A stretch of DNA of 64,000 nt from a virus: positions 64,001 to 128,000 of the IMG/VR virus record IMGVR_UViG_3300042731_011014; one strand, given 5' to 3'. How positions within the stretch are numbered: the stretch's first letter is position 1; each line of letters opens with the position of its first letter. The notes under the pieces are model-generated. The model did not search any database and had not been told where the DNA came from. It saw only the letters and a list, made by a program, of their open reading frames with translations. Of the stretch, positions 1-64,000 are shown in pieces. The position numbers and the translations under genes are program-made.

Positions 1-237
1 TACTGTATTCCCATCAGCCATTCTAATTGGATGATCATACGAGACCTCGAAAAAGCCTTTATCTGTAGTAATCCTAATCATCTCTTTTGGACTAGACTTC
101 CATGCTTGAGCTTTTTTTGCTACATATCTATTCCTAGGGGGATCAAATGATAAGCATATAAACTCATCCAATTTCGCTAACTCTTCAACTCGAACTGGTC
201 CATTGTTCGTATAGATTCTCTGCCATGGTATTAAACA
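1..237 (-). mobile_element. Intein 2 in NrdJ, N-terminal part only (truncated by window edge)
   Basis: After SGGK the frame reads CLIPWQRIYTNNGPVRVEEL...KEMIRITTDKGFFEVSYDHPI (intein blocks A and B) where NrdJ TRRAAKM is expected. Confidence 0.88.
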
Positions 238-1935
238 CTTACCTCCACTACGAATTACTCCAGCCCACGAATCATATCCACGCATAAAAGACACTGGTCC
301 ACTAGCATACCCGCCACCTCTAACATGCTCCTTTGTGCTACGAAGCGTTGAAAAATTCGTGCCTGTTCCAGATCCATGCTTAAAAAGCATACCTTCAGTT
401 TTAACAAGATCAAGGATTGAATCCATATCATCCTCAACCTCATTGATAAAACAATTATGAGTAACATACCCTTCATAAAGAAACTCTTCGTTTGAAGATT
501 GTATATCAAAAACCTCTTCGGGCTCATCAAGCATTTTTATTGATTTTATCTTCACCCTATGCAAATCATGCTTTTGCTTTCCTTTTCTCGAAAAAGTTCC
601 AAACAGCGCTTCATTTTTATCCTTAGCTAAAAAACCAATCCTCTCCCGGAAAATCTCCCTTTCACTCTCATATGATATATCGACACACCATGAGTCAAAT
701 CTATCTTCTCTCTTATCCTTTTTTTCACCGTATCTAGAGAAAATACCAACACTTTGCAGTAACAATTGCACCCCATCAATAAAATCCCTGGGCATTCTAC
801 TTAATCCCACAGAGTGTCTTTCTTTAGTAATATATCCATTGCACTGAAAAACACTTTTCAAATAAGATATTCTTGCTCTTATATTAGCCCCTTTAATTCT
901 CTTGGGAACTCTAGCTTCCTTTTTTCTATACATAAGTTCATATTTTTCAATAAAGTCCCTAAATATCCTTCCATAAGATCTAAATCTAATAAAATCAATA
1001 TTAGGATCTTCTGTTTCCTCGGGAATCTCATTAAACTTAACATTTGGAAAAACTACATCTAAATGTTCTCTAATCCAGGATCTTTCATATTCATTAATTG
1101 TTTCAAATTCAACTATATAAGAATTACACTCATATTTTCCAATAAAACCATTACAAACAAGCCATCCAGCTAATGCAGCCTCACTTTCGCAAATCTGATC
1201 CCCTTGTTCAATTACCGTCCTTTGCCTCCATAAATAATCCCCAATATTTAACTCATCAACTCTTTTCCATTTACCATTACCTTTATGATGATGCGCAGAA
1301 AAAAACCTATGATCTGTAGTTGCGTACAATCTAGAACCATTAACAAGTTCTATTTCAATGACTTCCCTGAAACCGTTATTCTTCTTCGCCTCAAGACTCG
1401 CAACACCTTCCTTTGTTATCAACCCTATCTTAATCCCGTAACCATCTTCCAGCTTGTTATTAATAATATCCCTCATGGTCATCATTCCAAAATCGGTCAT
1501 AACAGTTGCATAACCAGGTAGGCATGCTGAACATTGCGGATTATCCTCAACACCCACGTTAAACCAAACAGGGCTATTAAACGCTGCATATTGTTTAATT
1601 AAGATGTACCTCAATTCGTCAAGAAAATTAGCTGCGTCATCATTATCAAAATATTCCTGCTCAATACCCCAATTTGTTATTGTCTTAGCCACCCGCTCAA
1701 CAAGGCTTATTACACTGTTTTCCCTTTCTAAGCTTCCTAGCTTTCCCCTAAAATACTTCTGAGCTACAATATTAAGCGCTGTCTGTGACCAATCTTTGGG
1801 CACTTCAACATTTTTTTGGCTAAAGAAGACTTCACCTTTTTCATTCGTAATTACAGCATCCCTTCTTTCGACCTCAATACCCATGTATGAATCACGAATT
1901 TTAATATCAGATGTTAGTATCCTATCTATTTTCAT
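1..1935 (-). CDS. nrdJ: Class II (B12-dependent) ribonucleotide reductase, 5' part; ORF runs off the left edge; contains two inteins
   Basis: Not in the ORF track. Hand translation from ATG at 1935 is open for 645 codons to base 1: VEVPKDWSQTALNIVAQKYF...AFNSPVWFNVG..PQCSA|intein|CFINEVEDDMDSILDLVKTEGMLFKHGSGTGTNFSTLRS...GPVSFMRGYDSWAGVIRSGGK|intein, all typical NrdJ motifs. Confidence 0.93.
   Translation of the reverse strand, partial: MKIDRILTSDIKIRDSYMGIEVERRDAVITNEKGEVFFSQKNVEVPKDWSQTALNIVAQKYFRGKLGSLERENSVISLVERVAKTITNWGIEQEYFDNDDAANFLDELRYILIKQYAAFNSPVWFNVGVEDNPQCSACLPGYATVMTDFGMMTMRDIINNKLEDGYGIKIGLITKEGVASLEAKKNNGFREVIEIELVNGSRLYATTDHRFFSAHHHKGNGKWKRVDELNIGDYLWRQRTVIEQGDQICESEAALAGWLVCNGFIGKYECNSYIVEFETINEYERSWIREHLDVVFPNVKFNEIPEETEDPNIDFIRFRSYGRIFRDFIEKYELMYRKKEARVPKRIKGANIRARISYLKSVFQCNGYITKERHSVGLSRMPRDFIDGVQLLLQSVGIFSRYGEKKDKREDRFDSWCVDISYESEREIFRERIGFLAKDKNEALFGTFSRKGKQKHDLHRVKIKSIKMLDEPEEVFDIQSSNEEFLYEGYVTHNCFINEVEDDMDSILDLVKTEGMLFKHGSGTGTNFSTLRSTKEHVRGGGYASGPVSFMRGYDSWAGVIRSGGKCLIPWQRIYTNNGPVRVEELAKLDEFICLSFDPPRNRYVAKKAQAWKSSPKEMIRITTDKGFFEVSYDHPIRMADGNTV
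454..1524 (-). mobile_element. Intein 1 in NrdJ (357 aa) with LAGLIDADG-type endonuclease domain
   Basis: Starts CLPGYATV after PQCSA, block B TTDHRF, ends VFDIQ...YVTHN followed by extein CFI. Internal LAGWLVCNG and YLKSVFQCNG motifs. Confidence 0.93.
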
Positions 1936-1985
1936 TACGATCCCTTTACTTTGTCCACGCGTGGGAGTTACCTATAATTTTCTCC

Positions 1986-2267
1986 TTACCTAACTACGTT
2001 CCTATTAAATGTAAATATTAAAACATCATCAAAACAATCACCAAGATTCCATTTAATAAATCCCAATGAATGAACCCCTTTAAAAACATTAAAACCAACT
2101 ATGTTTTTACCATCAAACACCTCAACAAACCTGTACCCTAATCCCTTCATTTTATTTAAAGACTTCCACGTCAGCCTTATGGATAAATCATTATCAATTA
2201 CAGATTCTAAATCACGCCTGATACGCCTTGATAACTTTAACCTATCAAGCAGTTTAACCCAGAACAT
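1986..2267 (-). CDS. Hypothetical protein (93 aa)
   Basis: ORF fills the gap between kptA-like gene and nrdJ; GGAGG upstream. Confidence 0.6.
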   Translation of the reverse strand: MFWVKLLDRLKLSRRIRRDLESVIDNDLSIRLTWKSLNKMKGLGYRFVEVFDGKNIVGFNVFKGVHSLGFIKWNLGDCFDDVLIFTFNRNVVR

Positions 2268-2273
2268 ACATCA

Positions 2274-2597
2274 CTACCCCCTCCATGTTTCGGTATTTAT
2301 ATATTCCATCGGCACATACTTCACTAACCAAACACCGTTCTCAGATAAATAAAAATCATGACCATCTCTACTCATATCATTTGCGCGAATTACAAGAACA
2401 ATAGGAACACCATGCCTTGAACCAATATCCATAGCTATTTCACCATCAGCAGATAAATGAACATATTGCCTATTTCCAGGCTTGATGCCACCTTCCATTA
2501 TCGATCTTACAGATGTAACAGCGGTCCCGTGATAAAGCAATTGTGGTGGCATAATAGGTTTTAGATCTAAATCAACATTTACGGGATCATATCTCAT
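2274..2597 (-). CDS. kptA: RNA 2'-phosphotransferase Tpt1/KptA, C-terminal NAD-binding lobe only (107 aa)
   Basis: PPQLLYHGT, GIKPGNRQYVHLS, GSRHG, FYLSENGVWL motifs. Start MRYD at 2597 follows a GAGG RBS; the N-lobe is absent. Confidence 0.85.
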   Translation of the reverse strand: MRYDPVNVDLDLKPIMPPQLLYHGTAVTSVRSIMEGGIKPGNRQYVHLSADGEIAMDIGSRHGVPIVLVIRANDMSRDGHDFYLSENGVWLVKYVPMEYINTETWRG

Positions 2598-2675
2598 TTT
2601 TTTCCTCAAAATAATACACAAAGGGTCGCTTAGCGTCCCTCCGCACGAAAACACCTACATATCATCTTAATAAAA

Positions 2676-2703
2676 ATTGTGACCCTAAAATCAATTATGT
2701 CAA
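2676..2703 (-). promoter_or_regulatory. Sigma70-like promoter upstream of kptA-like gene and nrdJ
   Basis: TTGACA-N16-CACAAT on the minus strand in the intergenic gap where the structural block gives way to metabolism genes. Confidence 0.5.
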
Positions 2704-2724
2704 TGGTTTTTTTGAGTAAAAAAT

Positions 2725-3111
2725 TTATCTGTTTAATGTTGCTAGCTTATATGCACCATAGGTCGCAACACTGGAAGCTATAAAGCCAACTACTACCCCA
2801 ACCCACAGTTTATTTTGATTCCACCAACTTTTCTGGCTTAATTTCTCAATTTTTTTATCGGCCTTTTTAAGGGCCTCTTTATATTCATTTTCTTTGAATT
2901 CCCACAAATCAGTATTTATTTTTACCTTATTCTCTAGTGACTTAAACTCAATCCTAATCTTCCCAACTTTTATAGCTGTCGCCTCATTCATTAACACCCC
3001 GCTAAACGGAGATTCCTCACCTTTCTTGATTTTCAAATAAACACTGTCTTTTTTATCGGCAAGCAAATTAAAAGAAAACAGAGTTATAAAAAACACTATA
3101 ATCCACTTCAT
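2725..3111 (-). CDS. Exported coiled-coil protein with C-terminal TM helix (spanin-like topology)
   Basis: Start MKWIIVFF after GGAG RBS; signal peptide, PFSGVL motif, coiled coil, LWVGVVVGFIASSVA TM. No lipobox Cys. Confidence 0.6.
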   Translation of the reverse strand: MKWIIVFFITLFSFNLLADKKDSVYLKIKKGEESPFSGVLMNEATAIKVGKIRIEFKSLENKVKINTDLWEFKENEYKEALKKADKKIEKLSQKSWWNQNKLWVGVVVGFIASSVATYGAYKLATLNR

Positions 3112-3112
3112 T

Positions 3113-3193
3113 TTACTCCCCATCATAATCAAAACCTTTTTCATTGATTAACCGCTGACTACCTTTTAAAAACTTGAGTGTTTCTTTTATCAT
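3113..3193 (-). CDS. Small ORF, 26 aa (MIKETLKFLKGSQRLINEKGFDYDGE)
   Basis: Fits exactly between neighbours; its first 31 nt nearly duplicate the start of 3199-3399. Confidence 0.5.
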   Translation of the reverse strand: MIKETLKFLKGSQRLINEKGFDYDGE

Positions 3194-3198
3194 AGCTC

Positions 3199-3399
3199 TT
3201 ATTCTGTCTTCCTTTTCATCTTTTTGCCACACACTGGACATTTCTTATGTATACACGGTTCACCTATTTCATGATCTTCTTCGTGTCCGCACCTGCATAC
3301 ACATTTTCCTCCTGGGCCAAGTGCATCACCATTATTTCTCCCCAATCTCTCAATTATATTCCGATTCTCTTTTAAAAACCTAAGTGCCTCTTTTATCAT
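3199..3399 (-). CDS. Small Cys/His Zn-ribbon protein (GPGGxCVC...CPxCG family)
   Basis: GPGGKCVCRCGHEEDHEIGEPCIHKKCPVCG. Confidence 0.75.
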   Translation of the reverse strand: MIKEALRFLKENRNIIERLGRNNGDALGPGGKCVCRCGHEEDHEIGEPCIHKKCPVCGKKMKRKTE

Positions 3400-3411
3400 T
3401 ATGATACCTTT

Positions 3412-3816
3412 TTAAATAGGATCAGAAGCTATTGCAACCCTAATCTTCATACTACACGCAACTGTCGTTGCAAACTGCTTTCCATCGTTAGTTTTAATTC
3501 TGGCCCCCCAGTAATACGTCCCGTCATCCAAAGATGATGTATCGGCTGGAATTAAATAAACCTTCAACTCACCATTAGTTGCGTCAGTAACTTCAGCCTG
3601 CTCATTTCCACCGCCTGCAAGATTCGCTGTTTTTTTAATGATCTTAGCATCATTATCTGAATCATCCTCATTTAACTTAACAATAAAAAGCGCAGCTGCA
3701 TTAGTAAGATCAATTGCTGCCTCAGTATCAGCGTTTGTAACAGTTAATTTTATTGTTTTATCAGTCCCTTTAATTACTTGAACCTCGCCGCCATCGCAGC
3801 AAACAGTTACAGCCAT
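3412..3816 (-). CDS. BppU-like Ig-fold virion protein
   Basis: LTVTNADTEAAIDLTNA..LFIVK...DATNGELKVYLIPADT..L..GTYYW pattern. Confidence 0.65.
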   Translation of the reverse strand: MAVTVCCDGGEVQVIKGTDKTIKLTVTNADTEAAIDLTNAAALFIVKLNEDDSDNDAKIIKKTANLAGGGNEQAEVTDATNGELKVYLIPADTSSLDDGTYYWGARIKTNDGKQFATTVACSMKIRVAIASDPI

Positions 3817-4061
3817 TATTCACATCCTACGTTAAAATTTAGCTCATCAACTTCCTCAACCTCAATAGCTATTGAGTCCTCAGATGTTGTAACACAGATA
3901 TTAAAATCGCCTGAATCTACGAGTAAACTATAACTCGGCTCGTCAGAAACAGAGATTCCTATATCTAACTCTGATACAGAAATTTCTATACCTTCTATTT
4001 CCTCTCTTACAACCGCATATTTAGGCCATAATTTGCCTTTTGTAACTAAAGCTAGACTCAT
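3816..4061 (-). CDS. Hypothetical acidic beta-rich protein
   Basis: 81-aa ORF translationally coupled to 3412-3816. Confidence 0.6.
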   Translation of the reverse strand: MSLALVTKGKLWPKYAVVREEIEGIEISVSELDIGISVSDEPSYSLLVDSGDFNICVTTSEDSIAIEVEEVDELNFNVGCE

Positions 4062-4216
4062 CGTAAGCCTTCCGCAACGTGGGCAAATTGAACATCAGGC
4101 CTTTGTGATCTCGGATCCATTTTCCACTTCCAACACTTTTTGTCTTCAACCTTTTCCTTTGTGCATCGAGGTTAGATTTTCATTAAAAAATCGTAAATAA
4201 TATTCACTGTTTTAAT

Positions 4217-4310
4217 AAAAAACCTTTATGAAGGTAAAACCTTCATTGGCGTTAACCCTAACGCCTCTATCCCGTTCGCAAATGCATTCGGGACTGCCTT
4301 TTTTTTTAGT
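4217..4310. other. Three tandem hairpins; possible terminator/attenuator or structured RNA
   Basis: Stems 4228-4246 (8 bp perfect), 4248-4265 (7 bp perfect), 4270-4293 (5 bp plus inner stem), flanked by A and T runs. Confidence 0.5.
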
Positions 4311-4326
4311 ATGCCAATTGAACCGT

Positions 4327-4770
4327 TTATATCCTTTTTTCTGAATCTATTCTATACTTCCTAGCCGCCAACATCAAATTAAGTAGATTGCTTTCCCATA
4401 TATATCGGCGATGTTCATTGCTAGTAAGCCAACTACTGACATGACCAGTCATATCTAATACAATAATTCCACATTTATTTGCAATCAAACTAAACTCGCC
4501 GATCTCATCATATCTAAAATTACCAATTGCAATAACTGCATAGTGAGGCTTTTCCTCTATTCTTAATCATCCCAGCGTTTGCGCAAGAACCTTTAAATTA
4601 GGTCTTAATTTTGCCTGAACACCTATTTGAATCTTATTTCTCACCAGAACGATATCCCAATTACCTTGCTCAGGATATGCAATAAAATTCCGTTTTTCGG
4701 CCTCACTAATAAGATTATCACATAGCCTCTTTTCAGAAGCAAACTTTTTCCTTATCCTCTGTCGTCTCAT
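4327..4770 (-). pseudogene. PD-(D/E)xK-like phage protein interrupted by an in-frame TGA at 4567-4569
   Basis: AYPEQGNWDIVLVRNKIQIGVQAKL motif; same frame stays open 79 more codons after the TGA, to TAA at 4327. Confidence 0.55.
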
Positions 4771-4777
4771 GTTGAAA

Positions 4778-5515
4778 CTATTTATTCTTCGGTTTTGTCG
4801 CCAAAAAATCAATCATTGTTTTTCCGCCAGTACGCTTCAAAGTATCAATAATATTCTTGCCAATCTTGTTTTTAACCGGCTTACTGGCCCATTTTACAGC
4901 CCTTGCTCTAAGTTTAGAACCAAGTTGGGTAATTTCCTTCTTTGAAAGCTTTTTATTATTATCGACAATAATAAAATTACTCCCACCAAAAAGAGTTTGA
5001 AATTTCCCCATATTATTTTGAACTTGGTTCCAGCTTTTTATTACTACATCCTTTGGTACACTTCTTTTTCTTTTCTCATTCCTTTCATGAGCAACGTCTA
5101 ATGATGTATTCACAAAAACCATAGCAGTATCATAACCAAAACCTTCGAGTCTTTTCCTTGCTTTCGATATTTCATCGTAATCCTTGCCAGTCCCATCAAC
5201 AACTATCCCAAGCATTCCACCTAACCAATATCCTTCCCGTTTTTTAGTAATCTTTTTTGCATAATCCCTTGCTACCATCTGTTTTTTATACATTAATGGC
5301 TTTTTTGGATCTATATCAAAAGATAAACCTCTCCCTCCTAAAAGAACTTCGAATGCAAGATCTGTATTTAAAAACTTCAATCCAGCCCCAGCGAACATAT
5401 GGTTAGCTATAAAGCTTTTTCCGCTCCCTGGGCCACCAGCAAGAAAAACAGCTTTAAAAATATAAGGATCATTAATCCCCTCTGCAATCATTCTAAGTTC
5501 TTCAAGTAAATCCAT
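4778..5515 (-). CDS. Zeta-toxin-like / AAA_33 P-loop kinase
   Basis: FKAVFLAGGPGSGKS Walker A, IVVDGTG, GYDTAMVFVNTSLDVAHERN. Confidence 0.8.
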   Translation of the reverse strand: MDLLEELRMIAEGINDPYIFKAVFLAGGPGSGKSFIANHMFAGAGLKFLNTDLAFEVLLGGRGLSFDIDPKKPLMYKKQMVARDYAKKITKKREGYWLGGMLGIVVDGTGKDYDEISKARKRLEGFGYDTAMVFVNTSLDVAHERNEKRKRSVPKDVVIKSWNQVQNNMGKFQTLFGGSNFIIVDNNKKLSKKEITQLGSKLRARAVKWASKPVKNKIGKNIIDTLKRTGGKTMIDFLATKPKNK

Positions 5516-5530
5516 TTTTATATTCTCCTA

Positions 5531-7903
5531 TTAAGGTTCAAGTACCATTCTAAAAGTTTTCATTCGATTAATACCTTCCCAGATTGTTTCCATCGTATAA
5601 GTAGCCACAAGACCCGTAATCTCGGCCCCACCATCCGTTGCAGCCTCAGCATTGGCCTTACTGTCAAACACCCTCACACGCGCTGTAATGAGCTGAGAGT
5701 CCGCATCATGCGAGGTGTTATCAATATAAGCATTCTCGTGATTAAGGCCCAGGAGGCGGGCTATAGCCGTCAAATCAGGCATTTTATTCGCTATATCATG
5801 AAGTGAGTCTTGAGATGAATCAAAATCACCATCGCCCCCATCTTTAATAAGCTCAATATTATCGCCTATATTAGTAACATTCGTATTGATCATGTCACCT
5901 GTGGCAGCAATATCATGAAGTGAATCCGTTGTGTTACTAAAATCACCATCACCGCCATCCATTATCCTATTCGCTTTAGTGTTAATCTCAGCCGCATGCC
6001 TGGATTGATCATGGAGCGAATCTTCTGTAGCCAAAAAATCACCATCCCCACCATCCTTAATCAATTCCAAATCAACCTGGTTCGCGGCCACACTTTCACT
6101 GATCTTTTTCAGCGAATCATCATCAGTATTAAAACCAACACCCTTAATCTCCTCTAAATCAGTTCCAATATTACCCAAATCATTATCAATACTATTAAAA
6201 TTAAACTCATTCGCTAAACGCTGGTCGTGTAACGAGTCAAGAGTATTAGAAAAATCTCCTGTACCGCCGTCCTTAATAAGTCCCAAATCAGTAATAATAC
6301 TTATATTATCTCCTTGTAAGTCATGTAAACTATCCTTCGACGGATCAAAATCACCATCCCCGCCATCCTTGATTAATTGGATCTGCGGATTTAAATCTTT
6401 TGTGAAAAGTTTTATATCATGAAGGCTATCCTCACCAGGCACAAAATCACCATGACCTCCGTCTTTAACTAACTGAATTTCAGTATTTAAACTCTCATAA
6501 TGGAGTGTTTGATCTCTAAGACTATCCTCACCAGGTACAAAATCACCATCGCCGCCATCTTTGATTAATTCCAAATCCACCACAATACTATCCACATCAA
6601 CCTCTACCGCATTTTGCTGCTCCCTTAAATCATGAAGCGAATCAGTACTAGAATTAAAATCGCCGTCTCCGCCATCTTTTATTAATTCGAGATCTACTTG
6701 ATTGGCAGCTACCGCATTACTCAGGGCATTATCAGCAATTGTTCTATCATGCAATGAATCCTGTGTAGGACTAAAATCACCATGACCCCCATCTTTGATC
6801 ATCTCAAGCTGATCTCTTAAATCATGAAGTGAATCCTTATCTACATCAAAATCACCGTGACCGCCATCAAGTGCAGAATCAACTTTTCCAGAAATATTAT
6901 CCCCTCTAATACTCTGATCATGCAGAGAATCGCTACTAGGGTTAAAATCCCCGTCTCCCCCATCCTTGATAAGAGATAGCTCTGTTTCAATAGCCGCAAA
7001 CTTACCTTGAATGTCGTGAAGTGAATCCGTAGTTGGAACAAAATCACCGTCGCCTCCATCCTTAACAAACTGAATCTCTTCTTCTATCGCTTTCAGTGAA
7101 TGATCAGCGGTAAATGTTCCCGTATTACCATCCTTAACCCATTGAATTTGAGTATTATTTCTATCACTATGTCTAGTTTGATCATGTAAACTGTCTTCGG
7201 ATGGATCGAAGTCACCATGACCGCCATCCTTAATTAATTCAAGGTCCACCTGATTTGCTGCAATAACAGACGTATGATCATGAAGTGAATCAGTATTTGG
7301 ATTGAAGTCACCATGACCGCCATCCTTAACCAGTTGGATTTGATTATTTAAATTATTATAATTACTTACCTGAGAAGCTTGAATCGCTGCAAACTGAGCA
7401 GCATGATCATGTAATGAGTCTTGAGATGGATTAAAGTCGCCATCCCCGCCATCTTTGATAAGCTCGACATCTGTTTTTATCGTTGAAATTTTCTCATCAA
7501 TGTTATCTGTGAACCCCCCAACATGAATCTCGCCATATTGAGGGGTGTTTTCTGCATCAGTTTTCGGATCCTGCACAATTATAAATTGGTAAACATCAAA
7601 CCCATTGATAGGATTAGTTATTTTCGATGTGTCAAACCCGCGCTGATGAGATGGTTCATTTAACTGATACTCTCCAGGTGCATTGGTCGAATCAACCTCA
7701 TTCATACTTTCTAATAATTGAACCACACTGCCAACCGACTTAAAGGTTTCATCACTCCAATCATAAAAATCCCCATTAGAAGATCGCCAAACCTTAATCT
7801 TGATATCAGTTTTTAACGCTAACGGATCACCATTATCATCTAATATTGTCGCAATAACTGGTTCCTTATCGCCATTCTGAATTCTCACTGAAGAATAATT
7901 CAT
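5531..7903 (-). CDS. Repeat-rich fibre-like virion protein (790 aa)
   Basis: 17 copies of an (L/I)xLIKDGGDGDFxxxxDSLHD unit joined by short heptad-like linkers. Confidence 0.8.
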   Translation of the reverse strand: MNYSSVRIQNGDKEPVIATILDDNGDPLALKTDIKIKVWRSSNGDFYDWSDETFKSVGSVVQLLESMNEVDSTNAPGEYQLNEPSHQRGFDTSKITNPINGFDVYQFIIVQDPKTDAENTPQYGEIHVGGFTDNIDEKISTIKTDVELIKDGGDGDFNPSQDSLHDHAAQFAAIQASQVSNYNNLNNQIQLVKDGGHGDFNPNTDSLHDHTSVIAANQVDLELIKDGGHGDFDPSEDSLHDQTRHSDRNNTQIQWVKDGNTGTFTADHSLKAIEEEIQFVKDGGDGDFVPTTDSLHDIQGKFAAIETELSLIKDGGDGDFNPSSDSLHDQSIRGDNISGKVDSALDGGHGDFDVDKDSLHDLRDQLEMIKDGGHGDFSPTQDSLHDRTIADNALSNAVAANQVDLELIKDGGDGDFNSSTDSLHDLREQQNAVEVDVDSIVVDLELIKDGGDGDFVPGEDSLRDQTLHYESLNTEIQLVKDGGHGDFVPGEDSLHDIKLFTKDLNPQIQLIKDGGDGDFDPSKDSLHDLQGDNISIITDLGLIKDGGTGDFSNTLDSLHDQRLANEFNFNSIDNDLGNIGTDLEEIKGVGFNTDDDSLKKISESVAANQVDLELIKDGGDGDFLATEDSLHDQSRHAAEINTKANRIMDGGDGDFSNTTDSLHDIAATGDMINTNVTNIGDNIELIKDGGDGDFDSSQDSLHDIANKMPDLTAIARLLGLNHENAYIDNTSHDADSQLITARVRVFDSKANAEAATDGGAEITGLVATYTMETIWEGINRMKTFRMVLEP
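5790..7470 (-). repeat. Intragenic protein repeat IKDGG(D/H)GDF-x4-DSLHD, 15 canonical plus 2 degenerate units
   Basis: Counted directly in the translation. Confidence 0.9.
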
Positions 7904-7910
7904 TTTTACA

Positions 7911-8384
7911 TTAACCCTGCGAGCTACCGGTTACTCTTAAGTTATTCTTAAGCATTATCCCTTTAATATTACTATTCATATCTGATACAACATCAATCAT
8001 TTTGTTAATACTTTTTCTTAGCTCATTTTGACTGTCATGCATTTTAATCAATAAGTTATTTAAATCACCAACACCATTACTTAACGTCTTCAAGGAATCA
8101 TCCATCGACCTCCTAACATACCATACCGGCACGCCATCCTCATCCCTTACATTATGCATTTCTAATAATTTTTCCGATTCCTTAGCAACTCTCTTTAAAA
8201 GAGCATCTGTCTCAGAAATATTTTTTTCAACCTTTATATAACACCTATCAGGTTGTTTACCTGCCGTTGCAGCTTTTGGAATAAACCTATTAGCTAATAT
8301 CTTTAAAACTTCAATTATTCCAAGCGACATTGCTACCACAACTCCAAGCAATGTTAAATCTACTGTTTCCATTTTATACCTCAA
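7911..8384 (-). CDS. Membrane-anchored coiled-coil protein (holin/antiholin-like)
   Basis: Single N-terminal TM (LTLLGVVVAMSLGIIEVL) followed by a coiled coil. Confidence 0.5.
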   Translation of the reverse strand: MRYKMETVDLTLLGVVVAMSLGIIEVLKILANRFIPKAATAGKQPDRCYIKVEKNISETDALLKRVAKESEKLLEMHNVRDEDGVPVWYVRRSMDDSLKTLSNGVGDLNNLLIKMHDSQNELRKSINKMIDVVSDMNSNIKGIMLKNNLRVTGSSQG

Positions 8385-9200
8385 TCAAGAAAACACTTCT
8401 TTTGCCCTATCATAACCAATTTTCATCATTGCTCGCATTTCCTCGGGAACAAACTTAAGAGAATTCTTTGTTAATTCCTTTTCCGGCTCAATAATAATTA
8501 GATCAATATCATCACACATTACTGAATCAATATCGTTATTTCTTATTTCTGTAACCATTAAATCAAGAGATCTAAATAATGTGCTTGGAATTCTATTATA
8601 TTTTTCCTTATTTCTCGTGACCGTAGGTGGTGATAGTTTAATTGCGAAAATTCGCTTTGCTCCACAATCTATAGCCGCCTGAATTGGCACAACTTCTCGT
8701 ATGCCACCATCTAAATGATAATCACCACCCTCAAAGATCTGCACAGGTGGCATAAAACCAGGTTCATTACTACTTGCTAAAAGCGCTCTTCGAAATTCAT
8801 TAACACACATCATCTTCGGCGACCAATAACATATACTTCCAGAATTTAAATTCACTGTGCAAACATAAACACCCTTACTACTTTGTCTCAACTTATAAAA
8901 AATAAACGGTGTCAAGTTAGTATTAATAATATTTTTTAATCCACTATCATTATATAAAGAAGCTCGCCAAGGAAGTGTTAAACAACAATTTTTTCTCAAA
9001 AGATCTTTTGTTCTAACATTAGAATAAATTTTTTTTACTATATGAAAATCACCGCTGGCAACCAATGGAACAATTAATGCTCCTGTGCTTGTTCCAATTA
9101 AAATATCAAATGATTCACCTTTCTCTAACAACCACTCAATTGCCCCAATAGCAAAAGCCCCCTTACACCCGCCACCACTTATTACTAGTGCTGTTTTCAT
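8385..9200 (-). CDS. Patatin-like phospholipase
   Basis: GGGCKG oxyanion loop, GTSTG nucleophile, DGG aspartate motif. Confidence 0.93.
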   Translation of the reverse strand: MKTALVISGGGCKGAFAIGAIEWLLEKGESFDILIGTSTGALIVPLVASGDFHIVKKIYSNVRTKDLLRKNCCLTLPWRASLYNDSGLKNIINTNLTPFIFYKLRQSSKGVYVCTVNLNSGSICYWSPKMMCVNEFRRALLASSNEPGFMPPVQIFEGGDYHLDGGIREVVPIQAAIDCGAKRIFAIKLSPPTVTRNKEKYNRIPSTLFRSLDLMVTEIRNNDIDSVMCDDIDLIIIEPEKELTKNSLKFVPEEMRAMMKIGYDRAKEVFS

Positions 9201-10228
9201 ACGATCACCTGAATATTATTTGGTCTATACAACTGGAACCAAAAAGATACTTCCCCGCCCAACGGACTTTTTTTTCTAACCGTAAGAACAGTTTTCCAAT
9301 TTTGATGAATCCACTCCGTTTTTGAAACATCTACATCAAAAACACCCATAGGATTACCAAGAAAAATATTACTAAACGTTTTTATTTGAAAAGTTAAATC
9401 CATTAAATGATAATTCCCAGACGGAATTGGAGTTGATTCCTCCCATGTACACGCTGGTATAATAATACCTGTATCAAAATCCACATCCCAAAAACCAGTG
9501 CCAATCTGTTCAACAGGAGCACAATTTGCTAGTTTCAATTTTTTATCAGCAACTGGCGCTGACGCAGGAATAAAAATATTATTAGATGTATCATGATAAA
9601 CATCTGTCTCACCACTTACATCATGTACATTCGCCGGTATCTCAAAATGCAACCACCACCTATCCTCAGATGGTTTCCAATTTTCTACAGGAGTATTAAT
9701 TAATCTCCCATCTTTTATTGCAACAGGGGTATTAAACTGAACATCAACACTCTTGATTGTTCCATTAGCTGTATTCACCTCAGATTTATCGAACTCCACA
9801 ATAATAAAATCCCCCTCTCCTAGTCCAAGATTTGGAGGAGTTGGACTCATATCATCTGACGCGCCAGTAACATAAAGCATCCAACCCTGTGGCATAGGAG
9901 CATTTACAACATTAATACGGGAGTCTTTTTCTTGAGGAGTATCAATCCTAACCTTCAAAAAATCATCATCAGTTATCGGCAACCGCTGTACAAAATTAAA
10001 AACATGGGCAAGCGCTTCCTGAAGTGTTAAATCTCTCGATCCATCATTTACTGTTAACGATAAATCAGGATTTACTAAATCAGCTAATAACTGCTCAGAA
10101 TAGGCAATTTTTAGCCGAGACAAATGCACTTCTAAATCAAGATCATCGTTTGCTGGTATAGAAACCGCTGGAACTGTGTCCTGTAACTTCCAAATAGTAT
10201 CACCATTATTTTTTATAATTGTTGGCAT
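9197..10228 (-). CDS. Hypothetical, probably virion protein
   Basis: 343-aa ORF in a tightly coupled run. Confidence 0.6.
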   Translation of the reverse strand: MPTIIKNNGDTIWKLQDTVPAVSIPANDDLDLEVHLSRLKIAYSEQLLADLVNPDLSLTVNDGSRDLTLQEALAHVFNFVQRLPITDDDFLKVRIDTPQEKDSRINVVNAPMPQGWMLYVTGASDDMSPTPPNLGLGEGDFIIVEFDKSEVNTANGTIKSVDVQFNTPVAIKDGRLINTPVENWKPSEDRWWLHFEIPANVHDVSGETDVYHDTSNNIFIPASAPVADKKLKLANCAPVEQIGTGFWDVDFDTGIIIPACTWEESTPIPSGNYHLMDLTFQIKTFSNIFLGNPMGVFDVDVSKTEWIHQNWKTVLTVRKKSPLGGEVSFWFQLYRPNNIQVIV

Positions 10229-12589
10229 CTATGACTCCCTATTTCCCTTAAATCTCACCCAATCAATGATCAAATTCCTAGCAGAAGATCCTTGATTTTC
10301 ATGATAAACATGACCTTGTAACAAATAAGTTGGAATATTGGTCAAATGAGTATTTTTAAGAACATCATCAATATAAAATTTCACAGTTGATCCATCAGTA
10401 GAAATAATTCTGAATTTATGCCAATTTGTATCTTGGGCTGTACCAGTATCAAGGTCAGTAATCGATCCACCAACTCTAGTTCTACTAAACCAATTGCCGG
10501 TTCCATCAAGAAAGAAAAAACATTCCGCTGTACCCGCGTTGTTCTGGCCACCTAACTCTATCCAATGAGCAGAAGTTTCCAGCATCCTTGCTCTATATGT
10601 TAAGTCTATACATCCGGGAACAGAAAAAAAGGCAAAATTTGAACTTATATAATTAGTTCCAGAGACCGGCCCAACTATTAATTGCAACTGACCAGCCAAC
10701 CCATCCACAACAGCAATAGATGATCCTGCGCCACTAACTTCTGTATACCAAAGATCTGTATTTAAATGAGCAAAATCATCAAACATATCTAAACCAGATT
10801 CTGGATCATATCCCCCCGGTATATTTAACCTCGCTCGACCTCCTCCAACATCAGTAAATGTTACACCATCACCAACAACATCAAGAATTGAATGAGGTGT
10901 ACTGGCTAACGTAACAGTATCTCGCTCCATTGTTATATTGGAACCAGATCCAGTATCACCCTTTGGCCCTTGCGCCCCCGTTTGACCCCGAATCCTCATT
11001 ATCGTAAGACCTGAGCCACCAGCCCTAAGATTAATCGTACTTGTGCCAAGTGTCCGCCTGGCTTGTATTTTAATTTTGTCTCCCCACCCAACTGAAACAA
11101 CAGCAAACGCTATCGCCTGACCGCCATAATTCAATTGACGAGCATACGAGGGCGATACCATTCCGGCAATTTCCGTATAACCAGATCCGGTATCAATAGA
11201 CATGCGCATTTCTGCTTCAGATCTGCTTGATCCAGAAATCACATTCACTGCCACTCTAGCAAAAATAGCCACTGTATCAGTAGCCTCAAAGGTTACCTCA
11301 GCAGAGGAGCCTGTATGCTCAAACATTGCATCTTTTTTGCGCTCTGTATCTAACGGAACATCGGTCCATCCAGAACTAATATCTGTTCCTCCAGCCGCAT
11401 CATAGGCATCAAAATATTCGGTCGCCTCACTAATACCCTGAAAAGTTATCTCCTTCCAAACAGCATTACTTGTTGAAGCATCAACACATATAAACGCCTT
11501 ATCCGTTGTATTGTTATGCCAAATTGAATTTATTGAATACCCGTCTACGTCGTCATCACCAGCGCCCGGATCCGTAGTAGCTCCAACATTGTTCTTTGTG
11601 TTCGAAACATTTTCCAAACCAACGTGACTCGCGGGCTGAGTTACAGTTGTGTGATCGTCTAATGTATCCCCATCATCACTAACATCCCGGCCATCTACGG
11701 TCCCAGAAGTTGCTATGTTCCCTAAATCATCTATTGTCACAGCCGAATTCTGAATTATTTTACCGGCCGCGCCATCAAACCTAGCAATTGCATTATCAGT
11801 CGAGCTTCCTGGCCCAGAAACATCCCCTGTCCCAGCACCACCAGAAGGATATTCTATCCAAGTTGAGCCATCATATACCCAATGAGAGCTATCATCCGTT
11901 TGTTTGGCCTCATCGCCCTCTTGGACGGTTAGGGCGAGTCTTTCTGTTGAATCAGCTACAATATGAACTTCTGGCAAGGCAACCGAAGGTATCTTTGAAG
12001 CCGGAACCTTCCCACCTGCATCAAGATCACAAACACCGTTTACTGCACCCTTCTCACTCGAAGGGATCGCCCCAATATTCGCTGGATCTAAATTTGGATG
12101 TGGATCCGCGCTATTTTCATGAGTACTGAAATCCGAAATTGTTACAGCACCAACCTGGGCGGCTGTAACATCATGGGGATTAGAAGTACTATTAGCATGA
12201 ATATTATGTACCGATTGACCAACAAGAGGATTTCCACTATCTATTACACCAGCCCCATCTAAGGCATCTTTTTGGTCGCTCGTAGGATCGTTTGAATTAT
12301 CGTGATGATCAGTTGCGCTAACATCCTCTAATTGATCGTGTGAAATCTGAGTTATTACAGGAGGGGTTGAAGCATCTATTGCCTCCTGATTACTGAGTAG
12401 TTCCCCATTAATTCTAACTTCAATATCATCCGCATTAACTAAGGTAATATATTCAGAATTAAATGGGATTTTCTCTTCATCGTTCCATAGAGAAACATCC
12501 ACCCATACACCGTCCGGCAACTCCATATCCGGAGCAACAATTTTCTGGAGATTTATGATAGAGCCCGTTTTGTTGCGTACTTCAAACAT
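10229..12589 (-). CDS. Tail fibre-like protein with short collagen stretch and C-terminal ConA/LamG-like domain
   Basis: GAVNGVCDLDAGGKVP, GDVSGPGSSTDNAIARFDG and GQTGAQGPKGDTG motifs; WHKFRI...VKFYIDD lectin-type C-terminus. Confidence 0.7.
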   Translation of the reverse strand: MFEVRNKTGSIINLQKIVAPDMELPDGVWVDVSLWNDEEKIPFNSEYITLVNADDIEVRINGELLSNQEAIDASTPPVITQISHDQLEDVSATDHHDNSNDPTSDQKDALDGAGVIDSGNPLVGQSVHNIHANSTSNPHDVTAAQVGAVTISDFSTHENSADPHPNLDPANIGAIPSSEKGAVNGVCDLDAGGKVPASKIPSVALPEVHIVADSTERLALTVQEGDEAKQTDDSSHWVYDGSTWIEYPSGGAGTGDVSGPGSSTDNAIARFDGAAGKIIQNSAVTIDDLGNIATSGTVDGRDVSDDGDTLDDHTTVTQPASHVGLENVSNTKNNVGATTDPGAGDDDVDGYSINSIWHNNTTDKAFICVDASTSNAVWKEITFQGISEATEYFDAYDAAGGTDISSGWTDVPLDTERKKDAMFEHTGSSAEVTFEATDTVAIFARVAVNVISGSSRSEAEMRMSIDTGSGYTEIAGMVSPSYARQLNYGGQAIAFAVVSVGWGDKIKIQARRTLGTSTINLRAGGSGLTIMRIRGQTGAQGPKGDTGSGSNITMERDTVTLASTPHSILDVVGDGVTFTDVGGGRARLNIPGGYDPESGLDMFDDFAHLNTDLWYTEVSGAGSSIAVVDGLAGQLQLIVGPVSGTNYISSNFAFFSVPGCIDLTYRARMLETSAHWIELGGQNNAGTAECFFFLDGTGNWFSRTRVGGSITDLDTGTAQDTNWHKFRIISTDGSTVKFYIDDVLKNTHLTNIPTYLLQGHVYHENQGSSARNLIIDWVRFKGNRES

Positions 12590-13567
12590 TTATGCTCTCC
12601 ACTTTACTAAAAACCAACCCTGAACATCAGTAGTCGCATTGGGACCACCATTCCTTGCAGCAAGAACACTACCCTGAGTAAAATTAGCATCCAACGAGTT
12701 CGAATAACCAGAAACAGCAGTTGAATTTCCGGCAACTATTGTCGTCCCATCATCTGTAAGCTCAAAATCAGCATTATCTGTATCAGATCTTGAATATCCA
12801 GCCCCAACAACAGTACCATTCCATGGTACAACATAACCTATTGTCGCTGAAAACGTTAACCCATTAACACCACGATAATACCCACCAGACGGAGTACTTC
12901 CGTTTCTACCAAACTGAAAAATGGCCATCGACTCTGACAACCATTTCGATCTTGATTCATCATAAGTCATCCACATTTGAAGTGTTATATTATAATACCG
13001 ATCACCATTTTGAGGAGTCGGCGAACTTGGATCGCTAGTACCAGGAGGATGAATAAAGGCCCCTTGAATTCGCCCATTATTATCTATCGTGGGCACACTA
13101 TTTTGAATTATTTTACCTGTTGTACCATTGAACCTGGCTATCGCATTATCCACAGAACTGGCCGGCCCATCAACATCACCCGCAGAATCAAGTAATGTTC
13201 CAGCTGTAAAAAAAGCTCGATCTTGATAAATATTTGTTACATCCAAAACATCAGTAACTACCCTAGCAAGACGAATATGAATTACCGATGAACCAGGATA
13301 CCCAGTTGTATTTACTTGAAGCGTACCGGTGGAATCAAGGTAAACATAATTTGTATCATTTGCTGTAACTGAATTAGTAACCGATCCAGCATATAATCCC
13401 TTTGTGCCAGCCATATCATATCCAAACTGTTGAACTGATACAGTCAGAATACCATCTCTCTCGACGGCACCATCTTTAAAAACAGCGGCGACCGCGGCCT
13501 CAACCTCATTACCATCCTTGTCATACCATACGGTCTGAACAATCGGTTTTTCATAATCAAAAGCCAT
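12590..13567 (-). CDS. Fibre/virion protein sharing the GDVxGPxSSxDNAIARF module with 10229-12589
   Basis: GDVDGPASSVDNAIARFNGTTGKIIQNS. Confidence 0.65.
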   Translation of the reverse strand: MAFDYEKPIVQTVWYDKDGNEVEAAVAAVFKDGAVERDGILTVSVQQFGYDMAGTKGLYAGSVTNSVTANDTNYVYLDSTGTLQVNTTGYPGSSVIHIRLARVVTDVLDVTNIYQDRAFFTAGTLLDSAGDVDGPASSVDNAIARFNGTTGKIIQNSVPTIDNNGRIQGAFIHPPGTSDPSSPTPQNGDRYYNITLQMWMTYDESRSKWLSESMAIFQFGRNGSTPSGGYYRGVNGLTFSATIGYVVPWNGTVVGAGYSRSDTDNADFELTDDGTTIVAGNSTAVSGYSNSLDANFTQGSVLAARNGGPNATTDVQGWFLVKWRA

Positions 13568-13575
13568 TTAAAATC

Positions 13576-14145
13576 CTAATCGACAAAATAAGTCATAGAA
13601 TAACTAACTTCTGCACTACCACCACCAGACACTTTTTCTACTTTTAGAATAACGTCTCCAACAGCCGGAGTTACTGCATTACCCTTCACATTATCCAAAT
13701 TTGCTCCAGTGTTCACAGCCGTTACATTTGTCTCAATATTTCCTGCAACAATATAATCAAAGTCTCCCGCAGTTTGAGCTAAATCAATTCCAAAAATCTT
13801 CGTGCTTTGACCAATTTCACTTTTTAATCTAGCTGTATCGGTTGCATACAATGAAACAGCATGCAGCCAACCTATAGTTGCATCAGTACCATTTATTGCG
13901 AGAATGATGCCTATCATACTTTTCCACTGAGAGATCATTCTTTCTTTTATTATTCTAGCACTCGAACTAACAACCTTCACACTGCTACTACCAGAATGTT
14001 TATAATCGCCTCCTCCACCATCTAAATCTATCAAAATAAAATAAGTTGTATTGGTGATAGCAGAATTATAAAATTCTACTGCAACAAACTTTTCCGCCAC
14101 TTTAGATTGAGGTGTGCTATCCACTTCTGCAATTACAAAACTCAT
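13576..14145 (-). CDS. Hypothetical beta-rich virion protein
   Basis: 189-aa ORF in a contiguous run. Confidence 0.6.
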   Translation of the reverse strand: MSFVIAEVDSTPQSKVAEKFVAVEFYNSAITNTTYFILIDLDGGGGDYKHSGSSSVKVVSSSARIIKERMISQWKSMIGIILAINGTDATIGWLHAVSLYATDTARLKSEIGQSTKIFGIDLAQTAGDFDYIVAGNIETNVTAVNTGANLDNVKGNAVTPAVGDVILKVEKVSGGGSAEVSYSMTYFVD

Positions 14146-14146
14146 T

Positions 14147-14875
14147 TTATACCTTACTCCAATCTATACCAACAACTTTTCCCAACGACCTTGTTAATAC
14201 GCCGGTATAAGTATATTTCTCCTGTCCATTACTATCATACTGAATTATTTCAATTTCCGAAATTTTGCCACTAGTTCTTATAATATTTGTTTCTCTTATT
14301 TTATTTGATTTTCCGGAATCTGTATAATAAACAATGCTCGTTACCCTTCCATCTACTCTGATCACCTCCTGGTAAGTATCCTCAACAACCTCATGCGTGA
14401 GAGTATCAAGACCCTCATGATTTTTAATTCCGCTACTACCACTAGCATTACCACCAAATGATAATCCTAATCTCTCTAAATCCAATACAGCGTTTTTAAT
14501 ATAAACACTATGTACAGGATCATTTGACGCATATCGTAAATCTATAATTGGTGCACTTTCCTCTTCTAAAGTAATAACAACTGTCCCCCCGCAGTGAACA
14601 TACACATCATTCTCATTCAATTTAAACGCCGAGGGATCTATAAGATCTATCGAATCTTGTAGTAATTCAAGTTTTACCCTTGCCCCACCTTGCACCCTAA
14701 TATCACATGCCCAATGCAAAGCATAAACACTTGGCCACAAAAGCCCTTCCGGAATTAACTGAACTTTCGAAACTGTATTAACCCCCTGTGTACTACTTTC
14801 AGACAAGCTTGTAGCATAAGCACAATTACAATGCATCAAAGATAATCGCTGTACAATATCATCTTTCTTAGTCAT
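14147..14875 (-). CDS. Hypothetical virion protein
   Basis: 242-aa ORF, coupled to neighbours. Confidence 0.6.
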   Translation of the reverse strand: MTKKDDIVQRLSLMHCNCAYATSLSESSTQGVNTVSKVQLIPEGLLWPSVYALHWACDIRVQGGARVKLELLQDSIDLIDPSAFKLNENDVYVHCGGTVVITLEEESAPIIDLRYASNDPVHSVYIKNAVLDLERLGLSFGGNASGSSGIKNHEGLDTLTHEVVEDTYQEVIRVDGRVTSIVYYTDSGKSNKIRETNIIRTSGKISEIEIIQYDSNGQEKYTYTGVLTRSLGKVVGIDWSKV

Positions 14876-15879
14876 GATTCCCTATCCCCAGATGCTTTTA
14901 CCCAATCTACATACGCATCCTGTTCACTTCCGGCACTAGTAGTAGATATGTAAACATATGGACCAAGATAAGACGGAGGTATTCTAGTAGTATGAGTAGC
15001 AACCAATGATCCATCATAATAAAAAAGAACCTGGCTAGATGACAAAAAAATTGCATACTCATGCCAAGAGGAATTAGCCGCAAATCCCAAATCAGTGCTT
15101 TCTTCACCGCCCGAATCATCGCTTTTTGCATACCAATTATATGAACCCCATCGCTCAAACCATGCTGAATAAGGTCCTGCACCACCCAAAAAAACATAAG
15201 AATTCGCTGTATCCTCAATTTTCAATCTAAAAGAAAATTTTGCGTTAGCAGCAGCACTGTAGTTATCATGATTAAAAATAGACACATGATCATCATATAC
15301 TGAACCAGAACGTAAACGCGCTTGACCACCTATCGCATTATCGGGCAACGTAGCACTACTAGAACCAACTATATCTATATCCCAATTTTCATCCAAACTA
15401 TTACTAAGAAAATCATCCCAAAAAAAACATTTACTAGGTCCAGCAATATAACACTCTGATATTGCACCATCTAAATCTGAAACTGCATCTTGGACATTAT
15501 CAGCAGTAGTTTGAGTTAATCCAGTTGAATCAAATCCAACCCTGCCTGCGCCTGGGGGATGCCTAAAATTAGCACTGCCTCCAGTCGAATCACCTATTGT
15601 CTCAACAACATCAATTGTTGTTTCATCTATTACATTATCAATGGTAAAAGTACCATCACCAGAGCCACCAGATGTGCCAGAAAGAATAACAATATCTCCA
15701 GATTGCGCTCTTTCATCGGGATCATAAAGAAGATTTACTCCTGAAAACACAACTCTCTTATTAGATGAAGTTGTTGAAACCACAGTAACGCCAGAATTAT
15801 ACTCAATCGTTCCATCTGAACCAAGCTCAGTTGCATCAACAATCTCAAGATCACCAATATCATCTTTTGATAAAGGCAT
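14872..15879 (-). CDS. Virion protein with C-terminal ConA/LamG-like domain, paralogous to the 10229-12589 C-terminus
   Basis: WDDF...GGQARL...WHEYAI...VLFYYDG...DWVKASGDRES versus FDDF...AGQLQL...WHKFRI...VKFYIDD...DWVRFKGNRES. Confidence 0.7.
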   Translation of the reverse strand: MPLSKDDIGDLEIVDATELGSDGTIEYNSGVTVVSTTSSNKRVVFSGVNLLYDPDERAQSGDIVILSGTSGGSGDGTFTIDNVIDETTIDVVETIGDSTGGSANFRHPPGAGRVGFDSTGLTQTTADNVQDAVSDLDGAISECYIAGPSKCFFWDDFLSNSLDENWDIDIVGSSSATLPDNAIGGQARLRSGSVYDDHVSIFNHDNYSAAANAKFSFRLKIEDTANSYVFLGGAGPYSAWFERWGSYNWYAKSDDSGGEESTDLGFAANSSWHEYAIFLSSSQVLFYYDGSLVATHTTRIPPSYLGPYVYISTTSAGSEQDAYVDWVKASGDRES

Positions 15880-16452
15880 TTATTCCTTCTTTTTTCTGGT
15901 TTTTCTTTTTTTCTTTTTCTTCTTTAACTCATAATTATCAAGATCTTTACATATAATACACTGATCATTACCGCATGACTTCCCATCATGACATGGACAG
16001 TTACATTCCGCCATATCGCCCTCATCCTGACATCCGCAGTTAGCACAAACCTTTTTTAACATTTCAACATCTGTAACAATATCCTCTTTTACCTCTTCAC
16101 TTTCTTTTTTATCCTCTTTTTCTTCGACATCCTTAGCTTTAACTCCAGTTAACATCCCGCTATCATGATATCCAACCATCATTGACACTAGTAAATTTGA
16201 AAAAGTCGAACATGCATCGGCTGTCCCTTGATTAAATACTAACTCATTCTGGAGATCCCTAATCTGTTTTTCAGATCTCATTCTCAACCCCTCAACCGAT
16301 TTAAGAAATTGAGACATTAACTGATAAAGACCCCTAGGAGATATGCTTTCACTATTGGTGAAAATCTTATTAAACTCTGCCTGGAGTTTTACAAAATTCT
16401 CTTTGTGCGTACCGCCCCTCTTTTGTGTTTGATATTGCCTCTCGGTTTTCAT
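15880..16452 (-). CDS. Helical protein with 9-Cys cluster and Lys/Arg tail
   Basis: CANCGC...CNCPCH...C...CIIC followed by KKKKKKRKTRKKK. Confidence 0.7.
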   Translation of the reverse strand: MKTERQYQTQKRGGTHKENFVKLQAEFNKIFTNSESISPRGLYQLMSQFLKSVEGLRMRSEKQIRDLQNELVFNQGTADACSTFSNLLVSMMVGYHDSGMLTGVKAKDVEEKEDKKESEEVKEDIVTDVEMLKKVCANCGCQDEGDMAECNCPCHDGKSCGNDQCIICKDLDNYELKKKKKKRKTRKKKE

Positions 16453-16757
16453 AGACCCTTCTTTTTTCTTACCATGGCATTTATAACGAGTGTGCAGTCA
16501 TTACAATACACCCCCCATAGTTTTCTATCTACAGCCGGTCCAGATATTAGCCAAAACTTCTCATTTGTGCTTTTATGACCAGCATTACATGTACCATCAT
16601 GAGGATAAATAGGATTCTTTATCAACCCTTTCCCATTGCATTCTTTACATTTTAAAACTGCGGCCTTGCCTTTATTAAAACACTTACATGTTGTTTCAGG
16701 CAAGACCACTCGCATTGTTACGCCGGTCTCTTTTATTAAATCGGCAAAACTATCCAC
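16449..16757 (-). CDS. Small Zn-finger-like protein
   Basis: CKC, CKECNGKG, CNAGH and CNDC motifs. Confidence 0.65.
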   Translation of the reverse strand: MDSFADLIKETGVTMRVVLPETTCKCFNKGKAAVLKCKECNGKGLIKNPIYPHDGTCNAGHKSTNEKFWLISGPAVDRKLWGVYCNDCTLVINAMVRKKKGL

Positions 16758-16765
16758 AAATCACA

Positions 16766-18712
16766 TTACTGTAGGATAAAATAATTTATATCATCCAATG
16801 CTCTAACATTAAAATGAGGAGTTACCTGTGTGGTAGAAGTCTCCAGATAATGATCAAATCTTAGATCTGATCCTGGATTCTTTAATACACCTCTCCAATA
16901 AACGAACATGTTTGCACCATTTCCGCCACCATCCAGCGTATAAGTAGCTCCACCAGGTAACGTATGAGCAGTGTTTTTAGGTATAGCCGTAGTTAACCTC
17001 TCAATAATCCTCGTTATTGATGACGCAGTAATATTATCAGCAAGTGCCTGCAATGATTCAACAATAGTCTCACCATCATTTAGAATCGTTCCAGTATATG
17101 TTCTATCTCCGATTTGAGCATTAATAGTATTCAATATCTCTTCAATATTTGTATTATTCGGATCACCTAAATCACTGAAAATAAATTCGTCACCAGTATT
17201 TGTTAACACTGGCGTCGTTTCACCATCAGATGCCCCGATAAACTCGCGAATCTCAGAGATATCTTGGACTAAAACAGCATCAGCTTGAATTCCACCAATT
17301 AAAGTTGTCCTAAAGGCTGTCTCTGGAAGCTCATTGGTTTGATATCTATCACCATTATAAAAATCCCAATTTCCAGGATGACGTGATACCTGCCATAATA
17401 ACGATCCACTATTACCATCAGTAGCAAAGTTGGATCCGTCAACCGTAACCTCCGTTGCTGAAGCTACAGCAGTAATTTTCGCATGTCTTTGGTTACCATC
17501 AACAGCACATCCCCAAACAGTCAGATACCCTCCAATATCCTCACTTAACATTCCCGATAAGCCAGTAACTGTCGTGCTTGAGTCTGTTACAGATGCTGCG
17601 GATCCGCTCCGACCAGAAATAGGCTCTAACTCTTCTTCTGTTGCAGAACCATTGTTTGTTCCATAAATAAGCTGAGCAAAAAACCTCGTCGCTTCATTAG
17701 TAGTGGTATTATTTGGATCCTTTGCGTCACCATAAGAACGCGCATATAAAGCATTACCAGCCTCATCAACTGGTCTACCGCCAGTAACAGGATCAATCAC
17801 CTCAGTAAATGTCGCATCGTAATTAGTTTCATCATATGCGCCCGAATCGGCAACAGGGATACCACGAAGATCGACTGCATCCGCATAGTTTCTACTTGAA
17901 AGAATACCTTTTAGATCAGACTCAAGCTTCCAGCTAATTGTACCTTCAGCCGTAGCAGAATCAAGACCATCCAGCTCCAAGGTATTCCCATCTGTTACCG
18001 TCTTAATCCGGTAAGATCCATCGGCATCAGTTGACCCAGAAATAGTAATAAAACTGTTTACATCATCCGCAACAAAATGCATATCTGTGAACTCAGCAGT
18101 TTCGTCAGAAATAGCCAAGGTTAAATCACTGCCACTAATTGTTGGTCTTAGTTTAACACTATCTTGCTTTACTGTTATTACACGAGTAGAAGCATCCTCA
18201 GTCTTTCCAGCAATATTCGACAGATTTGCTGGGACGTCAGTACCAATTGCACTAGGTCGCTCATAAGTTGGCACATCATCATAGTAATTGGTAGTTCCCT
18301 TTATTAATCTGCGGTCAGTACGGTGAATATTCTGCTCAACTTCAAGAGAATATGGATCATTTATTTCATAGTCACCACCAAACACCTCAGCAGCACCGGA
18401 TGCATTAATGTACGTCAATGTCGTCCCACCCGGTACCGACTGAATCAAAAACGTACCATTATTTCCACCAGTTGTCGCACTGGAAATTGTAATAAAAGCC
18501 CCTATAAGGGCACTTGTCCATGTTTCACCGGCAATAGTTAATGTAACTACGCCCGCCGCAACAGCAAAATTATCAGTGGTTCCATTTCCGGATCCGCTGT
18601 CCTGTTGTCCACCTTTTTGATTTGGTTCATCAGTTAAAGTTTTCGCTTGATCGAAATTAATCGACCCCTGAACATCGATGAGCTGGCTTAGTCTACCAGG
18701 ATAAACAGACAT
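16766..18712 (-). CDS. Virion structural protein with three small repeated beta-domains
   Basis: Repeats such as GAFITISSA..GNNGTFLIQSV and FITISGS..DGSYRIKTV; Gly/Thr/Asp rich. Confidence 0.65.
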   Translation of the reverse strand: MSVYPGRLSQLIDVQGSINFDQAKTLTDEPNQKGGQQDSGSGNGTTDNFAVAAGVVTLTIAGETWTSALIGAFITISSATTGGNNGTFLIQSVPGGTTLTYINASGAAEVFGGDYEINDPYSLEVEQNIHRTDRRLIKGTTNYYDDVPTYERPSAIGTDVPANLSNIAGKTEDASTRVITVKQDSVKLRPTISGSDLTLAISDETAEFTDMHFVADDVNSFITISGSTDADGSYRIKTVTDGNTLELDGLDSATAEGTISWKLESDLKGILSSRNYADAVDLRGIPVADSGAYDETNYDATFTEVIDPVTGGRPVDEAGNALYARSYGDAKDPNNTTTNEATRFFAQLIYGTNNGSATEEELEPISGRSGSAASVTDSSTTVTGLSGMLSEDIGGYLTVWGCAVDGNQRHAKITAVASATEVTVDGSNFATDGNSGSLLWQVSRHPGNWDFYNGDRYQTNELPETAFRTTLIGGIQADAVLVQDISEIREFIGASDGETTPVLTNTGDEFIFSDLGDPNNTNIEEILNTINAQIGDRTYTGTILNDGETIVESLQALADNITASSITRIIERLTTAIPKNTAHTLPGGATYTLDGGGNGANMFVYWRGVLKNPGSDLRFDHYLETSTTQVTPHFNVRALDDINYFILQ

Positions 18713-18722
18713 TTTAACCTCC

Positions 18723-19013
18723 TTATTCGGCTAGATAATCCGCCAAAAATAAACTTGTTACCTGTGGGGTAAACTTCATCCTGATCATATTATACCCTCC
18801 CCCAGGTACATTTTCATAGACTTCATACTCACTCGGAAGCATCCTTCTCCCATTATGATATAATCTTACAGTCCTCTTTGGCGGATCATATATTGCTGGC
18901 TCAGGTAAGCTGAAAATTCTGCTAGATCCGTCATATACACCAAGCAAATAAACATTTTCCCTAACCCTGCCTGAACCTGCACCGCCAATTGTGAGAGGAC
19001 TAGTAGTTCGCAT
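18723..19013 (-). CDS. Small beta-domain virion protein
   Basis: YDGSSRIFSLP...VRLYHNGRRM..SEYEV pattern seen in phage decoration/fibre modules. Confidence 0.55.
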   Translation of the reverse strand: MRTTSPLTIGGAGSGRVRENVYLLGVYDGSSRIFSLPEPAIYDPPKRTVRLYHNGRRMLPSEYEVYENVPGGGYNMIRMKFTPQVTSLFLADYLAE

Positions 19014-19040
19014 TTCATTTTCCGATCCTTAAAATCAATA

Positions 19041-19361
19041 TTAGTCCTCTAGCTCACTTAAAAAATTAGCTAGCGCCTCTAATCTCTTTTCCTCATCGGA
19101 TTCTTTTTTTATATCATTCAACTCTTCTATTTTCTTATCTGTTTTTGCTTTTATTTTTTCTATTTCTATTCTAGCGCTAGTTTCCTCTTTTTCGATCCGT
19201 TTTTCTACCCTCTTACTTATTTTTCCTTTAGCGTTAACTCTGTCCTTTTTACTCCTTACAATAATAAAAACAATAATCCCAGTAATTAAGCTAAGAAAAA
19301 TATACCAGTGCTTAACAAAAAAATGCCAAAAACTCTTTATTGCATACCATATTTTTTTCAT
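19041..19361 (-). CDS. N-terminal TM plus coiled-coil protein (i-spanin-like)
   Basis: WYIFLSLITGIIVFIIV TM followed by a K/E coiled coil. Confidence 0.55.
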   Translation of the reverse strand: MKKIWYAIKSFWHFFVKHWYIFLSLITGIIVFIIVRSKKDRVNAKGKISKRVEKRIEKEETSARIEIEKIKAKTDKKIEELNDIKKESDEEKRLEALANFLSELED

Positions 19362-19383
19362 AAAGTCACTCTACTTAATTTAT

Positions 19384-19726
19384 GCGGCGGAAACCCCTGA
19401 TTTCAATCAGGGGAGAAGCCGCCTAACAATTAACCACCAAATTATGCATACGAATAACATTGGGAGTTACCTCCCAATTCTCTGCTTTCGCAGGTAAAGG
19501 TCACCTCGGCAAAGTTAATGCACGGTTTTATATGCAAACAGCACTGGCTTAACCCCTTAGACCTGTTTAACCACTTGCCGTAGAGCCTGGGGCTGGTGAA
19601 GCACCCCAGGGTACCTATATATTCGTGCTTAACGTAGCTCAAGAAGTATTGCTCCTTTGCTTAGCCTGGTTAACATAAGGCCTGTAATCTCTCACAAGCC
19701 CTCGACTTCAGTCGAAGGTAGTTGAC
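19384..19726 (-). mobile_element. Non-autonomous IS200/IS605 (IscB-family) mini-element, 343 bp
   Basis: One end GTCAACTACC plus TGAA-loop hairpin; other end GGCGG..CCCCTGAT-TGAA-ATCAGGGG..CCGCCGC. IscB is reduced to an RBS, an ATG at 19460 and a few codons. Removing the element restores AAG TCA TAA. Confidence 0.9.
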
Positions 19727-19746
19727 GACTTAACCGGATTCGGTTT
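19478..19746 (-). ncRNA. HEARO/omegaRNA scaffold (19478-19726) with flank-derived 5' guide (about 19727-19746)
   Basis: Hallmark segments in order: GTCAACTACC, GGCTTG, GTTAACCAGGCTAAG, CTACGTT, GGTACCCTGGGGTGCTTCACCAGCCCCAGGCTCT, TTAAACAG, AAACC, TTGCCGAGG, TTTACC. Confidence 0.85.
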
Positions 19747-20190
19747 TACTAGTTTTGTTATCTCATGTATAGCAAGAGACATTGGCCCAGATAACGCTAA
19801 AATTAAGGCCTCCCACCACTCCTTTCCGGCTCCAATCGTAAGAACAATAAATAATCCACCTCCTAGAACTAAAGTTGCAATCCGAATGTAATTTTTTCCT
19901 TTTTCCTTGAACCATGTGCTTGCCATTTTTAATAAAGAAATTAATAACTTGAAAATTGCCGCGAGCAACGCCATCCACGCTACTAACTCACCTGCATGCT
20001 CCCCTGATTTTAAATCCTTTACTGTCTTCACCAATTTTCCAACATCACCAATAACACCTGAAACATCACCATCACTATTAACTGCATTATCTACAATATC
20101 AGCCGGATCCGTTGATGCATCATTGGCATATGCCATATTTAGCATAATTATTGAAAACATTAAAATTAACACAAAAATTGCTTTAATCAT
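19708..20190 (-). CDS. Signal peptide plus multi-TM membrane protein (holin-like); last 5 codons and stop come from the mini-element
   Basis: Hydrophobic N-terminus and about 3 TM segments; the C-terminus SSTTFD* overlaps the GTCAAC end. Confidence 0.65.
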   Translation of the reverse strand: MIKAIFVLILMFSIIMLNMAYANDASTDPADIVDNAVNSDGDVSGVIGDVGKLVKTVKDLKSGEHAGELVAWMALLAAIFKLLISLLKMASTWFKEKGKNYIRIATLVLGGGLFIVLTIGAGKEWWEALILALSGPMSLAIHEITKLVKPNPVKSSTTFD

Positions 20191-20193
20191 CTT

Positions 20194-20388
20194 TTATCCT
20201 TCCAGTAATAGTTCTGGTTCACGCTTAATGCCACCCTCATCAATTCCCTTTTTTTCAATATGCTTTTGAAGAGCATCCGATATCACCTCGGCAACTGTTT
20301 TTCCTTCCTTGTCTGCAAGTTCTCTCAAATCACCATATAATTCATCTGTAAACATCAAACCATTCAATACATTTACTTTTTTATCCAT
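20194..20388 (-). CDS. Ribbon-helix-helix (CopG-like) DNA-binding protein
   Basis: LMFTDELYGDLRELADKEGKTVAEVISDAL. Confidence 0.75.
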   Translation of the reverse strand: MDKKVNVLNGLMFTDELYGDLRELADKEGKTVAEVISDALQKHIEKKGIDEGGIKREPELLLEG

Positions 20389-20396
20389 CTTTTCAC

Positions 20397-21116
20397 CTAC
20401 TTCTTCGAAGACTTCTCTACAGTATAAGTCTCCTTCATTTTACCGGACCAAACCGTCCTACTGGTAAATTTTACACCCTCACCAGGTATTTGCGCAACTT
20501 CATTAAATGTTAGATCCGCAGTAGCAATCCTAGGTCTGCCACTCGGAAAAAAAGCTTTATAATCAACTGTAATATTCGTAAGTATACAATCTATAAAACC
20601 TATGGAACCTTCTTGCTGCTTTGTCGACGCAGTTCCACCAAGAAATACGTTAGGCATGTATAAGACAAGAATTTGAGGAGGATAGACCCTGTTATCGGCA
20701 TAAGCAGGATAATACAGCGATCTCAACCATGCTATGGCCCCATTGATATCAACATTGTGCTTATCTTGACCAACCTTACCGCCACCGGATGCGGCTGCAA
20801 CAGGAGACAGGGCACCGCCGCCAGCAGTATTAATACCACCATCCTCGTCCCTGCTAAAATAAACAGTAAATGATACAGCCCTAGGACCAAGAGATACCCA
20901 TTGGTATAATGGGAGTGTTCCGCCCGGAACAGATGATTGTGCATACTCAACATTTTGCGATTCTGAAATTGATTCAGGCCAATACTGAAATGCTCTAGGA
21001 TCAGTCCTTGTGTCCTTAGGCGATCCATCATCAATTACCTCAATATACACCCGTGCAAGCTTCTGATCTAGAATATTTTTTCCCAGTTGGGATGCTAATT
21101 TACCTAAAGTAGGCAT
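20397..21116 (-). CDS. Tube-initiator / CIS tube-like baseplate protein
   Basis: FQYWPESISESQNVEY..SVPGGTLPLYQW..LGPRAVSFTVYF...ATADLTFNE. Confidence 0.8.
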   Translation of the reverse strand: MPTLGKLASQLGKNILDQKLARVYIEVIDDGSPKDTRTDPRAFQYWPESISESQNVEYAQSSVPGGTLPLYQWVSLGPRAVSFTVYFSRDEDGGINTAGGGALSPVAAASGGGKVGQDKHNVDINGAIAWLRSLYYPAYADNRVYPPQILVLYMPNVFLGGTASTKQQEGSIGFIDCILTNITVDYKAFFPSGRPRIATADLTFNEVAQIPGEGVKFTSRTVWSGKMKETYTVEKSSKK

Positions 21117-21505
21117 TAATCTAAGGCCCTCTTTGATTTTATTTTAATACCATCTATTACTATTTGATCGATCTCATCTTGAACTAATGATCTTATTGTT
21201 TTGGATATCTTAGGATTCCTATCCCTTCTCAACTGCTGCAATTTCGATATTGGCAAGCTAAATTTTTTGGATATCGCCTTTCTTCTTTTATTCGCCTTAT
21301 TGATACCACCTTTTGATAAGCTAAAATTAATCTTATCCTCATCGACCGCACCGTTATCAATATCTATTGCAACATTTCTTACCTTAACAATATCATCAGG
21401 ATTAAAGCTTCCAACCAAAACACCAGCAATCCAGACCTCGCCAGGGGTGCCTTTTCTCGAGTCGGCAGATATAATTTTTATCTCAATGATTTTTTCAACA
21501 GCCAT
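21116..21505 (-). CDS. Hypothetical protein
   Basis: 129-aa coupled ORF. Confidence 0.6.
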   Translation of the reverse strand: MAVEKIIEIKIISADSRKGTPGEVWIAGVLVGSFNPDDIVKVRNVAIDIDNGAVDEDKINFSLSKGGINKANKRRKAISKKFSLPISKLQQLRRDRNPKISKTIRSLVQDEIDQIVIDGIKIKSKRALD

Positions 21506-21507
21506 TT

Positions 21508-21933
21508 CTAACCTCTAATCCTTCTAAGCCTATTAATAAGATATGGATCGGTCATAATCCCATTATCAGGAGACATGCCTAACATTACTCCAGTTATTTT
21601 TTCTTTCTTGCCCATTGTATCCATAATCCCTTTTGCCCTCTCTTTGGCCGCTTCTCTTGAACCATCCACAATTTCTTTAACAATATCACATTTGCCGGCC
21701 TCTTTTAAGAGCATTAACTCGTAAGCATCTAATTCACCATCTAATCGATTAAATTCCATAAATATTCTTGTCCACTCGAATAACACTTTCTCTATTTTTT
21801 TCGCAATACCCAATCTCTCTGCTAATCTCTTTTTAATTAAATCAACTAGTTCCCCAGTTTTACCACCCATTTTTTCACTTTTAAGTAATTCAGCAATTCC
21901 GGGCAATGATCGTCTCTTTAAATCCATACACAA
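21508..21933 (-). CDS. Hypothetical helical protein
   Basis: 141-aa ORF in a contiguous run. Confidence 0.6.
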   Translation of the reverse strand: MCMDLKRRSLPGIAELLKSEKMGGKTGELVDLIKKRLAERLGIAKKIEKVLFEWTRIFMEFNRLDGELDAYELMLLKEAGKCDIVKEIVDGSREAAKERAKGIMDTMGKKEKITGVMLGMSPDNGIMTDPYLINRLRRIRG

Positions 21934-21939
21934 ATTCTC

Positions 21940-24900
21940 CTAAGATTCATCAATGTTTTCAGACTGTATAAAAACATGAGGATGAGATTCTTTATCCAAT
22001 CCTAGCAATGAATCTAGACAGTCATTAATCGTCACAGAAACATGCGGGTAAGCACTCTCATCTAATCCAAGTAAAAAATTAGTGCAATCATTTGCCGATG
22101 GCGCAGTAAATTTTATACTCGAACTTCCTTTGAAAAGAAGTTTTAATCCATTAACATAACAAACAGTTGACCCCATTGCTGTATTAATATTACCAGCAAC
22201 CGCTGACAATGCATAGGAGCCACCTGCACCACTATCGCCGGTAACATCAATATCGTTTACGCTATTTCCGTCAACATCTAGATTAATATTATAATGAGTT
22301 GCGTCCAAAGTTAAAATAGGATCTGTTACCGTATGACCTTCAAGTTGTACATTTGAAGGCTTTGTAAATTTTATCTCCCTTGGTGCCTTAAAAATTAACT
22401 TTGTACCATCTACAAAACATACAGTTGAACCAATGGCAGTATTAATATTTGAAGCAATAGCTGACAGTGCATAGGATCCGCCTGCACCTAAATCCCCAGT
22501 TACATCAATATCATTATGTCCACCACCATCAATCTCAAGATCGATATAGCAATTAGTTCTATCGAGAGTAAGTATAGGATCTGTTACTGTATGACCATCA
22601 AACCTAGCAAGCAATGCATCCGTACCAGATCCACCCAAATTATTTCCACGAACAACATAAACGTTCGCTGAGCCAATTGCTATCCCATTCCCAGATCCAG
22701 CATAGGAATTTATATTATTTCCAATAATAATAGATTTCTCCCCCACAGATCGAATCGCATCATGTGCCCCAGCGCCGCTAGCCACGCTAACAAGGTTATT
22801 ACCTGTAATAACACAATTATCCGACGCAGCAACGATACCATACTCTTCAGTTCCTCTAATTACATTCCCTATCATACTGCATCTATGAGCAAGAGAAGGA
22901 ACATTTATCCCTGCTAATGATCCTAAAATAGAGTTCCCCGTAATTGCAACATCTGTACTATTGGTCTCAATAAGAATACCATTTGAGTTAGCCGAAGCCT
23001 TTATTCTATTCCCCAATATTGAGCTTAATTCTCTAGCAAAAATGCCATTAAAACCGTTGCCAGTGACCTCAACATTATTCCCGGTAACTGCGCATGACTC
23101 TCCGGTTTCAATTGAATTACCTTGAGAGTAAACATAGTTACCAACAATGGATCCGACTACTTTTTCTGCACCTATCCCAGTAACAAAATTACTTATCCAG
23201 TTTCCCTCTATTACTGATGGAGTCGGATTAATCGCGGTTGTCGCTAACCGAATACCAGCACCGTCGGCAGCACTCTTTTGCATAACGTTTTTCGAAATTG
23301 TAACACTGTCCGCTTCAAAATTAGCATCACATGAAAAACCGTCATATCCAACACCGGGGTCCCAAATTATATTTTCACTAAAAACTAAGCTTTTTGTTCC
23401 CCCTATAGAAACATAAAATCCATCATATCCAGGCTCATATATAATATTGCCAGCATACCTTGAGAACCTTGCACCGTTATCATAAATACCATACTCGGTT
23501 ACAGTATCTATAATATTGTTAATCACATTAACCATTTCGACTAATTCAGTCGTATAATCATCAATCTCAATTCCTCTAGCGCCTCCATTAATATTATTCG
23601 AACTAACTAAGCAGCTATCAGCTCCAACATGAACAGCTATAGTTCCAGCACTATCCACTATATTCCCAACACACCTACCCCGAATACCACTCATTGTGAT
23701 ACCATCAGCATTCGAATTAAGCAGATAATTACCTATTGCCGCAGATTCTTCACCATTGAGAAGTAAAAGCGAATCTCCCCCGTTCCCGCTCGCATAGCAA
23801 TTTTCTATCGTGGAATATGCACCAACTATTATCCCTCTCAGTCCAGCATTTAATGAGGCGCAATTTTCAATACTGCTAAGATTCCCTGCAAAAATACCCT
23901 CACCACCAAAATCATCAACATAGCAACCAGTTATCAACGAATAGTTACCATCTGTTCTTAATCCCTCGGCCGTTGCATATGCTGGCGTCGCATCACCTAT
24001 TGCAACTACATTCTCAATTCTGCACCTAATACCGGTAAGATAGATACCATAAACCTGATTTACTAAAGAGCAATCTCTAGCAATCACATCATTACCTGAT
24101 CCACTAATGGAGTAGTAAAGCTCACCACCTGACTCAAAGGTACAATTTTCGATAACCGATCCATGTCCGGGATCTTTTATGGCAGAGTATGTTGAAACAG
24201 ATCCGCTGTATTCAAACTTCAAATTTTTAAAAACATTCTTTTCGGATCCAGTGCATAAAAATGCATTGCCCGAATCAAAAGACCATTTTATTCTAGGCAA
24301 ATCGTTTGTTAGGTTATTTAAAAGAAATCCCTCAATAGATACCCTTGCCAGCCCACTAAACCCGACATCATTGAAATCAACCGGATCGGCCAATGTTATA
24401 TCACCGATTACCTTAATTTTTGCATTAATAATATCTCTCTGAGAATGATTTAATATTGTCGCAATATGCGAGACAGCTCTATTTAAACATCCGCTACCAT
24501 AAAAATCAGACGGACCACTATCCGAAACAGTAATCTCAATTGTTTTAAATCGGTCCTCTGCCGTCCTAACAACATCATGGGACATATCAAACTGAGATAG
24601 TGTTGTGTTGTAATAAAAAAAAGCTAATGGAACGTATGATTCATCAAAACCCAACGTTGCATCAATATCAGTAAATTCTCCTGTTGCAGCATTCATTAAC
24701 ATGACTCTATTTTGATTCGCTCCGAGTATTTCATGGTATCCAGCAGATTTAGATAAAACCGTGCCTGTATTTGTCATTAACTTAAATGTAGATGCCCATT
24801 CCACCCTACTTAGTGCATCATTAAATGTGAAACCTGGATATTCTATAACATGAGCACCAATGGTATTACCAACGGCATCCTTTATACCCTGAATTCTATC

Positions 24901-26280
24901 TCTTGCTATTGTATCCCTTTCAGGGCGATACTCTGTAAAAGCTCCTGGAGCAAAACCAGAATAAAAACTTTCAACCCCACACCATAAATTAAACGTACCA
25001 GTAAAACTGGTATCGCTTGTCTCAGAAAAATCAAAATAAATCCATGGGTTTTCATAAAATCCATCCGAATCAGCATCGGCACTTGGATCGACTTCAGCCG
25101 TGTCCGCTGAGTTATTTATTTTTAAAATAGTTATTGGACCACTGTCACTTCCAGTAAGAACGTCCGATCCATCGGTATCAAGTAATTTAAACCTAACATC
25201 CTTGATTATCTGTGAATCAGATCCGGACTTTCCAATATAAACTTTTCTTGGAAGCTGGAACTTGGTACTTGCAATACCTAAAGTAACTGGAACTCTTGAT
25301 GGTTCAGCAATATGTTTTGCTGGAAGTAATCCTCTATGAAGGCCGGTTGCAGTAGGCATTCTTGCAGACTGCGAAGCACCTCTAGTAAAAAGATCTGTTT
25401 GCGCTCCAGAATAGTAACTTTTTTTACCATAATAAATCTGCAAATTACCGGTATAATTAACATTGGAGGTCTCAGAAAAATCAAGATAAATCCATGGATT
25501 GGAATAAAACCCATCAACATCAGCATCGGTACTGGGATTAACTTCAGCTGTATCTGCTGAGTTGTTTACCTTTGAAATATAAATAGGCTTCCCATCATCA
25601 CCAAAAAGTGAAACCTCCCCATTTGCATCGAATAAAACAACGTTTTTATCTTTTATATCCTGAGAATCCGTTCCAATTTTACCAATATGTATCGATCTAT
25701 TAAGTTGAAACTTTGTACTAGCCACTGAAAGGGTTATTAATTCCATTGTAGGCTCAGAAATATACTTCGCTGGAATAAAACCGTACTTGGTACCAGTCGC
25801 CCACGGACGAGTTGAGTTAACCTCGTCCTGATAGATGGTAGCCGTATCAAAATCGGCAGATCCGGCAAGAATGGATACTTTAGCTAAAACCAGATCAGTT
25901 GACACAATGTCAGCTTCATCTATTAAAAGCATGCTAGCAGTAGTTTGAACATCTATATTATAGACAACTCTCATTACAAGAGCCACGATAATATCTGATC
26001 CAGTTGGAACCATCGTTCCATCGACTTCTATTGCTGATGTTTCGCGAATAGTTTGAGACCAACCGCTTTTTTCATATACTGCTACAGAATCGCCATTTGT
26101 TGGATCGGTTAAAACATTAAGCTTCTTTTCGCCAGCAACAGCTTCAACAATAAAACCTCTATATCTTCCAGTTGGCGCAACTGCATTAAGTTTTCTATTA
26201 CTACTTGCCGATGTGTAAGGCTCATACCATCTAGTTTCCACTCTCTCATTGCTAATATTTACAGTCTTATAAGTCGACAT
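21940..26280 (-). CDS. Tail spike / putative depolymerase with right-handed beta-helix
   Basis: Long run of parallel beta-helix repeats (I.GN.I, IENC); duplicated 150-aa N-terminal domains; duplicated C-terminal domain. Confidence 0.8.
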   Translation of the reverse strand: MSTYKTVNISNERVETRWYEPYTSASSNRKLNAVAPTGRYRGFIVEAVAGEKKLNVLTDPTNGDSVAVYEKSGWSQTIRETSAIEVDGTMVPTGSDIIVALVMRVVYNIDVQTTASMLLIDEADIVSTDLVLAKVSILAGSADFDTATIYQDEVNSTRPWATGTKYGFIPAKYISEPTMELITLSVASTKFQLNRSIHIGKIGTDSQDIKDKNVVLFDANGEVSLFGDDGKPIYISKVNNSADTAEVNPSTDADVDGFYSNPWIYLDFSETSNVNYTGNLQIYYGKKSYYSGAQTDLFTRGASQSARMPTATGLHRGLLPAKHIAEPSRVPVTLGIASTKFQLPRKVYIGKSGSDSQIIKDVRFKLLDTDGSDVLTGSDSGPITILKINNSADTAEVDPSADADSDGFYENPWIYFDFSETSDTSFTGTFNLWCGVESFYSGFAPGAFTEYRPERDTIARDRIQGIKDAVGNTIGAHVIEYPGFTFNDALSRVEWASTFKLMTNTGTVLSKSAGYHEILGANQNRVMLMNAATGEFTDIDATLGFDESYVPLAFFYYNTTLSQFDMSHDVVRTAEDRFKTIEITVSDSGPSDFYGSGCLNRAVSHIATILNHSQRDIINAKIKVIGDITLADPVDFNDVGFSGLARVSIEGFLLNNLTNDLPRIKWSFDSGNAFLCTGSEKNVFKNLKFEYSGSVSTYSAIKDPGHGSVIENCTFESGGELYYSISGSGNDVIARDCSLVNQVYGIYLTGIRCRIENVVAIGDATPAYATAEGLRTDGNYSLITGCYVDDFGGEGIFAGNLSSIENCASLNAGLRGIIVGAYSTIENCYASGNGGDSLLLLNGEESAAIGNYLLNSNADGITMSGIRGRCVGNIVDSAGTIAVHVGADSCLVSSNNINGGARGIEIDDYTTELVEMVNVINNIIDTVTEYGIYDNGARFSRYAGNIIYEPGYDGFYVSIGGTKSLVFSENIIWDPGVGYDGFSCDANFEADSVTISKNVMQKSAADGAGIRLATTAINPTPSVIEGNWISNFVTGIGAEKVVGSIVGNYVYSQGNSIETGESCAVTGNNVEVTGNGFNGIFARELSSILGNRIKASANSNGILIETNSTDVAITGNSILGSLAGINVPSLAHRCSMIGNVIRGTEEYGIVAASDNCVITGNNLVSVASGAGAHDAIRSVGEKSIIIGNNINSYAGSGNGIAIGSANVYVVRGNNLGGSGTDALLARFDGHTVTDPILTLDRTNCYIDLEIDGGGHNDIDVTGDLGAGGSYALSAIASNINTAIGSTVCFVDGTKLIFKAPREIKFTKPSNVQLEGHTVTDPILTLDATHYNINLDVDGNSVNDIDVTGDSGAGGSYALSAVAGNINTAMGSTVCYVNGLKLLFKGSSSIKFTAPSANDCTNFLLGLDESAYPHVSVTINDCLDSLLGLDKESHPHVFIQSENIDES

Positions 26281-26291
26281 CTAGCCCTCTC

Positions 26292-26999
26292 TTAATTGAT
26301 TAAATTTAATTTAACCATTATTGTATTTGCGCCTGTTTTCTCTCGCCTGTCAATAGTACCATATGCAACCATAATGTCATTCTCATCAAAAAGCCCTATC
26401 TCAGTCCAAAATGGGACTGGCCCATGAGGGTAAGATTTTCCATTATCGTTCGCTTCAGATAGATCAACATAGCACTTACAAATACAAGTACCAAAATCAT
26501 CGCCTTTAAATTCAAGTTTTGTAGCAGCATCAACACCAAAACTTTTTTGAAACGTTGCAAGATCGCTATCATTATCAGCTTCCAAGTCTGCCCTTGACGG
26601 ATCTGGCTCCTTAGGATCACCTCTATGTTGATAATCGCCATAAACTGTCGCTCCACCTGGAGGGGCGGTTGTAAATGTTACATCATACTCACCTGAGTTA
26701 TAATTAATCGTCCCATACCCATCCCCTGTAAAATTACCACTCCCATCATCGGTTAACGTTTGCGCACTTGTCGGCTCATCAATAGTGATACTATTAGGAA
26801 TTATAGGTTTATTTACAAAATTACCAGTAAAATTAGTTGTACCACCCGGTGCAACAGACATACTTTCATTATTAATAGTTGTAGGTAACCATCCACCTTC
26901 GCCAATACGAAAATAATCCATTTTATTATTAACACTACCCATTTGACCCTTCGCCGCCTCATCTCTGCCAATATTTGTCACAATAGCCCGATCTGCCAT
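26292..26999 (-). CDS. Tail-collar / fibre-anchor protein (P2 gpH N-terminal, DUF3751-like) with inserted beta domain
   Basis: AIVTNIGR...YFRIGEGG...WTEIGLFDEND.MVAYG...EKT pattern. Confidence 0.75.
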   Translation of the reverse strand: MADRAIVTNIGRDEAAKGQMGSVNNKMDYFRIGEGGWLPTTINNESMSVAPGGTTNFTGNFVNKPIIPNSITIDEPTSAQTLTDDGSGNFTGDGYGTINYNSGEYDVTFTTAPPGGATVYGDYQHRGDPKEPDPSRADLEADNDSDLATFQKSFGVDAATKLEFKGDDFGTCICKCYVDLSEANDNGKSYPHGPVPFWTEIGLFDENDIMVAYGTIDRREKTGANTIMVKLNLIN

Positions 27000-27007
27000 A
27001 ATATCTC

Positions 27008-28324
27008 CTATGTTACTGTAACTTCTATGGTTACACGCGCACCATTATCAGTTGGACTATACCTGTACTCCAAATAAACTTTTTCCCCGGACTTTACTGG
27101 CAAAGAAAATGTAACATCTATAGATCCATCGGCATAAGTAACCGTGTTAGTTCCACCACCATCTACATCACCTGTTAGATTCCCGCTTCCATCATCTGTT
27201 ACAATCATATTTGATGAATCATTCGCCACAGCAGTAATAATCAATGATCCAGGAAAAATCTCCTTAAAATATGTTTCACCTGTAAAGTCTTGCTCAACAT
27301 TATCGCCAATACCAAAGGGCTCTAACCTTCTCCAAAATAACTGATCAGCCGGCAATGCATCATACCTATGGCCAAAATGAACATTCATTTCAACCTCTTC
27401 CTCAATTGGAATCCATTCAATATTAGCCGGCATAATCCGATCAAGTTTTTGTACAAGTTTTCTAAATGCTTCTGTTTGATTTACCTGAGGGTATGCTTGA
27501 ACACCCCACGGAGACGGACCAGGTGTAAATTTAAACCGTACAGCGCTAGTCTTACAGTGATCGCATTTTCCTTCAGCACATACATAATTGGCAAAAATCT
27601 TAGTACCAGGAGGTGGCGTTGATGTAAATTCAACCGAATACCTCCCTGTTGTATAATCAATAACCCCAGCCCCATCACCTGCAAGCGTCCCATCCTTGGA
27701 AGCTTCATCTGTTAAAACCTGGGACGTCACCTCATCAGTATATATAGTAACAGTGCCGGGTTTAATTGGATAACAAAGTGTGTTACCGGTTTTCTGAGAA
27801 TTCCATGACCACTCAATAGTACTCCATGTTCCCGGTCCGGCATTCTCTTCCTCAAAATCACAAACGATATTATCTACATCAACACCACCTGTTTCGCTGG
27901 CAGCGTTTTCAACTTCAATACCTATTTCAAGGGAATCAAGATCGGCATCTTCCCATTCCTCAGCCGTAGCAGGGTTATAATCCCAAGTCCAAGATAGATC
28001 AGTAAAACCACCAGTAGGCGTCTCTTGGGTTATATGAATAAAATCAAAATTATTTATTCTAAGAAAAGCCTTTACCTTGTAACCCGCAGCAGTTGGTTGT
28101 CTACATTTTGACCTAACAGTTACGCTATTAGGCCTCTTGTTTCCATAAATAGGTGAATAATCAGTTAATTTTGCACTGTATTTTGCAAACGCGAGTGCAG
28201 CAGGATCTAGGTTAATGTACGCAACACCATCAGCCGGATCCTCATTAACTCTTGGCCAAAATGGACCAGTACCAGTAACCTCCTGATAATATCCATCATT
28301 ATTTGGGACCAAAGTTCTGGTCAT
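27008..28324 (-). CDS. Baseplate wedge-associated protein, probably carrying the gpI C-terminal region
   Basis: CDHCKT...AFRKLVQKLDRIMPANIEW resembles the gpI C-terminal (K/R)PAH-type end; two copies of a DDGSGN..G.I.Y..G domain. Confidence 0.55.
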   Translation of the reverse strand: MTRTLVPNNDGYYQEVTGTGPFWPRVNEDPADGVAYINLDPAALAFAKYSAKLTDYSPIYGNKRPNSVTVRSKCRQPTAAGYKVKAFLRINNFDFIHITQETPTGGFTDLSWTWDYNPATAEEWEDADLDSLEIGIEVENAASETGGVDVDNIVCDFEEENAGPGTWSTIEWSWNSQKTGNTLCYPIKPGTVTIYTDEVTSQVLTDEASKDGTLAGDGAGVIDYTTGRYSVEFTSTPPPGTKIFANYVCAEGKCDHCKTSAVRFKFTPGPSPWGVQAYPQVNQTEAFRKLVQKLDRIMPANIEWIPIEEEVEMNVHFGHRYDALPADQLFWRRLEPFGIGDNVEQDFTGETYFKEIFPGSLIITAVANDSSNMIVTDDGSGNLTGDVDGGGTNTVTYADGSIDVTFSLPVKSGEKVYLEYRYSPTDNGARVTIEVTVT

Positions 28325-28332
28325 ATCAACCT

Positions 28333-29361
28333 CTAATCATTGGCGGCAACATGCACGTGCGCTGTAACCCGGTCGCCCATTGTAAAATCTTGCAATCTAT
28401 CTAATACTATTTTAAACCCTTTTGGCAGTGGAAACACCTCCCTTGCCGGGCCATCGTACCCTGAAACAAACTGATTCGGAGTACTACCGTCAAAAGCCAA
28501 TTCAAAAACACCATCATTTGATGGCTTAATCCATATCTTAATAGAATTTAACCTGATTCCATACTTATGCTCAACAGAAATCTCCACATTTGTACTCACG
28601 TCAGCGGAAGAATCTGGCTCTGGCACTTGAGCAACAACCTCTGGCGGTTCAGCCGAAACATAAAACGAATAAGTAAAATCACTCGCCGTACCAATAAGAT
28701 CTTCAGCGGTTACTCTAACAGGAATAGTTGCCTCATAAGCAAAATTAGAACTAGGAACAATTTTAAAATTAAATCCATTGGTTATCGATGTTTTAGTAAC
28801 AGTAAAATTATTTTTTTGATCGTCATCCTCCCATGCAACAACACTATCAACATAGATAACTACAGAATCGGCATTCACTCCTTGATTATCTGTTAGATCA
28901 AAAATTATAGGCCTATCAGACTCAACATACCTCTCGCTTCTTCCAGGATCAAAATTCGATAAAGATGGGCCAATCTCGTCTCTCGTTTGAAACTGATAAA
29001 TTTCATCAAGAACTTCACTACCAAATGATTCGGCATACACTTCAATGTTTATCCATGCATAATTAGCTAATAAATCATCTGGATTTATTTCATATCTAAA
29101 TCCATTTGAAATTATCGTCTTTGCTACCGAAAATCCCACCTGTTGAGTATCATTTTGCCATGCTGTAACTCCATCAACTCTAATAATTATAGAATCCTCA
29201 TCGACACCTGTAATATCATCGTAAACTTCTAAAATGATATTTTCATCTCTAAATACACCGGTCTCATTAGCCTGCGGATCTAAATTCCGCAATACCGGAG
29301 GCGCACCAATATCTTCATACCCATAAGATGCAATCCCATATTGTGTACCATATCCACCCAT
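28333..29361 (-). CDS. Ig-like repeat virion protein, paralog of 34035-35171
   Basis: Repeated P..GV..D.V.I.VDG..AWQND.QQ.GF.V.K units; shared C-terminal IKIWIKP..D.VFE.AFD. Confidence 0.7.
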   Translation of the reverse strand: MGGYGTQYGIASYGYEDIGAPPVLRNLDPQANETGVFRDENIILEVYDDITGVDEDSIIIRVDGVTAWQNDTQQVGFSVAKTIISNGFRYEINPDDLLANYAWINIEVYAESFGSEVLDEIYQFQTRDEIGPSLSNFDPGRSERYVESDRPIIFDLTDNQGVNADSVVIYVDSVVAWEDDDQKNNFTVTKTSITNGFNFKIVPSSNFAYEATIPVRVTAEDLIGTASDFTYSFYVSAEPPEVVAQVPEPDSSADVSTNVEISVEHKYGIRLNSIKIWIKPSNDGVFELAFDGSTPNQFVSGYDGPAREVFPLPKGFKIVLDRLQDFTMGDRVTAHVHVAAND

Positions 29362-29382
29362 AACGCCTCTCCAACAAATCTA

Positions 29383-32253
29383 TTATAACAATTTAACTCT
29401 AAACCAACTAAACGAAGCAGCAAAACCGCTAGAACCTTCATCAAATAAATAAATTCCAATTCGAGAAGGTGTAAAAACCGAATCAAACTCTCCGGACTTA
29501 TCCCAAACAGTGCCATCCGGAGAACATAAAAATTCATATAATTGAGTTGAATGCGTATATTTAATTTTTAAAAATACTAAATTATCATACCATACACGTT
29601 CAGCTTGATCTCCAGTAAAAGAACCATTTATAACCCGATCATGTTTTAAAACTTGCCCACCACCATCTTTTGCTCTCATCCAACCAACCCAATTACAAGA
29701 TCCACCACTATCTACACCATTATCCATAAATATTCCCACCATATGATAATTACTCCAAACAGTAGCTCTTAACTTAATATAGACCTCAAAATCAACCGAA
29801 TCAGGACTCATCTTTGCTAAGGTATGATGTTTTGTTATATCCCACCCACTACCATTACCATTAATATTCAACCATAATCTACCATCATCAATTCCCCACG
29901 TACCATAAGTCGGATCGGGATTTCCGCGACGTATCCAACTCCAATCACTGTCTAATGCTAATTGTCCCGATCCTGTAAATTCATCATCATATGATGATGG
30001 ACTACTTGGAGGAATATCTTCTTCATGACCAGCATAAATTGCAGTTGTCTCAATTACAACATCGTCCTCATACTCAATAATAGGATCAATAAAATAATGT
30101 CCACCACTCCAATTACTCGTCGGAAAAGCATCACTAGCCGTATAAAAACTTGGCCTGGCGTCTATGTTATAGGCATCGCCAATTGACCTAGGACCCTGAG
30201 TTAAAGTCGGACTACTTGCCTGCCAATGTTTCGCCTCACCCCAATAAATCGTCGCCATAAATTCCTCACCAATATCCGATCCAGAGATCTCAAAAGGTGA
30301 ATCGAACAACACTTCGTAAAAACCTGCTGTAGTGGGAGCATCCACGCTTTTTGTTTTTAGCTGGGATTGCCCGTCTACTCGCCACAAACTCAACTTATTA
30401 GTCAGGCTTCCAGTATAAGTGCCGCCGACATAATATCTGACCCCCACGATATTGCATGCTTTATTACAACGGAACTTGTTTCCTTGGGTGAATCTTCCGC
30501 TTGTATCCACCACCGCAGCATCCACGGCACTTGAGAAAAGATAACTATCCCTCTTTGTAGTTGTCTGAGGAGTTATCTGTGCGCCCTCTAACAAAACAGC
30601 GTCGAAGCCTTCTTCATCGCCAGAAGCTTTAATCGTTACAATATTACTGGAAGGGTTATATTTGTACTGGAGCTGCTGTTCCGCAGAACTTCCAGAAAAT
30701 ACGCCAACATAATCAAGTTTTTGGCCATTGCGATAAAATAATAAATGATAACCCGAAAGGGTATCAGCAAGACCAGCTCCCCCAGGCGTTTTATTTAGAT
30801 TAAAATAAACGTTCGCATCGGGTGTTTCAGTTCCGTCGGTTGTAAAATGTTGCTCCACTAAATGAGTAGCATTTTCATAAAGATTGATATTGTTATAAAC
30901 AAGACTAAATTTCTGGAAATGTGTATCTGTTGCAGGCTGGCTTCCCCAAACAACAATGAGCAATGCTATTATATTTTTATTGTAACTAAACTCTTGATCA
31001 AACTCTCTAACAATTGTCATGTCGTCTAAGGACGGTTCATTGTCAACATCATTCGCTGAAGCCAAATAATAAATTCTATTTCCTCGCCGCATAATAGCTA
31101 ACCAAGCATAATCTTGGTCTGTTGGAATAACACTCGTATGGTGTTGTTCACCGTCATCAACAACAGAATGAATTCTATAAGTACCAGAATGATAACTTAG
31201 TTGATTCCTGCCGTAATCAGTTTTAGAACCATCTAAATAATGGACAATCCCTCCAGCATTTGAATTAGCGGAATTTACTACATTACTCACAAAAACTTTA
31301 GCAACAAAATCTAATGGTTCGATTGATAATTTTAAATTTGGTGCAGTAAACGTTGAACCATACCAGTCTAAAGTTAACCCACCGGAACTTCTTCCAATTG
31401 CAAGCTTAGTGTCGTCTTCTATAATAGTTGGATCTGGATCTGCAACGTCAACAATATCCTTAGTCCAATTATCATGGATATCCGAATTATTTAAGTTATC
31501 GTGAAAGTCTATTCCTTGGCCGACGTAACCTCGGAGACGAGTTGATACTGTTTCGTATTTGAGACTAAATTTTCTAAATTCGCATGACCATGCTCCATTA
31601 TATGTCCAACCTACATGCACTAAAGCAATTGCCGCATTACCGTACGGAACCGATACACTTTGCGTCGTTGCGTAGGTCATTAAATCAATATTTGGCTCAT
31701 CAGTATAACTACCAATAGAATAATACAAGATAAGATCGCCACCACGTCGGCGAATAGCTAACCAACAATTATCCTGTCCAATGTCAGCAACAATGGTGTT
31801 GTCACTGCTGATATTCCAAAGTAATTGCCAAGCACCGCTATTTGAACGTAAACCAAACCTCATCTTTGTATTAATATTGGAAAAATCGTAGTAAGCCAAG
31901 ACTACTTCGGTCCAATTCTGCACAGTTTTATTTGAGACATGCACCTTAACCGCGAAATCATAATGTTGGGGTAATAAATAAACTCTTGGGGCATTGACTC
32001 CCCAATCATCCGTTGAAGTATCAGACAGTTCCAACTTTTCCGAGTCCTCGGTTTTTGTACCATCACCAGCCTCAGTCCAATTAGGATGAAGCACACTATT
32101 GTTCAGAGGATCGACAAAATCTAATGTCTCCAAAAATTCAAATGTAGCTGGCCTAACAATACCATCACCACCAACCACGTCGGAAGCATTGCCTGACAGA
32201 TCATTCTTAGTTAAAAAATCAGCGTCGATTACTTGATGTGCTTTAATAGGCAT
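29383..32253 (-). CDS. Multi-lectin virion protein (three ConA/GH43-C-like domains plus DUF4082-like domain)
   Basis: Repeated WLAI.RRG..(L/I)..Y segments; GNKFRCNKACNIVGVRYY...LSLWR...FYEVLFDSP; YDDEF..ALD.DWSW. Confidence 0.7.
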   Translation of the reverse strand: MPIKAHQVIDADFLTKNDLSGNASDVVGGDGIVRPATFEFLETLDFVDPLNNSVLHPNWTEAGDGTKTEDSEKLELSDTSTDDWGVNAPRVYLLPQHYDFAVKVHVSNKTVQNWTEVVLAYYDFSNINTKMRFGLRSNSGAWQLLWNISSDNTIVADIGQDNCWLAIRRRGGDLILYYSIGSYTDEPNIDLMTYATTQSVSVPYGNAAIALVHVGWTYNGAWSCEFRKFSLKYETVSTRLRGYVGQGIDFHDNLNNSDIHDNWTKDIVDVADPDPTIIEDDTKLAIGRSSGGLTLDWYGSTFTAPNLKLSIEPLDFVAKVFVSNVVNSANSNAGGIVHYLDGSKTDYGRNQLSYHSGTYRIHSVVDDGEQHHTSVIPTDQDYAWLAIMRRGNRIYYLASANDVDNEPSLDDMTIVREFDQEFSYNKNIIALLIVVWGSQPATDTHFQKFSLVYNNINLYENATHLVEQHFTTDGTETPDANVYFNLNKTPGGAGLADTLSGYHLLFYRNGQKLDYVGVFSGSSAEQQLQYKYNPSSNIVTIKASGDEEGFDAVLLEGAQITPQTTTKRDSYLFSSAVDAAVVDTSGRFTQGNKFRCNKACNIVGVRYYVGGTYTGSLTNKLSLWRVDGQSQLKTKSVDAPTTAGFYEVLFDSPFEISGSDIGEEFMATIYWGEAKHWQASSPTLTQGPRSIGDAYNIDARPSFYTASDAFPTSNWSGGHYFIDPIIEYEDDVVIETTAIYAGHEEDIPPSSPSSYDDEFTGSGQLALDSDWSWIRRGNPDPTYGTWGIDDGRLWLNINGNGSGWDITKHHTLAKMSPDSVDFEVYIKLRATVWSNYHMVGIFMDNGVDSGGSCNWVGWMRAKDGGGQVLKHDRVINGSFTGDQAERVWYDNLVFLKIKYTHSTQLYEFLCSPDGTVWDKSGEFDSVFTPSRIGIYLFDEGSSGFAASFSWFRVKLL

Positions 32254-32255
32254 TA

Positions 32256-34025
32256 TTAGCTCCCGTATACTATTTGATAAAAATCAGCTTCACCAGACCC
32301 GTAAACGCTGACTTTATTTGTACCATCATTATAGGTATATTCGTTGGTCGCAGCTGGTGTTCCAGAAACATATTTCATCATAATCCCTTCACAGAACACT
32401 CTTAAATCGTATCCTGAAGGTGTATCTGCTGTTCCTCCACCTCTTGGAGTAGCACTTAGTGCAGTATCGCCTTTAAGGACAATAACACCAGGTGTTCCAG
32501 ATGCTGTTGAGGTCCAAACTTCTTCATGAGGAGTATCGCCTCCTCCTCCACCCGGTAAGTTGCCAACCTGAACCTTCCGCTTTGCTCCTGTTGTAACCTT
32601 TTCTAGTAAGATTAAGTCAGTACTTCCTGGCGAACTCTCCTCGGTGAATCCACTCCAATCATTATCAGCTCTTTTAAGTTGAGCATCATTTGTTACATTG
32701 CCTAGTCCAACATCACTGTTGTCTAATGTGTCGTAGGTAAACGCATCTGACCCATTAGTCTTTAAAACTTGACCGTTGCTGCCATAACCAGATGGAGTAT
32801 CGGTCATGCTTTCAAGAGTGGACGCCCCGCCACCCGACGGAGTATCAATCAAATTCCAGCCACCAGACCCGTCAGTCTCTAGTATCTTATTAATCGAGGC
32901 CGCCCCAGATCCTAAATTCTGTACCGTCAACTCGTCGGATCCAGCATCTTCGTGAGAAAGAGCATGACTCGTTGGTATTCTAGCATCTGACAGCCTAGAA
33001 TCATCGCCCTCACAAGCTGTATCTGAACCAGTCCCATAGACCTGCTGTGACCCAGTCAGCTTAGAACTAGCATCTAATCCAGCGTAACCGTTTGCTGCGT
33101 TTTTATTCGCTGTTTCCTCGTGCCCAGAATGTGGCGCACTTGCGCCTAAATGTGAATCAATCGCCGAATGATCATTCGTACCAGCGTCTTGTAAATTCTG
33201 GTGAGTTATTTCATCACTTCCACCTAATTCATGATCAGATTTATGAGCCTTAGGTATCTGTGGATCACTTAATTCACCAGATAAACCCGTAACACTGATT
33301 TCGTCAGATTGACCGTCGCCATGACTAGATGCGTGGCCTGTAGGTGTTTGCGGATCAGCTAAAAGACCTGAAAGACCTGCAACACTGATTTCATCAGCCT
33401 GTCCATTACCATGACTAGATCCATGAGTCTTAGGCGGTTGAGGTGTTGCTGATTCTCCAGAAAGCCCAGTTAGACTTATTTCATCTCCCTGACCAGCACC
33501 ATGATCGGAACCATGGGCCTTAGGCGGCTGTGGATCAGCGAGTTCACCAGAAAGGCCAGTAACATCAATTTCATCATCTTGACCGTTCTCATGAGTTGAT
33601 CCGTGTGGCTCTTCTAGTTTTCTGAGAGTTTTATTTAAATATCTTTTTCCGTAATTATACCCTTTATCTCCAGGGTAATATTGTTGCCATCTTTCAGATC
33701 TAACAAGGATCCACTGCTGACCATTTTCTTTATCTTTTAAAGGGTTTGATGACAGTGGTTCATTGTTTGTCGCAACACATTGTAAAATATACGCTCCATC
33801 AATACCGCCATCTATTTCAAGTTGTGGATTTTGAACAGTGGCAACACCATCAGTGAAATCACCCTTAACACCTATATTAGCAGTACTACCATCTGGTAGA
33901 TCTAAAATAGTCCATTCCCAACTTGTAGGTGACTCGGTAGCAGTGGCGCCTAACTGGATCAACCTAGAAGATGCACTATAAAGCTCAACAACATCAGCCG
34001 AACATGTAACTTCTGGTTTTCCCAT
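32256..34025 (-). CDS. Fibre protein with PKD-like N-terminus and His-rich 30-aa repeats
   Basis: PTSWEWTILDLP; HGSxH.GQ.DEI.V.GLSG.L.DPQ.P repeats; GYAGLDASSKL. Confidence 0.75.
   Translation of the reverse strand: MGKPEVTCSADVVELYSASSRLIQLGATATESPTSWEWTILDLPDGSTANIGVKGDFTDGVATVQNPQLEIDGGIDGAYILQCVATNNEPLSSNPLKDKENGQQWILVRSERWQQYYPGDKGYNYGKRYLNKTLRKLEEPHGSTHENGQDDEIDVTGLSGELADPQPPKAHGSDHGAGQGDEISLTGLSGESATPQPPKTHGSSHGNGQADEISVAGLSGLLADPQTPTGHASSHGDGQSDEISVTGLSGELSDPQIPKAHKSDHELGGSDEITHQNLQDAGTNDHSAIDSHLGASAPHSGHEETANKNAANGYAGLDASSKLTGSQQVYGTGSDTACEGDDSRLSDARIPTSHALSHEDAGSDELTVQNLGSGAASINKILETDGSGGWNLIDTPSGGGASTLESMTDTPSGYGSNGQVLKTNGSDAFTYDTLDNSDVGLGNVTNDAQLKRADNDWSGFTEESSPGSTDLILLEKVTTGAKRKVQVGNLPGGGGGDTPHEEVWTSTASGTPGVIVLKGDTALSATPRGGGTADTPSGYDLRVFCEGIMMKYVSGTPAATNEYTYNDGTNKVSVYGSGEADFYQIVYGS
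33205..33605 (-). repeat. Four full and one partial 90-bp/30-aa HxSxH repeats
   Basis: HGSTH, HGSDH, HGSSH, HASSH, HKSDH units at 30-aa spacing. Confidence 0.9.
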
Positions 34026-34034
34026 AATCTATCC

Positions 34035-35171
34035 TTATATTTTTTCTGCGGAGTGGATTAAAACAGTAACTACCTCTCCTACATTGTATTTTTCTATTCT
34101 ATCCAACGTTATTCTAAGCCCATTATTAATTGGTTCCATTTTGCTTCTAGTTCCATTATACATCGGTTTAAATCTCGGTGAAGCATCATAATCAAAAGCA
34201 AATTCAAAAACTTCATCATCGCCTGGTTTAATCCATATTCTTATTGTCTCTTTTCTTATTTCTAGTTCAGCAACTAACTCAACTATTATCAACGATTCTG
34301 ATGACTCATCAGCATTTGGGGCTGGAAATTGGTACTCTGCATATGGTCCACGTGATCCAGTATTAAACGACCATTGTGTATCCGATGTGTTTGGTTCACC
34401 TGGCCACAAATCAGAAGCTTGAATGCGAACAGGTATTGCTGATTCGTGAGTATATTGACCAATTATATCAACATCGTAATGATAACCGTCAGTTATCTCT
34501 GTCTTTTTTACCTTAAAGCCAGTTTGCTGGGTGTCGTTTTGCCATGCAACACGATCTTCGATCCTTATAACAACACTGTCCTGATTGACTCCACTATCAT
34601 CAGTTAAATCAAAAGATACCCTAGTTACAGGGTGAACTAATTCACCGCTGCTAGGAGTCTCATTATTAACAGACGGCCCCTCCGAATCCGGTGCCACGCC
34701 TTCAAGAGTCTGCAACTGAATTCCCGAGTATAATCCAAAAAAACCATACAAATCGTTTATTTCTGGATAAACAAGTGTTAACCCTGTAAATAATCTAGAA
34801 TTTCCAGATGTGCCTATTTTGGCCCCATGGACATCCTCAATATTTGGCGATACTGAAGCCGTATACTGAACATTAGCCATATTATCACAAATCGCCTCAA
34901 CCTCACTATCATTCCTCCTGTAAACCCTTACAATATTTAATTGATGAAGCGTAACTGCTTCTTTTATTATGTAATTTGCAGGATCAAGTAAGTTAACAAG
35001 CGTTCCGCCGATAAAAATGTCAGATCTCATAGCCCGACTAAATACAAATCTCACTCTATCATGATTAACAGCTTGAACTTGCTGAAGAAAAGGAGTTGGG
35101 ACACCTTCATCATCTGACAAAGTTATTTTACTCACTCCAACGGCTGATGCTCTAAAGAAATCTAACGTCAT
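34035..35171 (-). CDS. Ig-like virion protein, paralog of 28333-29361
   Basis: FDLTDDSGVNQDSVVIRIEDRVAWQNDTQQTGF matches the paralog. Confidence 0.7.
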   Translation of the reverse strand: MTLDFFRASAVGVSKITLSDDEGVPTPFLQQVQAVNHDRVRFVFSRAMRSDIFIGGTLVNLLDPANYIIKEAVTLHQLNIVRVYRRNDSEVEAICDNMANVQYTASVSPNIEDVHGAKIGTSGNSRLFTGLTLVYPEINDLYGFFGLYSGIQLQTLEGVAPDSEGPSVNNETPSSGELVHPVTRVSFDLTDDSGVNQDSVVIRIEDRVAWQNDTQQTGFKVKKTEITDGYHYDVDIIGQYTHESAIPVRIQASDLWPGEPNTSDTQWSFNTGSRGPYAEYQFPAPNADESSESLIIVELVAELEIRKETIRIWIKPGDDEVFEFAFDYDASPRFKPMYNGTRSKMEPINNGLRITLDRIEKYNVGEVVTVLIHSAEKI

Positions 35172-38100
35172 GCACTTATTCCCTTGACAATCTTACCATA
35201 ATCTATCGAACTCTTGGAGTACACAGTATTAGTTAAGAGATCTACAGCAAAAATAATACCAGATGTATTTTTTCTACTACCATACTCTACAGCTACTATT
35301 AGGCATGGTGTAAGATTATTTATCACCCTATCCACCATAATTACTCTATTGTAACTTGAATTAAAAATATCATAATCGGCCAGTGAACCCAGTTTTCCAT
35401 AATGAAATGTTACCGTAGCACTTGGCCACGCTATTTTATAAACACCCTCATCTGATGGGATATAAAATGCACTTGTATTTATATCGTATACAGCATTAAT
35501 TTGCGCTATCTCTGTCCTTTCCCCAGATAATGGACTAATAGCAGTGTCAGCGGAAAAAGTACCACCTGAGTCTGACAATGTGCTTTCCCATGTTGACCTC
35601 TGGACGCAGAAAAACCCATCTAATGACATGTAAAATAAATCACCAGAAGAATTAAACCAACACCATCCAATATCACCTGTCTCATTACTATGGGAATACA
35701 ATATACCACTCAAATTTTCCCCACTTGATGAATCACCAAAAAGATACCATCGTTTCCATTTATTAACAGTTACACCGCTTTTACTTGCTATCGCCCTATA
35801 AACATAACCTCCATCCTCAAAAATACAGCTATATCTAGATACGTTATCTTGAATAGCCCATGAGTCATTATCTCCACTATATCCCGCGTCAAGGTTTCTA
35901 GCTGCTATCTGTCCATTTGTCGATTCAATGCCAATTTGACCATTTTTAGTAAACCATGATCCATTCCATGTTCCAAATAATGCACCAGTTATTGAACTGG
36001 ATTCCAATCTAAAAATCCTTATTTCATCTAAAGAAAAATCAACAAAAATAACTAATCCCTCATCTGACTGATAACTTTCAGTTGAGCAGCTTATTATAAG
36101 CAATCCGTTTGTCATAAAAGCTTGTCGAGGTTTTACTCCATCACCAAACAAAGGCAACGCATGACAATCCGCATCTGACGTACCATCAGCTATAAATCTC
36201 ATCCATAATAAATTAGCATCAGTATCTATTATTTCCACAGATGTTTCAGTACACGCTATAATAGCGTGAATTGGAAATTCAGCATTTAATCCCCTATTAA
36301 TGCTAAATCCTTCCCTTGCCCATCCAGCTAAATTTGTAGTAATTCCAGAATTTATCGTAAATCCGAAAATATCCGCGTTAAAATTAGTCGTTGGTGTATC
36401 TAACCATGATCCTAATAAAGCAAAAACATCGCCGGCAAAAACATCATGTGTATAATTTCTAAGAAGCACCCAGCCGCCACCAATATCATAATATACTTCG
36501 ATTAAATTTACTGTCCTCTTAATCCTAAATTTACCAAAAGTCGCAGATGAACCAAGAACCACATCGCTACCCCAACTACCATTTATCTGAACAGAACTCT
36601 TTATTGTATTATTAGTTCTCCTTTGAATATAAATAGCATTATTATTATCAACCCTGATCATAAAATAAAAACCGCCACTACTTGCTAAACCAGAAAAATT
36701 TTCCCATGAGATCTCAATATCAAAATCGGCTACCATATACCATCTACCAGACGATTTCATATATTTAGATTTTCCACCACTCCAAGTTGTATTGGTAGAT
36801 AGCCTCATTTTATCATCATCAATAAGGGAAAAATCAAACTCACTGTCACCGCCAGTTCCAACCGGCTCATCTAAGCCCCACGCCGTATTATCAAAACCGT
36901 CTGCCAGGGTCCCAAAACCCCCTGGACCGCAAACATACCCATCGTAAACAAAAACCCCATCTCTTCTCGCACCATAATAGCCAGTACTTCCCAACAGGCT
37001 ATGCCATATATCAGTCGATCCGTCATAGAAAAAAATTCCAGTTACATTATTTCCATCTAAAAAATCATTACCATGAGAATCAACCTTTCCACGCATGTAA
37101 TCTAGTGACACAATATCCACAAATCCATTATCCTCAAGCGCTAACGGTTCTACATTTTTTGTCTTACTCGGATCAGTTGTCGTTTTTCTGCCCGGTACAA
37201 ATGCCCCGGCTGGCATTTGAATATATCTATTAACAGAAGCGTTCACTGTCTTTATGAAAATATTATCATTATCAAAAAAGAAACATGTCTCTTCCTTTGC
37301 CGAACTCTCGGATGGCTCAAATAACGGTCCAGGTAGACGCGCCGCTCCCCTTATATTATATCCTAAAGTTTTATATCCCCTAACAGGGCCATGATTAATC
37401 AATACCCCTCTGTCTGTCATTTTTATTGGATCAGCATCCCTTTTATTATTCTGCGATTTTCTGTGTCCAGGCACGACTAAACCAATAGTTTCACCAAGTG
37501 GGCTTTTATATTTTCTATTCCCACCAAATGGGGCTAGAGCAAGATTATCCTCAATGACAGACACCTCTCTTTTAAACCTTTGTTGCTCATTGTAAGCCTG
37601 ATAATATCTAAAATAATCAAAACTGATATTTGCAGGCGGAAGAGCACCCCAGTTTTGCAGAAAAACACCAGCTTGAAGATTTTCTATATTAAACTCAAAA
37701 GTATAAGTACATCCAACCTCAGTAAAGGACGCCCCATTATCATCACTATAAAAAAAGGAAACAGTATTCGGATCTATTTTTTCACCAAACCACTCATATG
37801 ATACAGGATACGGTCTCGGATTCCACGCAACTCTATAAATATGATTATTAGTTGACGGATCCGGGACTACGGCAGTCGTACAAACAGTCGAAAATGATCC
37901 ATTATATCCTTTGGTTATTTGAATTTGTGTTGAATCTTTATTATACCCCATCGATATCGCATTCTCTCTATTTGTAAATAATGCAACTCCACCCATACAT
38001 TCAGTCCCAGTACTGCCAAAATCAGTTATCTTAACCTCTACTATGTGAATTTTACCTGATAATCGATTATCTCCATCCTCATCCCCGGTATATTCTAGTC

Positions 38101-38287
38101 CAACATCTTTAATTGCAACTATTGGATTTCTATATATACCACTCCACCATTCATTGTTAAAATCCTCTTCCACGCCAACAAGCAGTTCCCCGGCTGAATG
38201 CGTAACCTTCCCATAATATGGCCTAATAATTTTCATCTTAATAGATGGGCCAGTAAAATCGTCTTCAAACTTTTTTACTAAAGGCAT
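35168..38287 (-). CDS. Large virion protein (lectin-like domains plus probable beta-propeller), paralog of 38291-40774
   Basis: Shared segments VVPG, FFYD..D.W and FP...II...E..I.D.....WMRF. Confidence 0.65.
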   Translation of the reverse strand: MPLVKKFEDDFTGPSIKMKIIRPYYGKVTHSAGELLVGVEEDFNNEWWSGIYRNPIVAIKDVGLEYTGDEDGDNRLSGKIHIVEVKITDFGSTGTECMGGVALFTNRENAISMGYNKDSTQIQITKGYNGSFSTVCTTAVVPDPSTNNHIYRVAWNPRPYPVSYEWFGEKIDPNTVSFFYSDDNGASFTEVGCTYTFEFNIENLQAGVFLQNWGALPPANISFDYFRYYQAYNEQQRFKREVSVIEDNLALAPFGGNRKYKSPLGETIGLVVPGHRKSQNNKRDADPIKMTDRGVLINHGPVRGYKTLGYNIRGAARLPGPLFEPSESSAKEETCFFFDNDNIFIKTVNASVNRYIQMPAGAFVPGRKTTTDPSKTKNVEPLALEDNGFVDIVSLDYMRGKVDSHGNDFLDGNNVTGIFFYDGSTDIWHSLLGSTGYYGARRDGVFVYDGYVCGPGGFGTLADGFDNTAWGLDEPVGTGGDSEFDFSLIDDDKMRLSTNTTWSGGKSKYMKSSGRWYMVADFDIEISWENFSGLASSGGFYFMIRVDNNNAIYIQRRTNNTIKSSVQINGSWGSDVVLGSSATFGKFRIKRTVNLIEVYYDIGGGWVLLRNYTHDVFAGDVFALLGSWLDTPTTNFNADIFGFTINSGITTNLAGWAREGFSINRGLNAEFPIHAIIACTETSVEIIDTDANLLWMRFIADGTSDADCHALPLFGDGVKPRQAFMTNGLLIISCSTESYQSDEGLVIFVDFSLDEIRIFRLESSSITGALFGTWNGSWFTKNGQIGIESTNGQIAARNLDAGYSGDNDSWAIQDNVSRYSCIFEDGGYVYRAIASKSGVTVNKWKRWYLFGDSSSGENLSGILYSHSNETGDIGWCWFNSSGDLFYMSLDGFFCVQRSTWESTLSDSGGTFSADTAISPLSGERTEIAQINAVYDINTSAFYIPSDEGVYKIAWPSATVTFHYGKLGSLADYDIFNSSYNRVIMVDRVINNLTPCLIVAVEYGSRKNTSGIIFAVDLLTNTVYSKSSIDYGKIVKGISA

Positions 38288-38290
38288 TAA

Positions 38291-40774
38291 TTAGTCATCC
38301 TTCGGTAACACTAATCCCCAAAAACAACCATCCTCATGTAAATCCGGATAAGTATACGAATCAACGTTTTTATCATCCATTAATCTTATTACGGATACAG
38401 CACCTCCTATTGATTCATATTTCCACGATGAAACAACAACAAAATCAGATATAAGTGTTGAAAAAGCAATCGCATGCCTGAAAACAGATTCACTACCAAC
38501 AAGGATCTCTCCGGAAGGTGGGTTATTATCCTTTCCCCCTCCACCCTGTTGCGACAACGAATAAGCTAGCCAATATTCCATATTCCCGCGATTAAGCATA
38601 TAAATACCACGGGTAGTCAATGCGAATAAAACATTACTCGCGGATGCAAGACCCTTTATTTCAACCGGCAGCTCAACCATCCTATCGATATTTTTATTTA
38701 TTGAATTCTGAGCTATTCTACCATATTGATAATCAAAAACATTCCTCCAGATTTTCCTACCTCTTGAAAACCAAAGCCATCCGCTCACATCCAGATGTAT
38801 ATTTCTGTATCCAATCTCATTATTATCATAATCACCTAGATCGTCTCCTATTACAGGATTCAATATCTGTGCCTCATTATCAATATACATAATAATTTCA
38901 GGACCAGGATCCTCGCCCATTGCAATCGTCCACATTTTTGAAACATCGGAACTATCAAAAATAGCTTCTACTGAATAAACATTATCTGAAGTAATCCTAA
39001 GAGATGGATCCACTCCAACAGAAGTATACACGCCTCCAGTATCATTTCTATTAGTTATCGTAATTCCCGAGTCTGCCTTATAGTGATTATCGCTCCTAAT
39101 TAGTGTAAATACATTTTGATCAGATGATTTAAAATCAATCGTTATTATTCCACCATTATCAGTTCCATTGTCACTTACTCCTACAACCAGCACCCCATTT
39201 AACATCTTAACCGATCTAACACTAAATTCACCTCTCCCTAGCGCCTTGTAATTTGATAGATCATCAAACATAAATCGCATCCAAACAACAAAATTAGCCG
39301 ATGTTCCATCATAATTATCCAAGTCAAAAATTACCAATTCCTTACTGGCTACCACAATTAAAACCTTGTCTGGAAAAGATGGATCAGGACTCCTATAATC
39401 ACTAGATACTTCGGTTCTCCAAGGCGCCTCAATAGGTCCGGGATCCTGGCTGCCATCAGTATATTTATAGCCAATTTTTGAATAACCGGAAAAATTATTT
39501 TCTGTAGGTCTATCCCATGGCTCATTTGTAGTGTCATAAAAAAAAGCTACATTCGGCTTAACCGAATCTAAAAAATGAGCATGACCATGAATATCACTCG
39601 TCGATCTATTCACATTTGTCTCAAGTCCCAGTATTCTTCTTTCATTGTCTTCAAAAGCAGTAATATTTTGTCTATTTTTTAGGTCATTTTGTTCAAAACA
39701 CGCCCCTCTTGTATATTGAGGGAAAGTATATTTTACTCTATCTCCAGCATTATCAATCTTATGGAAATCATACATTTTAGCTGGTTTTTTGTAAGTATTA
39801 TTATCCGATCTTGATAGATTGGAAACTTTACCAGGAACAACTACTCCAACACCAATGTTATTATCATAATAATTTTTTCTTGATCCAAACTCACCAATCT
39901 TAAAATCATCTTCGATATTCCCATCCTTGAAAATATGCTTCATGCCAACTTTTATGCCTGGATATGAAAAACCATGATATTTTTCCCTAACACCAGCACT
40001 AACCATCCCTATGCCATCCTCTAAGATAGATTTATTATCTTTTTCTAATATCTCTGTCGGATCATCTAAAATAGATTCATATGCATCTAATACATCTGAG
40101 TTGCTAAACGTTTCATTTGTTATTCTAACACCGTAAATAATCGTATTGCTGTTATTGCCAATATTAAGTCTTTGAGTATTTCCACTTGTAGCCTTCTCTG
40201 CTGCTGTGCCTGAAATGGTATCCTTCAGATCGCCATTAATGTACATTTTCATCTCATCGCCATCTGAATTAACAGTTAAGGTAAGATAAACAATCTCGTC
40301 AACAACAGCAGTTGCATTTGGAAAACTATAATAATAATCTGTTCCTGCTCCATGCTCTATATAAGTACTATGAGTAGATCCGCTTATGCGGCCAAGACTA
40401 TATAAACAATTTGTCTCAGGTGATTCACCTAGACCAATGCATTCAATCTCATTTACGGCATTTAAAACCGCCTTAGCAATACACTCAATTGTTAACGATG
40501 CATCGCCACCACCTCCAGATTCCTTTGCAACTCTTAAGGCCTCAACATCAGGAGCCTCAAGTTTTCCGGTCGGTATTCTCATACCAATAAGGCCACTGTA
40601 AAGATCATCTTCATAGACTAAGCCGGATCCAACAATAATAAGATCTCTGCCTTGACCAGTCCTATCAAGTAATGATGAACTTGAGCTATCAAATCGATAT
40701 ACACACAGTGGAGGATTTGTAACCCCAACCGGATTGTTGATACCTAAATATTCACCGATTATCTTTATAGACAT
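38291..40774 (-). CDS. Virion protein with N-terminal LamG domain plus probable beta-propeller
   Basis: SLTIECI...YLTLTVN..EMKMYINGDLK...LNIGNN..IYGVRITN. Confidence 0.7.
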   Translation of the reverse strand: MSIKIIGEYLGINNPVGVTNPPLCVYRFDSSSSSLLDRTGQGRDLIIVGSGLVYEDDLYSGLIGMRIPTGKLEAPDVEALRVAKESGGGGDASLTIECIAKAVLNAVNEIECIGLGESPETNCLYSLGRISGSTHSTYIEHGAGTDYYYSFPNATAVVDEIVYLTLTVNSDGDEMKMYINGDLKDTISGTAAEKATSGNTQRLNIGNNSNTIIYGVRITNETFSNSDVLDAYESILDDPTEILEKDNKSILEDGIGMVSAGVREKYHGFSYPGIKVGMKHIFKDGNIEDDFKIGEFGSRKNYYDNNIGVGVVVPGKVSNLSRSDNNTYKKPAKMYDFHKIDNAGDRVKYTFPQYTRGACFEQNDLKNRQNITAFEDNERRILGLETNVNRSTSDIHGHAHFLDSVKPNVAFFYDTTNEPWDRPTENNFSGYSKIGYKYTDGSQDPGPIEAPWRTEVSSDYRSPDPSFPDKVLIVVASKELVIFDLDNYDGTSANFVVWMRFMFDDLSNYKALGRGEFSVRSVKMLNGVLVVGVSDNGTDNGGIITIDFKSSDQNVFTLIRSDNHYKADSGITITNRNDTGGVYTSVGVDPSLRITSDNVYSVEAIFDSSDVSKMWTIAMGEDPGPEIIMYIDNEAQILNPVIGDDLGDYDNNEIGYRNIHLDVSGWLWFSRGRKIWRNVFDYQYGRIAQNSINKNIDRMVELPVEIKGLASASNVLFALTTRGIYMLNRGNMEYWLAYSLSQQGGGGKDNNPPSGEILVGSESVFRHAIAFSTLISDFVVVSSWKYESIGGAVSVIRLMDDKNVDSYTYPDLHEDGCFWGLVLPKDD

Positions 40775-40776
40775 TC

Positions 40777-41016
40777 TTACTCTGTTTTCTCACGTGTACC
40801 ATCTGAAAAAACCACCTCCCTGACACCTTCTTCAAATGATACAATCCTAATCGCTCTTCTTAGTTGTTTTTTATATTTTAATGAGGCCTCAACAATCTCA
40901 ACAGAAATATCATTATCATGCTCTCTAAAAAACCTTATTGCTTCTTCTCTGGTTTCAAATGGGCCATCCAGAGATATATTATTATTTTTTAATTTATGCT
41001 CAATCCAAAATGGCAT
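40777..41016 (-). CDS. Hypothetical protein
   Basis: 79-aa ORF with GGAG RBS; GPFETREEA motif. Confidence 0.6.
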   Translation of the reverse strand: MPFWIEHKLKNNNISLDGPFETREEAIRFFREHDNDISVEIVEASLKYKKQLRRAIRIVSFEEGVREVVFSDGTREKTE

Positions 41017-41025
41017 AACCTCTCC

Positions 41026-41706
41026 TTATACATTAAGTAATCTAAATTGATATTCTATAAATAATACCTGATGTTCAGTTTTTGTTATAGTAACAGGTAT
41101 TCCATTTTCATCCTTTAATCTCACCCTGCCAACCCTCTCTATAGGCGCTTGCCAGCTAGGATTCATAGATCCAGTTTGACCAGATAACCCATAAATACCA
41201 AGGCTTCTAATATTACTAGAAATACCTTGGCTTGGTAAATACATCCACGCATTCTTAAAAATTACTTCTTCTCTTGTGTTAAATGCTTCTATGGAAAAAT
41301 CATACATTTGATCTACAATAAACCTCTTTGCACCCCCGTTGACATCATCACCATTAACAGTTTCACTAGTATCATTAATATTTCTTCCCCCCTCATCTAT
41401 TAAATTTTCTGTATATGAATCAGTATCAGAATCAGTAGTTAGCAAACAAATAAATGCTAAAGTAGAATATGCATCTACTCCTTGCGTTATCCAAGTCCAG
41501 GAAAATCTAGAAGGACCAATATTAAATACTTGTTGAAGTAAAAAAGCAGCTTTTCCGTCAAAAATCCTATTGCTACAATCTAATTGAGTTTCCAATTCTA
41601 ACCCAGAAACCAATTCTTTAAGTGTTCCATTTTTTTGTGCACTAATAAAATCGCTATCTTTGAGGTCTCCGGAATTTAGCAATCTAATCTTAAAAAAACC
41701 ATTCAT
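41026..41706 (-). CDS. Tandem paralog 4 of 4, fibre-anchor-like fold
   Basis: MNGFF.IRLL...NRIFD...YLPSQ.ISSNIRSLGIY...RVGRVRLKD..G..VTITKT..QVL.IEYQF. Confidence 0.75.
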   Translation of the reverse strand: MNGFFKIRLLNSGDLKDSDFISAQKNGTLKELVSGLELETQLDCSNRIFDGKAAFLLQQVFNIGPSRFSWTWITQGVDAYSTLAFICLLTTDSDTDSYTENLIDEGGRNINDTSETVNGDDVNGGAKRFIVDQMYDFSIEAFNTREEVIFKNAWMYLPSQGISSNIRSLGIYGLSGQTGSMNPSWQAPIERVGRVRLKDENGIPVTITKTEHQVLFIEYQFRLLNV

Positions 41707-41708
41707 CT

Positions 41709-42374
41709 TTACATACTCACAATGCTAAAAACATATTCAACTAGCATTACTTGATCTATCGTCTTTTCGATAGTAACAGGAATACCTGCCCCGTCCTTGA
41801 TTCTTATTCTACCTATTCTAGCAACATAACTCCCCCAATACCCTCCAGTAGCTAAATCAGCTTGTTTAGCCCAAAAGATACCGATACTTCTTATCTCATC
41901 AGAGACACACTGCGTTGGTAAATACAGAAAATTATTTTTAAATACAATTTCATCTCGATCCTCTTCAATCCAAAGATCGTATTTATCCAACTCATCAATT
42001 ATAAATCTTTTTCCCGCGGAAGACGTATTAGCAGAATCCTGAACAATATGAATTGTTGTTTCGGCAGCACCCCACCAATTTTCTGTATAATAAGGCTCAT
42101 TATCTGTTTTCAACATACAGATAAAACCTAACGGTGCAGCGGTAACATACTCAACATCATCATAAGGACCACGCGGTAACCCAAAAAGAAGATCAAGTAA
42201 AATACCTGACGCATTATCAAAAATCCTATTTCTACCACTGAATTCATTATCAATACTCAGACTGTTTATAAGTAAATCTAATTCACCACACCTCTTTGCC
42301 TCTAAAAAATCCCTGTCATTATAGTTCTTGCAATTTAGCAATCTGATATCAAAAAAACCATTCATATTAGACAC
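41709..42374 (-). CDS. Tandem paralog 3 of 4
   Basis: Same motif series as 41026-41706. Confidence 0.75.
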   Translation of the reverse strand: MSNMNGFFDIRLLNCKNYNDRDFLEAKRCGELDLLINSLSIDNEFSGRNRIFDNASGILLDLLFGLPRGPYDDVEYVTAAPLGFICMLKTDNEPYYTENWWGAAETTIHIVQDSANTSSAGKRFIIDELDKYDLWIEEDRDEIVFKNNFLYLPTQCVSDEIRSIGIFWAKQADLATGGYWGSYVARIGRIRIKDGAGIPVTIEKTIDQVMLVEYVFSIVSM

Positions 42375-43020
42375 TTATAAGCTTAAACGTATAATCAAAA
42401 AGTAAAACTTCTTCTGCATTTTTCGTTAATTCAACATTGTTTCCATTAAGATCCTTTATTCTTACCCTGCCTACCCTTCCATTCGTCAAAACAGATCCAA
42501 GATCATTACTAGATCGCCGTCTCCAATAAATTCCAACACTTCTTATATCATCAGATATAGCTTCTGAAGGAAGGTATAAGTATCTACTTAAATAATAAAC
42601 CTCATCCCTAGTTGCATTTCTCTCAATAGAACTAGAGAATGCATCAATATAAAAAGACTTTAATGCAGTACTAGAAACTATATTACTTATTAAATTCGCC
42701 ACACCGGTCCATGACCAATCCTCAATATATGAATCAGTATTACTATCAATATCTAATAATGCCAAAAAAGTTAGCGGTGCAGCACGATCTACACCCGTTT
42801 GGTACAGATAATATGGATCCGTGCAATCTGGTAATCCAAATAACCTATCCAATATCATAGCAGCTACATTATCAAAAATCCTATTACTGCATCTTGCCTC
42901 TTGTTTTAACTCCAACTTATCAAGAATATTATTTATACTGCCATCTTTTATTGCAGATTTAAAAAAATCATCACCGGCACCATTAGAACTAAATTTTTTT
43001 ATATTAAAAAAACCATTCAT
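42367..43020 (-). CDS. Tandem paralog 2 of 4
   Basis: Same motif series. Confidence 0.75.
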   Translation of the reverse strand: MNGFFNIKKFSSNGAGDDFFKSAIKDGSINNILDKLELKQEARCSNRIFDNVAAMILDRLFGLPDCTDPYYLYQTGVDRAAPLTFLALLDIDSNTDSYIEDWSWTGVANLISNIVSSTALKSFYIDAFSSSIERNATRDEVYYLSRYLYLPSEAISDDIRSVGIYWRRRSSNDLGSVLTNGRVGRVRIKDLNGNNVELTKNAEEVLLFDYTFKLISV

Positions 43021-43028
43021 ATTTCTAC

Positions 43029-43685
43029 CTAACCGCTTGACATTGTAAATTGATATTCAATTAATAAAACATCTCTATCGCTTTTTGTCATTGTCACTAA
43101 ATTACCTTCTGCATCCTTTAATCTTATTCTGGCAACTCTCAAAACATACCAGTTCCACCCAGAATTATATAAAGTAGCACCAATAACTAAGCTATTTATA
43201 TTGCTTGATATAATTTCAGATGGCATAAATAAAACTCTACTGGTAAAAATTATTTTATCCGCATCACCATGCACCAATATCGACGATTCAACAGCGCCAT
43301 CTATTAGAAATATACTCCCATTATCATTATCAACTGATCCACTTATATCGCTAACATATTCCCTACTTCTACTATCGATACTATTATTGCTAGTCTCGGT
43401 GTATGAATCAGTATCAGTATCAATACTACTGATATTTAAAAAATCTAATGAATAGAATGTACTAAAACCTAGAGGAAAATCACTCCATAAACTCGGTGCC
43501 CCAAAGAGCTTGTTAAGCATTCTTGCAGGTATTGAATCAAACACTCTATTACATCCATTATACCTACCTTTTAAACTTAATTTTTTACATAATTCATCTA
43601 CACCATGATACTTAATGTACTCAACTACATCATAATCATTCATTCCACAAGAATCTAATAATCTAACATCAAAATATCCATTCAT
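43029..43685 (-). CDS. Tandem paralog 1 of 4
   Basis: Same motif series, most divergent. Confidence 0.75.
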   Translation of the reverse strand: MNGYFDVRLLDSCGMNDYDVVEYIKYHGVDELCKKLSLKGRYNGCNRVFDSIPARMLNKLFGAPSLWSDFPLGFSTFYSLDFLNISSIDTDTDSYTETSNNSIDSRSREYVSDISGSVDNDNGSIFLIDGAVESSILVHGDADKIIFTSRVLFMPSEIISSNINSLVIGATLYNSGWNWYVLRVARIRLKDAEGNLVTMTKSDRDVLLIEYQFTMSSG

Positions 43686-43688
43686 TAC

Positions 43689-46040
43689 TTACGCCCATCC
43701 GCCGGGAACATTACCGGTCAAGTTTATCCTATACATAATTACCAACGCCTCATCAGGTGGTTTGGTAATTACCTGAGTTATACCAACTTTAGATCCGCCC
43801 CCGGTTGGTAACCCTAATTTAGCATTTGAAGTTGACCCATTAGCAACTGTGTCTAAATCAAGATCGCTCCTATCACCTGCTACTGTCGCCCTTATCAATA
43901 AAAAACCAAAATCTGTTCTTATAGCCTCAATTCTGTACCCTCTAAAAGCCTGATTCAATGAATCCACAATATCACTCATGCTAAATGTTTGTAGCATATT
44001 TGGTATTTCAAATATTCTGTAAGTCGGAACACCATCCGTCGCCATCCTTAAAACTTCATCAGTAAACGTAACACCAGGCATTGCCTCAAAAGCCATTAAT
44101 GACGCTATTTTTACACCATGCGATGAATCATTCGCCAGCATGTTCGTTAATCTAACACCAAGACATTGAATTGCATTAAAAACAAACTCAAGTCCATATG
44201 CGCCATTATCATAAATTGTAGATGCCTGTGAAGTATGATCAGGATCAGACACATCAAACCAGCTATTATCATCACCAGGTTTTTCAGTGCCAGCCGGAAC
44301 CCCGCCTGGATTATCAGTAAGTACTTGAATCTTAAAACTATTAGGACAATACATCTTGTTTTGACCAGCAGGGAATACTATCCTGATCCCTACCAAATCT
44401 TTCGCAGCCCCCCAAACCCTACCGCACATATGAGGTCCCGAATTATCTTCACTAGCGAAATATTCACCATGAATTACTGCGCCCGGTTCATCAGGATCGT
44501 CAGCAGCATCCACTCTGCCTTCATTTTCAACACGCCCATCAAACATTTTCGACGCATTGTAAACCGTAAAAACCCCATCACCAGTTGTCATAAAATTTTC
44601 TGTAACTGTAGAATTTGGTGTCTCAAAAACTTTTACTATGTGCTTATCAATAACATCCTCAATCGTATAATCCCTATTATTATTACCATCGGACGAGTTA
44701 CTAATTCTTAACGTTTTTCTTACATGAAAATCCCTATCAAACCCGTGAGTTAATGGTAATGCAGCTACAGCATTTGAACGTTTAAATGTTATCTCTCTTG
44801 TGGTTGCATTAATCGAGTCGGATGCATCCCCGACAATGTCAGATTCAACCTGCTCCTCGGTTAGCATGGAATTGGATATATACCCATCAGATGAAACAAC
44901 AGTAACTAGGTCAGGGTATGTATATTCAATAAGATCGATACCCTGAGACTGGGCCTCATGTTTATAAATTCTATCGCATATGCCTTGGAAAGTTGGAGAT
45001 AACCCAATAATTGATCTAACACCAATTTGATTATCCACTTCACCATCACCGCAAGCTACTCCGTAAGCTAAACCAACTGATTTAATAGGAAAATTATCAA
45101 GATATTTATTATCTCCGGCTTCGGATGCAACACCTCCAGACATACCTGATACAGAAAATCCTCCGTCTGATACATTTTCAGTTATCGCTTTAACATGAAC
45201 AGTTCCGCCTATATCATGATCAAGATCCACCTGTGCTGTTCCTCCTGATGAAGCAGTTATCCTTAAGCTATTATTCTGTCCATTAATTTCTGTGATAATA
45301 GCATCTCTAACGTCATCAGCATCAGAAGCTCCAGAAATATCCACTGGCACCCTTCCGGCAGTCCAGCTCCCATCTGTATCGAATTCAAAAATAACAGGAT
45401 CATTGATACCATCATCAATTGTAAAATAATCAGCATCAGTAAGTGATCCTGGAGCAACGGTCGTTATGGAGCCAACAGCATTTGAATAAACAAGTGTAGG
45501 CTGAGCATAAAACACAAACTCGGCTTCACCATACGGATCTGTACTCCTATAAGATACAGATACAGTCCGGAATACTCCGCTCGTATCACTTATAAGAACA
45601 CTCCTTCTACCTTCACCCGGTGTCGTAATATCAGCAGATATTTTATCATCATACTGACTATCAGACTCATTAAACTCAACCTTTTCATCGCCATTTTTAC
45701 CATCAGTTGATGGACTGTCAGTTGCCACAAAAAACGCTTGAAATGGGTTTCTTTCTGGCTCATATGTTATATCGGAAGGAACAAAAGGGCCACCAGAATG
45801 ACCGGATAGGCACTCATGCATCATTCTTGAAAGTCCGCGCTTAGTAAACTTGTTTTTGAACGCCCTAGAATAAACTATCCGATCTTTTTCTTTTGGTTCA
45901 AAACTTCCGTCAGGTGTTTCCTGCATAAAATCAGAAAAATTAACCCTACCACCATCGCCTGTACCTTTTATCCCTTTTATGTTAACACCAACAAACTTAA
46001 AACAGCCGGATGTTCCAATAGTTCCTCTACCCTTTATCAT
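43689..46040 (-). CDS. Large fibre-anchor-like virion protein with inserted domains (discoidin-like included)
   Basis: KNKFTKRGL, FPIKSVGLA and ITKPPDEALVIMYRINL frame the same fold as the small paralogs; F5/8-like CPNSFKIQV segment. Confidence 0.6.
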   Translation of the reverse strand: MIKGRGTIGTSGCFKFVGVNIKGIKGTGDGGRVNFSDFMQETPDGSFEPKEKDRIVYSRAFKNKFTKRGLSRMMHECLSGHSGGPFVPSDITYEPERNPFQAFFVATDSPSTDGKNGDEKVEFNESDSQYDDKISADITTPGEGRRSVLISDTSGVFRTVSVSYRSTDPYGEAEFVFYAQPTLVYSNAVGSITTVAPGSLTDADYFTIDDGINDPVIFEFDTDGSWTAGRVPVDISGASDADDVRDAIITEINGQNNSLRITASSGGTAQVDLDHDIGGTVHVKAITENVSDGGFSVSGMSGGVASEAGDNKYLDNFPIKSVGLAYGVACGDGEVDNQIGVRSIIGLSPTFQGICDRIYKHEAQSQGIDLIEYTYPDLVTVVSSDGYISNSMLTEEQVESDIVGDASDSINATTREITFKRSNAVAALPLTHGFDRDFHVRKTLRISNSSDGNNNRDYTIEDVIDKHIVKVFETPNSTVTENFMTTGDGVFTVYNASKMFDGRVENEGRVDAADDPDEPGAVIHGEYFASEDNSGPHMCGRVWGAAKDLVGIRIVFPAGQNKMYCPNSFKIQVLTDNPGGVPAGTEKPGDDNSWFDVSDPDHTSQASTIYDNGAYGLEFVFNAIQCLGVRLTNMLANDSSHGVKIASLMAFEAMPGVTFTDEVLRMATDGVPTYRIFEIPNMLQTFSMSDIVDSLNQAFRGYRIEAIRTDFGFLLIRATVAGDRSDLDLDTVANGSTSNAKLGLPTGGGSKVGITQVITKPPDEALVIMYRINLTGNVPGGWA

Positions 46041-46054
46041 TGATAGCTCCTAGT

Positions 46055-46540
46055 TTATATTTCCCCGATTTCTTCACCGGTTACCCATGGTTCATCTTCA
46101 ATGTACTCCGTACCATTCCACCACATTTCCGTAACCTCAACATTAAAACCATAGATATTAGCTAATGTCACAAAAGACTGTAACGTCCCTTTTATTGTAT
46201 TAAACTTTGTTGCAACCCTTATAGCAAGTCTTCTATATTCAATAGGGTTGTAATCATCTATATCAACACCAAACGAATCCGCAAGGTGTCTTATTAAATC
46301 TTCCCTGACCTTATCAGGGTTCATGAGTGATCCATATTCATCAACAAGAAATTTTAACTCATTAAAAGATGGAGTCATTCCCTTAATCATTTTCATAAGA
46401 TAATAACCATTTTTTAAGTCCTCCTCTTTCTGCTCCTCAGGTAGCGATTCATAGAGAACTATAAACGCCCAATCTTCATGACCAAATGGGCGATGGCCAA
46501 ATGGCTGATGGCCAAATCCATGCGAAACAGGTGACGCCAT
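46055..46540 (-). CDS. Baseplate wedge protein, P2 gpI-like (N-terminal part only)
   Basis: LIRHLADSFGVDID...RRLAIR.A..FN.IKGT.QS...L...YGFNVEVTEMW. Confidence 0.75.
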   Translation of the reverse strand: MASPVSHGFGHQPFGHRPFGHEDWAFIVLYESLPEEQKEEDLKNGYYLMKMIKGMTPSFNELKFLVDEYGSLMNPDKVREDLIRHLADSFGVDIDDYNPIEYRRLAIRVATKFNTIKGTLQSFVTLANIYGFNVEVTEMWWNGTEYIEDEPWVTGEEIGEI

Positions 46541-46542
46541 TA

Positions 46543-46971
46543 TTACGATCCTGCTACTATCTGATTTGTTCTCAGATAAACATTGTTGGCCTTCCTAAAC
46601 CCTATCCAGAATTTATTTTGGTCACTCCCTACCGAAGTAGCCTTAGCCGCTGTTAGCGTTTTTACACCAGTTATTGGTCTAGATAATTCAACATAAACAA
46701 CATCACCTCCGGTTATAACTATTCCACTGGCTGATATGGTTCTAGTTGCACCATTAAGCAGATTTACAATTACAATATCCTCACTCCACTCAAACATGTC
46801 TGTAGCAATTGTAAGCGAAAATGTGCCACCTCCAGTCACAACTAAGTGATTATCCTCTCGCAGTGCATAGATAGAGGTATCAATAGCATTCACAAAATTT
46901 GCAAAAATCTCATACCATGGATCTTGATATTCCGATGGATATGAATATCCCATTCTCGACGTAGATGGCAT
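46543..46971 (-). CDS. Small baseplate-associated protein
   Basis: 142-aa ORF between J and gpI; YPSEYQDPWY motif. Confidence 0.6.
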   Translation of the reverse strand: MPSTSRMGYSYPSEYQDPWYEIFANFVNAIDTSIYALREDNHLVVTGGGTFSLTIATDMFEWSEDIVIVNLLNGATRTISASGIVITGGDVVYVELSRPITGVKTLTAAKATSVGSDQNKFWIGFRKANNVYLRTNQIVAGS

Positions 46972-46982
46972 TAATATCTCCT

Positions 46983-49751
46983 CTATGCAGTTAGTTCTAC
47001 TATTTGCTTAATCTCAGTATTTACACCCTTTGTAATAATCTGATTGTCTTCTATTTCAAGATCTCCATCGCTATTAGCTGATGGCGGCGTATCTGTTACT
47101 GTCGTATCGACAAACCGTGTACCGGTAATCTTAACATTAATATATTCATATTTAGTTGCACCGGCCTGCGTCACAACATTAGCCTTAATTGCCTGATTAA
47201 ATTCGTCTAGACGTAGCTTTTGCCCAAACTCCCTGTTCTTAAAAACAATATCAACCTGCTCACTTACCTCTGTTAAAATATCCGCCGGAGCGAAAAGCTC
47301 CTTCACTTTAACCTTTACCTCAATATCAACCCCAATAAGAAACCTTGCTCCATCTATAGTTGATACTGTTACGGATGCAAGTTTTTTCCCATCAATATTA
47401 TCTTTTAATGAACTTAATAATCCATTTGATGGCGCAGTATAAAAACCATCAGCGTCAACAGTAAGTACCTGTACTTGAATAATATTTGCCTTACATTCTC
47501 CACTGATTACCGTATCGAGATAATCTTCAAGATCTTGCACTGCCGTTGTTACATTTGCCGGAATCAACGCAGTATATCCTATGTATGTATCGCTAATAAC
47601 ACTGTCAGCATTAATCGTATCTGCTAGCGTGTCAATATCATCCATGTCCGTTGAAATAACAGCAGTGTCAGTATCGATTGAATCAACATCGGTCTCAGCC
47701 TGTGTAATATCAGAATTAGCTTCTGTTAAATCAGATTTAGCATTATCTATCGCAGTCGTCGCAGACTCAAGTTCATACTGAAAATTAACATAGATATTCT
47801 TACCGAATTCACCGCTAATACCTTCAGGTGCAATAACAAAATTAACTGTTAATGCTCCTGATGCATAATTAATAGTACTTCCAGTATCTATTCCAGGTCC
47901 CGAAATCGCCCCGGCCCCATCATCAAATCCATAAACAGAGTCACCATACTTTTCCACAATAAGATTGGTGCCAAACATTCGATTACCAGAATATCTAACT
48001 TTTTTATCATTCACAAACTCAAGGATTTGCCTTTTAAGCCCACCAATCCTAATTAGCTTACCAACATCACCTGATAAGAAAAACGCGGCTGTAGCCACCT
48101 CAACGAACCCAGGGGATGTTTCACAATCGCCTGTAACATCCGAGGCAGCAACAACAGGCTCAACTACAATTGAAAGAGATCTGGGTACAATATTTTGAAA
48201 AGTCAGCAATTTATAAAATGATTTTGTCGCCCCATCGCCTTGGGCCATAATCTCCTGAAAGGGAACCGAGCTAGCCGCGTCAATAGCAATATCAAGATCA
48301 CTATTTGCATCGGCAATATGGGACGTTGCATTTGCTGTATCGGTTTTAATTGTCGCTTGCTTAGTTCCAATTGAAGCCAGTATAGACTTAGCACTGGCCG
48401 TCTCAATTTTTACAGTATTAGAACTAGTTCTAATTGCGGTATTTTTTGTTGTTACTGTACTCAAAAAAACAGACAAATTAGCCGTTTGAGTATTTATATT
48501 ATTGAGTCCTCCTTGAATACCAACCTCATTCTCGACACCAAGAAGTCTAATAGCGTTAGCTCTAGCAACCGATCCATAGGTCCCACTGCTGAATTTCTCA
48601 GAAAGAATTCGAAAATCACTTAATGAAACAGCTCTATCAACAGTAGCATACCATTTTGGGGCACTTGCCTGAATCGATGATATAGACTCCTCAGGAGCGG
48701 ACCCGGACGACGCTGAAGAATTATTGCAACTTATATTGATTACAGTAAAGTTAATAGTCAAGGAATCCCTAAATGTTGTAAGGGTCCCCGCCGCAGCAAC
48801 TCCAGCAGTTCCGCTACCAGCAACATACAACACACTGATTTCCGCCCCGGTCTCTGGAATATTTCCAATTGCCCCATTTCCAAACCGAATTGTAGGAGGA
48901 GCAGCCGCATAATCAATCATGAATTGGTTTGATTGTTCGAAATTCAAAAAATCATTTTCCGCCCAACTATCACCATCTACCTTAAGAATAACAGAGTCTT
49001 TAGCAATTGTTTTATCTGAAGGAACTGAAGTTAGCTTAAAAATCTGATTCGCAGTGCCATCGGAAATAAATGATTCATTAATCGTTTCACCCTCATAAGC
49101 AGATATGTTTTGACCAGGAAGATATTGAGTTTTTGTATATGGGTAAACAGCAGAACTTTGTTCGGCAGCGGTAAAAGTAACATCCTGATTTAGTTCATAA
49201 ATTAATCCATTTGGACCATTAATTTTCGAACCCTTAGGCACTGTAATGTCAAATCCATAATTTTGATCTAAGATTAGATCAAGATCAACAGAAGCATTTA
49301 CCATCTGACTAGGCTTGTACCCAAGTAGCCTAGCAAATCTATTTACACTGCTTCTTAATCTAGCCGTTGTTAGAAAATTTTCCTCTGATTGTTTATCCAG
49401 GTACCATGACATTGTATCCAAAGCAAATGATACATATTGGACAATCATAATTGCGATCTGTGACGCATTAAAATCGTTAAAATCATCGCCAAATTGATCT
49501 TTTATAAACGCTAAAATTTCATCTTGAAATGTCCCATAGTCACGACCAGCATATTTTACCCTGGCAAGTGTCGCCCCAATCCTGACAGTATCTCTAATAG
49601 CAGCCCCATACTCAACCACCTCAAAGTCAGTAGTAACCGATGGATCTGTTCCTGTTTTTATGTAAATAGCATCATCAGTGGTATTATAATAAGGATACCA
49701 TTGGCTTTTACCAATCGGATGCGATCCTAACTCATCAAGCGCAAGAATCAT
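46983..49751 (-). CDS. Baseplate J-like wedge protein with a long coiled-coil insertion
   Basis: YAGRDYGT...ENFLTTARLRSSV.R.A.LLGYKP...SDGTANQ.F...IRFGNG..G.IP...DRAVSL.DF. Confidence 0.9.
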   Translation of the reverse strand: MILALDELGSHPIGKSQWYPYYNTTDDAIYIKTGTDPSVTTDFEVVEYGAAIRDTVRIGATLARVKYAGRDYGTFQDEILAFIKDQFGDDFNDFNASQIAIMIVQYVSFALDTMSWYLDKQSEENFLTTARLRSSVNRFARLLGYKPSQMVNASVDLDLILDQNYGFDITVPKGSKINGPNGLIYELNQDVTFTAAEQSSAVYPYTKTQYLPGQNISAYEGETINESFISDGTANQIFKLTSVPSDKTIAKDSVILKVDGDSWAENDFLNFEQSNQFMIDYAAAPPTIRFGNGAIGNIPETGAEISVLYVAGSGTAGVAAAGTLTTFRDSLTINFTVINISCNNSSASSGSAPEESISSIQASAPKWYATVDRAVSLSDFRILSEKFSSGTYGSVARANAIRLLGVENEVGIQGGLNNINTQTANLSVFLSTVTTKNTAIRTSSNTVKIETASAKSILASIGTKQATIKTDTANATSHIADANSDLDIAIDAASSVPFQEIMAQGDGATKSFYKLLTFQNIVPRSLSIVVEPVVAASDVTGDCETSPGFVEVATAAFFLSGDVGKLIRIGGLKRQILEFVNDKKVRYSGNRMFGTNLIVEKYGDSVYGFDDGAGAISGPGIDTGSTINYASGALTVNFVIAPEGISGEFGKNIYVNFQYELESATTAIDNAKSDLTEANSDITQAETDVDSIDTDTAVISTDMDDIDTLADTINADSVISDTYIGYTALIPANVTTAVQDLEDYLDTVISGECKANIIQVQVLTVDADGFYTAPSNGLLSSLKDNIDGKKLASVTVSTIDGARFLIGVDIEVKVKVKELFAPADILTEVSEQVDIVFKNREFGQKLRLDEFNQAIKANVVTQAGATKYEYINVKITGTRFVDTTVTDTPPSANSDGDLEIEDNQIITKGVNTEIKQIVELTA

Positions 49752-49761
49752 ACTCTATCTC

Positions 49762-50130
49762 CTAGGATACTTCCCTGCTAAAATCAACTTGAACATCATT
49801 TGCCTCAGCTAAAAATTCATAAAAAATATCTATTGTTACAATATTCTCATCGACCTCTATATTTACAGAAAGAATATCAATTCTAGGCTCCCATGTTCTT
49901 AAAGATCGATAAACCTCTCTGCGAGCCTTGGCATCAAGTAATTCGTCATTATGCTCAAAAACAAGTTCATAAATTTCACTACCAAAGCCAGGGAGCATCA
50001 CTCTCTCGCCTTTTCTCGTGCTAAGTATCTGCCTAATTGAGCTTTTTATAACCTCTCTATCCTCCTCAGTAGCAGGAATTCCACTTTTTCCTTTTCTAAA
50101 TGGATAAGATATTCCCTTAATCACAGCCAT
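49762..50130 (-). CDS. gp25/GPW-like baseplate protein
   Basis: GISYPF...IKSSIRQILSTRKGERVMLPGFGS...WEPRI. Confidence 0.92.
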   Translation of the reverse strand: MAVIKGISYPFRKGKSGIPATEEDREVIKSSIRQILSTRKGERVMLPGFGSEIYELVFEHNDELLDAKARREVYRSLRTWEPRIDILSVNIEVDENIVTIDIFYEFLAEANDVQVDFSREVS

Positions 50131-50138
50131 AAATCACC

Positions 50139-50645
50139 TCATATCAATGGCATTGGAGGCGGTGGGGGTGGAATAGGAGGTGGTACAATAAATGTAACTA
50201 GCGCTGTCTTTGTTGCCGCATCAATAATCGTAGCCATTTGATTTGCAATACTATCATAAGTGTTTTTTAGGTTAGCCAACGCCCCAGCTATTCCCGGTCC
50301 TATCATTGCCGCACCAGGCATCACAAGGCACATCCCAGGGTGTGGAGCTGGTGCAAACATCACCGGAGGGGCTGTCCAGTAAGCCATAACAGCATTTTGG
50401 ATCGCCATCGCAAACGTCATAGCTTGGCCCTGTGGACTTAATGCACCCATGAGCGTAGTCATCATTAGTGCTTTCTCTGCACCGGTAAAAATCGGAGTAG
50501 ACGGGCCAGCCATAGCCGCACTTGCATAATTTGCATAGGCATCAGCAAAGGCCTTCGCCGCATCAAGATGTTGTTTATTATTCTCAGCCACATCCTTAAG
50601 AAAGGATTTGATCGGGTTAACTAACTTTATCGGAATCAATGGCAT
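50139..50645 (-). CDS. Hypothetical Ala/Pro-rich protein next to the spike gene
   Basis: 168-aa ORF. Confidence 0.6.
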   Translation of the reverse strand: MPLIPIKLVNPIKSFLKDVAENNKQHLDAAKAFADAYANYASAAMAGPSTPIFTGAEKALMMTTLMGALSPQGQAMTFAMAIQNAVMAYWTAPPVMFAPAPHPGMCLVMPGAAMIGPGIAGALANLKNTYDSIANQMATIIDAATKTALVTFIVPPPIPPPPPPMPLI

Positions 50646-50648
50646 AAA

Positions 50649-51326
50649 TCACCTTACTTCTATTATATCACTTTTTAATTCATCAATCTCAGTAAACTCG
50701 TTAAAATATTTGGAATGGAGCCTGCTATGACACTCCGCACAACACCAAACAACATCAAGAGGCTTGCTGTAATCTTTATGGTGAGCTTCTATATTCTTAT
50801 TAGATCCACAAATACCGCACAGCCCCCTTATTAATTTTCCACTCCTAACTGCTGCGCTAACAGCACCTCTGGCCTTTAGTTTTTCTTTATTTTTTAAATC
50901 TAATCTAATTTTTCCGCTCTTAAGTATTAGTTTTTCTTTAATTTCTGGTCTTTGCCTATATTTTTTATACATTTCTTTAATTTCTGGTCTTTGCCTATAT
51001 CTTCTACCGTATTCTCTATTCTTTTTTTTATTTTCCGGCTTCTGCTTAATTATAGCTCGCCTTCCACTAATCTTATACTTCTCTCTATATTCCATCTCTT
51101 TTTGCTTAACATCAAACCTTTGTCGATATTCCTTACGTCTTTCTTTAAACTCTGGAATCTGTTCACGCTCTCTTCTTTTTTGTTTTGTTTCTGGTCTTTG
51201 GCTATATTTTTTTTGGCAATCCCTACAATGGCTTCGCCTTCCATCTTTTGAAGAACTTTTTCTATTAAAACAGTTTAGTGATTTTATTTCTCCACACCTA
51301 CTGCATTTCTTCTTGCCTAAGTTCAT
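50649..51326 (-). CDS. Free-standing HNH endonuclease (N-terminal Zn finger, basic repeats)
   Basis: CSRCGEIK...CRDC; RQRPEIKE repeats; CGICG...EAHHKDYSKPLDVVWCCAECHSRLH. Confidence 0.85.
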   Translation of the reverse strand: MNLGKKKCSRCGEIKSLNCFNRKSSSKDGRRSHCRDCQKKYSQRPETKQKRREREQIPEFKERRKEYRQRFDVKQKEMEYREKYKISGRRAIIKQKPENKKKNREYGRRYRQRPEIKEMYKKYRQRPEIKEKLILKSGKIRLDLKNKEKLKARGAVSAAVRSGKLIRGLCGICGSNKNIEAHHKDYSKPLDVVWCCAECHSRLHSKYFNEFTEIDELKSDIIEVR

Positions 51327-52318
51327 TATTTTTTTCCAAACACTCTTGAACTATATGTTGCTGGAGTAGGTGGCTGTGCTGGAACTGTTGGAGGAGATGT
51401 AGGGCCGACTCCAGATCCGTGAAAATGAGTATTGAATGTTGTATTAATATGATTATCAACCCACGTTTTAAATTGGTTACCTAAAACCATCTTTTCTGAT
51501 GCACCCCCGCCAAGCATAATTTTATCGGCAGTTACTTCAACTTCCTTTGTTTTCACATCAACCTTATCGTCTGATTCAACAAATATTTCACCACCTTTTA
51601 GTGTAATTTTACTACCCCCAGCATGCAAAATTTCTATTTGCTCGCCTTTCATAGTGATTATATTCTCATTGTCAGCCTTATTCGTAATTACAATTTCTTT
51701 GTTTTCAGCATCAAGATAAACTGTATTTTCATTCTTATCTTTAGTGGTGATAGATCCTTTTTCATCCATTAAAAATTCTGATAGCTCAGGATGAATAATC
51801 TTAAACTGATCTTTTTCTGGCTCGCGACTAAAAAGCATTAAAAATGACTTTGCCGCATCGCTAGCAAGCATCTTAATACCGCGAACATATGGCGCTTTTT
51901 TATCAGACTCCTTACCATCCCAATCCTTACCGGGCTGACCCTCTGTTTTAAATTCATCCGGAAGCTCTGACTTGCCCTGGTCCTCCCCTTTATCATCATC
52001 GCTAGCCCACCATTGACCTATATACCATGGATAACGAATATCACCATTTTCAAACCAAACTAAAACAGCTTCATCTTTCTCAGGTGGGAAGAATATTCCA
52101 TGATCTCTACCAGCATACGGCGAACTTGGCCACGCCGGCTCACCAAGCACATCATCGCCAGATACAACAGGCACTTTAACCAGAATCCTACCTTGTCCAC
52201 CTGGATCTGCATTCGCAAAAACAGTTCCATGATAAATTCCATAGAATCTACCATAATATTCTAAACCATGAGTTACTAAGTTTCTAATAAAATTCTTAAT
52301 AAAATCAGCGGCGTTCAT
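51326..52318 (-). CDS. Baseplate spike protein (gpV/gp5/VgrG C-like)
   Basis: YHGTV..NADP.GQGRILVKVP...WP..P.AG..HG.FFPP..DEAVLVWFENGD.RYP..IG; C-terminal HFHGSGVGPT. Confidence 0.92.
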   Translation of the reverse strand: MNAADFIKNFIRNLVTHGLEYYGRFYGIYHGTVFANADPGGQGRILVKVPVVSGDDVLGEPAWPSSPYAGRDHGIFFPPEKDEAVLVWFENGDIRYPWYIGQWWASDDDKGEDQGKSELPDEFKTEGQPGKDWDGKESDKKAPYVRGIKMLASDAAKSFLMLFSREPEKDQFKIIHPELSEFLMDEKGSITTKDKNENTVYLDAENKEIVITNKADNENIITMKGEQIEILHAGGSKITLKGGEIFVESDDKVDVKTKEVEVTADKIMLGGGASEKMVLGNQFKTWVDNHINTTFNTHFHGSGVGPTSPPTVPAQPPTPATYSSRVFGKK

Positions 52319-53712
52319 ATTGCTACCTTAGCATTCCCGCCACCACCACCTTCAGGTTTCTTTTGACTACCTCCAGCCGCGTTTTTTTCACCCTTTGCCT
52401 TTTTTGATACAAGATCTTTATTAACCCCTAAACTAATACCTTTAATACTCATATTGTACCCACCAGACCCAACATCATGGCTAACATTTATGACTCTATA
52501 ATTACCAGATAGCCAAGAAGATCCGAACTCAAACGCAACAATAGATCCAGGATCAGCTACATTTGGAACCCCAATAGTATCAAACTCTAGCGTAACACCA
52601 GCAACACCAAACATGCCATTGATATACAATGAATCAGCTATATCCTTACTATCCCTCTCCTCTCTTGGAGGTCTCGGAAACATCTTACCAGCGTCTCTTT
52701 TATCTTCCTTTATCTTACCTACAAAAATTCCATCTTCATCTTTTATCGTCGATCCAACATCTGAGTTAGATAACTCACCGCCATCGTTAATTGTTTTTAC
52801 CTTTGTTGTTTTTGCTCCAGCCTCAACTTTAACTGATTTTTTCTTATTTAGAGATAAATGCTGGACAACCGCATCCCCCTTTTTTGCGGCAAATAGAGAA
52901 TTAAGAGGTAGATTTACAGATCCAGTAATTGGAAACACATTATCTTTTCCAAATTCCCCAGAATGATAGACAAACTTAATCTTGGGCTCTATCTCCGCCA
53001 TTTTTAGCCAAGAATAAATAACCAAAGTATTTCCTCGCAACTCAGGTGTAGCAAGATTATAAGCGCAAAGCCACTCAATATAATCCCACCCGCTAAGACC
53101 AGATATAATATAACTATTTTTCTTTTCAGTAAACCTCTTCATTTCGCCTGGAGGGGATGATTCTGCACCGGGCATATATATGGGGCCATGCCATCCATTT
53201 CTTTTAACAAGTACCTTGATAATATCTTCAGCAGAATGTTGCTTAGGTAATCCAGTCTCAGATCCACCAAATACCTTAGCAGCCGTAGCAGACTGAGCAA
53301 ACTTATTAAGCCCCTTAGCATTTAATGTTATATCAATCATTTGACCAAGAGTTATACTAGGTGGATCCATTGACACATTAAGCCAATCTGTTTGATGTAA
53401 TGCGTCTGAAGCATACCCCCATCTAACTGATAATCTATTGTGCAATTTAACAAACTCATTTAATCCACTATACCCTCCCACACTAGGATCACCTAATAAT
53501 GCTAAACCCATATCTCGGTTCATCGGCTTCAATGAAACAGAAACCATTGAACTAGATGGTGTCAGCTTAACTGAAAGGGATTCAGCTATCGGAACATGGT
53601 AAAAATCCAATCCTGGATTTTCTCTACTGCCAGGGGTTAAAATAAGCTTTTTCTTATCGGGCGTTACAATCATCGCCTCAAAAAAAGGACTGAAAAAATC
53701 ATACGCTGCCAT
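52315..53712 (-). CDS. Baseplate hub / late control D-like protein
   Basis: Lies between LysM and spike genes; C-terminal GVP...PG.IV.F..G..WLSGNYRV..V.H..G.GGY. Confidence 0.8.
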   Translation of the reverse strand: MAAYDFFSPFFEAMIVTPDKKKLILTPGSRENPGLDFYHVPIAESLSVKLTPSSSMVSVSLKPMNRDMGLALLGDPSVGGYSGLNEFVKLHNRLSVRWGYASDALHQTDWLNVSMDPPSITLGQMIDITLNAKGLNKFAQSATAAKVFGGSETGLPKQHSAEDIIKVLVKRNGWHGPIYMPGAESSPPGEMKRFTEKKNSYIISGLSGWDYIEWLCAYNLATPELRGNTLVIYSWLKMAEIEPKIKFVYHSGEFGKDNVFPITGSVNLPLNSLFAAKKGDAVVQHLSLNKKKSVKVEAGAKTTKVKTINDGGELSNSDVGSTIKDEDGIFVGKIKEDKRDAGKMFPRPPREERDSKDIADSLYINGMFGVAGVTLEFDTIGVPNVADPGSIVAFEFGSSWLSGNYRVINVSHDVGSGGYNMSIKGISLGVNKDLVSKKAKGEKNAAGGSQKKPEGGGGGNAKVAI

Positions 53713-53713
53713 A

Positions 53714-54025
53714 CTATTCCTTTGATCTTAGGACAGCCCCGATAACTCTATTTCTATTCGGTATCCTAATTTTTTTACCCTTAAAAATCCCAAAAGGAGC
53801 AATCATAAGCTCATTTGCCTGCATTATTACCCAATATAATGAAGGATCTCCATAATATTTATAAGCAAGAAGATCCATCCTAGTATTCTCCTCAACAGTT
53901 ATGAAAATATCATCATCTTGCTCTGGGAAATCTTGGACAATTGGTGCCTCAAAAAACTCAACACCATCCTCAAGCCTTAACTCTGTTAAATTTAATCGAC
54001 TATTTACACTAACTGTTACAGCCAT
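53714..54025 (-). CDS. LysM / tail protein X-like baseplate protein
   Basis: RMDLLAYKYYGDPSLYWVIMQAN...GKKIRIP. Confidence 0.88.
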   Translation of the reverse strand: MAVTVSVNSRLNLTELRLEDGVEFFEAPIVQDFPEQDDDIFITVEENTRMDLLAYKYYGDPSLYWVIMQANELMIAPFGIFKGKKIRIPNRNRVIGAVLRSKE

Positions 54026-54103
54026 AGATAATTCTCACTTACAGTGACATAAGGTGGAATAAAATATTCATTTTTGACAAAAACCCATATTTTATAAGTA
54101 TTA

Positions 54104-54199
54104 TCATGCTTTTTCTACACTTACATTATCAAACCATCTAAACCGTCCTAAGTCACATTTTAACCTTTTAGCCTCCTTGATGGCTTCATTTTTTGTCAT
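54104..54199 (-). CDS. Small ORF, 31 aa (MTKNEAIKEAKRLKCDLGRFRWFDNVSVEKA)
   Basis: AAGGAG RBS upstream; below the ORF-track cutoff. Confidence 0.45.
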   Translation of the reverse strand: MTKNEAIKEAKRLKCDLGRFRWFDNVSVEKA

Positions 54200-54304
54200 T
54201 AAAACAATCTCCTTTTTCTAACTACTACCTCACCAATCCAAAAAAAGTAAATAGATTAAAAAACACCACAATTACAACAACTACAACCTTGATAATCTCA
54301 ATTA

Positions 54305-57300
54305 CTATGTAAACCCTCCAAAATCTGAAAACTCACCACTGTCAGCCCTTGCTGCATCCATGAACTTATCAAACTTACCTTTTATAACAATTGGCTGTTT
54401 GGCTATAATCATAATCGCACTTCTAAGCATAGATACCTGATTTGCAAGTGCCGAAATTTGATCCGAAACAGATGATGGTATAGAACCACGTTCGCCCATA
54501 GTAACATCCTGTTCATCCGCGCCTTTACCATTAACAAATCTTTGAACAGTAAGATCGGCAGGTTTAGATGCAACATAATCCTCAGATGTTCTTATTCCAG
54601 TCTCCTTACTCACAACCATCGCTCCTGGTATAATCTTTTGCTCAGGAACAAGAGCATCAATCACCTTCGGTTGTTCCGGCTTGACGATTTCCCTATCAGC
54701 TTTAACCCTTACAGGTTTTTTCATAATAACTTTCTTAGGTTTCCATAACGCCTTCAACTGTTCCGGCTTAGTAACATCTTTTTTAACCTTGATTTTTGCA
54801 GGTTTTTCAGCAATAGTTTTTTTAGGCTTTTCAACTATCTCAGTAGATACAGGAGCGACAATCTTCTTTCTCTCCAACATTTTGCTTATATCATCAAACT
54901 CCTTTTTCTTCATCTTCACACCAGGACTGATAGATATTTCATCCTTACCTAGTTTAGTCTCAATCAATTTTTTAGTTTTCTTAAGATCATCCTCATCAGG
55001 GGAGATTCTTATTTTTCGCATTTTACCAAGTAGAGCCTCAGTTTGCTTTTTATCAAAGCCAAGTGCCTCGCTAGTTTTAGTTACTGCAACCCTAAACTGA
55101 TCAACACGTTTCATTTCCTCTTTTGTTAAAGGCCCTACTCTGCTCATTAAGGCAGTCGTCTCATTAATAGACTTTGCAGATATACCGAAATCCTCTTTAA
55201 TTCTACCAACAACCTTTTGTACTGGACCGAACTCCATATCAAATCTAACCATTTTTTGGAGCCCTTTAGCCATCTCATTCATTTCATCTCGGCTGGCACC
55301 TTTAATACCAGACCCGGCAAGCATTTCTTTAAACCAGTTTTCGCCACCCACCTCCATACCTTTCAACATTTCAATCTTGGCGGCCGTACTGTAACCGGTC
55401 ATACTCTTAAAAAATGCACCTACACGATCCTCTATTTTCTCACCCGCATCCCATCCATGTTTAGCAACTGAATCGTTGAATTTATCAAGTTCACTTTTTG
55501 GCATCTTGATCCCAGGGGCCACAGTAATCGTATATTCCTCTGGAATACCACTATTTAATGCCATGGTAACTTGTTCAAAATCTTTTCTAGTTGGCGGCTC
55601 GATCTTTGCTTTTGTATCACCTGAAGGTCTTCCTGGTGCAGCTCCCCCACCAAAACCGCCACCGCCTCCAAATCCACTCGCCATAGGTTTATCACTTCTT
55701 GGTTTACTTGGTTTTGGCTTAGGCTTGGGCTTGCTTATTTTTTCAATATCGTTTTGGAATTTCTTCTGAATATCAACCTTTATTTTTGCTTTTGCCTTTT
55801 CAGTGTCTTTTGATTTTCTAATCTCTGTCCTGCCAGGTATCCCCTTATCAGCTTCAGAAATCATACGACGATCACGCAAAACCTGTTTCGCATATTGCTT
55901 CCTCGCACTTTTTCTTTCTTTATCAAAAGAATTTAATACTATTTTTTCCTGCTCTTTTGCTTTCATTATATTGGCTAGCGCCTCGTCGGATGATGATGCC
56001 TGCCTCTTAACCTCTTCCCGTCTACTTTTCTCAGTTGCTTTATCTCTTTTTTTAATACCATCATCCCAGACCTGCTCTAACGTCCTACCAGTCCTTTTCA
56101 TTTCGGATTCCATTTTATCAAGGCCAAGAGATTTCTTAATAACATCCAACTTAGGAGTAAATGAAGGCAATGAACTAACAAATTTTAAAATCCCATATCT
56201 AACCTTATCTATCAAAAAAGTAAAAGCATCACTTAAAGACCATACCATTTTTGTAAATACAAGCTTTATTCCGGCAATAGCATCAATGAACATGTGCTTA
56301 AACTTCAACCATCCAATATTTAATTTTGATGTTAGTTTAAACCAAACTTCTTTTATTCCTACTATTGACTCTTTAAAAGATAATTTAATCCCGCTCCAAA
56401 CAATTGACGCATATCCCATAAATTTAGTTATAGTGTTAGACATAACATCAACCATAGACTCCCATAACCCTTTGGCTGTTTCAGCAGATACCCCGACCAT
56501 TTGAAGTATTCCAGAAAAAACACTCTGAGAGACCGACAGCGCCTTGTCCCCGGTTGACATAATTGGATTTTCAATCGCTGCCATCACTTCGCTAGCTACC
56601 CCAGGTAGAACCCTAAAAGCTTGAATAATCAATCCAACAGCAAGTGTACCTTTTAAACCGATTGTTTTAAATATTCCAAAAGCAATGCTTCCAAGCTTAC
56701 CAATTCCACCCATGAGTAATGGTAAAAAATTAAACAACTTTCTAGGTGATGCCAAAAGTCCAAAGGCAAAGGCTCCGCCAATCACTTTGGCCGCATCTCC
56801 AACTTTATCGCCAAATGATTTACTGTCATCATTCCACCATTGGCCAATCTTATCCCATAGTCTTGCTAATCCATCCTTTACCGCCTTAGCTAAGGCACGA
56901 CCTAATCCACCCACAGCCTTGCTTAACCCTTTTTCCATTGGGTCTTTCATACTTTCCGCGCCGGCCTCAACCTTCTTTTTTTCACTAGATCCAAATAATC
57001 CGTCCCATAAGCCAGAAAAAAGCTTCATAATTAAGTTAGATAGCCATTTAGTGGCTTTTACAATTCCCTTACCAATCTTTCCAAAAACCTCACCCCAGTC
57101 CACTTGGCCAATTCTCTCTGAAATCTTATCTATCGACCTAGTTAAAATCGTACTAATTGCGGCAAACATCTTGCTAGCAACTCGTGATCCCGCAGTCTCA
57201 GCCTTTTTTTCTGCCTTCTTATCGCCAAATAACGCATCCCACGCGTCAGATAAAAAAATTCCAATTCTGTCAAAAGACCAATCGATTGCCCTGATTATTG

Positions 57301-59287
57301 AGCCTGAAACCTTATCAGCAAACTTGATCCAATTAACCTGATCGAGTTGTTTAACCACCCAATCAAACATTCTACCAATCAAATCGACACCTGTCTTGAA
57401 AGTATCGACAGCAAAACTCCATGCCCTCTTAAGTCCTTCAGCTACAATCATTCCAACTTTTTTCCAGGGTCCATCACCGGCTAACCCAATAGAATTAGCA
57501 ATATCCTTGACCCATTGCGGACCGAATTTCTTAGCAAACTTAAGTAATTCATTAGGCATCTTCGTGCCAAACATTTCTTTTGCTTTGCTTGTTCCTTCCT
57601 TGCCAGCGCTACTAATAGCTTTTCCGATCAAACCAATCCCACCGACAACCAGGCCAGCCGGTCCAACAATTTTAAGAAGTCTTCCAGGCATTCCACCTAA
57701 CATAGAGTTAAACACATCAAACGGAGCTCCTAATGGGGAAATTACCTTACCAAGCATGTTAAAGTTAAATCCCATATTAGTTAGCGCGGTTATAAATTGG
57801 GCGTTCTTTTGGATAACTTGAAACGCACTATCTGCGAACTCACCAAGAGCGCCAGCCGCCGGGCCTATTGCAGACATTAACCCAGAGAATCCGGCTATCC
57901 TAAGTTTAATCATGGCTTTGGTCATCCCGGCTATTGGGCCATCACCTGAAGCAAGGGTCCCCGCAACGTCCTGAATCATCTTAAACGCCTTCCTCTGCCG
58001 CGCTATCAGCTTATTAGCATCTAATCCCCCTATTTCCCTCATAGCTATCTTGTGGGATTCTTCCATTCTCTGCATGCGCTCTTCGAACGTTCTACCTGTC
58101 TTATGGCCTATTTTTCCTATCTCCTGAAACGCCCCTTTTACGTCACCTGCTGCGGTAACTGAACTTCCACCTAGCGCCTCAATGGTAGATCCAAGGCCGC
58201 CAAGCTCACCGCTCATGCGTTCAAGTAATTTATGGATATCTGGACCAACAGTTGAAATAAGTGATTCTCGCAGCTTCATAGCAATTGGACTAAAATTACC
58301 ACCTTTCTTTTCAAGCTCACCAATATACTTAACAAAATCAACGGGTGACTGAGATAATTTCAAAAATAGCGAATCTAAACTACCAGTGTGGCTAGCGATT
58401 GTTTTCATCTCTTCACTGAGATCGGTTCCATCCGTTACTAGCCCCCTCCACTGGTCTTGCATTCCTAACATACCCTCAACAACCTTTGATGCTGATGCAG
58501 TAGCCTCACTCATACCTTTGCCGAGGTTTTTCTTTATCATGGTCGCCAAGGCACCTACGCCTTTAATGGCCTGAGATGGGTCCATCCTGAACCGTTCAGG
58601 TATAGCACGTTGTGCCTCATCAATCTTAGCGTACAAATCAGGCATCATCTTAAGTGTTGCGCTAACATCGCCTGCTCTCTTACCTGTTGCAGTCATCTGA
58701 TCCATAAACTTACGGAATTCCTTGACACCGTCCTTTCCGGCCGCATTAAAATCACGGATCATCTGTTTACCAAAAGATCCTATTTCTTTGGGATCTAAAT
58801 CTAAAACATCAAATGTTTTAAGAACCTGCTCATAAGAATCACCATACGCCTTAGTCAAATCTTTGCTTCCATCCTTTAGCGCCTTAAAAAGTCCAGTAGC
58901 CTTCCCAGCATCGATATTTAGATCAACAACTGCACTTTTTATCCTTTTTCCCCACATTGCGGCTTCTTTGCTGGTAAGATTCATATTAGCCGCGGTTTTA
59001 CTAAACTCCTTATTCATTTGGATAGCTTGTTGCTCAAGGCCAGTTGTTAACGATAGCCCGGCCATACCATCACCTATCCCAGAAATCTTCTCTGAGATCT
59101 CACTCAATTTTGAGACCGACCAGCTATTGATGATTGTATTAAACTTGGATGCTCCAGCTATAGCCTCAAGCTTACTGAAAGCCGATTCTAGGAGCCCAAA
59201 TGACTTGGAGGCATTATCGGCCACCCTAGACACTCCATCATCTCTAGCGCCAAATATGAAGCCCAGACCAGCAAAATTAAAACCCAT
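54305..59287 (-). CDS. Tail tape measure protein (1660 aa)
   Basis: MGFNFAGLGFIFGARDDG start; long Ala/Gly/Lys helical repeats; upstream of the LysM/hub/spike genes. Confidence 0.92.
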   Translation of the reverse strand: MGFNFAGLGFIFGARDDGVSRVADNASKSFGLLESAFSKLEAIAGASKFNTIINSWSVSKLSEISEKISGIGDGMAGLSLTTGLEQQAIQMNKEFSKTAANMNLTSKEAAMWGKRIKSAVVDLNIDAGKATGLFKALKDGSKDLTKAYGDSYEQVLKTFDVLDLDPKEIGSFGKQMIRDFNAAGKDGVKEFRKFMDQMTATGKRAGDVSATLKMMPDLYAKIDEAQRAIPERFRMDPSQAIKGVGALATMIKKNLGKGMSEATASASKVVEGMLGMQDQWRGLVTDGTDLSEEMKTIASHTGSLDSLFLKLSQSPVDFVKYIGELEKKGGNFSPIAMKLRESLISTVGPDIHKLLERMSGELGGLGSTIEALGGSSVTAAGDVKGAFQEIGKIGHKTGRTFEERMQRMEESHKIAMREIGGLDANKLIARQRKAFKMIQDVAGTLASGDGPIAGMTKAMIKLRIAGFSGLMSAIGPAAGALGEFADSAFQVIQKNAQFITALTNMGFNFNMLGKVISPLGAPFDVFNSMLGGMPGRLLKIVGPAGLVVGGIGLIGKAISSAGKEGTSKAKEMFGTKMPNELLKFAKKFGPQWVKDIANSIGLAGDGPWKKVGMIVAEGLKRAWSFAVDTFKTGVDLIGRMFDWVVKQLDQVNWIKFADKVSGSIIRAIDWSFDRIGIFLSDAWDALFGDKKAEKKAETAGSRVASKMFAAISTILTRSIDKISERIGQVDWGEVFGKIGKGIVKATKWLSNLIMKLFSGLWDGLFGSSEKKKVEAGAESMKDPMEKGLSKAVGGLGRALAKAVKDGLARLWDKIGQWWNDDSKSFGDKVGDAAKVIGGAFAFGLLASPRKLFNFLPLLMGGIGKLGSIAFGIFKTIGLKGTLAVGLIIQAFRVLPGVASEVMAAIENPIMSTGDKALSVSQSVFSGILQMVGVSAETAKGLWESMVDVMSNTITKFMGYASIVWSGIKLSFKESIVGIKEVWFKLTSKLNIGWLKFKHMFIDAIAGIKLVFTKMVWSLSDAFTFLIDKVRYGILKFVSSLPSFTPKLDVIKKSLGLDKMESEMKRTGRTLEQVWDDGIKKRDKATEKSRREEVKRQASSSDEALANIMKAKEQEKIVLNSFDKERKSARKQYAKQVLRDRRMISEADKGIPGRTEIRKSKDTEKAKAKIKVDIQKKFQNDIEKISKPKPKPKPSKPRSDKPMASGFGGGGGFGGGAAPGRPSGDTKAKIEPPTRKDFEQVTMALNSGIPEEYTITVAPGIKMPKSELDKFNDSVAKHGWDAGEKIEDRVGAFFKSMTGYSTAAKIEMLKGMEVGGENWFKEMLAGSGIKGASRDEMNEMAKGLQKMVRFDMEFGPVQKVVGRIKEDFGISAKSINETTALMSRVGPLTKEEMKRVDQFRVAVTKTSEALGFDKKQTEALLGKMRKIRISPDEDDLKKTKKLIETKLGKDEISISPGVKMKKKEFDDISKMLERKKIVAPVSTEIVEKPKKTIAEKPAKIKVKKDVTKPEQLKALWKPKKVIMKKPVRVKADREIVKPEQPKVIDALVPEQKIIPGAMVVSKETGIRTSEDYVASKPADLTVQRFVNGKGADEQDVTMGERGSIPSSVSDQISALANQVSMLRSAIMIIAKQPIVIKGKFDKFMDAARADSGEFSDFGGFT

Positions 59288-59301
59288 GTCAAACCCCTAA
59301 A

Positions 59302-60069
59302 CTAATTTGCCACAGTTAATCTTCTCTCTAGCTTTTCAGCAAAATCCATTCTATCTTTAATAAAATCCTTAAATGCTAATATAAACAAGTCTTTATCTGC
59401 TAACGTATAAATATCAGTATCATAACCATGTTTCTTTTTATATAATTTTTTCAAGATTTTACTGAAAATATTACTATATTTCTTTATCTCACTATCAAGT
59501 AAACCGTTATCCTTAAGAAAAGAATCGACGCTAATCACCAATCTATCATCCCAGACTAAACCTTTTTCATCGCTATTCTCATACGTTCCAATACTTGCAC
59601 TAGTTAATGCAGATAGCTCATGCTCGGCTACACGCCTAATATTGTCAGGTAAATTTCTTTTTGATAAAACATTCATATATTTAATTACAAGATTATGCCT
59701 CTTAATATCTTCAATATTGTTTGTTTCAAAGAAAAGTTTCCTAAGAACTTTAGATGCCTCTTTCTGATAGGCCTCAAGTTTTAATCTGACATGACTTGCT
59801 ACCTTATTAGCGTTAATTGTTGCTAGCCACATGGGAAGGGAATCTAGGTCAATCATAAAAATTCCTTGTTTTCGACCACTTGCATCGTGTGAGGTAATGA
59901 TAACTACACATGCCCATTCCTTTTCTTGCAACTTTTTCATCTGAGATTTTGAATCAATCCCCAATGCTTCACACACCCTACGGACACTAATCCAAAGGGT
60001 TTCATTGTCTTTAATCACTTCCAAATTATCGCCCTGGAAGTTAAACTTCGTTAATTCTTTACCTGTCAT
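59302..60069 (-). CDS. Phage antirepressor, P22AR N-terminal domain
   Basis: FNFQGDNL...WISVRRVCEALGID..SQ.KKL...DASGRKQ...IDLDSLPMWLATINANKV....R.KLEAYQKE. Confidence 0.88.
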   Translation of the reverse strand: MTGKELTKFNFQGDNLEVIKDNETLWISVRRVCEALGIDSKSQMKKLQEKEWACVVIITSHDASGRKQGIFMIDLDSLPMWLATINANKVASHVRLKLEAYQKEASKVLRKLFFETNNIEDIKRHNLVIKYMNVLSKRNLPDNIRRVAEHELSALTSASIGTYENSDEKGLVWDDRLVISVDSFLKDNGLLDSEIKKYSNIFSKILKKLYKKKHGYDTDIYTLADKDLFILAFKDFIKDRMDFAEKLERRLTVAN

Positions 60070-60104
60070 CGTACCTCTCTACAAAAAAACAAACGTGAAG
60101 ACCA

Positions 60105-60200
60105 TTATAGCTCTTTTTCTCTTTTACTTCTATCCCCAAACCCAAAAATTTTCTTCCTTTTAGGGAAAAATCTGATCAACTCTTTTTCTCTCCCTTTCAT
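60105..60200 (-). CDS. Possible small basic ORF, 31 aa
   Basis: AGGA..ATG; MKGREKELIRFFPKRKKIFGFGDRSKREKEL. Could be chance in a purine-rich tract. Confidence 0.3.
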   Translation of the reverse strand: MKGREKELIRFFPKRKKIFGFGDRSKREKEL

Positions 60201-60264
60201 TCTCTTTTCCTAGTCCCTATAGGGCACTCAATAACTAGGCGATGTACTAAAGAAAAAATGCAAT

Positions 60265-60297
60265 AATTTCATACCGCTACCAGCGGATAATGAAATT
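60265..60297. other. Interrupted inverted repeat (hairpin)
   Basis: AATTTCAT-A-CCGCT-ACC-AGCGG-ATA-ATGAAATT. Confidence 0.5.
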
Positions 60298-60433
60298 GTG
60301 TTGTCAAATTCGAGCCTTAGCGAAAAATTTGACCAAAATTTGTATTCTTATATTAGTATTATTAGAGCACGGAATCAACCGGGGTAACATGAGGAAAATA
60401 TTATAAAAACCGCCCCAGATCGGTGGCTGAAAA

Positions 60434-60505
60434 GTGACATATTTGTCACTACTTAATGACATATTTGTCACTTTTACAATTCATTAAAAATGACATATTT
60501 GTCAC
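60434..60505. promoter_or_regulatory. Three identical palindromic sites TGACA-TATT-TGTCAC (operator- or iteron-like)
   Basis: Copies start at 60435, 60457 and 60491; related half-sites near 60540 and 60600. Confidence 0.7.
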
Positions 60506-60664
60506 TTTTTTAAGTTTATCAAATTTAAAGGATTTTAGAGTGTGACACACTACCTGAATTTTATTTTGTATCGGTAGATACAGTTTTTTTAATTTTTAAT
60601 GTGTCACTTTTTAAAAGAAGGGATCTATTAGATTTCAAAAATAATGTATTTGCAGATACTAAAT

Positions 60665-60988
60665 TTAGTGTTCACCTATGTGGTCCTCACCTAATTTATG
60701 AAGAATAACGCGGAGTATCCAGCACCATCCTGAACTAATAAATCCACATGCAACCAAATTGATGGCTGTAATATAAAAATCATCATGTGACTTAATAAAT
60801 TCTATATCTGGGACTTGTACATGCGGTATATTATAGGAACCAACTGCACTCACTAGTATGCCAACCCAAAACCCAAAACACATTGGACACCTGAACACTT
60901 GGAATCTCCTTAGCGGCTCAAATAGCTTGCCACCTGTTACGGAGTTTGTAATCCCAAAGCAAATCATCAAGAAAACAATAAAATTCAT
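60665..60988 (-). CDS. Small membrane protein, DUF1360-like
   Basis: FGIT..V...LFEPLR...RCPMCFGFWVG plus a second TM. Confidence 0.7.
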   Translation of the reverse strand: MNFIVFLMICFGITNSVTGGKLFEPLRRFQVFRCPMCFGFWVGILVSAVGSYNIPHVQVPDIEFIKSHDDFYITAINLVACGFISSGWCWILRVILHKLGEDHIGEH

Positions 60989-61221
60989 TTTATTCCTTTT
61001 TTTCGATCCTCAATTACCTCTTTTGGTACTTTTATAACCTGTTCTAGTGGCATTTTTATATGGTAGATATCGCCTTTATAATCGAAGACAATTTTCATGT
61101 ATTTTTTACCATCATATTTTATTGATGGTTTATATCTTTTGTCTTCGACGATATCAGCCGATATAGCAAAATCAATTACTTCCACATCGATTTTTTCTCT
61201 TTTTCTATCGTATTTCGACAT
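60985..61221 (-). CDS. Hypothetical protein
   Basis: 78-aa coupled ORF. Confidence 0.55.
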   Translation of the reverse strand: MSKYDRKREKIDVEVIDFAISADIVEDKRYKPSIKYDGKKYMKIVFDYKGDIYHIKMPLEQVIKVPKEVIEDRKKGIK

Positions 61222-61447
61222 AGGTTTTACAACACGATTTACTATGACCGATAGGTGGTATTTCCCATTTTTTTTTCGGCAGGTTTATGTGTTCAATTTG
61301 ACTTGGAAGTTCAATCATGTCGTCATCCCAGTTAGTCCTAATATCGTCTCTTTTTCTGAAAGGAATTTCTTCCTCTCTTTTGTGTGGGATCTCTTGCCCC
61401 GGTTTCTCTTGATTATATAACATATCCTTCTCGCAATTGTTAATCAA
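61205..61447 (-). CDS. Hypothetical protein
   Basis: 80-aa overlapping ORF. Confidence 0.5.
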   Translation of the reverse strand: MINNCEKDMLYNQEKPGQEIPHKREEEIPFRKRDDIRTNWDDDMIELPSQIEHINLPKKKWEIPPIGHSKSCCKTYVEIR

Positions 61448-61850
61448 CCAGTGACGCTGGTTGCGGTATTGACTTTACTTTTTCCTTTATGTTTAATTTA
61501 ATTATCGAATCAATAGGATCACCATTGGACTTAGTTTCATGGTACATATCTATCACTTCAATTCTTTCTACATCAGCCAAAAAATACTTTAGCTCTTCCA
61601 GTTTTTGCTTAATATGAAGGGCTTTATCGTCATGCCATTTTGTTACCCATTGAGGGTTAGATCCGATACGCGATTCCTTTATTGAACTTTCCTCACTAAA
61701 ATATTCCCAATTCTTATCTGATACTGAAAAAATCAATTTAAGATCTCTATTACGTATTTTCAACTGTCCGCAATCATCAACCTCTGCCTCAAGTCCTTCT
61801 ACTTTTAAATACTTTTCAGATCCATGCATTTTTACAATAAACTTTTTCAT
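61440..61850 (-). CDS. Hypothetical protein
   Basis: 136-aa ORF; its ATG overlaps the TAA of the frameshift extension. Confidence 0.6.
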   Translation of the reverse strand: MKKFIVKMHGSEKYLKVEGLEAEVDDCGQLKIRNRDLKLIFSVSDKNWEYFSEESSIKESRIGSNPQWVTKWHDDKALHIKQKLEELKYFLADVERIEVIDMYHETKSNGDPIDSIIKLNIKEKVKSIPQPASLVD

Positions 61851-62068
61851 TATCTCCGTCTCCTAGATCTAGCTGATGTGGCAGCCGATACCCTCGCAGA
61901 TTTGATTTTTTCTGTTTTAACTTGTTCTATTTCATGTTTCTTCAAACATATTCTCATGCGTCTGGAAACAGGCATTCCCATAATTGTATCATACTGCTGG
62001 TGCAGTGTTTCCATCAAGAAGAATAACTGATCTTCTAACCCATCTATGTCTCCGACGGGAAAAAAAAA
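61850..62068 (-). CDS. -1 frame extension of the tail assembly chaperone (GT-type product)
   Basis: Not in the ORF track. 72 codons: FFFPVGDIDGLEDQLFFLMETLHQQYDTIMGMPVSRRMR...; bounded upstream by a TGA right at the T9 run. Confidence 0.8.
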   Translation of the reverse strand, partial: FFFPVGDIDGLEDQLFFLMETLHQQYDTIMGMPVSRRMRICLKKHEIEQVKTEKIKSARVSAATSARSRRRR

Positions 62069-62823
62069 TCAGCACTAAGCACTTCCAATCTAACAGCAAA
62101 AGTATTACCGCATGAATTACATGTAACATCTATATCTGTTTCAATTCCACCCTCTTTTTTAATAAAAGAATTCCTTATTGCATTCCTATCTCTTAATGAT
62201 AGGTTCTTTAGGTCCTTTACATTTGGCGGGTGACCATCAATTTCAATAACACGAGTTAATAACTTCGTAGTCATTAGATCTTTACTTTGACGAAGCATTA
62301 TACCTGCTTTTTTCTGATCTTTTGCCTGCATAGCTTTCATTTTGACCATTTTCTTAGAGGCAGGAAGTTCTATTTCCCATATAAGCTTTTCTGGCTCTTC
62401 AGGGTATTTTACCTCAAGATCATCTATTTCAGATACATAATTTGATTCATATCCACAGTCATTATCCGTGCATTTTACTTTGAATTTATAGGTACTTCCA
62501 AGACTTACAATTCTTATTAACAAAATCCCGTAAATAAGATCGGTAATCTGCATATCCTGAATTGCTTTACCTATTTGCATGGGTTTATCAATAATAAAGC
62601 TATTCTCATTTGTATCGCTTAGATTGATGGTGCATTTTGAAAGAATCTGCATTACCTTGTCTTCTACAGCTAGTTTTCTATTGGCTAAGATATCTTCTTC
62701 ATTGCCCGATAACTCTCTTATTGCTATATGCTTCAATAATGTCGTTGTACCATCATGCTCCCATACGACGCCACCAGGAAGGTCGAATTCACCGGTAGTG
62801 CTTTTAGGATCTTCGTAACTCAT
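62044..62823 (-). CDS. Tail assembly chaperone (T4 gp26-like, G-type)
   Basis: IRELSGNEEDIL...DL.Y.ILLIRIVSLG..Y.F...C...C...LSLRDR..IR...GG......CNSCG...FFFP. Confidence 0.85.
   Translation of the reverse strand: MSYEDPKSTTGEFDLPGGVVWEHDGTTTLLKHIAIRELSGNEEDILANRKLAVEDKVMQILSKCTINLSDTNENSFIIDKPMQIGKAIQDMQITDLIYGILLIRIVSLGSTYKFKVKCTDNDCGYESNYVSEIDDLEVKYPEEPEKLIWEIELPASKKMVKMKAMQAKDQKKAGIMLRQSKDLMTTKLLTRVIEIDGHPPNVKDLKNLSLRDRNAIRNSFIKKEGGIETDIDVTCNSCGNTFAVRLEVLSADFFFPSET
62059..62068 (-). promoter_or_regulatory. Predicted -1 programmed ribosomal frameshift site (GAT TTT TTT TTC)
   Basis: T TTT TTT / T TTT TTC heptamers four codons before the chaperone stop. Confidence 0.75.
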
Positions 62824-62836
62824 GTTTTTTTCTCTC

Positions 62837-63070
62837 CTACCTATCTTCTGGGTTGACTACCAAAAACTTATCAATCAGATATCTGATTATATCGCTAACA
62901 GTTCTATCCTCACATTTTGCCAATTCTTTTAGTTCGGCGTATTTATTTGATTCTACCCATACATTTAGTCTTATATTTTTTTGCTTTATTGCATTATTTT
63001 TGTCCCATTCTCTGCCGCGTCCAATGTTTACGCCCAACTTTCTTTCTTTATTTGGTTTATCTGAACTCAC
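62837..63070 (-). CDS. Ribbon-helix-helix DNA-binding protein
   Basis: RLNVWVESNKYAELKELAKCEDRTVSDIIRYLIDKFL. Confidence 0.8.
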   Translation of the reverse strand: MSSDKPNKERKLGVNIGRGREWDKNNAIKQKNIRLNVWVESNKYAELKELAKCEDRTVSDIIRYLIDKFLVVNPEDR

Positions 63071-63097
63071 TTATTTAACCTTGTTTATACTTCTGTT

Positions 63098-63126
63098 AAT
63101 AGAAGTAAAATAAAGTCAATTGTCAA
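63098..63126 (-). promoter_or_regulatory. Possible sigma70-like promoter for the RHH gene
   Basis: TTGACA-N17-TCTATT in an 80-bp gap. Confidence 0.35.
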
Positions 63127-63151
63127 CCCTAGTTAGAGTAAAAAAAACTAA

Positions 63152-63370
63152 TTATCGGCAACTACATTTTGCAAACAAATCACTTACTGTAGTAAAACCA
63201 ATCTTTTTCCGTTTTTTTCGCCTCTTTGATTTCTTAAAAATATTATGAATTTTTGGCGTTCTCATTGCCATAGGTCTTAAAATTGGGGAAATATTTGAGG
63301 TCACTAACTGCTCATTAAAGAGACTATTAGCATATCTTAGAAGATCATCAACATATAATCTGTCTAGCAT
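63152..63370 (-). CDS. Small basic hypothetical protein
   Basis: 72 aa with a KKSKRRKKRKK stretch. Confidence 0.55.
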   Translation of the reverse strand: MLDRLYVDDLLRYANSLFNEQLVTSNISPILRPMAMRTPKIHNIFKKSKRRKKRKKIGFTTVSDLFAKCSCR

Positions 63371-63373
63371 TTT

Positions 63374-64000
63374 CTATCCTGGAATTAGGTTTTCTGCAAA
63401 TGCTGCCAAGCTATATTCTTCAACTAACTCCGGTTCAAGATCTAACTCGGCTATAGACACCTCGCTGCTCCTGGCATCAAAATCTGACGCTGCTTTCCAT
63501 CTTGAGGGCAAACAGTTCCAAAGCATCCATGTTTTAGCAGGCATCCGCCAAATACCACCCATACCAGTAACTATTCCAGCTGATGCCCCCATTGATGCAG
63601 CAAGGCTTCCACCCGTCTCACCAGCCGCAGCCACCAATCCCGCACCAAATGCAGTAGTACTTGCAATAGCAGCTACACCAGAATCTTGGGCAAACTGTAT
63701 TAAAAGAAAATTCCGTCTAACTCTTGGGTTACCCATTTTGGGTGTTGGCCCCAAGATTCCACGAGAAAACCAGCGCCAAAAATCAGAATCATAAAAAGTC
63801 GAACCACGTGAAAGAGTAATCGCGGAAACAGTGGCTCCTTTGATAACTTTACGTTTAGCTATAAAGTTACCTTCAGGTATTTCTTCAATCTCTGCTGTAA
63901 TCTCTGGTGCCGTTGCTGATGAAAATCCAGCTTGAGGCATGAAAACCGGAACATGAGGCGGAATCAGCGGACATACATCAAGTAGATGAAATCTAAAAAC
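63374..64000 (-). CDS. Tail tube protein (T4 gp19-like); 5' end beyond the window
   Basis: Frame is open to base 64000 (VFRFHLLDV...); GFSSATAPEI...ITLSRG...DFWRW...WMLWNCLPSRWK.ASDFDA.SSEVSIAELDL. Confidence 0.92.
   Translation of the reverse strand, partial: VFRFHLLDVCPLIPPHVPVFMPQAGFSSATAPEITAEIEEIPEGNFIAKRKVIKGATVSAITLSRGSTFYDSDFWRWFSRGILGPTPKMGNPRVRRNFLLIQFAQDSGVAAIASTTAFGAGLVAAAGETGGSLAASMGASAGIVTGMGGIWRMPAKTWMLWNCLPSRWKAASDFDARSSEVSIAELDLEPELVEEYSLAAFAENLIPG

What the first reader, a model, noticed from the sequence alone, without database searches (positions are those of the whole stretch)
19384..19746. Orphan omegaRNA mini-transposon whose predicted guide targets the empty allele of the phage's own membrane/lysis gene
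Seen: a 343-bp element with both IS200/IS605-type TGAA-loop end hairpins and a full HEARO/omegaRNA scaffold, but with iscB deleted to an RBS, ATG and a few codons. No tnpA or iscB lies in the window. Excising 19384-19726 gives ...AAT CCG GTT AAG TC|A TAA A, restoring a clean stop (KPNPVKS*); the insertion instead supplies SSTTFD*, so it is nearly silent. The bases right after the element are ATAAA. Known: IscB omegaRNAs take their guide from the 5' flank and need a 3' TAM, and ATAAA is the TAM reported for K. racemifer IscB-1. Inference: with IscB supplied in trans (host or elsewhere in the phage), this RNA would cut co-infecting relatives lacking the element. That would be an RNA-only homing or phage-competition device embedded in the late operon.
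Basis: partly seen in the sequence, partly recalled or inferred. Interest (0 to 1): 0.88.

Follow-up and report, generated by a model that had tools for sequence, protein, structure and literature searches.

The report
Nuclease-less IscB guide-RNA mini-transposon in phage
A 365-base leftover of a Cas9-ancestor (IscB) transposon, with its guide-RNA scaffold intact but its nuclease gene deleted, sits between two late genes of a 178-kb phage. It is one of four such leftovers in this genome at different stages of decay, it is a known kind of element, and the phage has no nuclease that could use it.

Summary
The core observation holds. Window 19494-19726 (minus strand) is a full-length HEARO/IscB omegaRNA: 140.5 bits against a gathering score of 83. 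It scores higher than HEAROs in front of iscB genes in two bacteria. Both IS200/IS605-type end hairpins are present and iscB is reduced to a start codon plus its last few codons.

The whole phage (177,890 bp) has no Y1 TnpA and no full IscB.

Two details need correction. The element most likely runs to 19362, not 19384. The motif next to it is then ATGAA, the start codon of the next gene, not ATAAA.

Evidence for the new boundary:
- A second copy and two short remnants elsewhere in the phage all abut an ATGAA start codon.
- 26 related copies in a bacterial MAG abut DTGA.
- Published work gives N|ATGA as a target of IscB (ISC) transposons and TTCAT as an IscB TAM.

Excision would restore an ATGA stop/start overlap, the commonest gene junction in this phage. 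A distant relative has that junction at the same site.

That the guide matches the empty site is generic to these transposons. The four copies form a series of deletion decay, so an inert passenger is the best reading. Trans use with a host IscB is possible but untested. This scan has noted orphan omegaRNAs in phages before.

The parts
19362..19726 (-). Whole mini-element (copy A), 365 bp under the preferred boundary.
   Evidence: The guide-side end at 19726 is fixed by alignment with copy B and with 8+ related copies, all starting GTCAAC after unrelated flanks. The far end at 19362 is inferred from the ATGAA rule.
19494..19726 (-). omegaRNA scaffold (HEARO, RF02033), full model length
   Evidence: 140.5 bits against a gathering score of 83. 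20 of 32 consensus pairs show compensatory changes across 15 related sequences. Copy A breaks one pair, a C-A in the first helix.
19459..19493 (-). Two extra 3' hairpins of the omegaRNA. The second holds the iscB ribosome-binding site and ends at the start codon.
   Evidence: They are conserved in position and co-vary with the MAG family in alignment A2. The hairpin at 19459-19478 is reported.
19441..19460 (-). iscB remnant: the ATG (19458-19460) joined by a microhomology deletion to the last codons of IscB (...YSYA-stop in another frame)
   Evidence: Compared with copy B, which keeps 37 N-terminal codons (PF14239, 29 bits) and the same C-terminal codons.
19394..19413 (-). Subterminal hairpin of the iscB-distal end (TnpA 'left end'), TGAA loop
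   Evidence: Read directly. The 28 bases around it are identical in copy B.
19362..19393 (-). Tip of the iscB-distal end, carrying a weak Shine-Dalgarno-like run before the next gene
   Evidence: Its counterpart in copy B recurs next to other element-derived sequence at window 1936-1985. It is only about 59% identical between copies A and B, so this stretch is the least certain part.
19700..19726 (-). Subterminal hairpin (19700-19718) and last 8 bases of the omegaRNA-side end (TnpA 'right end')
   Evidence: The MAG family has the same terminal bases. Meers et al. place HEARO at the TnpA right end.
19727..19742 (-). 5' flank that would serve as the roughly 16-nt guide. It encodes the last residues of the 160-aa protein.
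   Evidence: Its position follows from established IscB biology (Meers et al.). The guide length is assumed, not measured.
19357..19361 (-). ATGAA, the proposed target/TAM (TTCAT on the TnpA strand). Its first three bases are the start codon of the 106-aa gene.
   Evidence: All four phage loci abut ATGAA. 26 of 26 MAG copies abut DTGA. The GstIscB TAM is TTCAT. N|ATGA target sites were verified with empty sites (Kapitonov 2016).
19708..20190 (-). Upstream late gene, 160 aa, signal-like N-terminus and hydrophobic segments, no family match. The insertion adds STTFD to its end.
19041..19361 (-). Downstream gene, 106 aa, N-terminal hydrophobic helix and charged tail
   Evidence: The homologue in relative L004 overlaps the upstream gene by ATGA.
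1936..1985 (-). Remnant C of the same element family: about 27 nt of the omegaRNA 3' end fused to about 26 nt of the distal tip, directly before an ATGAA start codon
   Evidence: A 20-nt exact match to copy B (E 9e-5) lies next to a 27-column alignment to copy A with 22 matches. Sequence and ORFs.

Best explanation
Window 19362-19726 (minus strand) is a non-autonomous, nuclease-less derivative of an IscB (ISC) transposon of the IS200/IS605 superfamily, that is, a PATE-like element carrying an omegaRNA.

How it arrived (inferred): a Y1 TnpA supplied from outside the phage, most likely by the host, inserted it without target duplication directly 5' of ATGA. That site was the former stop/start overlap between a 160-aa and a 106-aa late gene.

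What the insertion did (shown in the sequence): it lengthened the upstream protein by five residues. It also broke the overlap, leaving the downstream gene to start behind the element's own tip.

Present state: the nuclease gene was lost by microhomology deletions. The omegaRNA scaffold is intact in sequence and would be transcribed within the late operon, which runs on the same strand. The phage encodes no IscB, so the RNA is at present an orphan.

The element is one of four related insertions in this phage, which form a series of progressive deletion. It is therefore most likely a slowly decaying passenger, not a maintained device.
For: - Scaffold: 140.5 bits, full length. This is higher than the HEAROs in front of the intact Nostoc iscB (126.1 bits) and of a truncated Desulfopila-MAG iscB (101.9 bits). 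Pairs are supported by covariation.
- Mobile element: a second copy lies at genome 132143-132591, between different genes. It shares both ends, keeps a 37-codon IscB stub and has a 32-nt gap in the scaffold.
- Remnants lie at window 1936-1985 and at about genome 37755-37800.
- Target site: all four loci abut ATGAA. Only 21% of this phage's genes start that way, so chance gives about 0.002.
- 26 of 26 related MAG copies abut DTGA. The GstIscB TAM is TTCAT. N|ATGA was verified with empty sites in ISC families.
- Empty-site form: an ATGA overlap is the commonest same-strand junction in this phage, 14 cases. The 51%-identical relative L004 has it at the homologous junction, with a C-terminal tail of the same length.
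- No nuclease or transposase for it in the phage: PF14239 hits only the stub, PF01797 hits nothing, and tblastn with three IscBs finds only the stub.
- Decay: the deletions sit at short repeats. The series runs A, B, C, D.
Against: - The 22-25 nt between the conserved block and ATGAA are only about 59% identical between copies A and B, against 79-100% elsewhere. A two-copy alignment alone would therefore put the boundary at 19384.
- The hairpin-to-target distance would be 32-35 nt, against 20 nt in the MAG family.
- A 108-nt stretch of the scaffold is identical in copies A and B while other parts differ by 9-21%. This could mean selection on the RNA rather than recent gene conversion.
- Copy A's scaffold has stayed complete.
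- No close relative with an empty site was found, so the insertion is inferred, not seen.
Confidence: 0.65

Rival explanations
1. Trans-acting guide. The late transcript yields an omegaRNA that loads onto an IscB made by the host, a prophage or a co-infecting phage. It then cuts same-species phage genomes that lack the insertion, at guide plus ATGAA. Recombinational repair copies the element in (homing), or the rival is destroyed.
For: - The scaffold is complete and scores as well as those at intact loci.
- It lies on the same strand as the late genes, so it is transcribed.
- In the reconstructed empty site the guide flank is followed by ATGAA, which matches a tested IscB TAM. In the occupied site other bases follow, so the phage's own copy would be spared.
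- PATE-like elements whose omegaRNAs need a nuclease in trans are discussed in the literature.
- Non-restorative homing into co-resident DNA is proposed for phages and reported for plasmids.
- Full IscB genes occur in 33 GenBank phage records.
- The 108-nt block identical between copies A and B is unexpected.
Against: - No IscB in the phage and no host known.
- Copy B's scaffold has lost 32 nt of its most conserved helix, and two further copies are stumps. The family is not being maintained in this genome.
- From general knowledge of T4-like phages: host gene expression is shut off early, and pre-existing IscB would already carry its own RNA, while this RNA is made late.
- No target genome is known. 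The only relative is too diverged to match the guide.
Confidence: 0.2
2. Anatomy: the element ends at 19384 and the flank ATAAA is the TAM. The ATGAA 22 nt further on is only the next gene's start.
For: - Between copies A and B, identity drops sharply right after the shared block that ends at 19384.
- Both flanks there fit a loose N-T-R-R pattern, read directly.
- Part of copy B's flank resembles the spacer at the homologous junction of relative G001.
Against: - The same 20 nt that follow the block in copy B recur at window 1936-1985, joined to other element-derived sequence. They therefore travel with the element.
- The two flanks would give two different target motifs for one transposase.
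- The four-fold ATGAA coincidence would be left unexplained.
- The literature and the MAG family point to ATGA.
Confidence: 0.25
3. Co-opted cis element. The insertion is kept because its tip supplies the ribosome-binding site of the downstream gene, or because its structured RNA uncouples or stabilises the two cistrons.
For: In three loci the tip carries an AAAGGG-type run 6-8 nt before the start codon. The insertion replaced translational coupling at an ATGA overlap.
Against: - In copy A the run is weak.
- The remnants show that almost the whole element can be lost while the tip stays. This argues that only the tip matters, not the omegaRNA.
- The MAG family's tip has no such run.
Confidence: 0.1

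Closest known systems
PATE-like, protein-less IS200/IS605 elements that encode omegaRNAs (Geobacillus stearothermophilus; Meers et al., bioRxiv 10.1101/2023.03.14.532601)
   Same: Both transposon ends and the guide-RNA scaffold are kept with no nuclease or transposase gene. Both activities are needed in trans. The guide comes from the flank and the TAM lies on the other side.
   Different: Here the element sits in a lytic-type phage genome with no cognate nuclease anywhere in it. A decay series of four copies is visible.
ISC (IscB) transposons with N|ATGA target sites (Kapitonov et al. 2016, PMC4810608)
   Same: The element starts GTCA..., has subterminal hairpins, makes no target duplication and inserts directly 5' of ATGA. 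These elements are non-autonomous and mobilised by a Y1 transposase in trans.
   Different: iscB is deleted. The distal tip is longer than in the nearest family seen here: 32-35 nt against 20 nt.
HEARO RNA, Rfam RF02033, the IscB omegaRNA
   Same: Full-length match well above the gathering score, with covariation support.
   Different: The associated ORF is missing. RF02033 does not model the two 3' hairpins that are also kept here (noted by Meers et al.).
IscB/HEARO family of a MAG labelled Desulfopila aestuarii (G003; loci L008, L011-L057)
   Same: Identical first bases, the same hairpin plan and the same 3' hairpins. Identity to copy A is 82-83% over a 163-nt stretch in the best two copies, and about 75% to copy B over the scaffold's 3' half and the start of iscB. 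All copies abut DTGA, often a start codon.
   Different: The MAG copies are full-length or partly decayed iscB elements in a bacterial chromosome. They are too diverged to be the donor.
Homing endonuclease genes of T4-like phages, and 'transposon non-restorative homing' (review PMC13565253; plasmid gene-drive preprint PMC11870625)
   Different: Those systems encode their own nuclease. Here only the RNA half is present and nothing shows that it is used.

Membership tests
HEARO / IscB omegaRNA (RF02033) | Covariance-model score at or above the curated gathering score over the full model | tested here: met
   140.5 bits against 83, model positions 1-211.
HEARO / IscB omegaRNA (RF02033) | Helices kept, with compensatory changes among relatives | tested here: met
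   20 of 32 consensus pairs show double changes. Copy A breaks one pair.
HEARO / IscB omegaRNA (RF02033) | Lies directly upstream of an iscB ORF (PLMP/RuvC/HNH) | tested here: not met
   Only the ATG and the last codons remain in copy A. Copy B keeps 37 codons.
HEARO / IscB omegaRNA (RF02033) | Expressed and processed RNA that binds IscB | not testable with these tools
IS200/IS605 superfamily, ISC group, non-autonomous (PATE-like) | Subterminal imperfect hairpins at both ends, no terminal inverted repeats, no target duplication | tested here: met
   Hairpins at 19394-19413 and 19700-19718. The flanks are not duplicated.
IS200/IS605 superfamily, ISC group, non-autonomous (PATE-like) | Several copies at unrelated sites sharing the ends | tested here: met
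   Copies A and B plus remnants C and D.
IS200/IS605 superfamily, ISC group, non-autonomous (PATE-like) | Fixed short target motif beside the TnpA left end (N|ATGA in some ISC families) | tested here: met
   ATGAA follows at all four loci, with a chance expectation of about 0.002. This depends on the preferred boundary.
IS200/IS605 superfamily, ISC group, non-autonomous (PATE-like) | Empty site in a close relative | tested here: inconclusive
   No close relative was found in any collection. A 51%-identical relative has an uninterrupted ATGA overlap at the homologous junction.
IS200/IS605 superfamily, ISC group, non-autonomous (PATE-like) | A Y1 transposase available to move it | tested here: not met
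   No PF01797 match in the whole phage. The host is unknown.
Working OMEGA system (IscB plus omegaRNA) | Cognate IscB nuclease in the same genome | tested here: not met
   PF14239 and tblastn find only the 34-37-residue stub.
Working OMEGA system (IscB plus omegaRNA) | Guide-matching target followed by the family's TAM in the empty allele | tested here: inconclusive
   The reconstructed joint gives guide plus ATGAA, which matches the GstIscB TAM. No real empty allele was found.

The most novel reading that the evidence does not exclude
The phage keeps copy A as the RNA half of a split homing system. Transcribed late, the omegaRNA borrows IscB from the host, whose genome would be rich in the same element family. 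It then cuts co-infecting same-species phages that still have the plain ATGA junction, which spreads the insertion and its flanking late genes or excludes the rival.
Probability: 0.08. Interest if true: 0.75.

Novelty: new member of a known kind. Interest (0 to 1): 0.3.

Why it matters
This is a clean, well-bounded example of a nuclease-less IscB element in a phage. One genome shows four stages of decay, from an intact guide-RNA scaffold to a 50-nt stump.

It shows that ATGA-targeting IscB transposons hit phage gene starts repeatedly. After decay, mainly their tips are left behind as new leader sequence for the downstream gene.

For annotation, it explains an odd 365-bp gap and a five-residue tail in a late operon.

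It would matter more only if the RNA were shown to work with a host nuclease. That would be a phage-borne, RNA-only homing or exclusion device. Nothing found here supports that over plain decay.

Tried and rejected
Searches for close relatives or an empty site:
- blastn of window 18700-20400 against GenBank phages: no match.
- The 160-aa protein in IMG/VR: none confirmed.
- The same protein among 5.8 billion proteins: only hits of 40% identity or less, on short contigs.

Searches for the donor or sister elements by exact DNA words:
- Three different 23-30-nt words from the scaffold and the distal hairpin, in viral, genome and metagenome collections: no match in any.
- The IscB stub read through its stop: only three loci at 64-68% identity, from Anaerolineaceae, Nostoc and a Desulfopila-labelled MAG.
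- 201 genomes of that MAG's order: only the MAG itself and one weak hit.

Other dead ends:
- Related phages G001 and G002 carry no HEARO.
- The 37-aa stub was too short for two tools.
- ATAAA as the K. racemifer IscB-1 TAM: the paper is not held and no held paper confirms it.

Ideas considered and dropped:
- A boundary 9-10 nt beyond 19384, copying the 20-nt geometry of the MAG family. It gives inconsistent target motifs.
- The shared motif before the start codons as a native phage promoter or RBS word. Once the four element loci are removed, the 9-mer is not enriched: about 5 seen, about 3 expected.
- Homology running past the start codon into the downstream genes. Only the B-D pair is unusual.
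- Candidate remnants at about 38.55 kb and 3.16 kb of the genome. They share only 14 and 12 nt with copy B, which is chance level.

Full report
WHAT IS THERE

The window is bases 64001-128000 of a 177,890-bp IMG/VR virus record rated complete. GC content is 37.8%, and 190 of 195 crude gene calls lie on the minus strand.

Rfam's HEARO model (RF02033), the RNA now known as the IscB omegaRNA, matches window 19494-19726 on the minus strand. The match covers all 211 model positions at 140.5 bits, against a gathering score of 83. That is higher than the HEAROs in front of an intact Nostoc iscB (126.1 bits) and of a truncated iscB in a Desulfopila-labelled MAG (101.9 bits).

I aligned the phage copies with 13 HEAROs from three bacterial genomes. 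In that alignment 20 of 32 consensus pairs show compensatory changes, and copy A breaks a single pair. Two small hairpins between the end of the Rfam model and the iscB start codon are also kept, and they co-vary with those of the MAG family.

Behind them, iscB is reduced to its ATG joined to its last few codons. The second IS200/IS605-type hairpin follows. The scaffold claim and the 'iscB deleted' claim are therefore correct.

IT IS A MOBILE ELEMENT, AND NOT THE ONLY ONE

A second copy lies outside the window at genome 132143-132591 (L003:1418-1866, minus strand), between two other virion genes.
- It shares both ends with copy A.
- It keeps 37 N-terminal IscB codons (PF14239, 29 bits) fused out of frame to the last codons of IscB.
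- It has lost 32 nt of the most conserved helix, so its HEARO score falls to 65.7 bits.
- The differences between the copies are deletions at 3-4-nt repeats.

Two much shorter remnants exist.
- Window 1936-1985: about 27 nt of the omegaRNA 3' end is fused to about 26 nt of the distal tip. The tip includes a 20-nt exact match to copy B.
- About genome 37755-37800: three short pieces of the distal end.

The phage has no Y1 transposase and no IscB beyond the stub, by Pfam and by tblastn with three IscB proteins. It does carry an unrelated and apparently complete IS607-type unit, a serine recombinase plus a 393-aa TnpB, near 18-19.8 kb.

WHERE THE ELEMENT ENDS

The omegaRNA-side end (19726) is firm. 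Both phage copies and every related bacterial copy start with the same six bases after unrelated flanks.

A two-copy alignment does lose identity after 19384. Five things point further out, to 19362.

1. The 20 nt that follow that point in copy B recur at window 1936-1985, joined to other element-derived sequence. They therefore belong to the element.
2. All four loci are followed directly by ATGAA, each the start codon of a different gene. Only 21% of this phage's genes start that way, so the chance expectation is about 0.002.
3. In the MAG family, 26 of 26 copies end just before ATGA, TTGA or GTGA, often a start codon.
4. Meers et al. measured TTCAT, the reverse complement of ATGAA, as the TAM of G. 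stearothermophilus IscB. They also state that HEARO lies at the TnpA right end, so the target motif must lie at the far end.
5. Kapitonov et al. verified N|ATGA target sites with empty sites for ISC families of Cyanobacteria and Proteobacteria.

With this boundary, excision joins the guide-matching bases to the ATG and creates an ATGA stop/start overlap. That is the commonest same-strand junction in this phage, with 14 cases. The syntenic, 51%-identical relative L004 has the same junction at the homologous site, with a C-terminal tail of the same length.

Counter-evidence:
- The outermost 22-25 nt are only about 59% identical between the copies.
- The hairpin-to-target distance would be longer than in the MAG family.
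- Part of copy B's tip resembles the native spacer of a relative.

All of them restore ...VKS-stop, so the 'clean stop' argument does not choose between them.

The ATAAA match to a K. racemifer TAM could not be verified. Under the preferred boundary it is beside the point.

HOW IT WORKS, AND WHAT IS INFERRED

Shown:
- The anatomy, the copies, and the missing nuclease and transposase.
- The five-residue extension of the 160-aa protein.
- The orientation, which is the same as that of the late genes.

Inferred from established IS200/IS605 biology:
- A Y1 TnpA from outside the phage inserted the element 5' of ATGA on single-stranded replicating DNA.
- The RNA made from it would carry about 16 nt of the upstream gene's end as its guide.
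- Its target would be the uninterrupted junction followed by ATGAA.

This last property is common to every IscB or TnpB element and is the published basis of transposon homing. It is not a special feature of this copy.

WHY DECAY IS THE BEST READING

The four loci form a series:
- A: scaffold intact, no iscB.
- B: iscB stub, scaffold broken.
- C and D: stumps of about 50 nt that keep mainly the tip before the start codon.

That is what neutral deletion under packaging pressure would produce. It argues that the omegaRNA is not being maintained in this genome.

One observation pulls the other way. A 108-nt block of the scaffold is identical in A and B, while neighbouring parts differ by 9-21%. 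Recent gene conversion between copies in a recombination-prone phage explains it as well as selection does. Copy B's broken helix sits right beside this block.

THE TRANS-GUIDE IDEA

It is not excluded.
- Protein-less elements whose omegaRNAs need a nuclease in trans are discussed by Meers et al..
- Homing into co-resident DNA is proposed for phages and reported for plasmids.
- Full IscB genes occur in 33 of 50,697 GenBank phage records. One is in a Nodularia phage, beside genes annotated as transposases.

But here there is no nuclease, no host, no target genome and no expression data. The closest related elements found are 82-83% identical over a 163-nt core stretch and sit in a single MAG.

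I give physiological trans use about 0.2. I give a selected phage-competition role about 0.08.

CONTEXT AND NOVELTY

The flanking genes lie in a contractile-tail module. The 239-aa neighbour matches a contractile-injection-system tube protein (PF19266). The 160-aa and 106-aa proteins match no family, so 'membrane/lysis gene' is unsupported.

This scan has already noted orphan omegaRNAs in phages on other DNA (17 notes). Two follow-ups reached the same PATE-like reading. Earlier notes on this genome had flagged copy B and the ATGA idea.

The finding is a new member of a known kind. It is well resolved and modestly interesting for the decay series and for the repeated hits on ATGA start codons.

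Noticed in passing
L003:1418-1866 (minus) = genome 132143-132591, outside the window: Second copy of the mini-element between two virion genes. It keeps a 37-codon IscB stub, has a 32-nt gap in the HEARO scaffold (65.7 bits, below the gathering score), and abuts an ATGAA start codon.
   Followed up: yes
window 1936-1985 (minus): A 50-nt intergenic stump made of the omegaRNA 3' end and the element's distal tip, directly before the ATG of a gene of more than 645 aa. It is a third, almost fully deleted copy.
   Followed up: yes
genome about 37755-37800 (minus), outside the window: Probable fourth remnant: three short pieces of the distal end before an ATGAA start codon. The first 35 nt of the downstream gene are also unusually similar to those downstream of copy B (99th percentile of gene-start pairs). 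This is unexplained.
   Followed up: partly
L009:1441-3112 (minus) = genome about 18.1-19.8 kb: Apparently complete IS607-type unit in the phage: a 188-aa serine recombinase (PF00239) overlapping a 393-aa TnpB (PF07282). Its ends are unrelated to those of the IscB mini-elements.
   Followed up: partly
L032-L057 (MAG labelled Desulfopila aestuarii, G003): 26 ends of one IscB family all abut ATGA, TTGA or GTGA. Many of these look like start codons of the next gene, which suggests that this family systematically lands on gene starts. Many of the iscB ORFs are truncated.
   Followed up: partly
whole genome G000: 190 of 195 crude gene calls lie on one strand. ATGA (-4) and -1 overlaps are the commonest gene junctions.
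   Followed up: no
L064 (Nodularia phage vB_NspS-kac68v162, MK605246.1 63326-65988): A full-length IscB, annotated 'HNH endonuclease', is flanked by two genes annotated 'transposase'. Phage-borne IscB elements exist in GenBank but are not labelled as such.
   Followed up: no
On its own it is chance level (E 0.36).
   Followed up: partly
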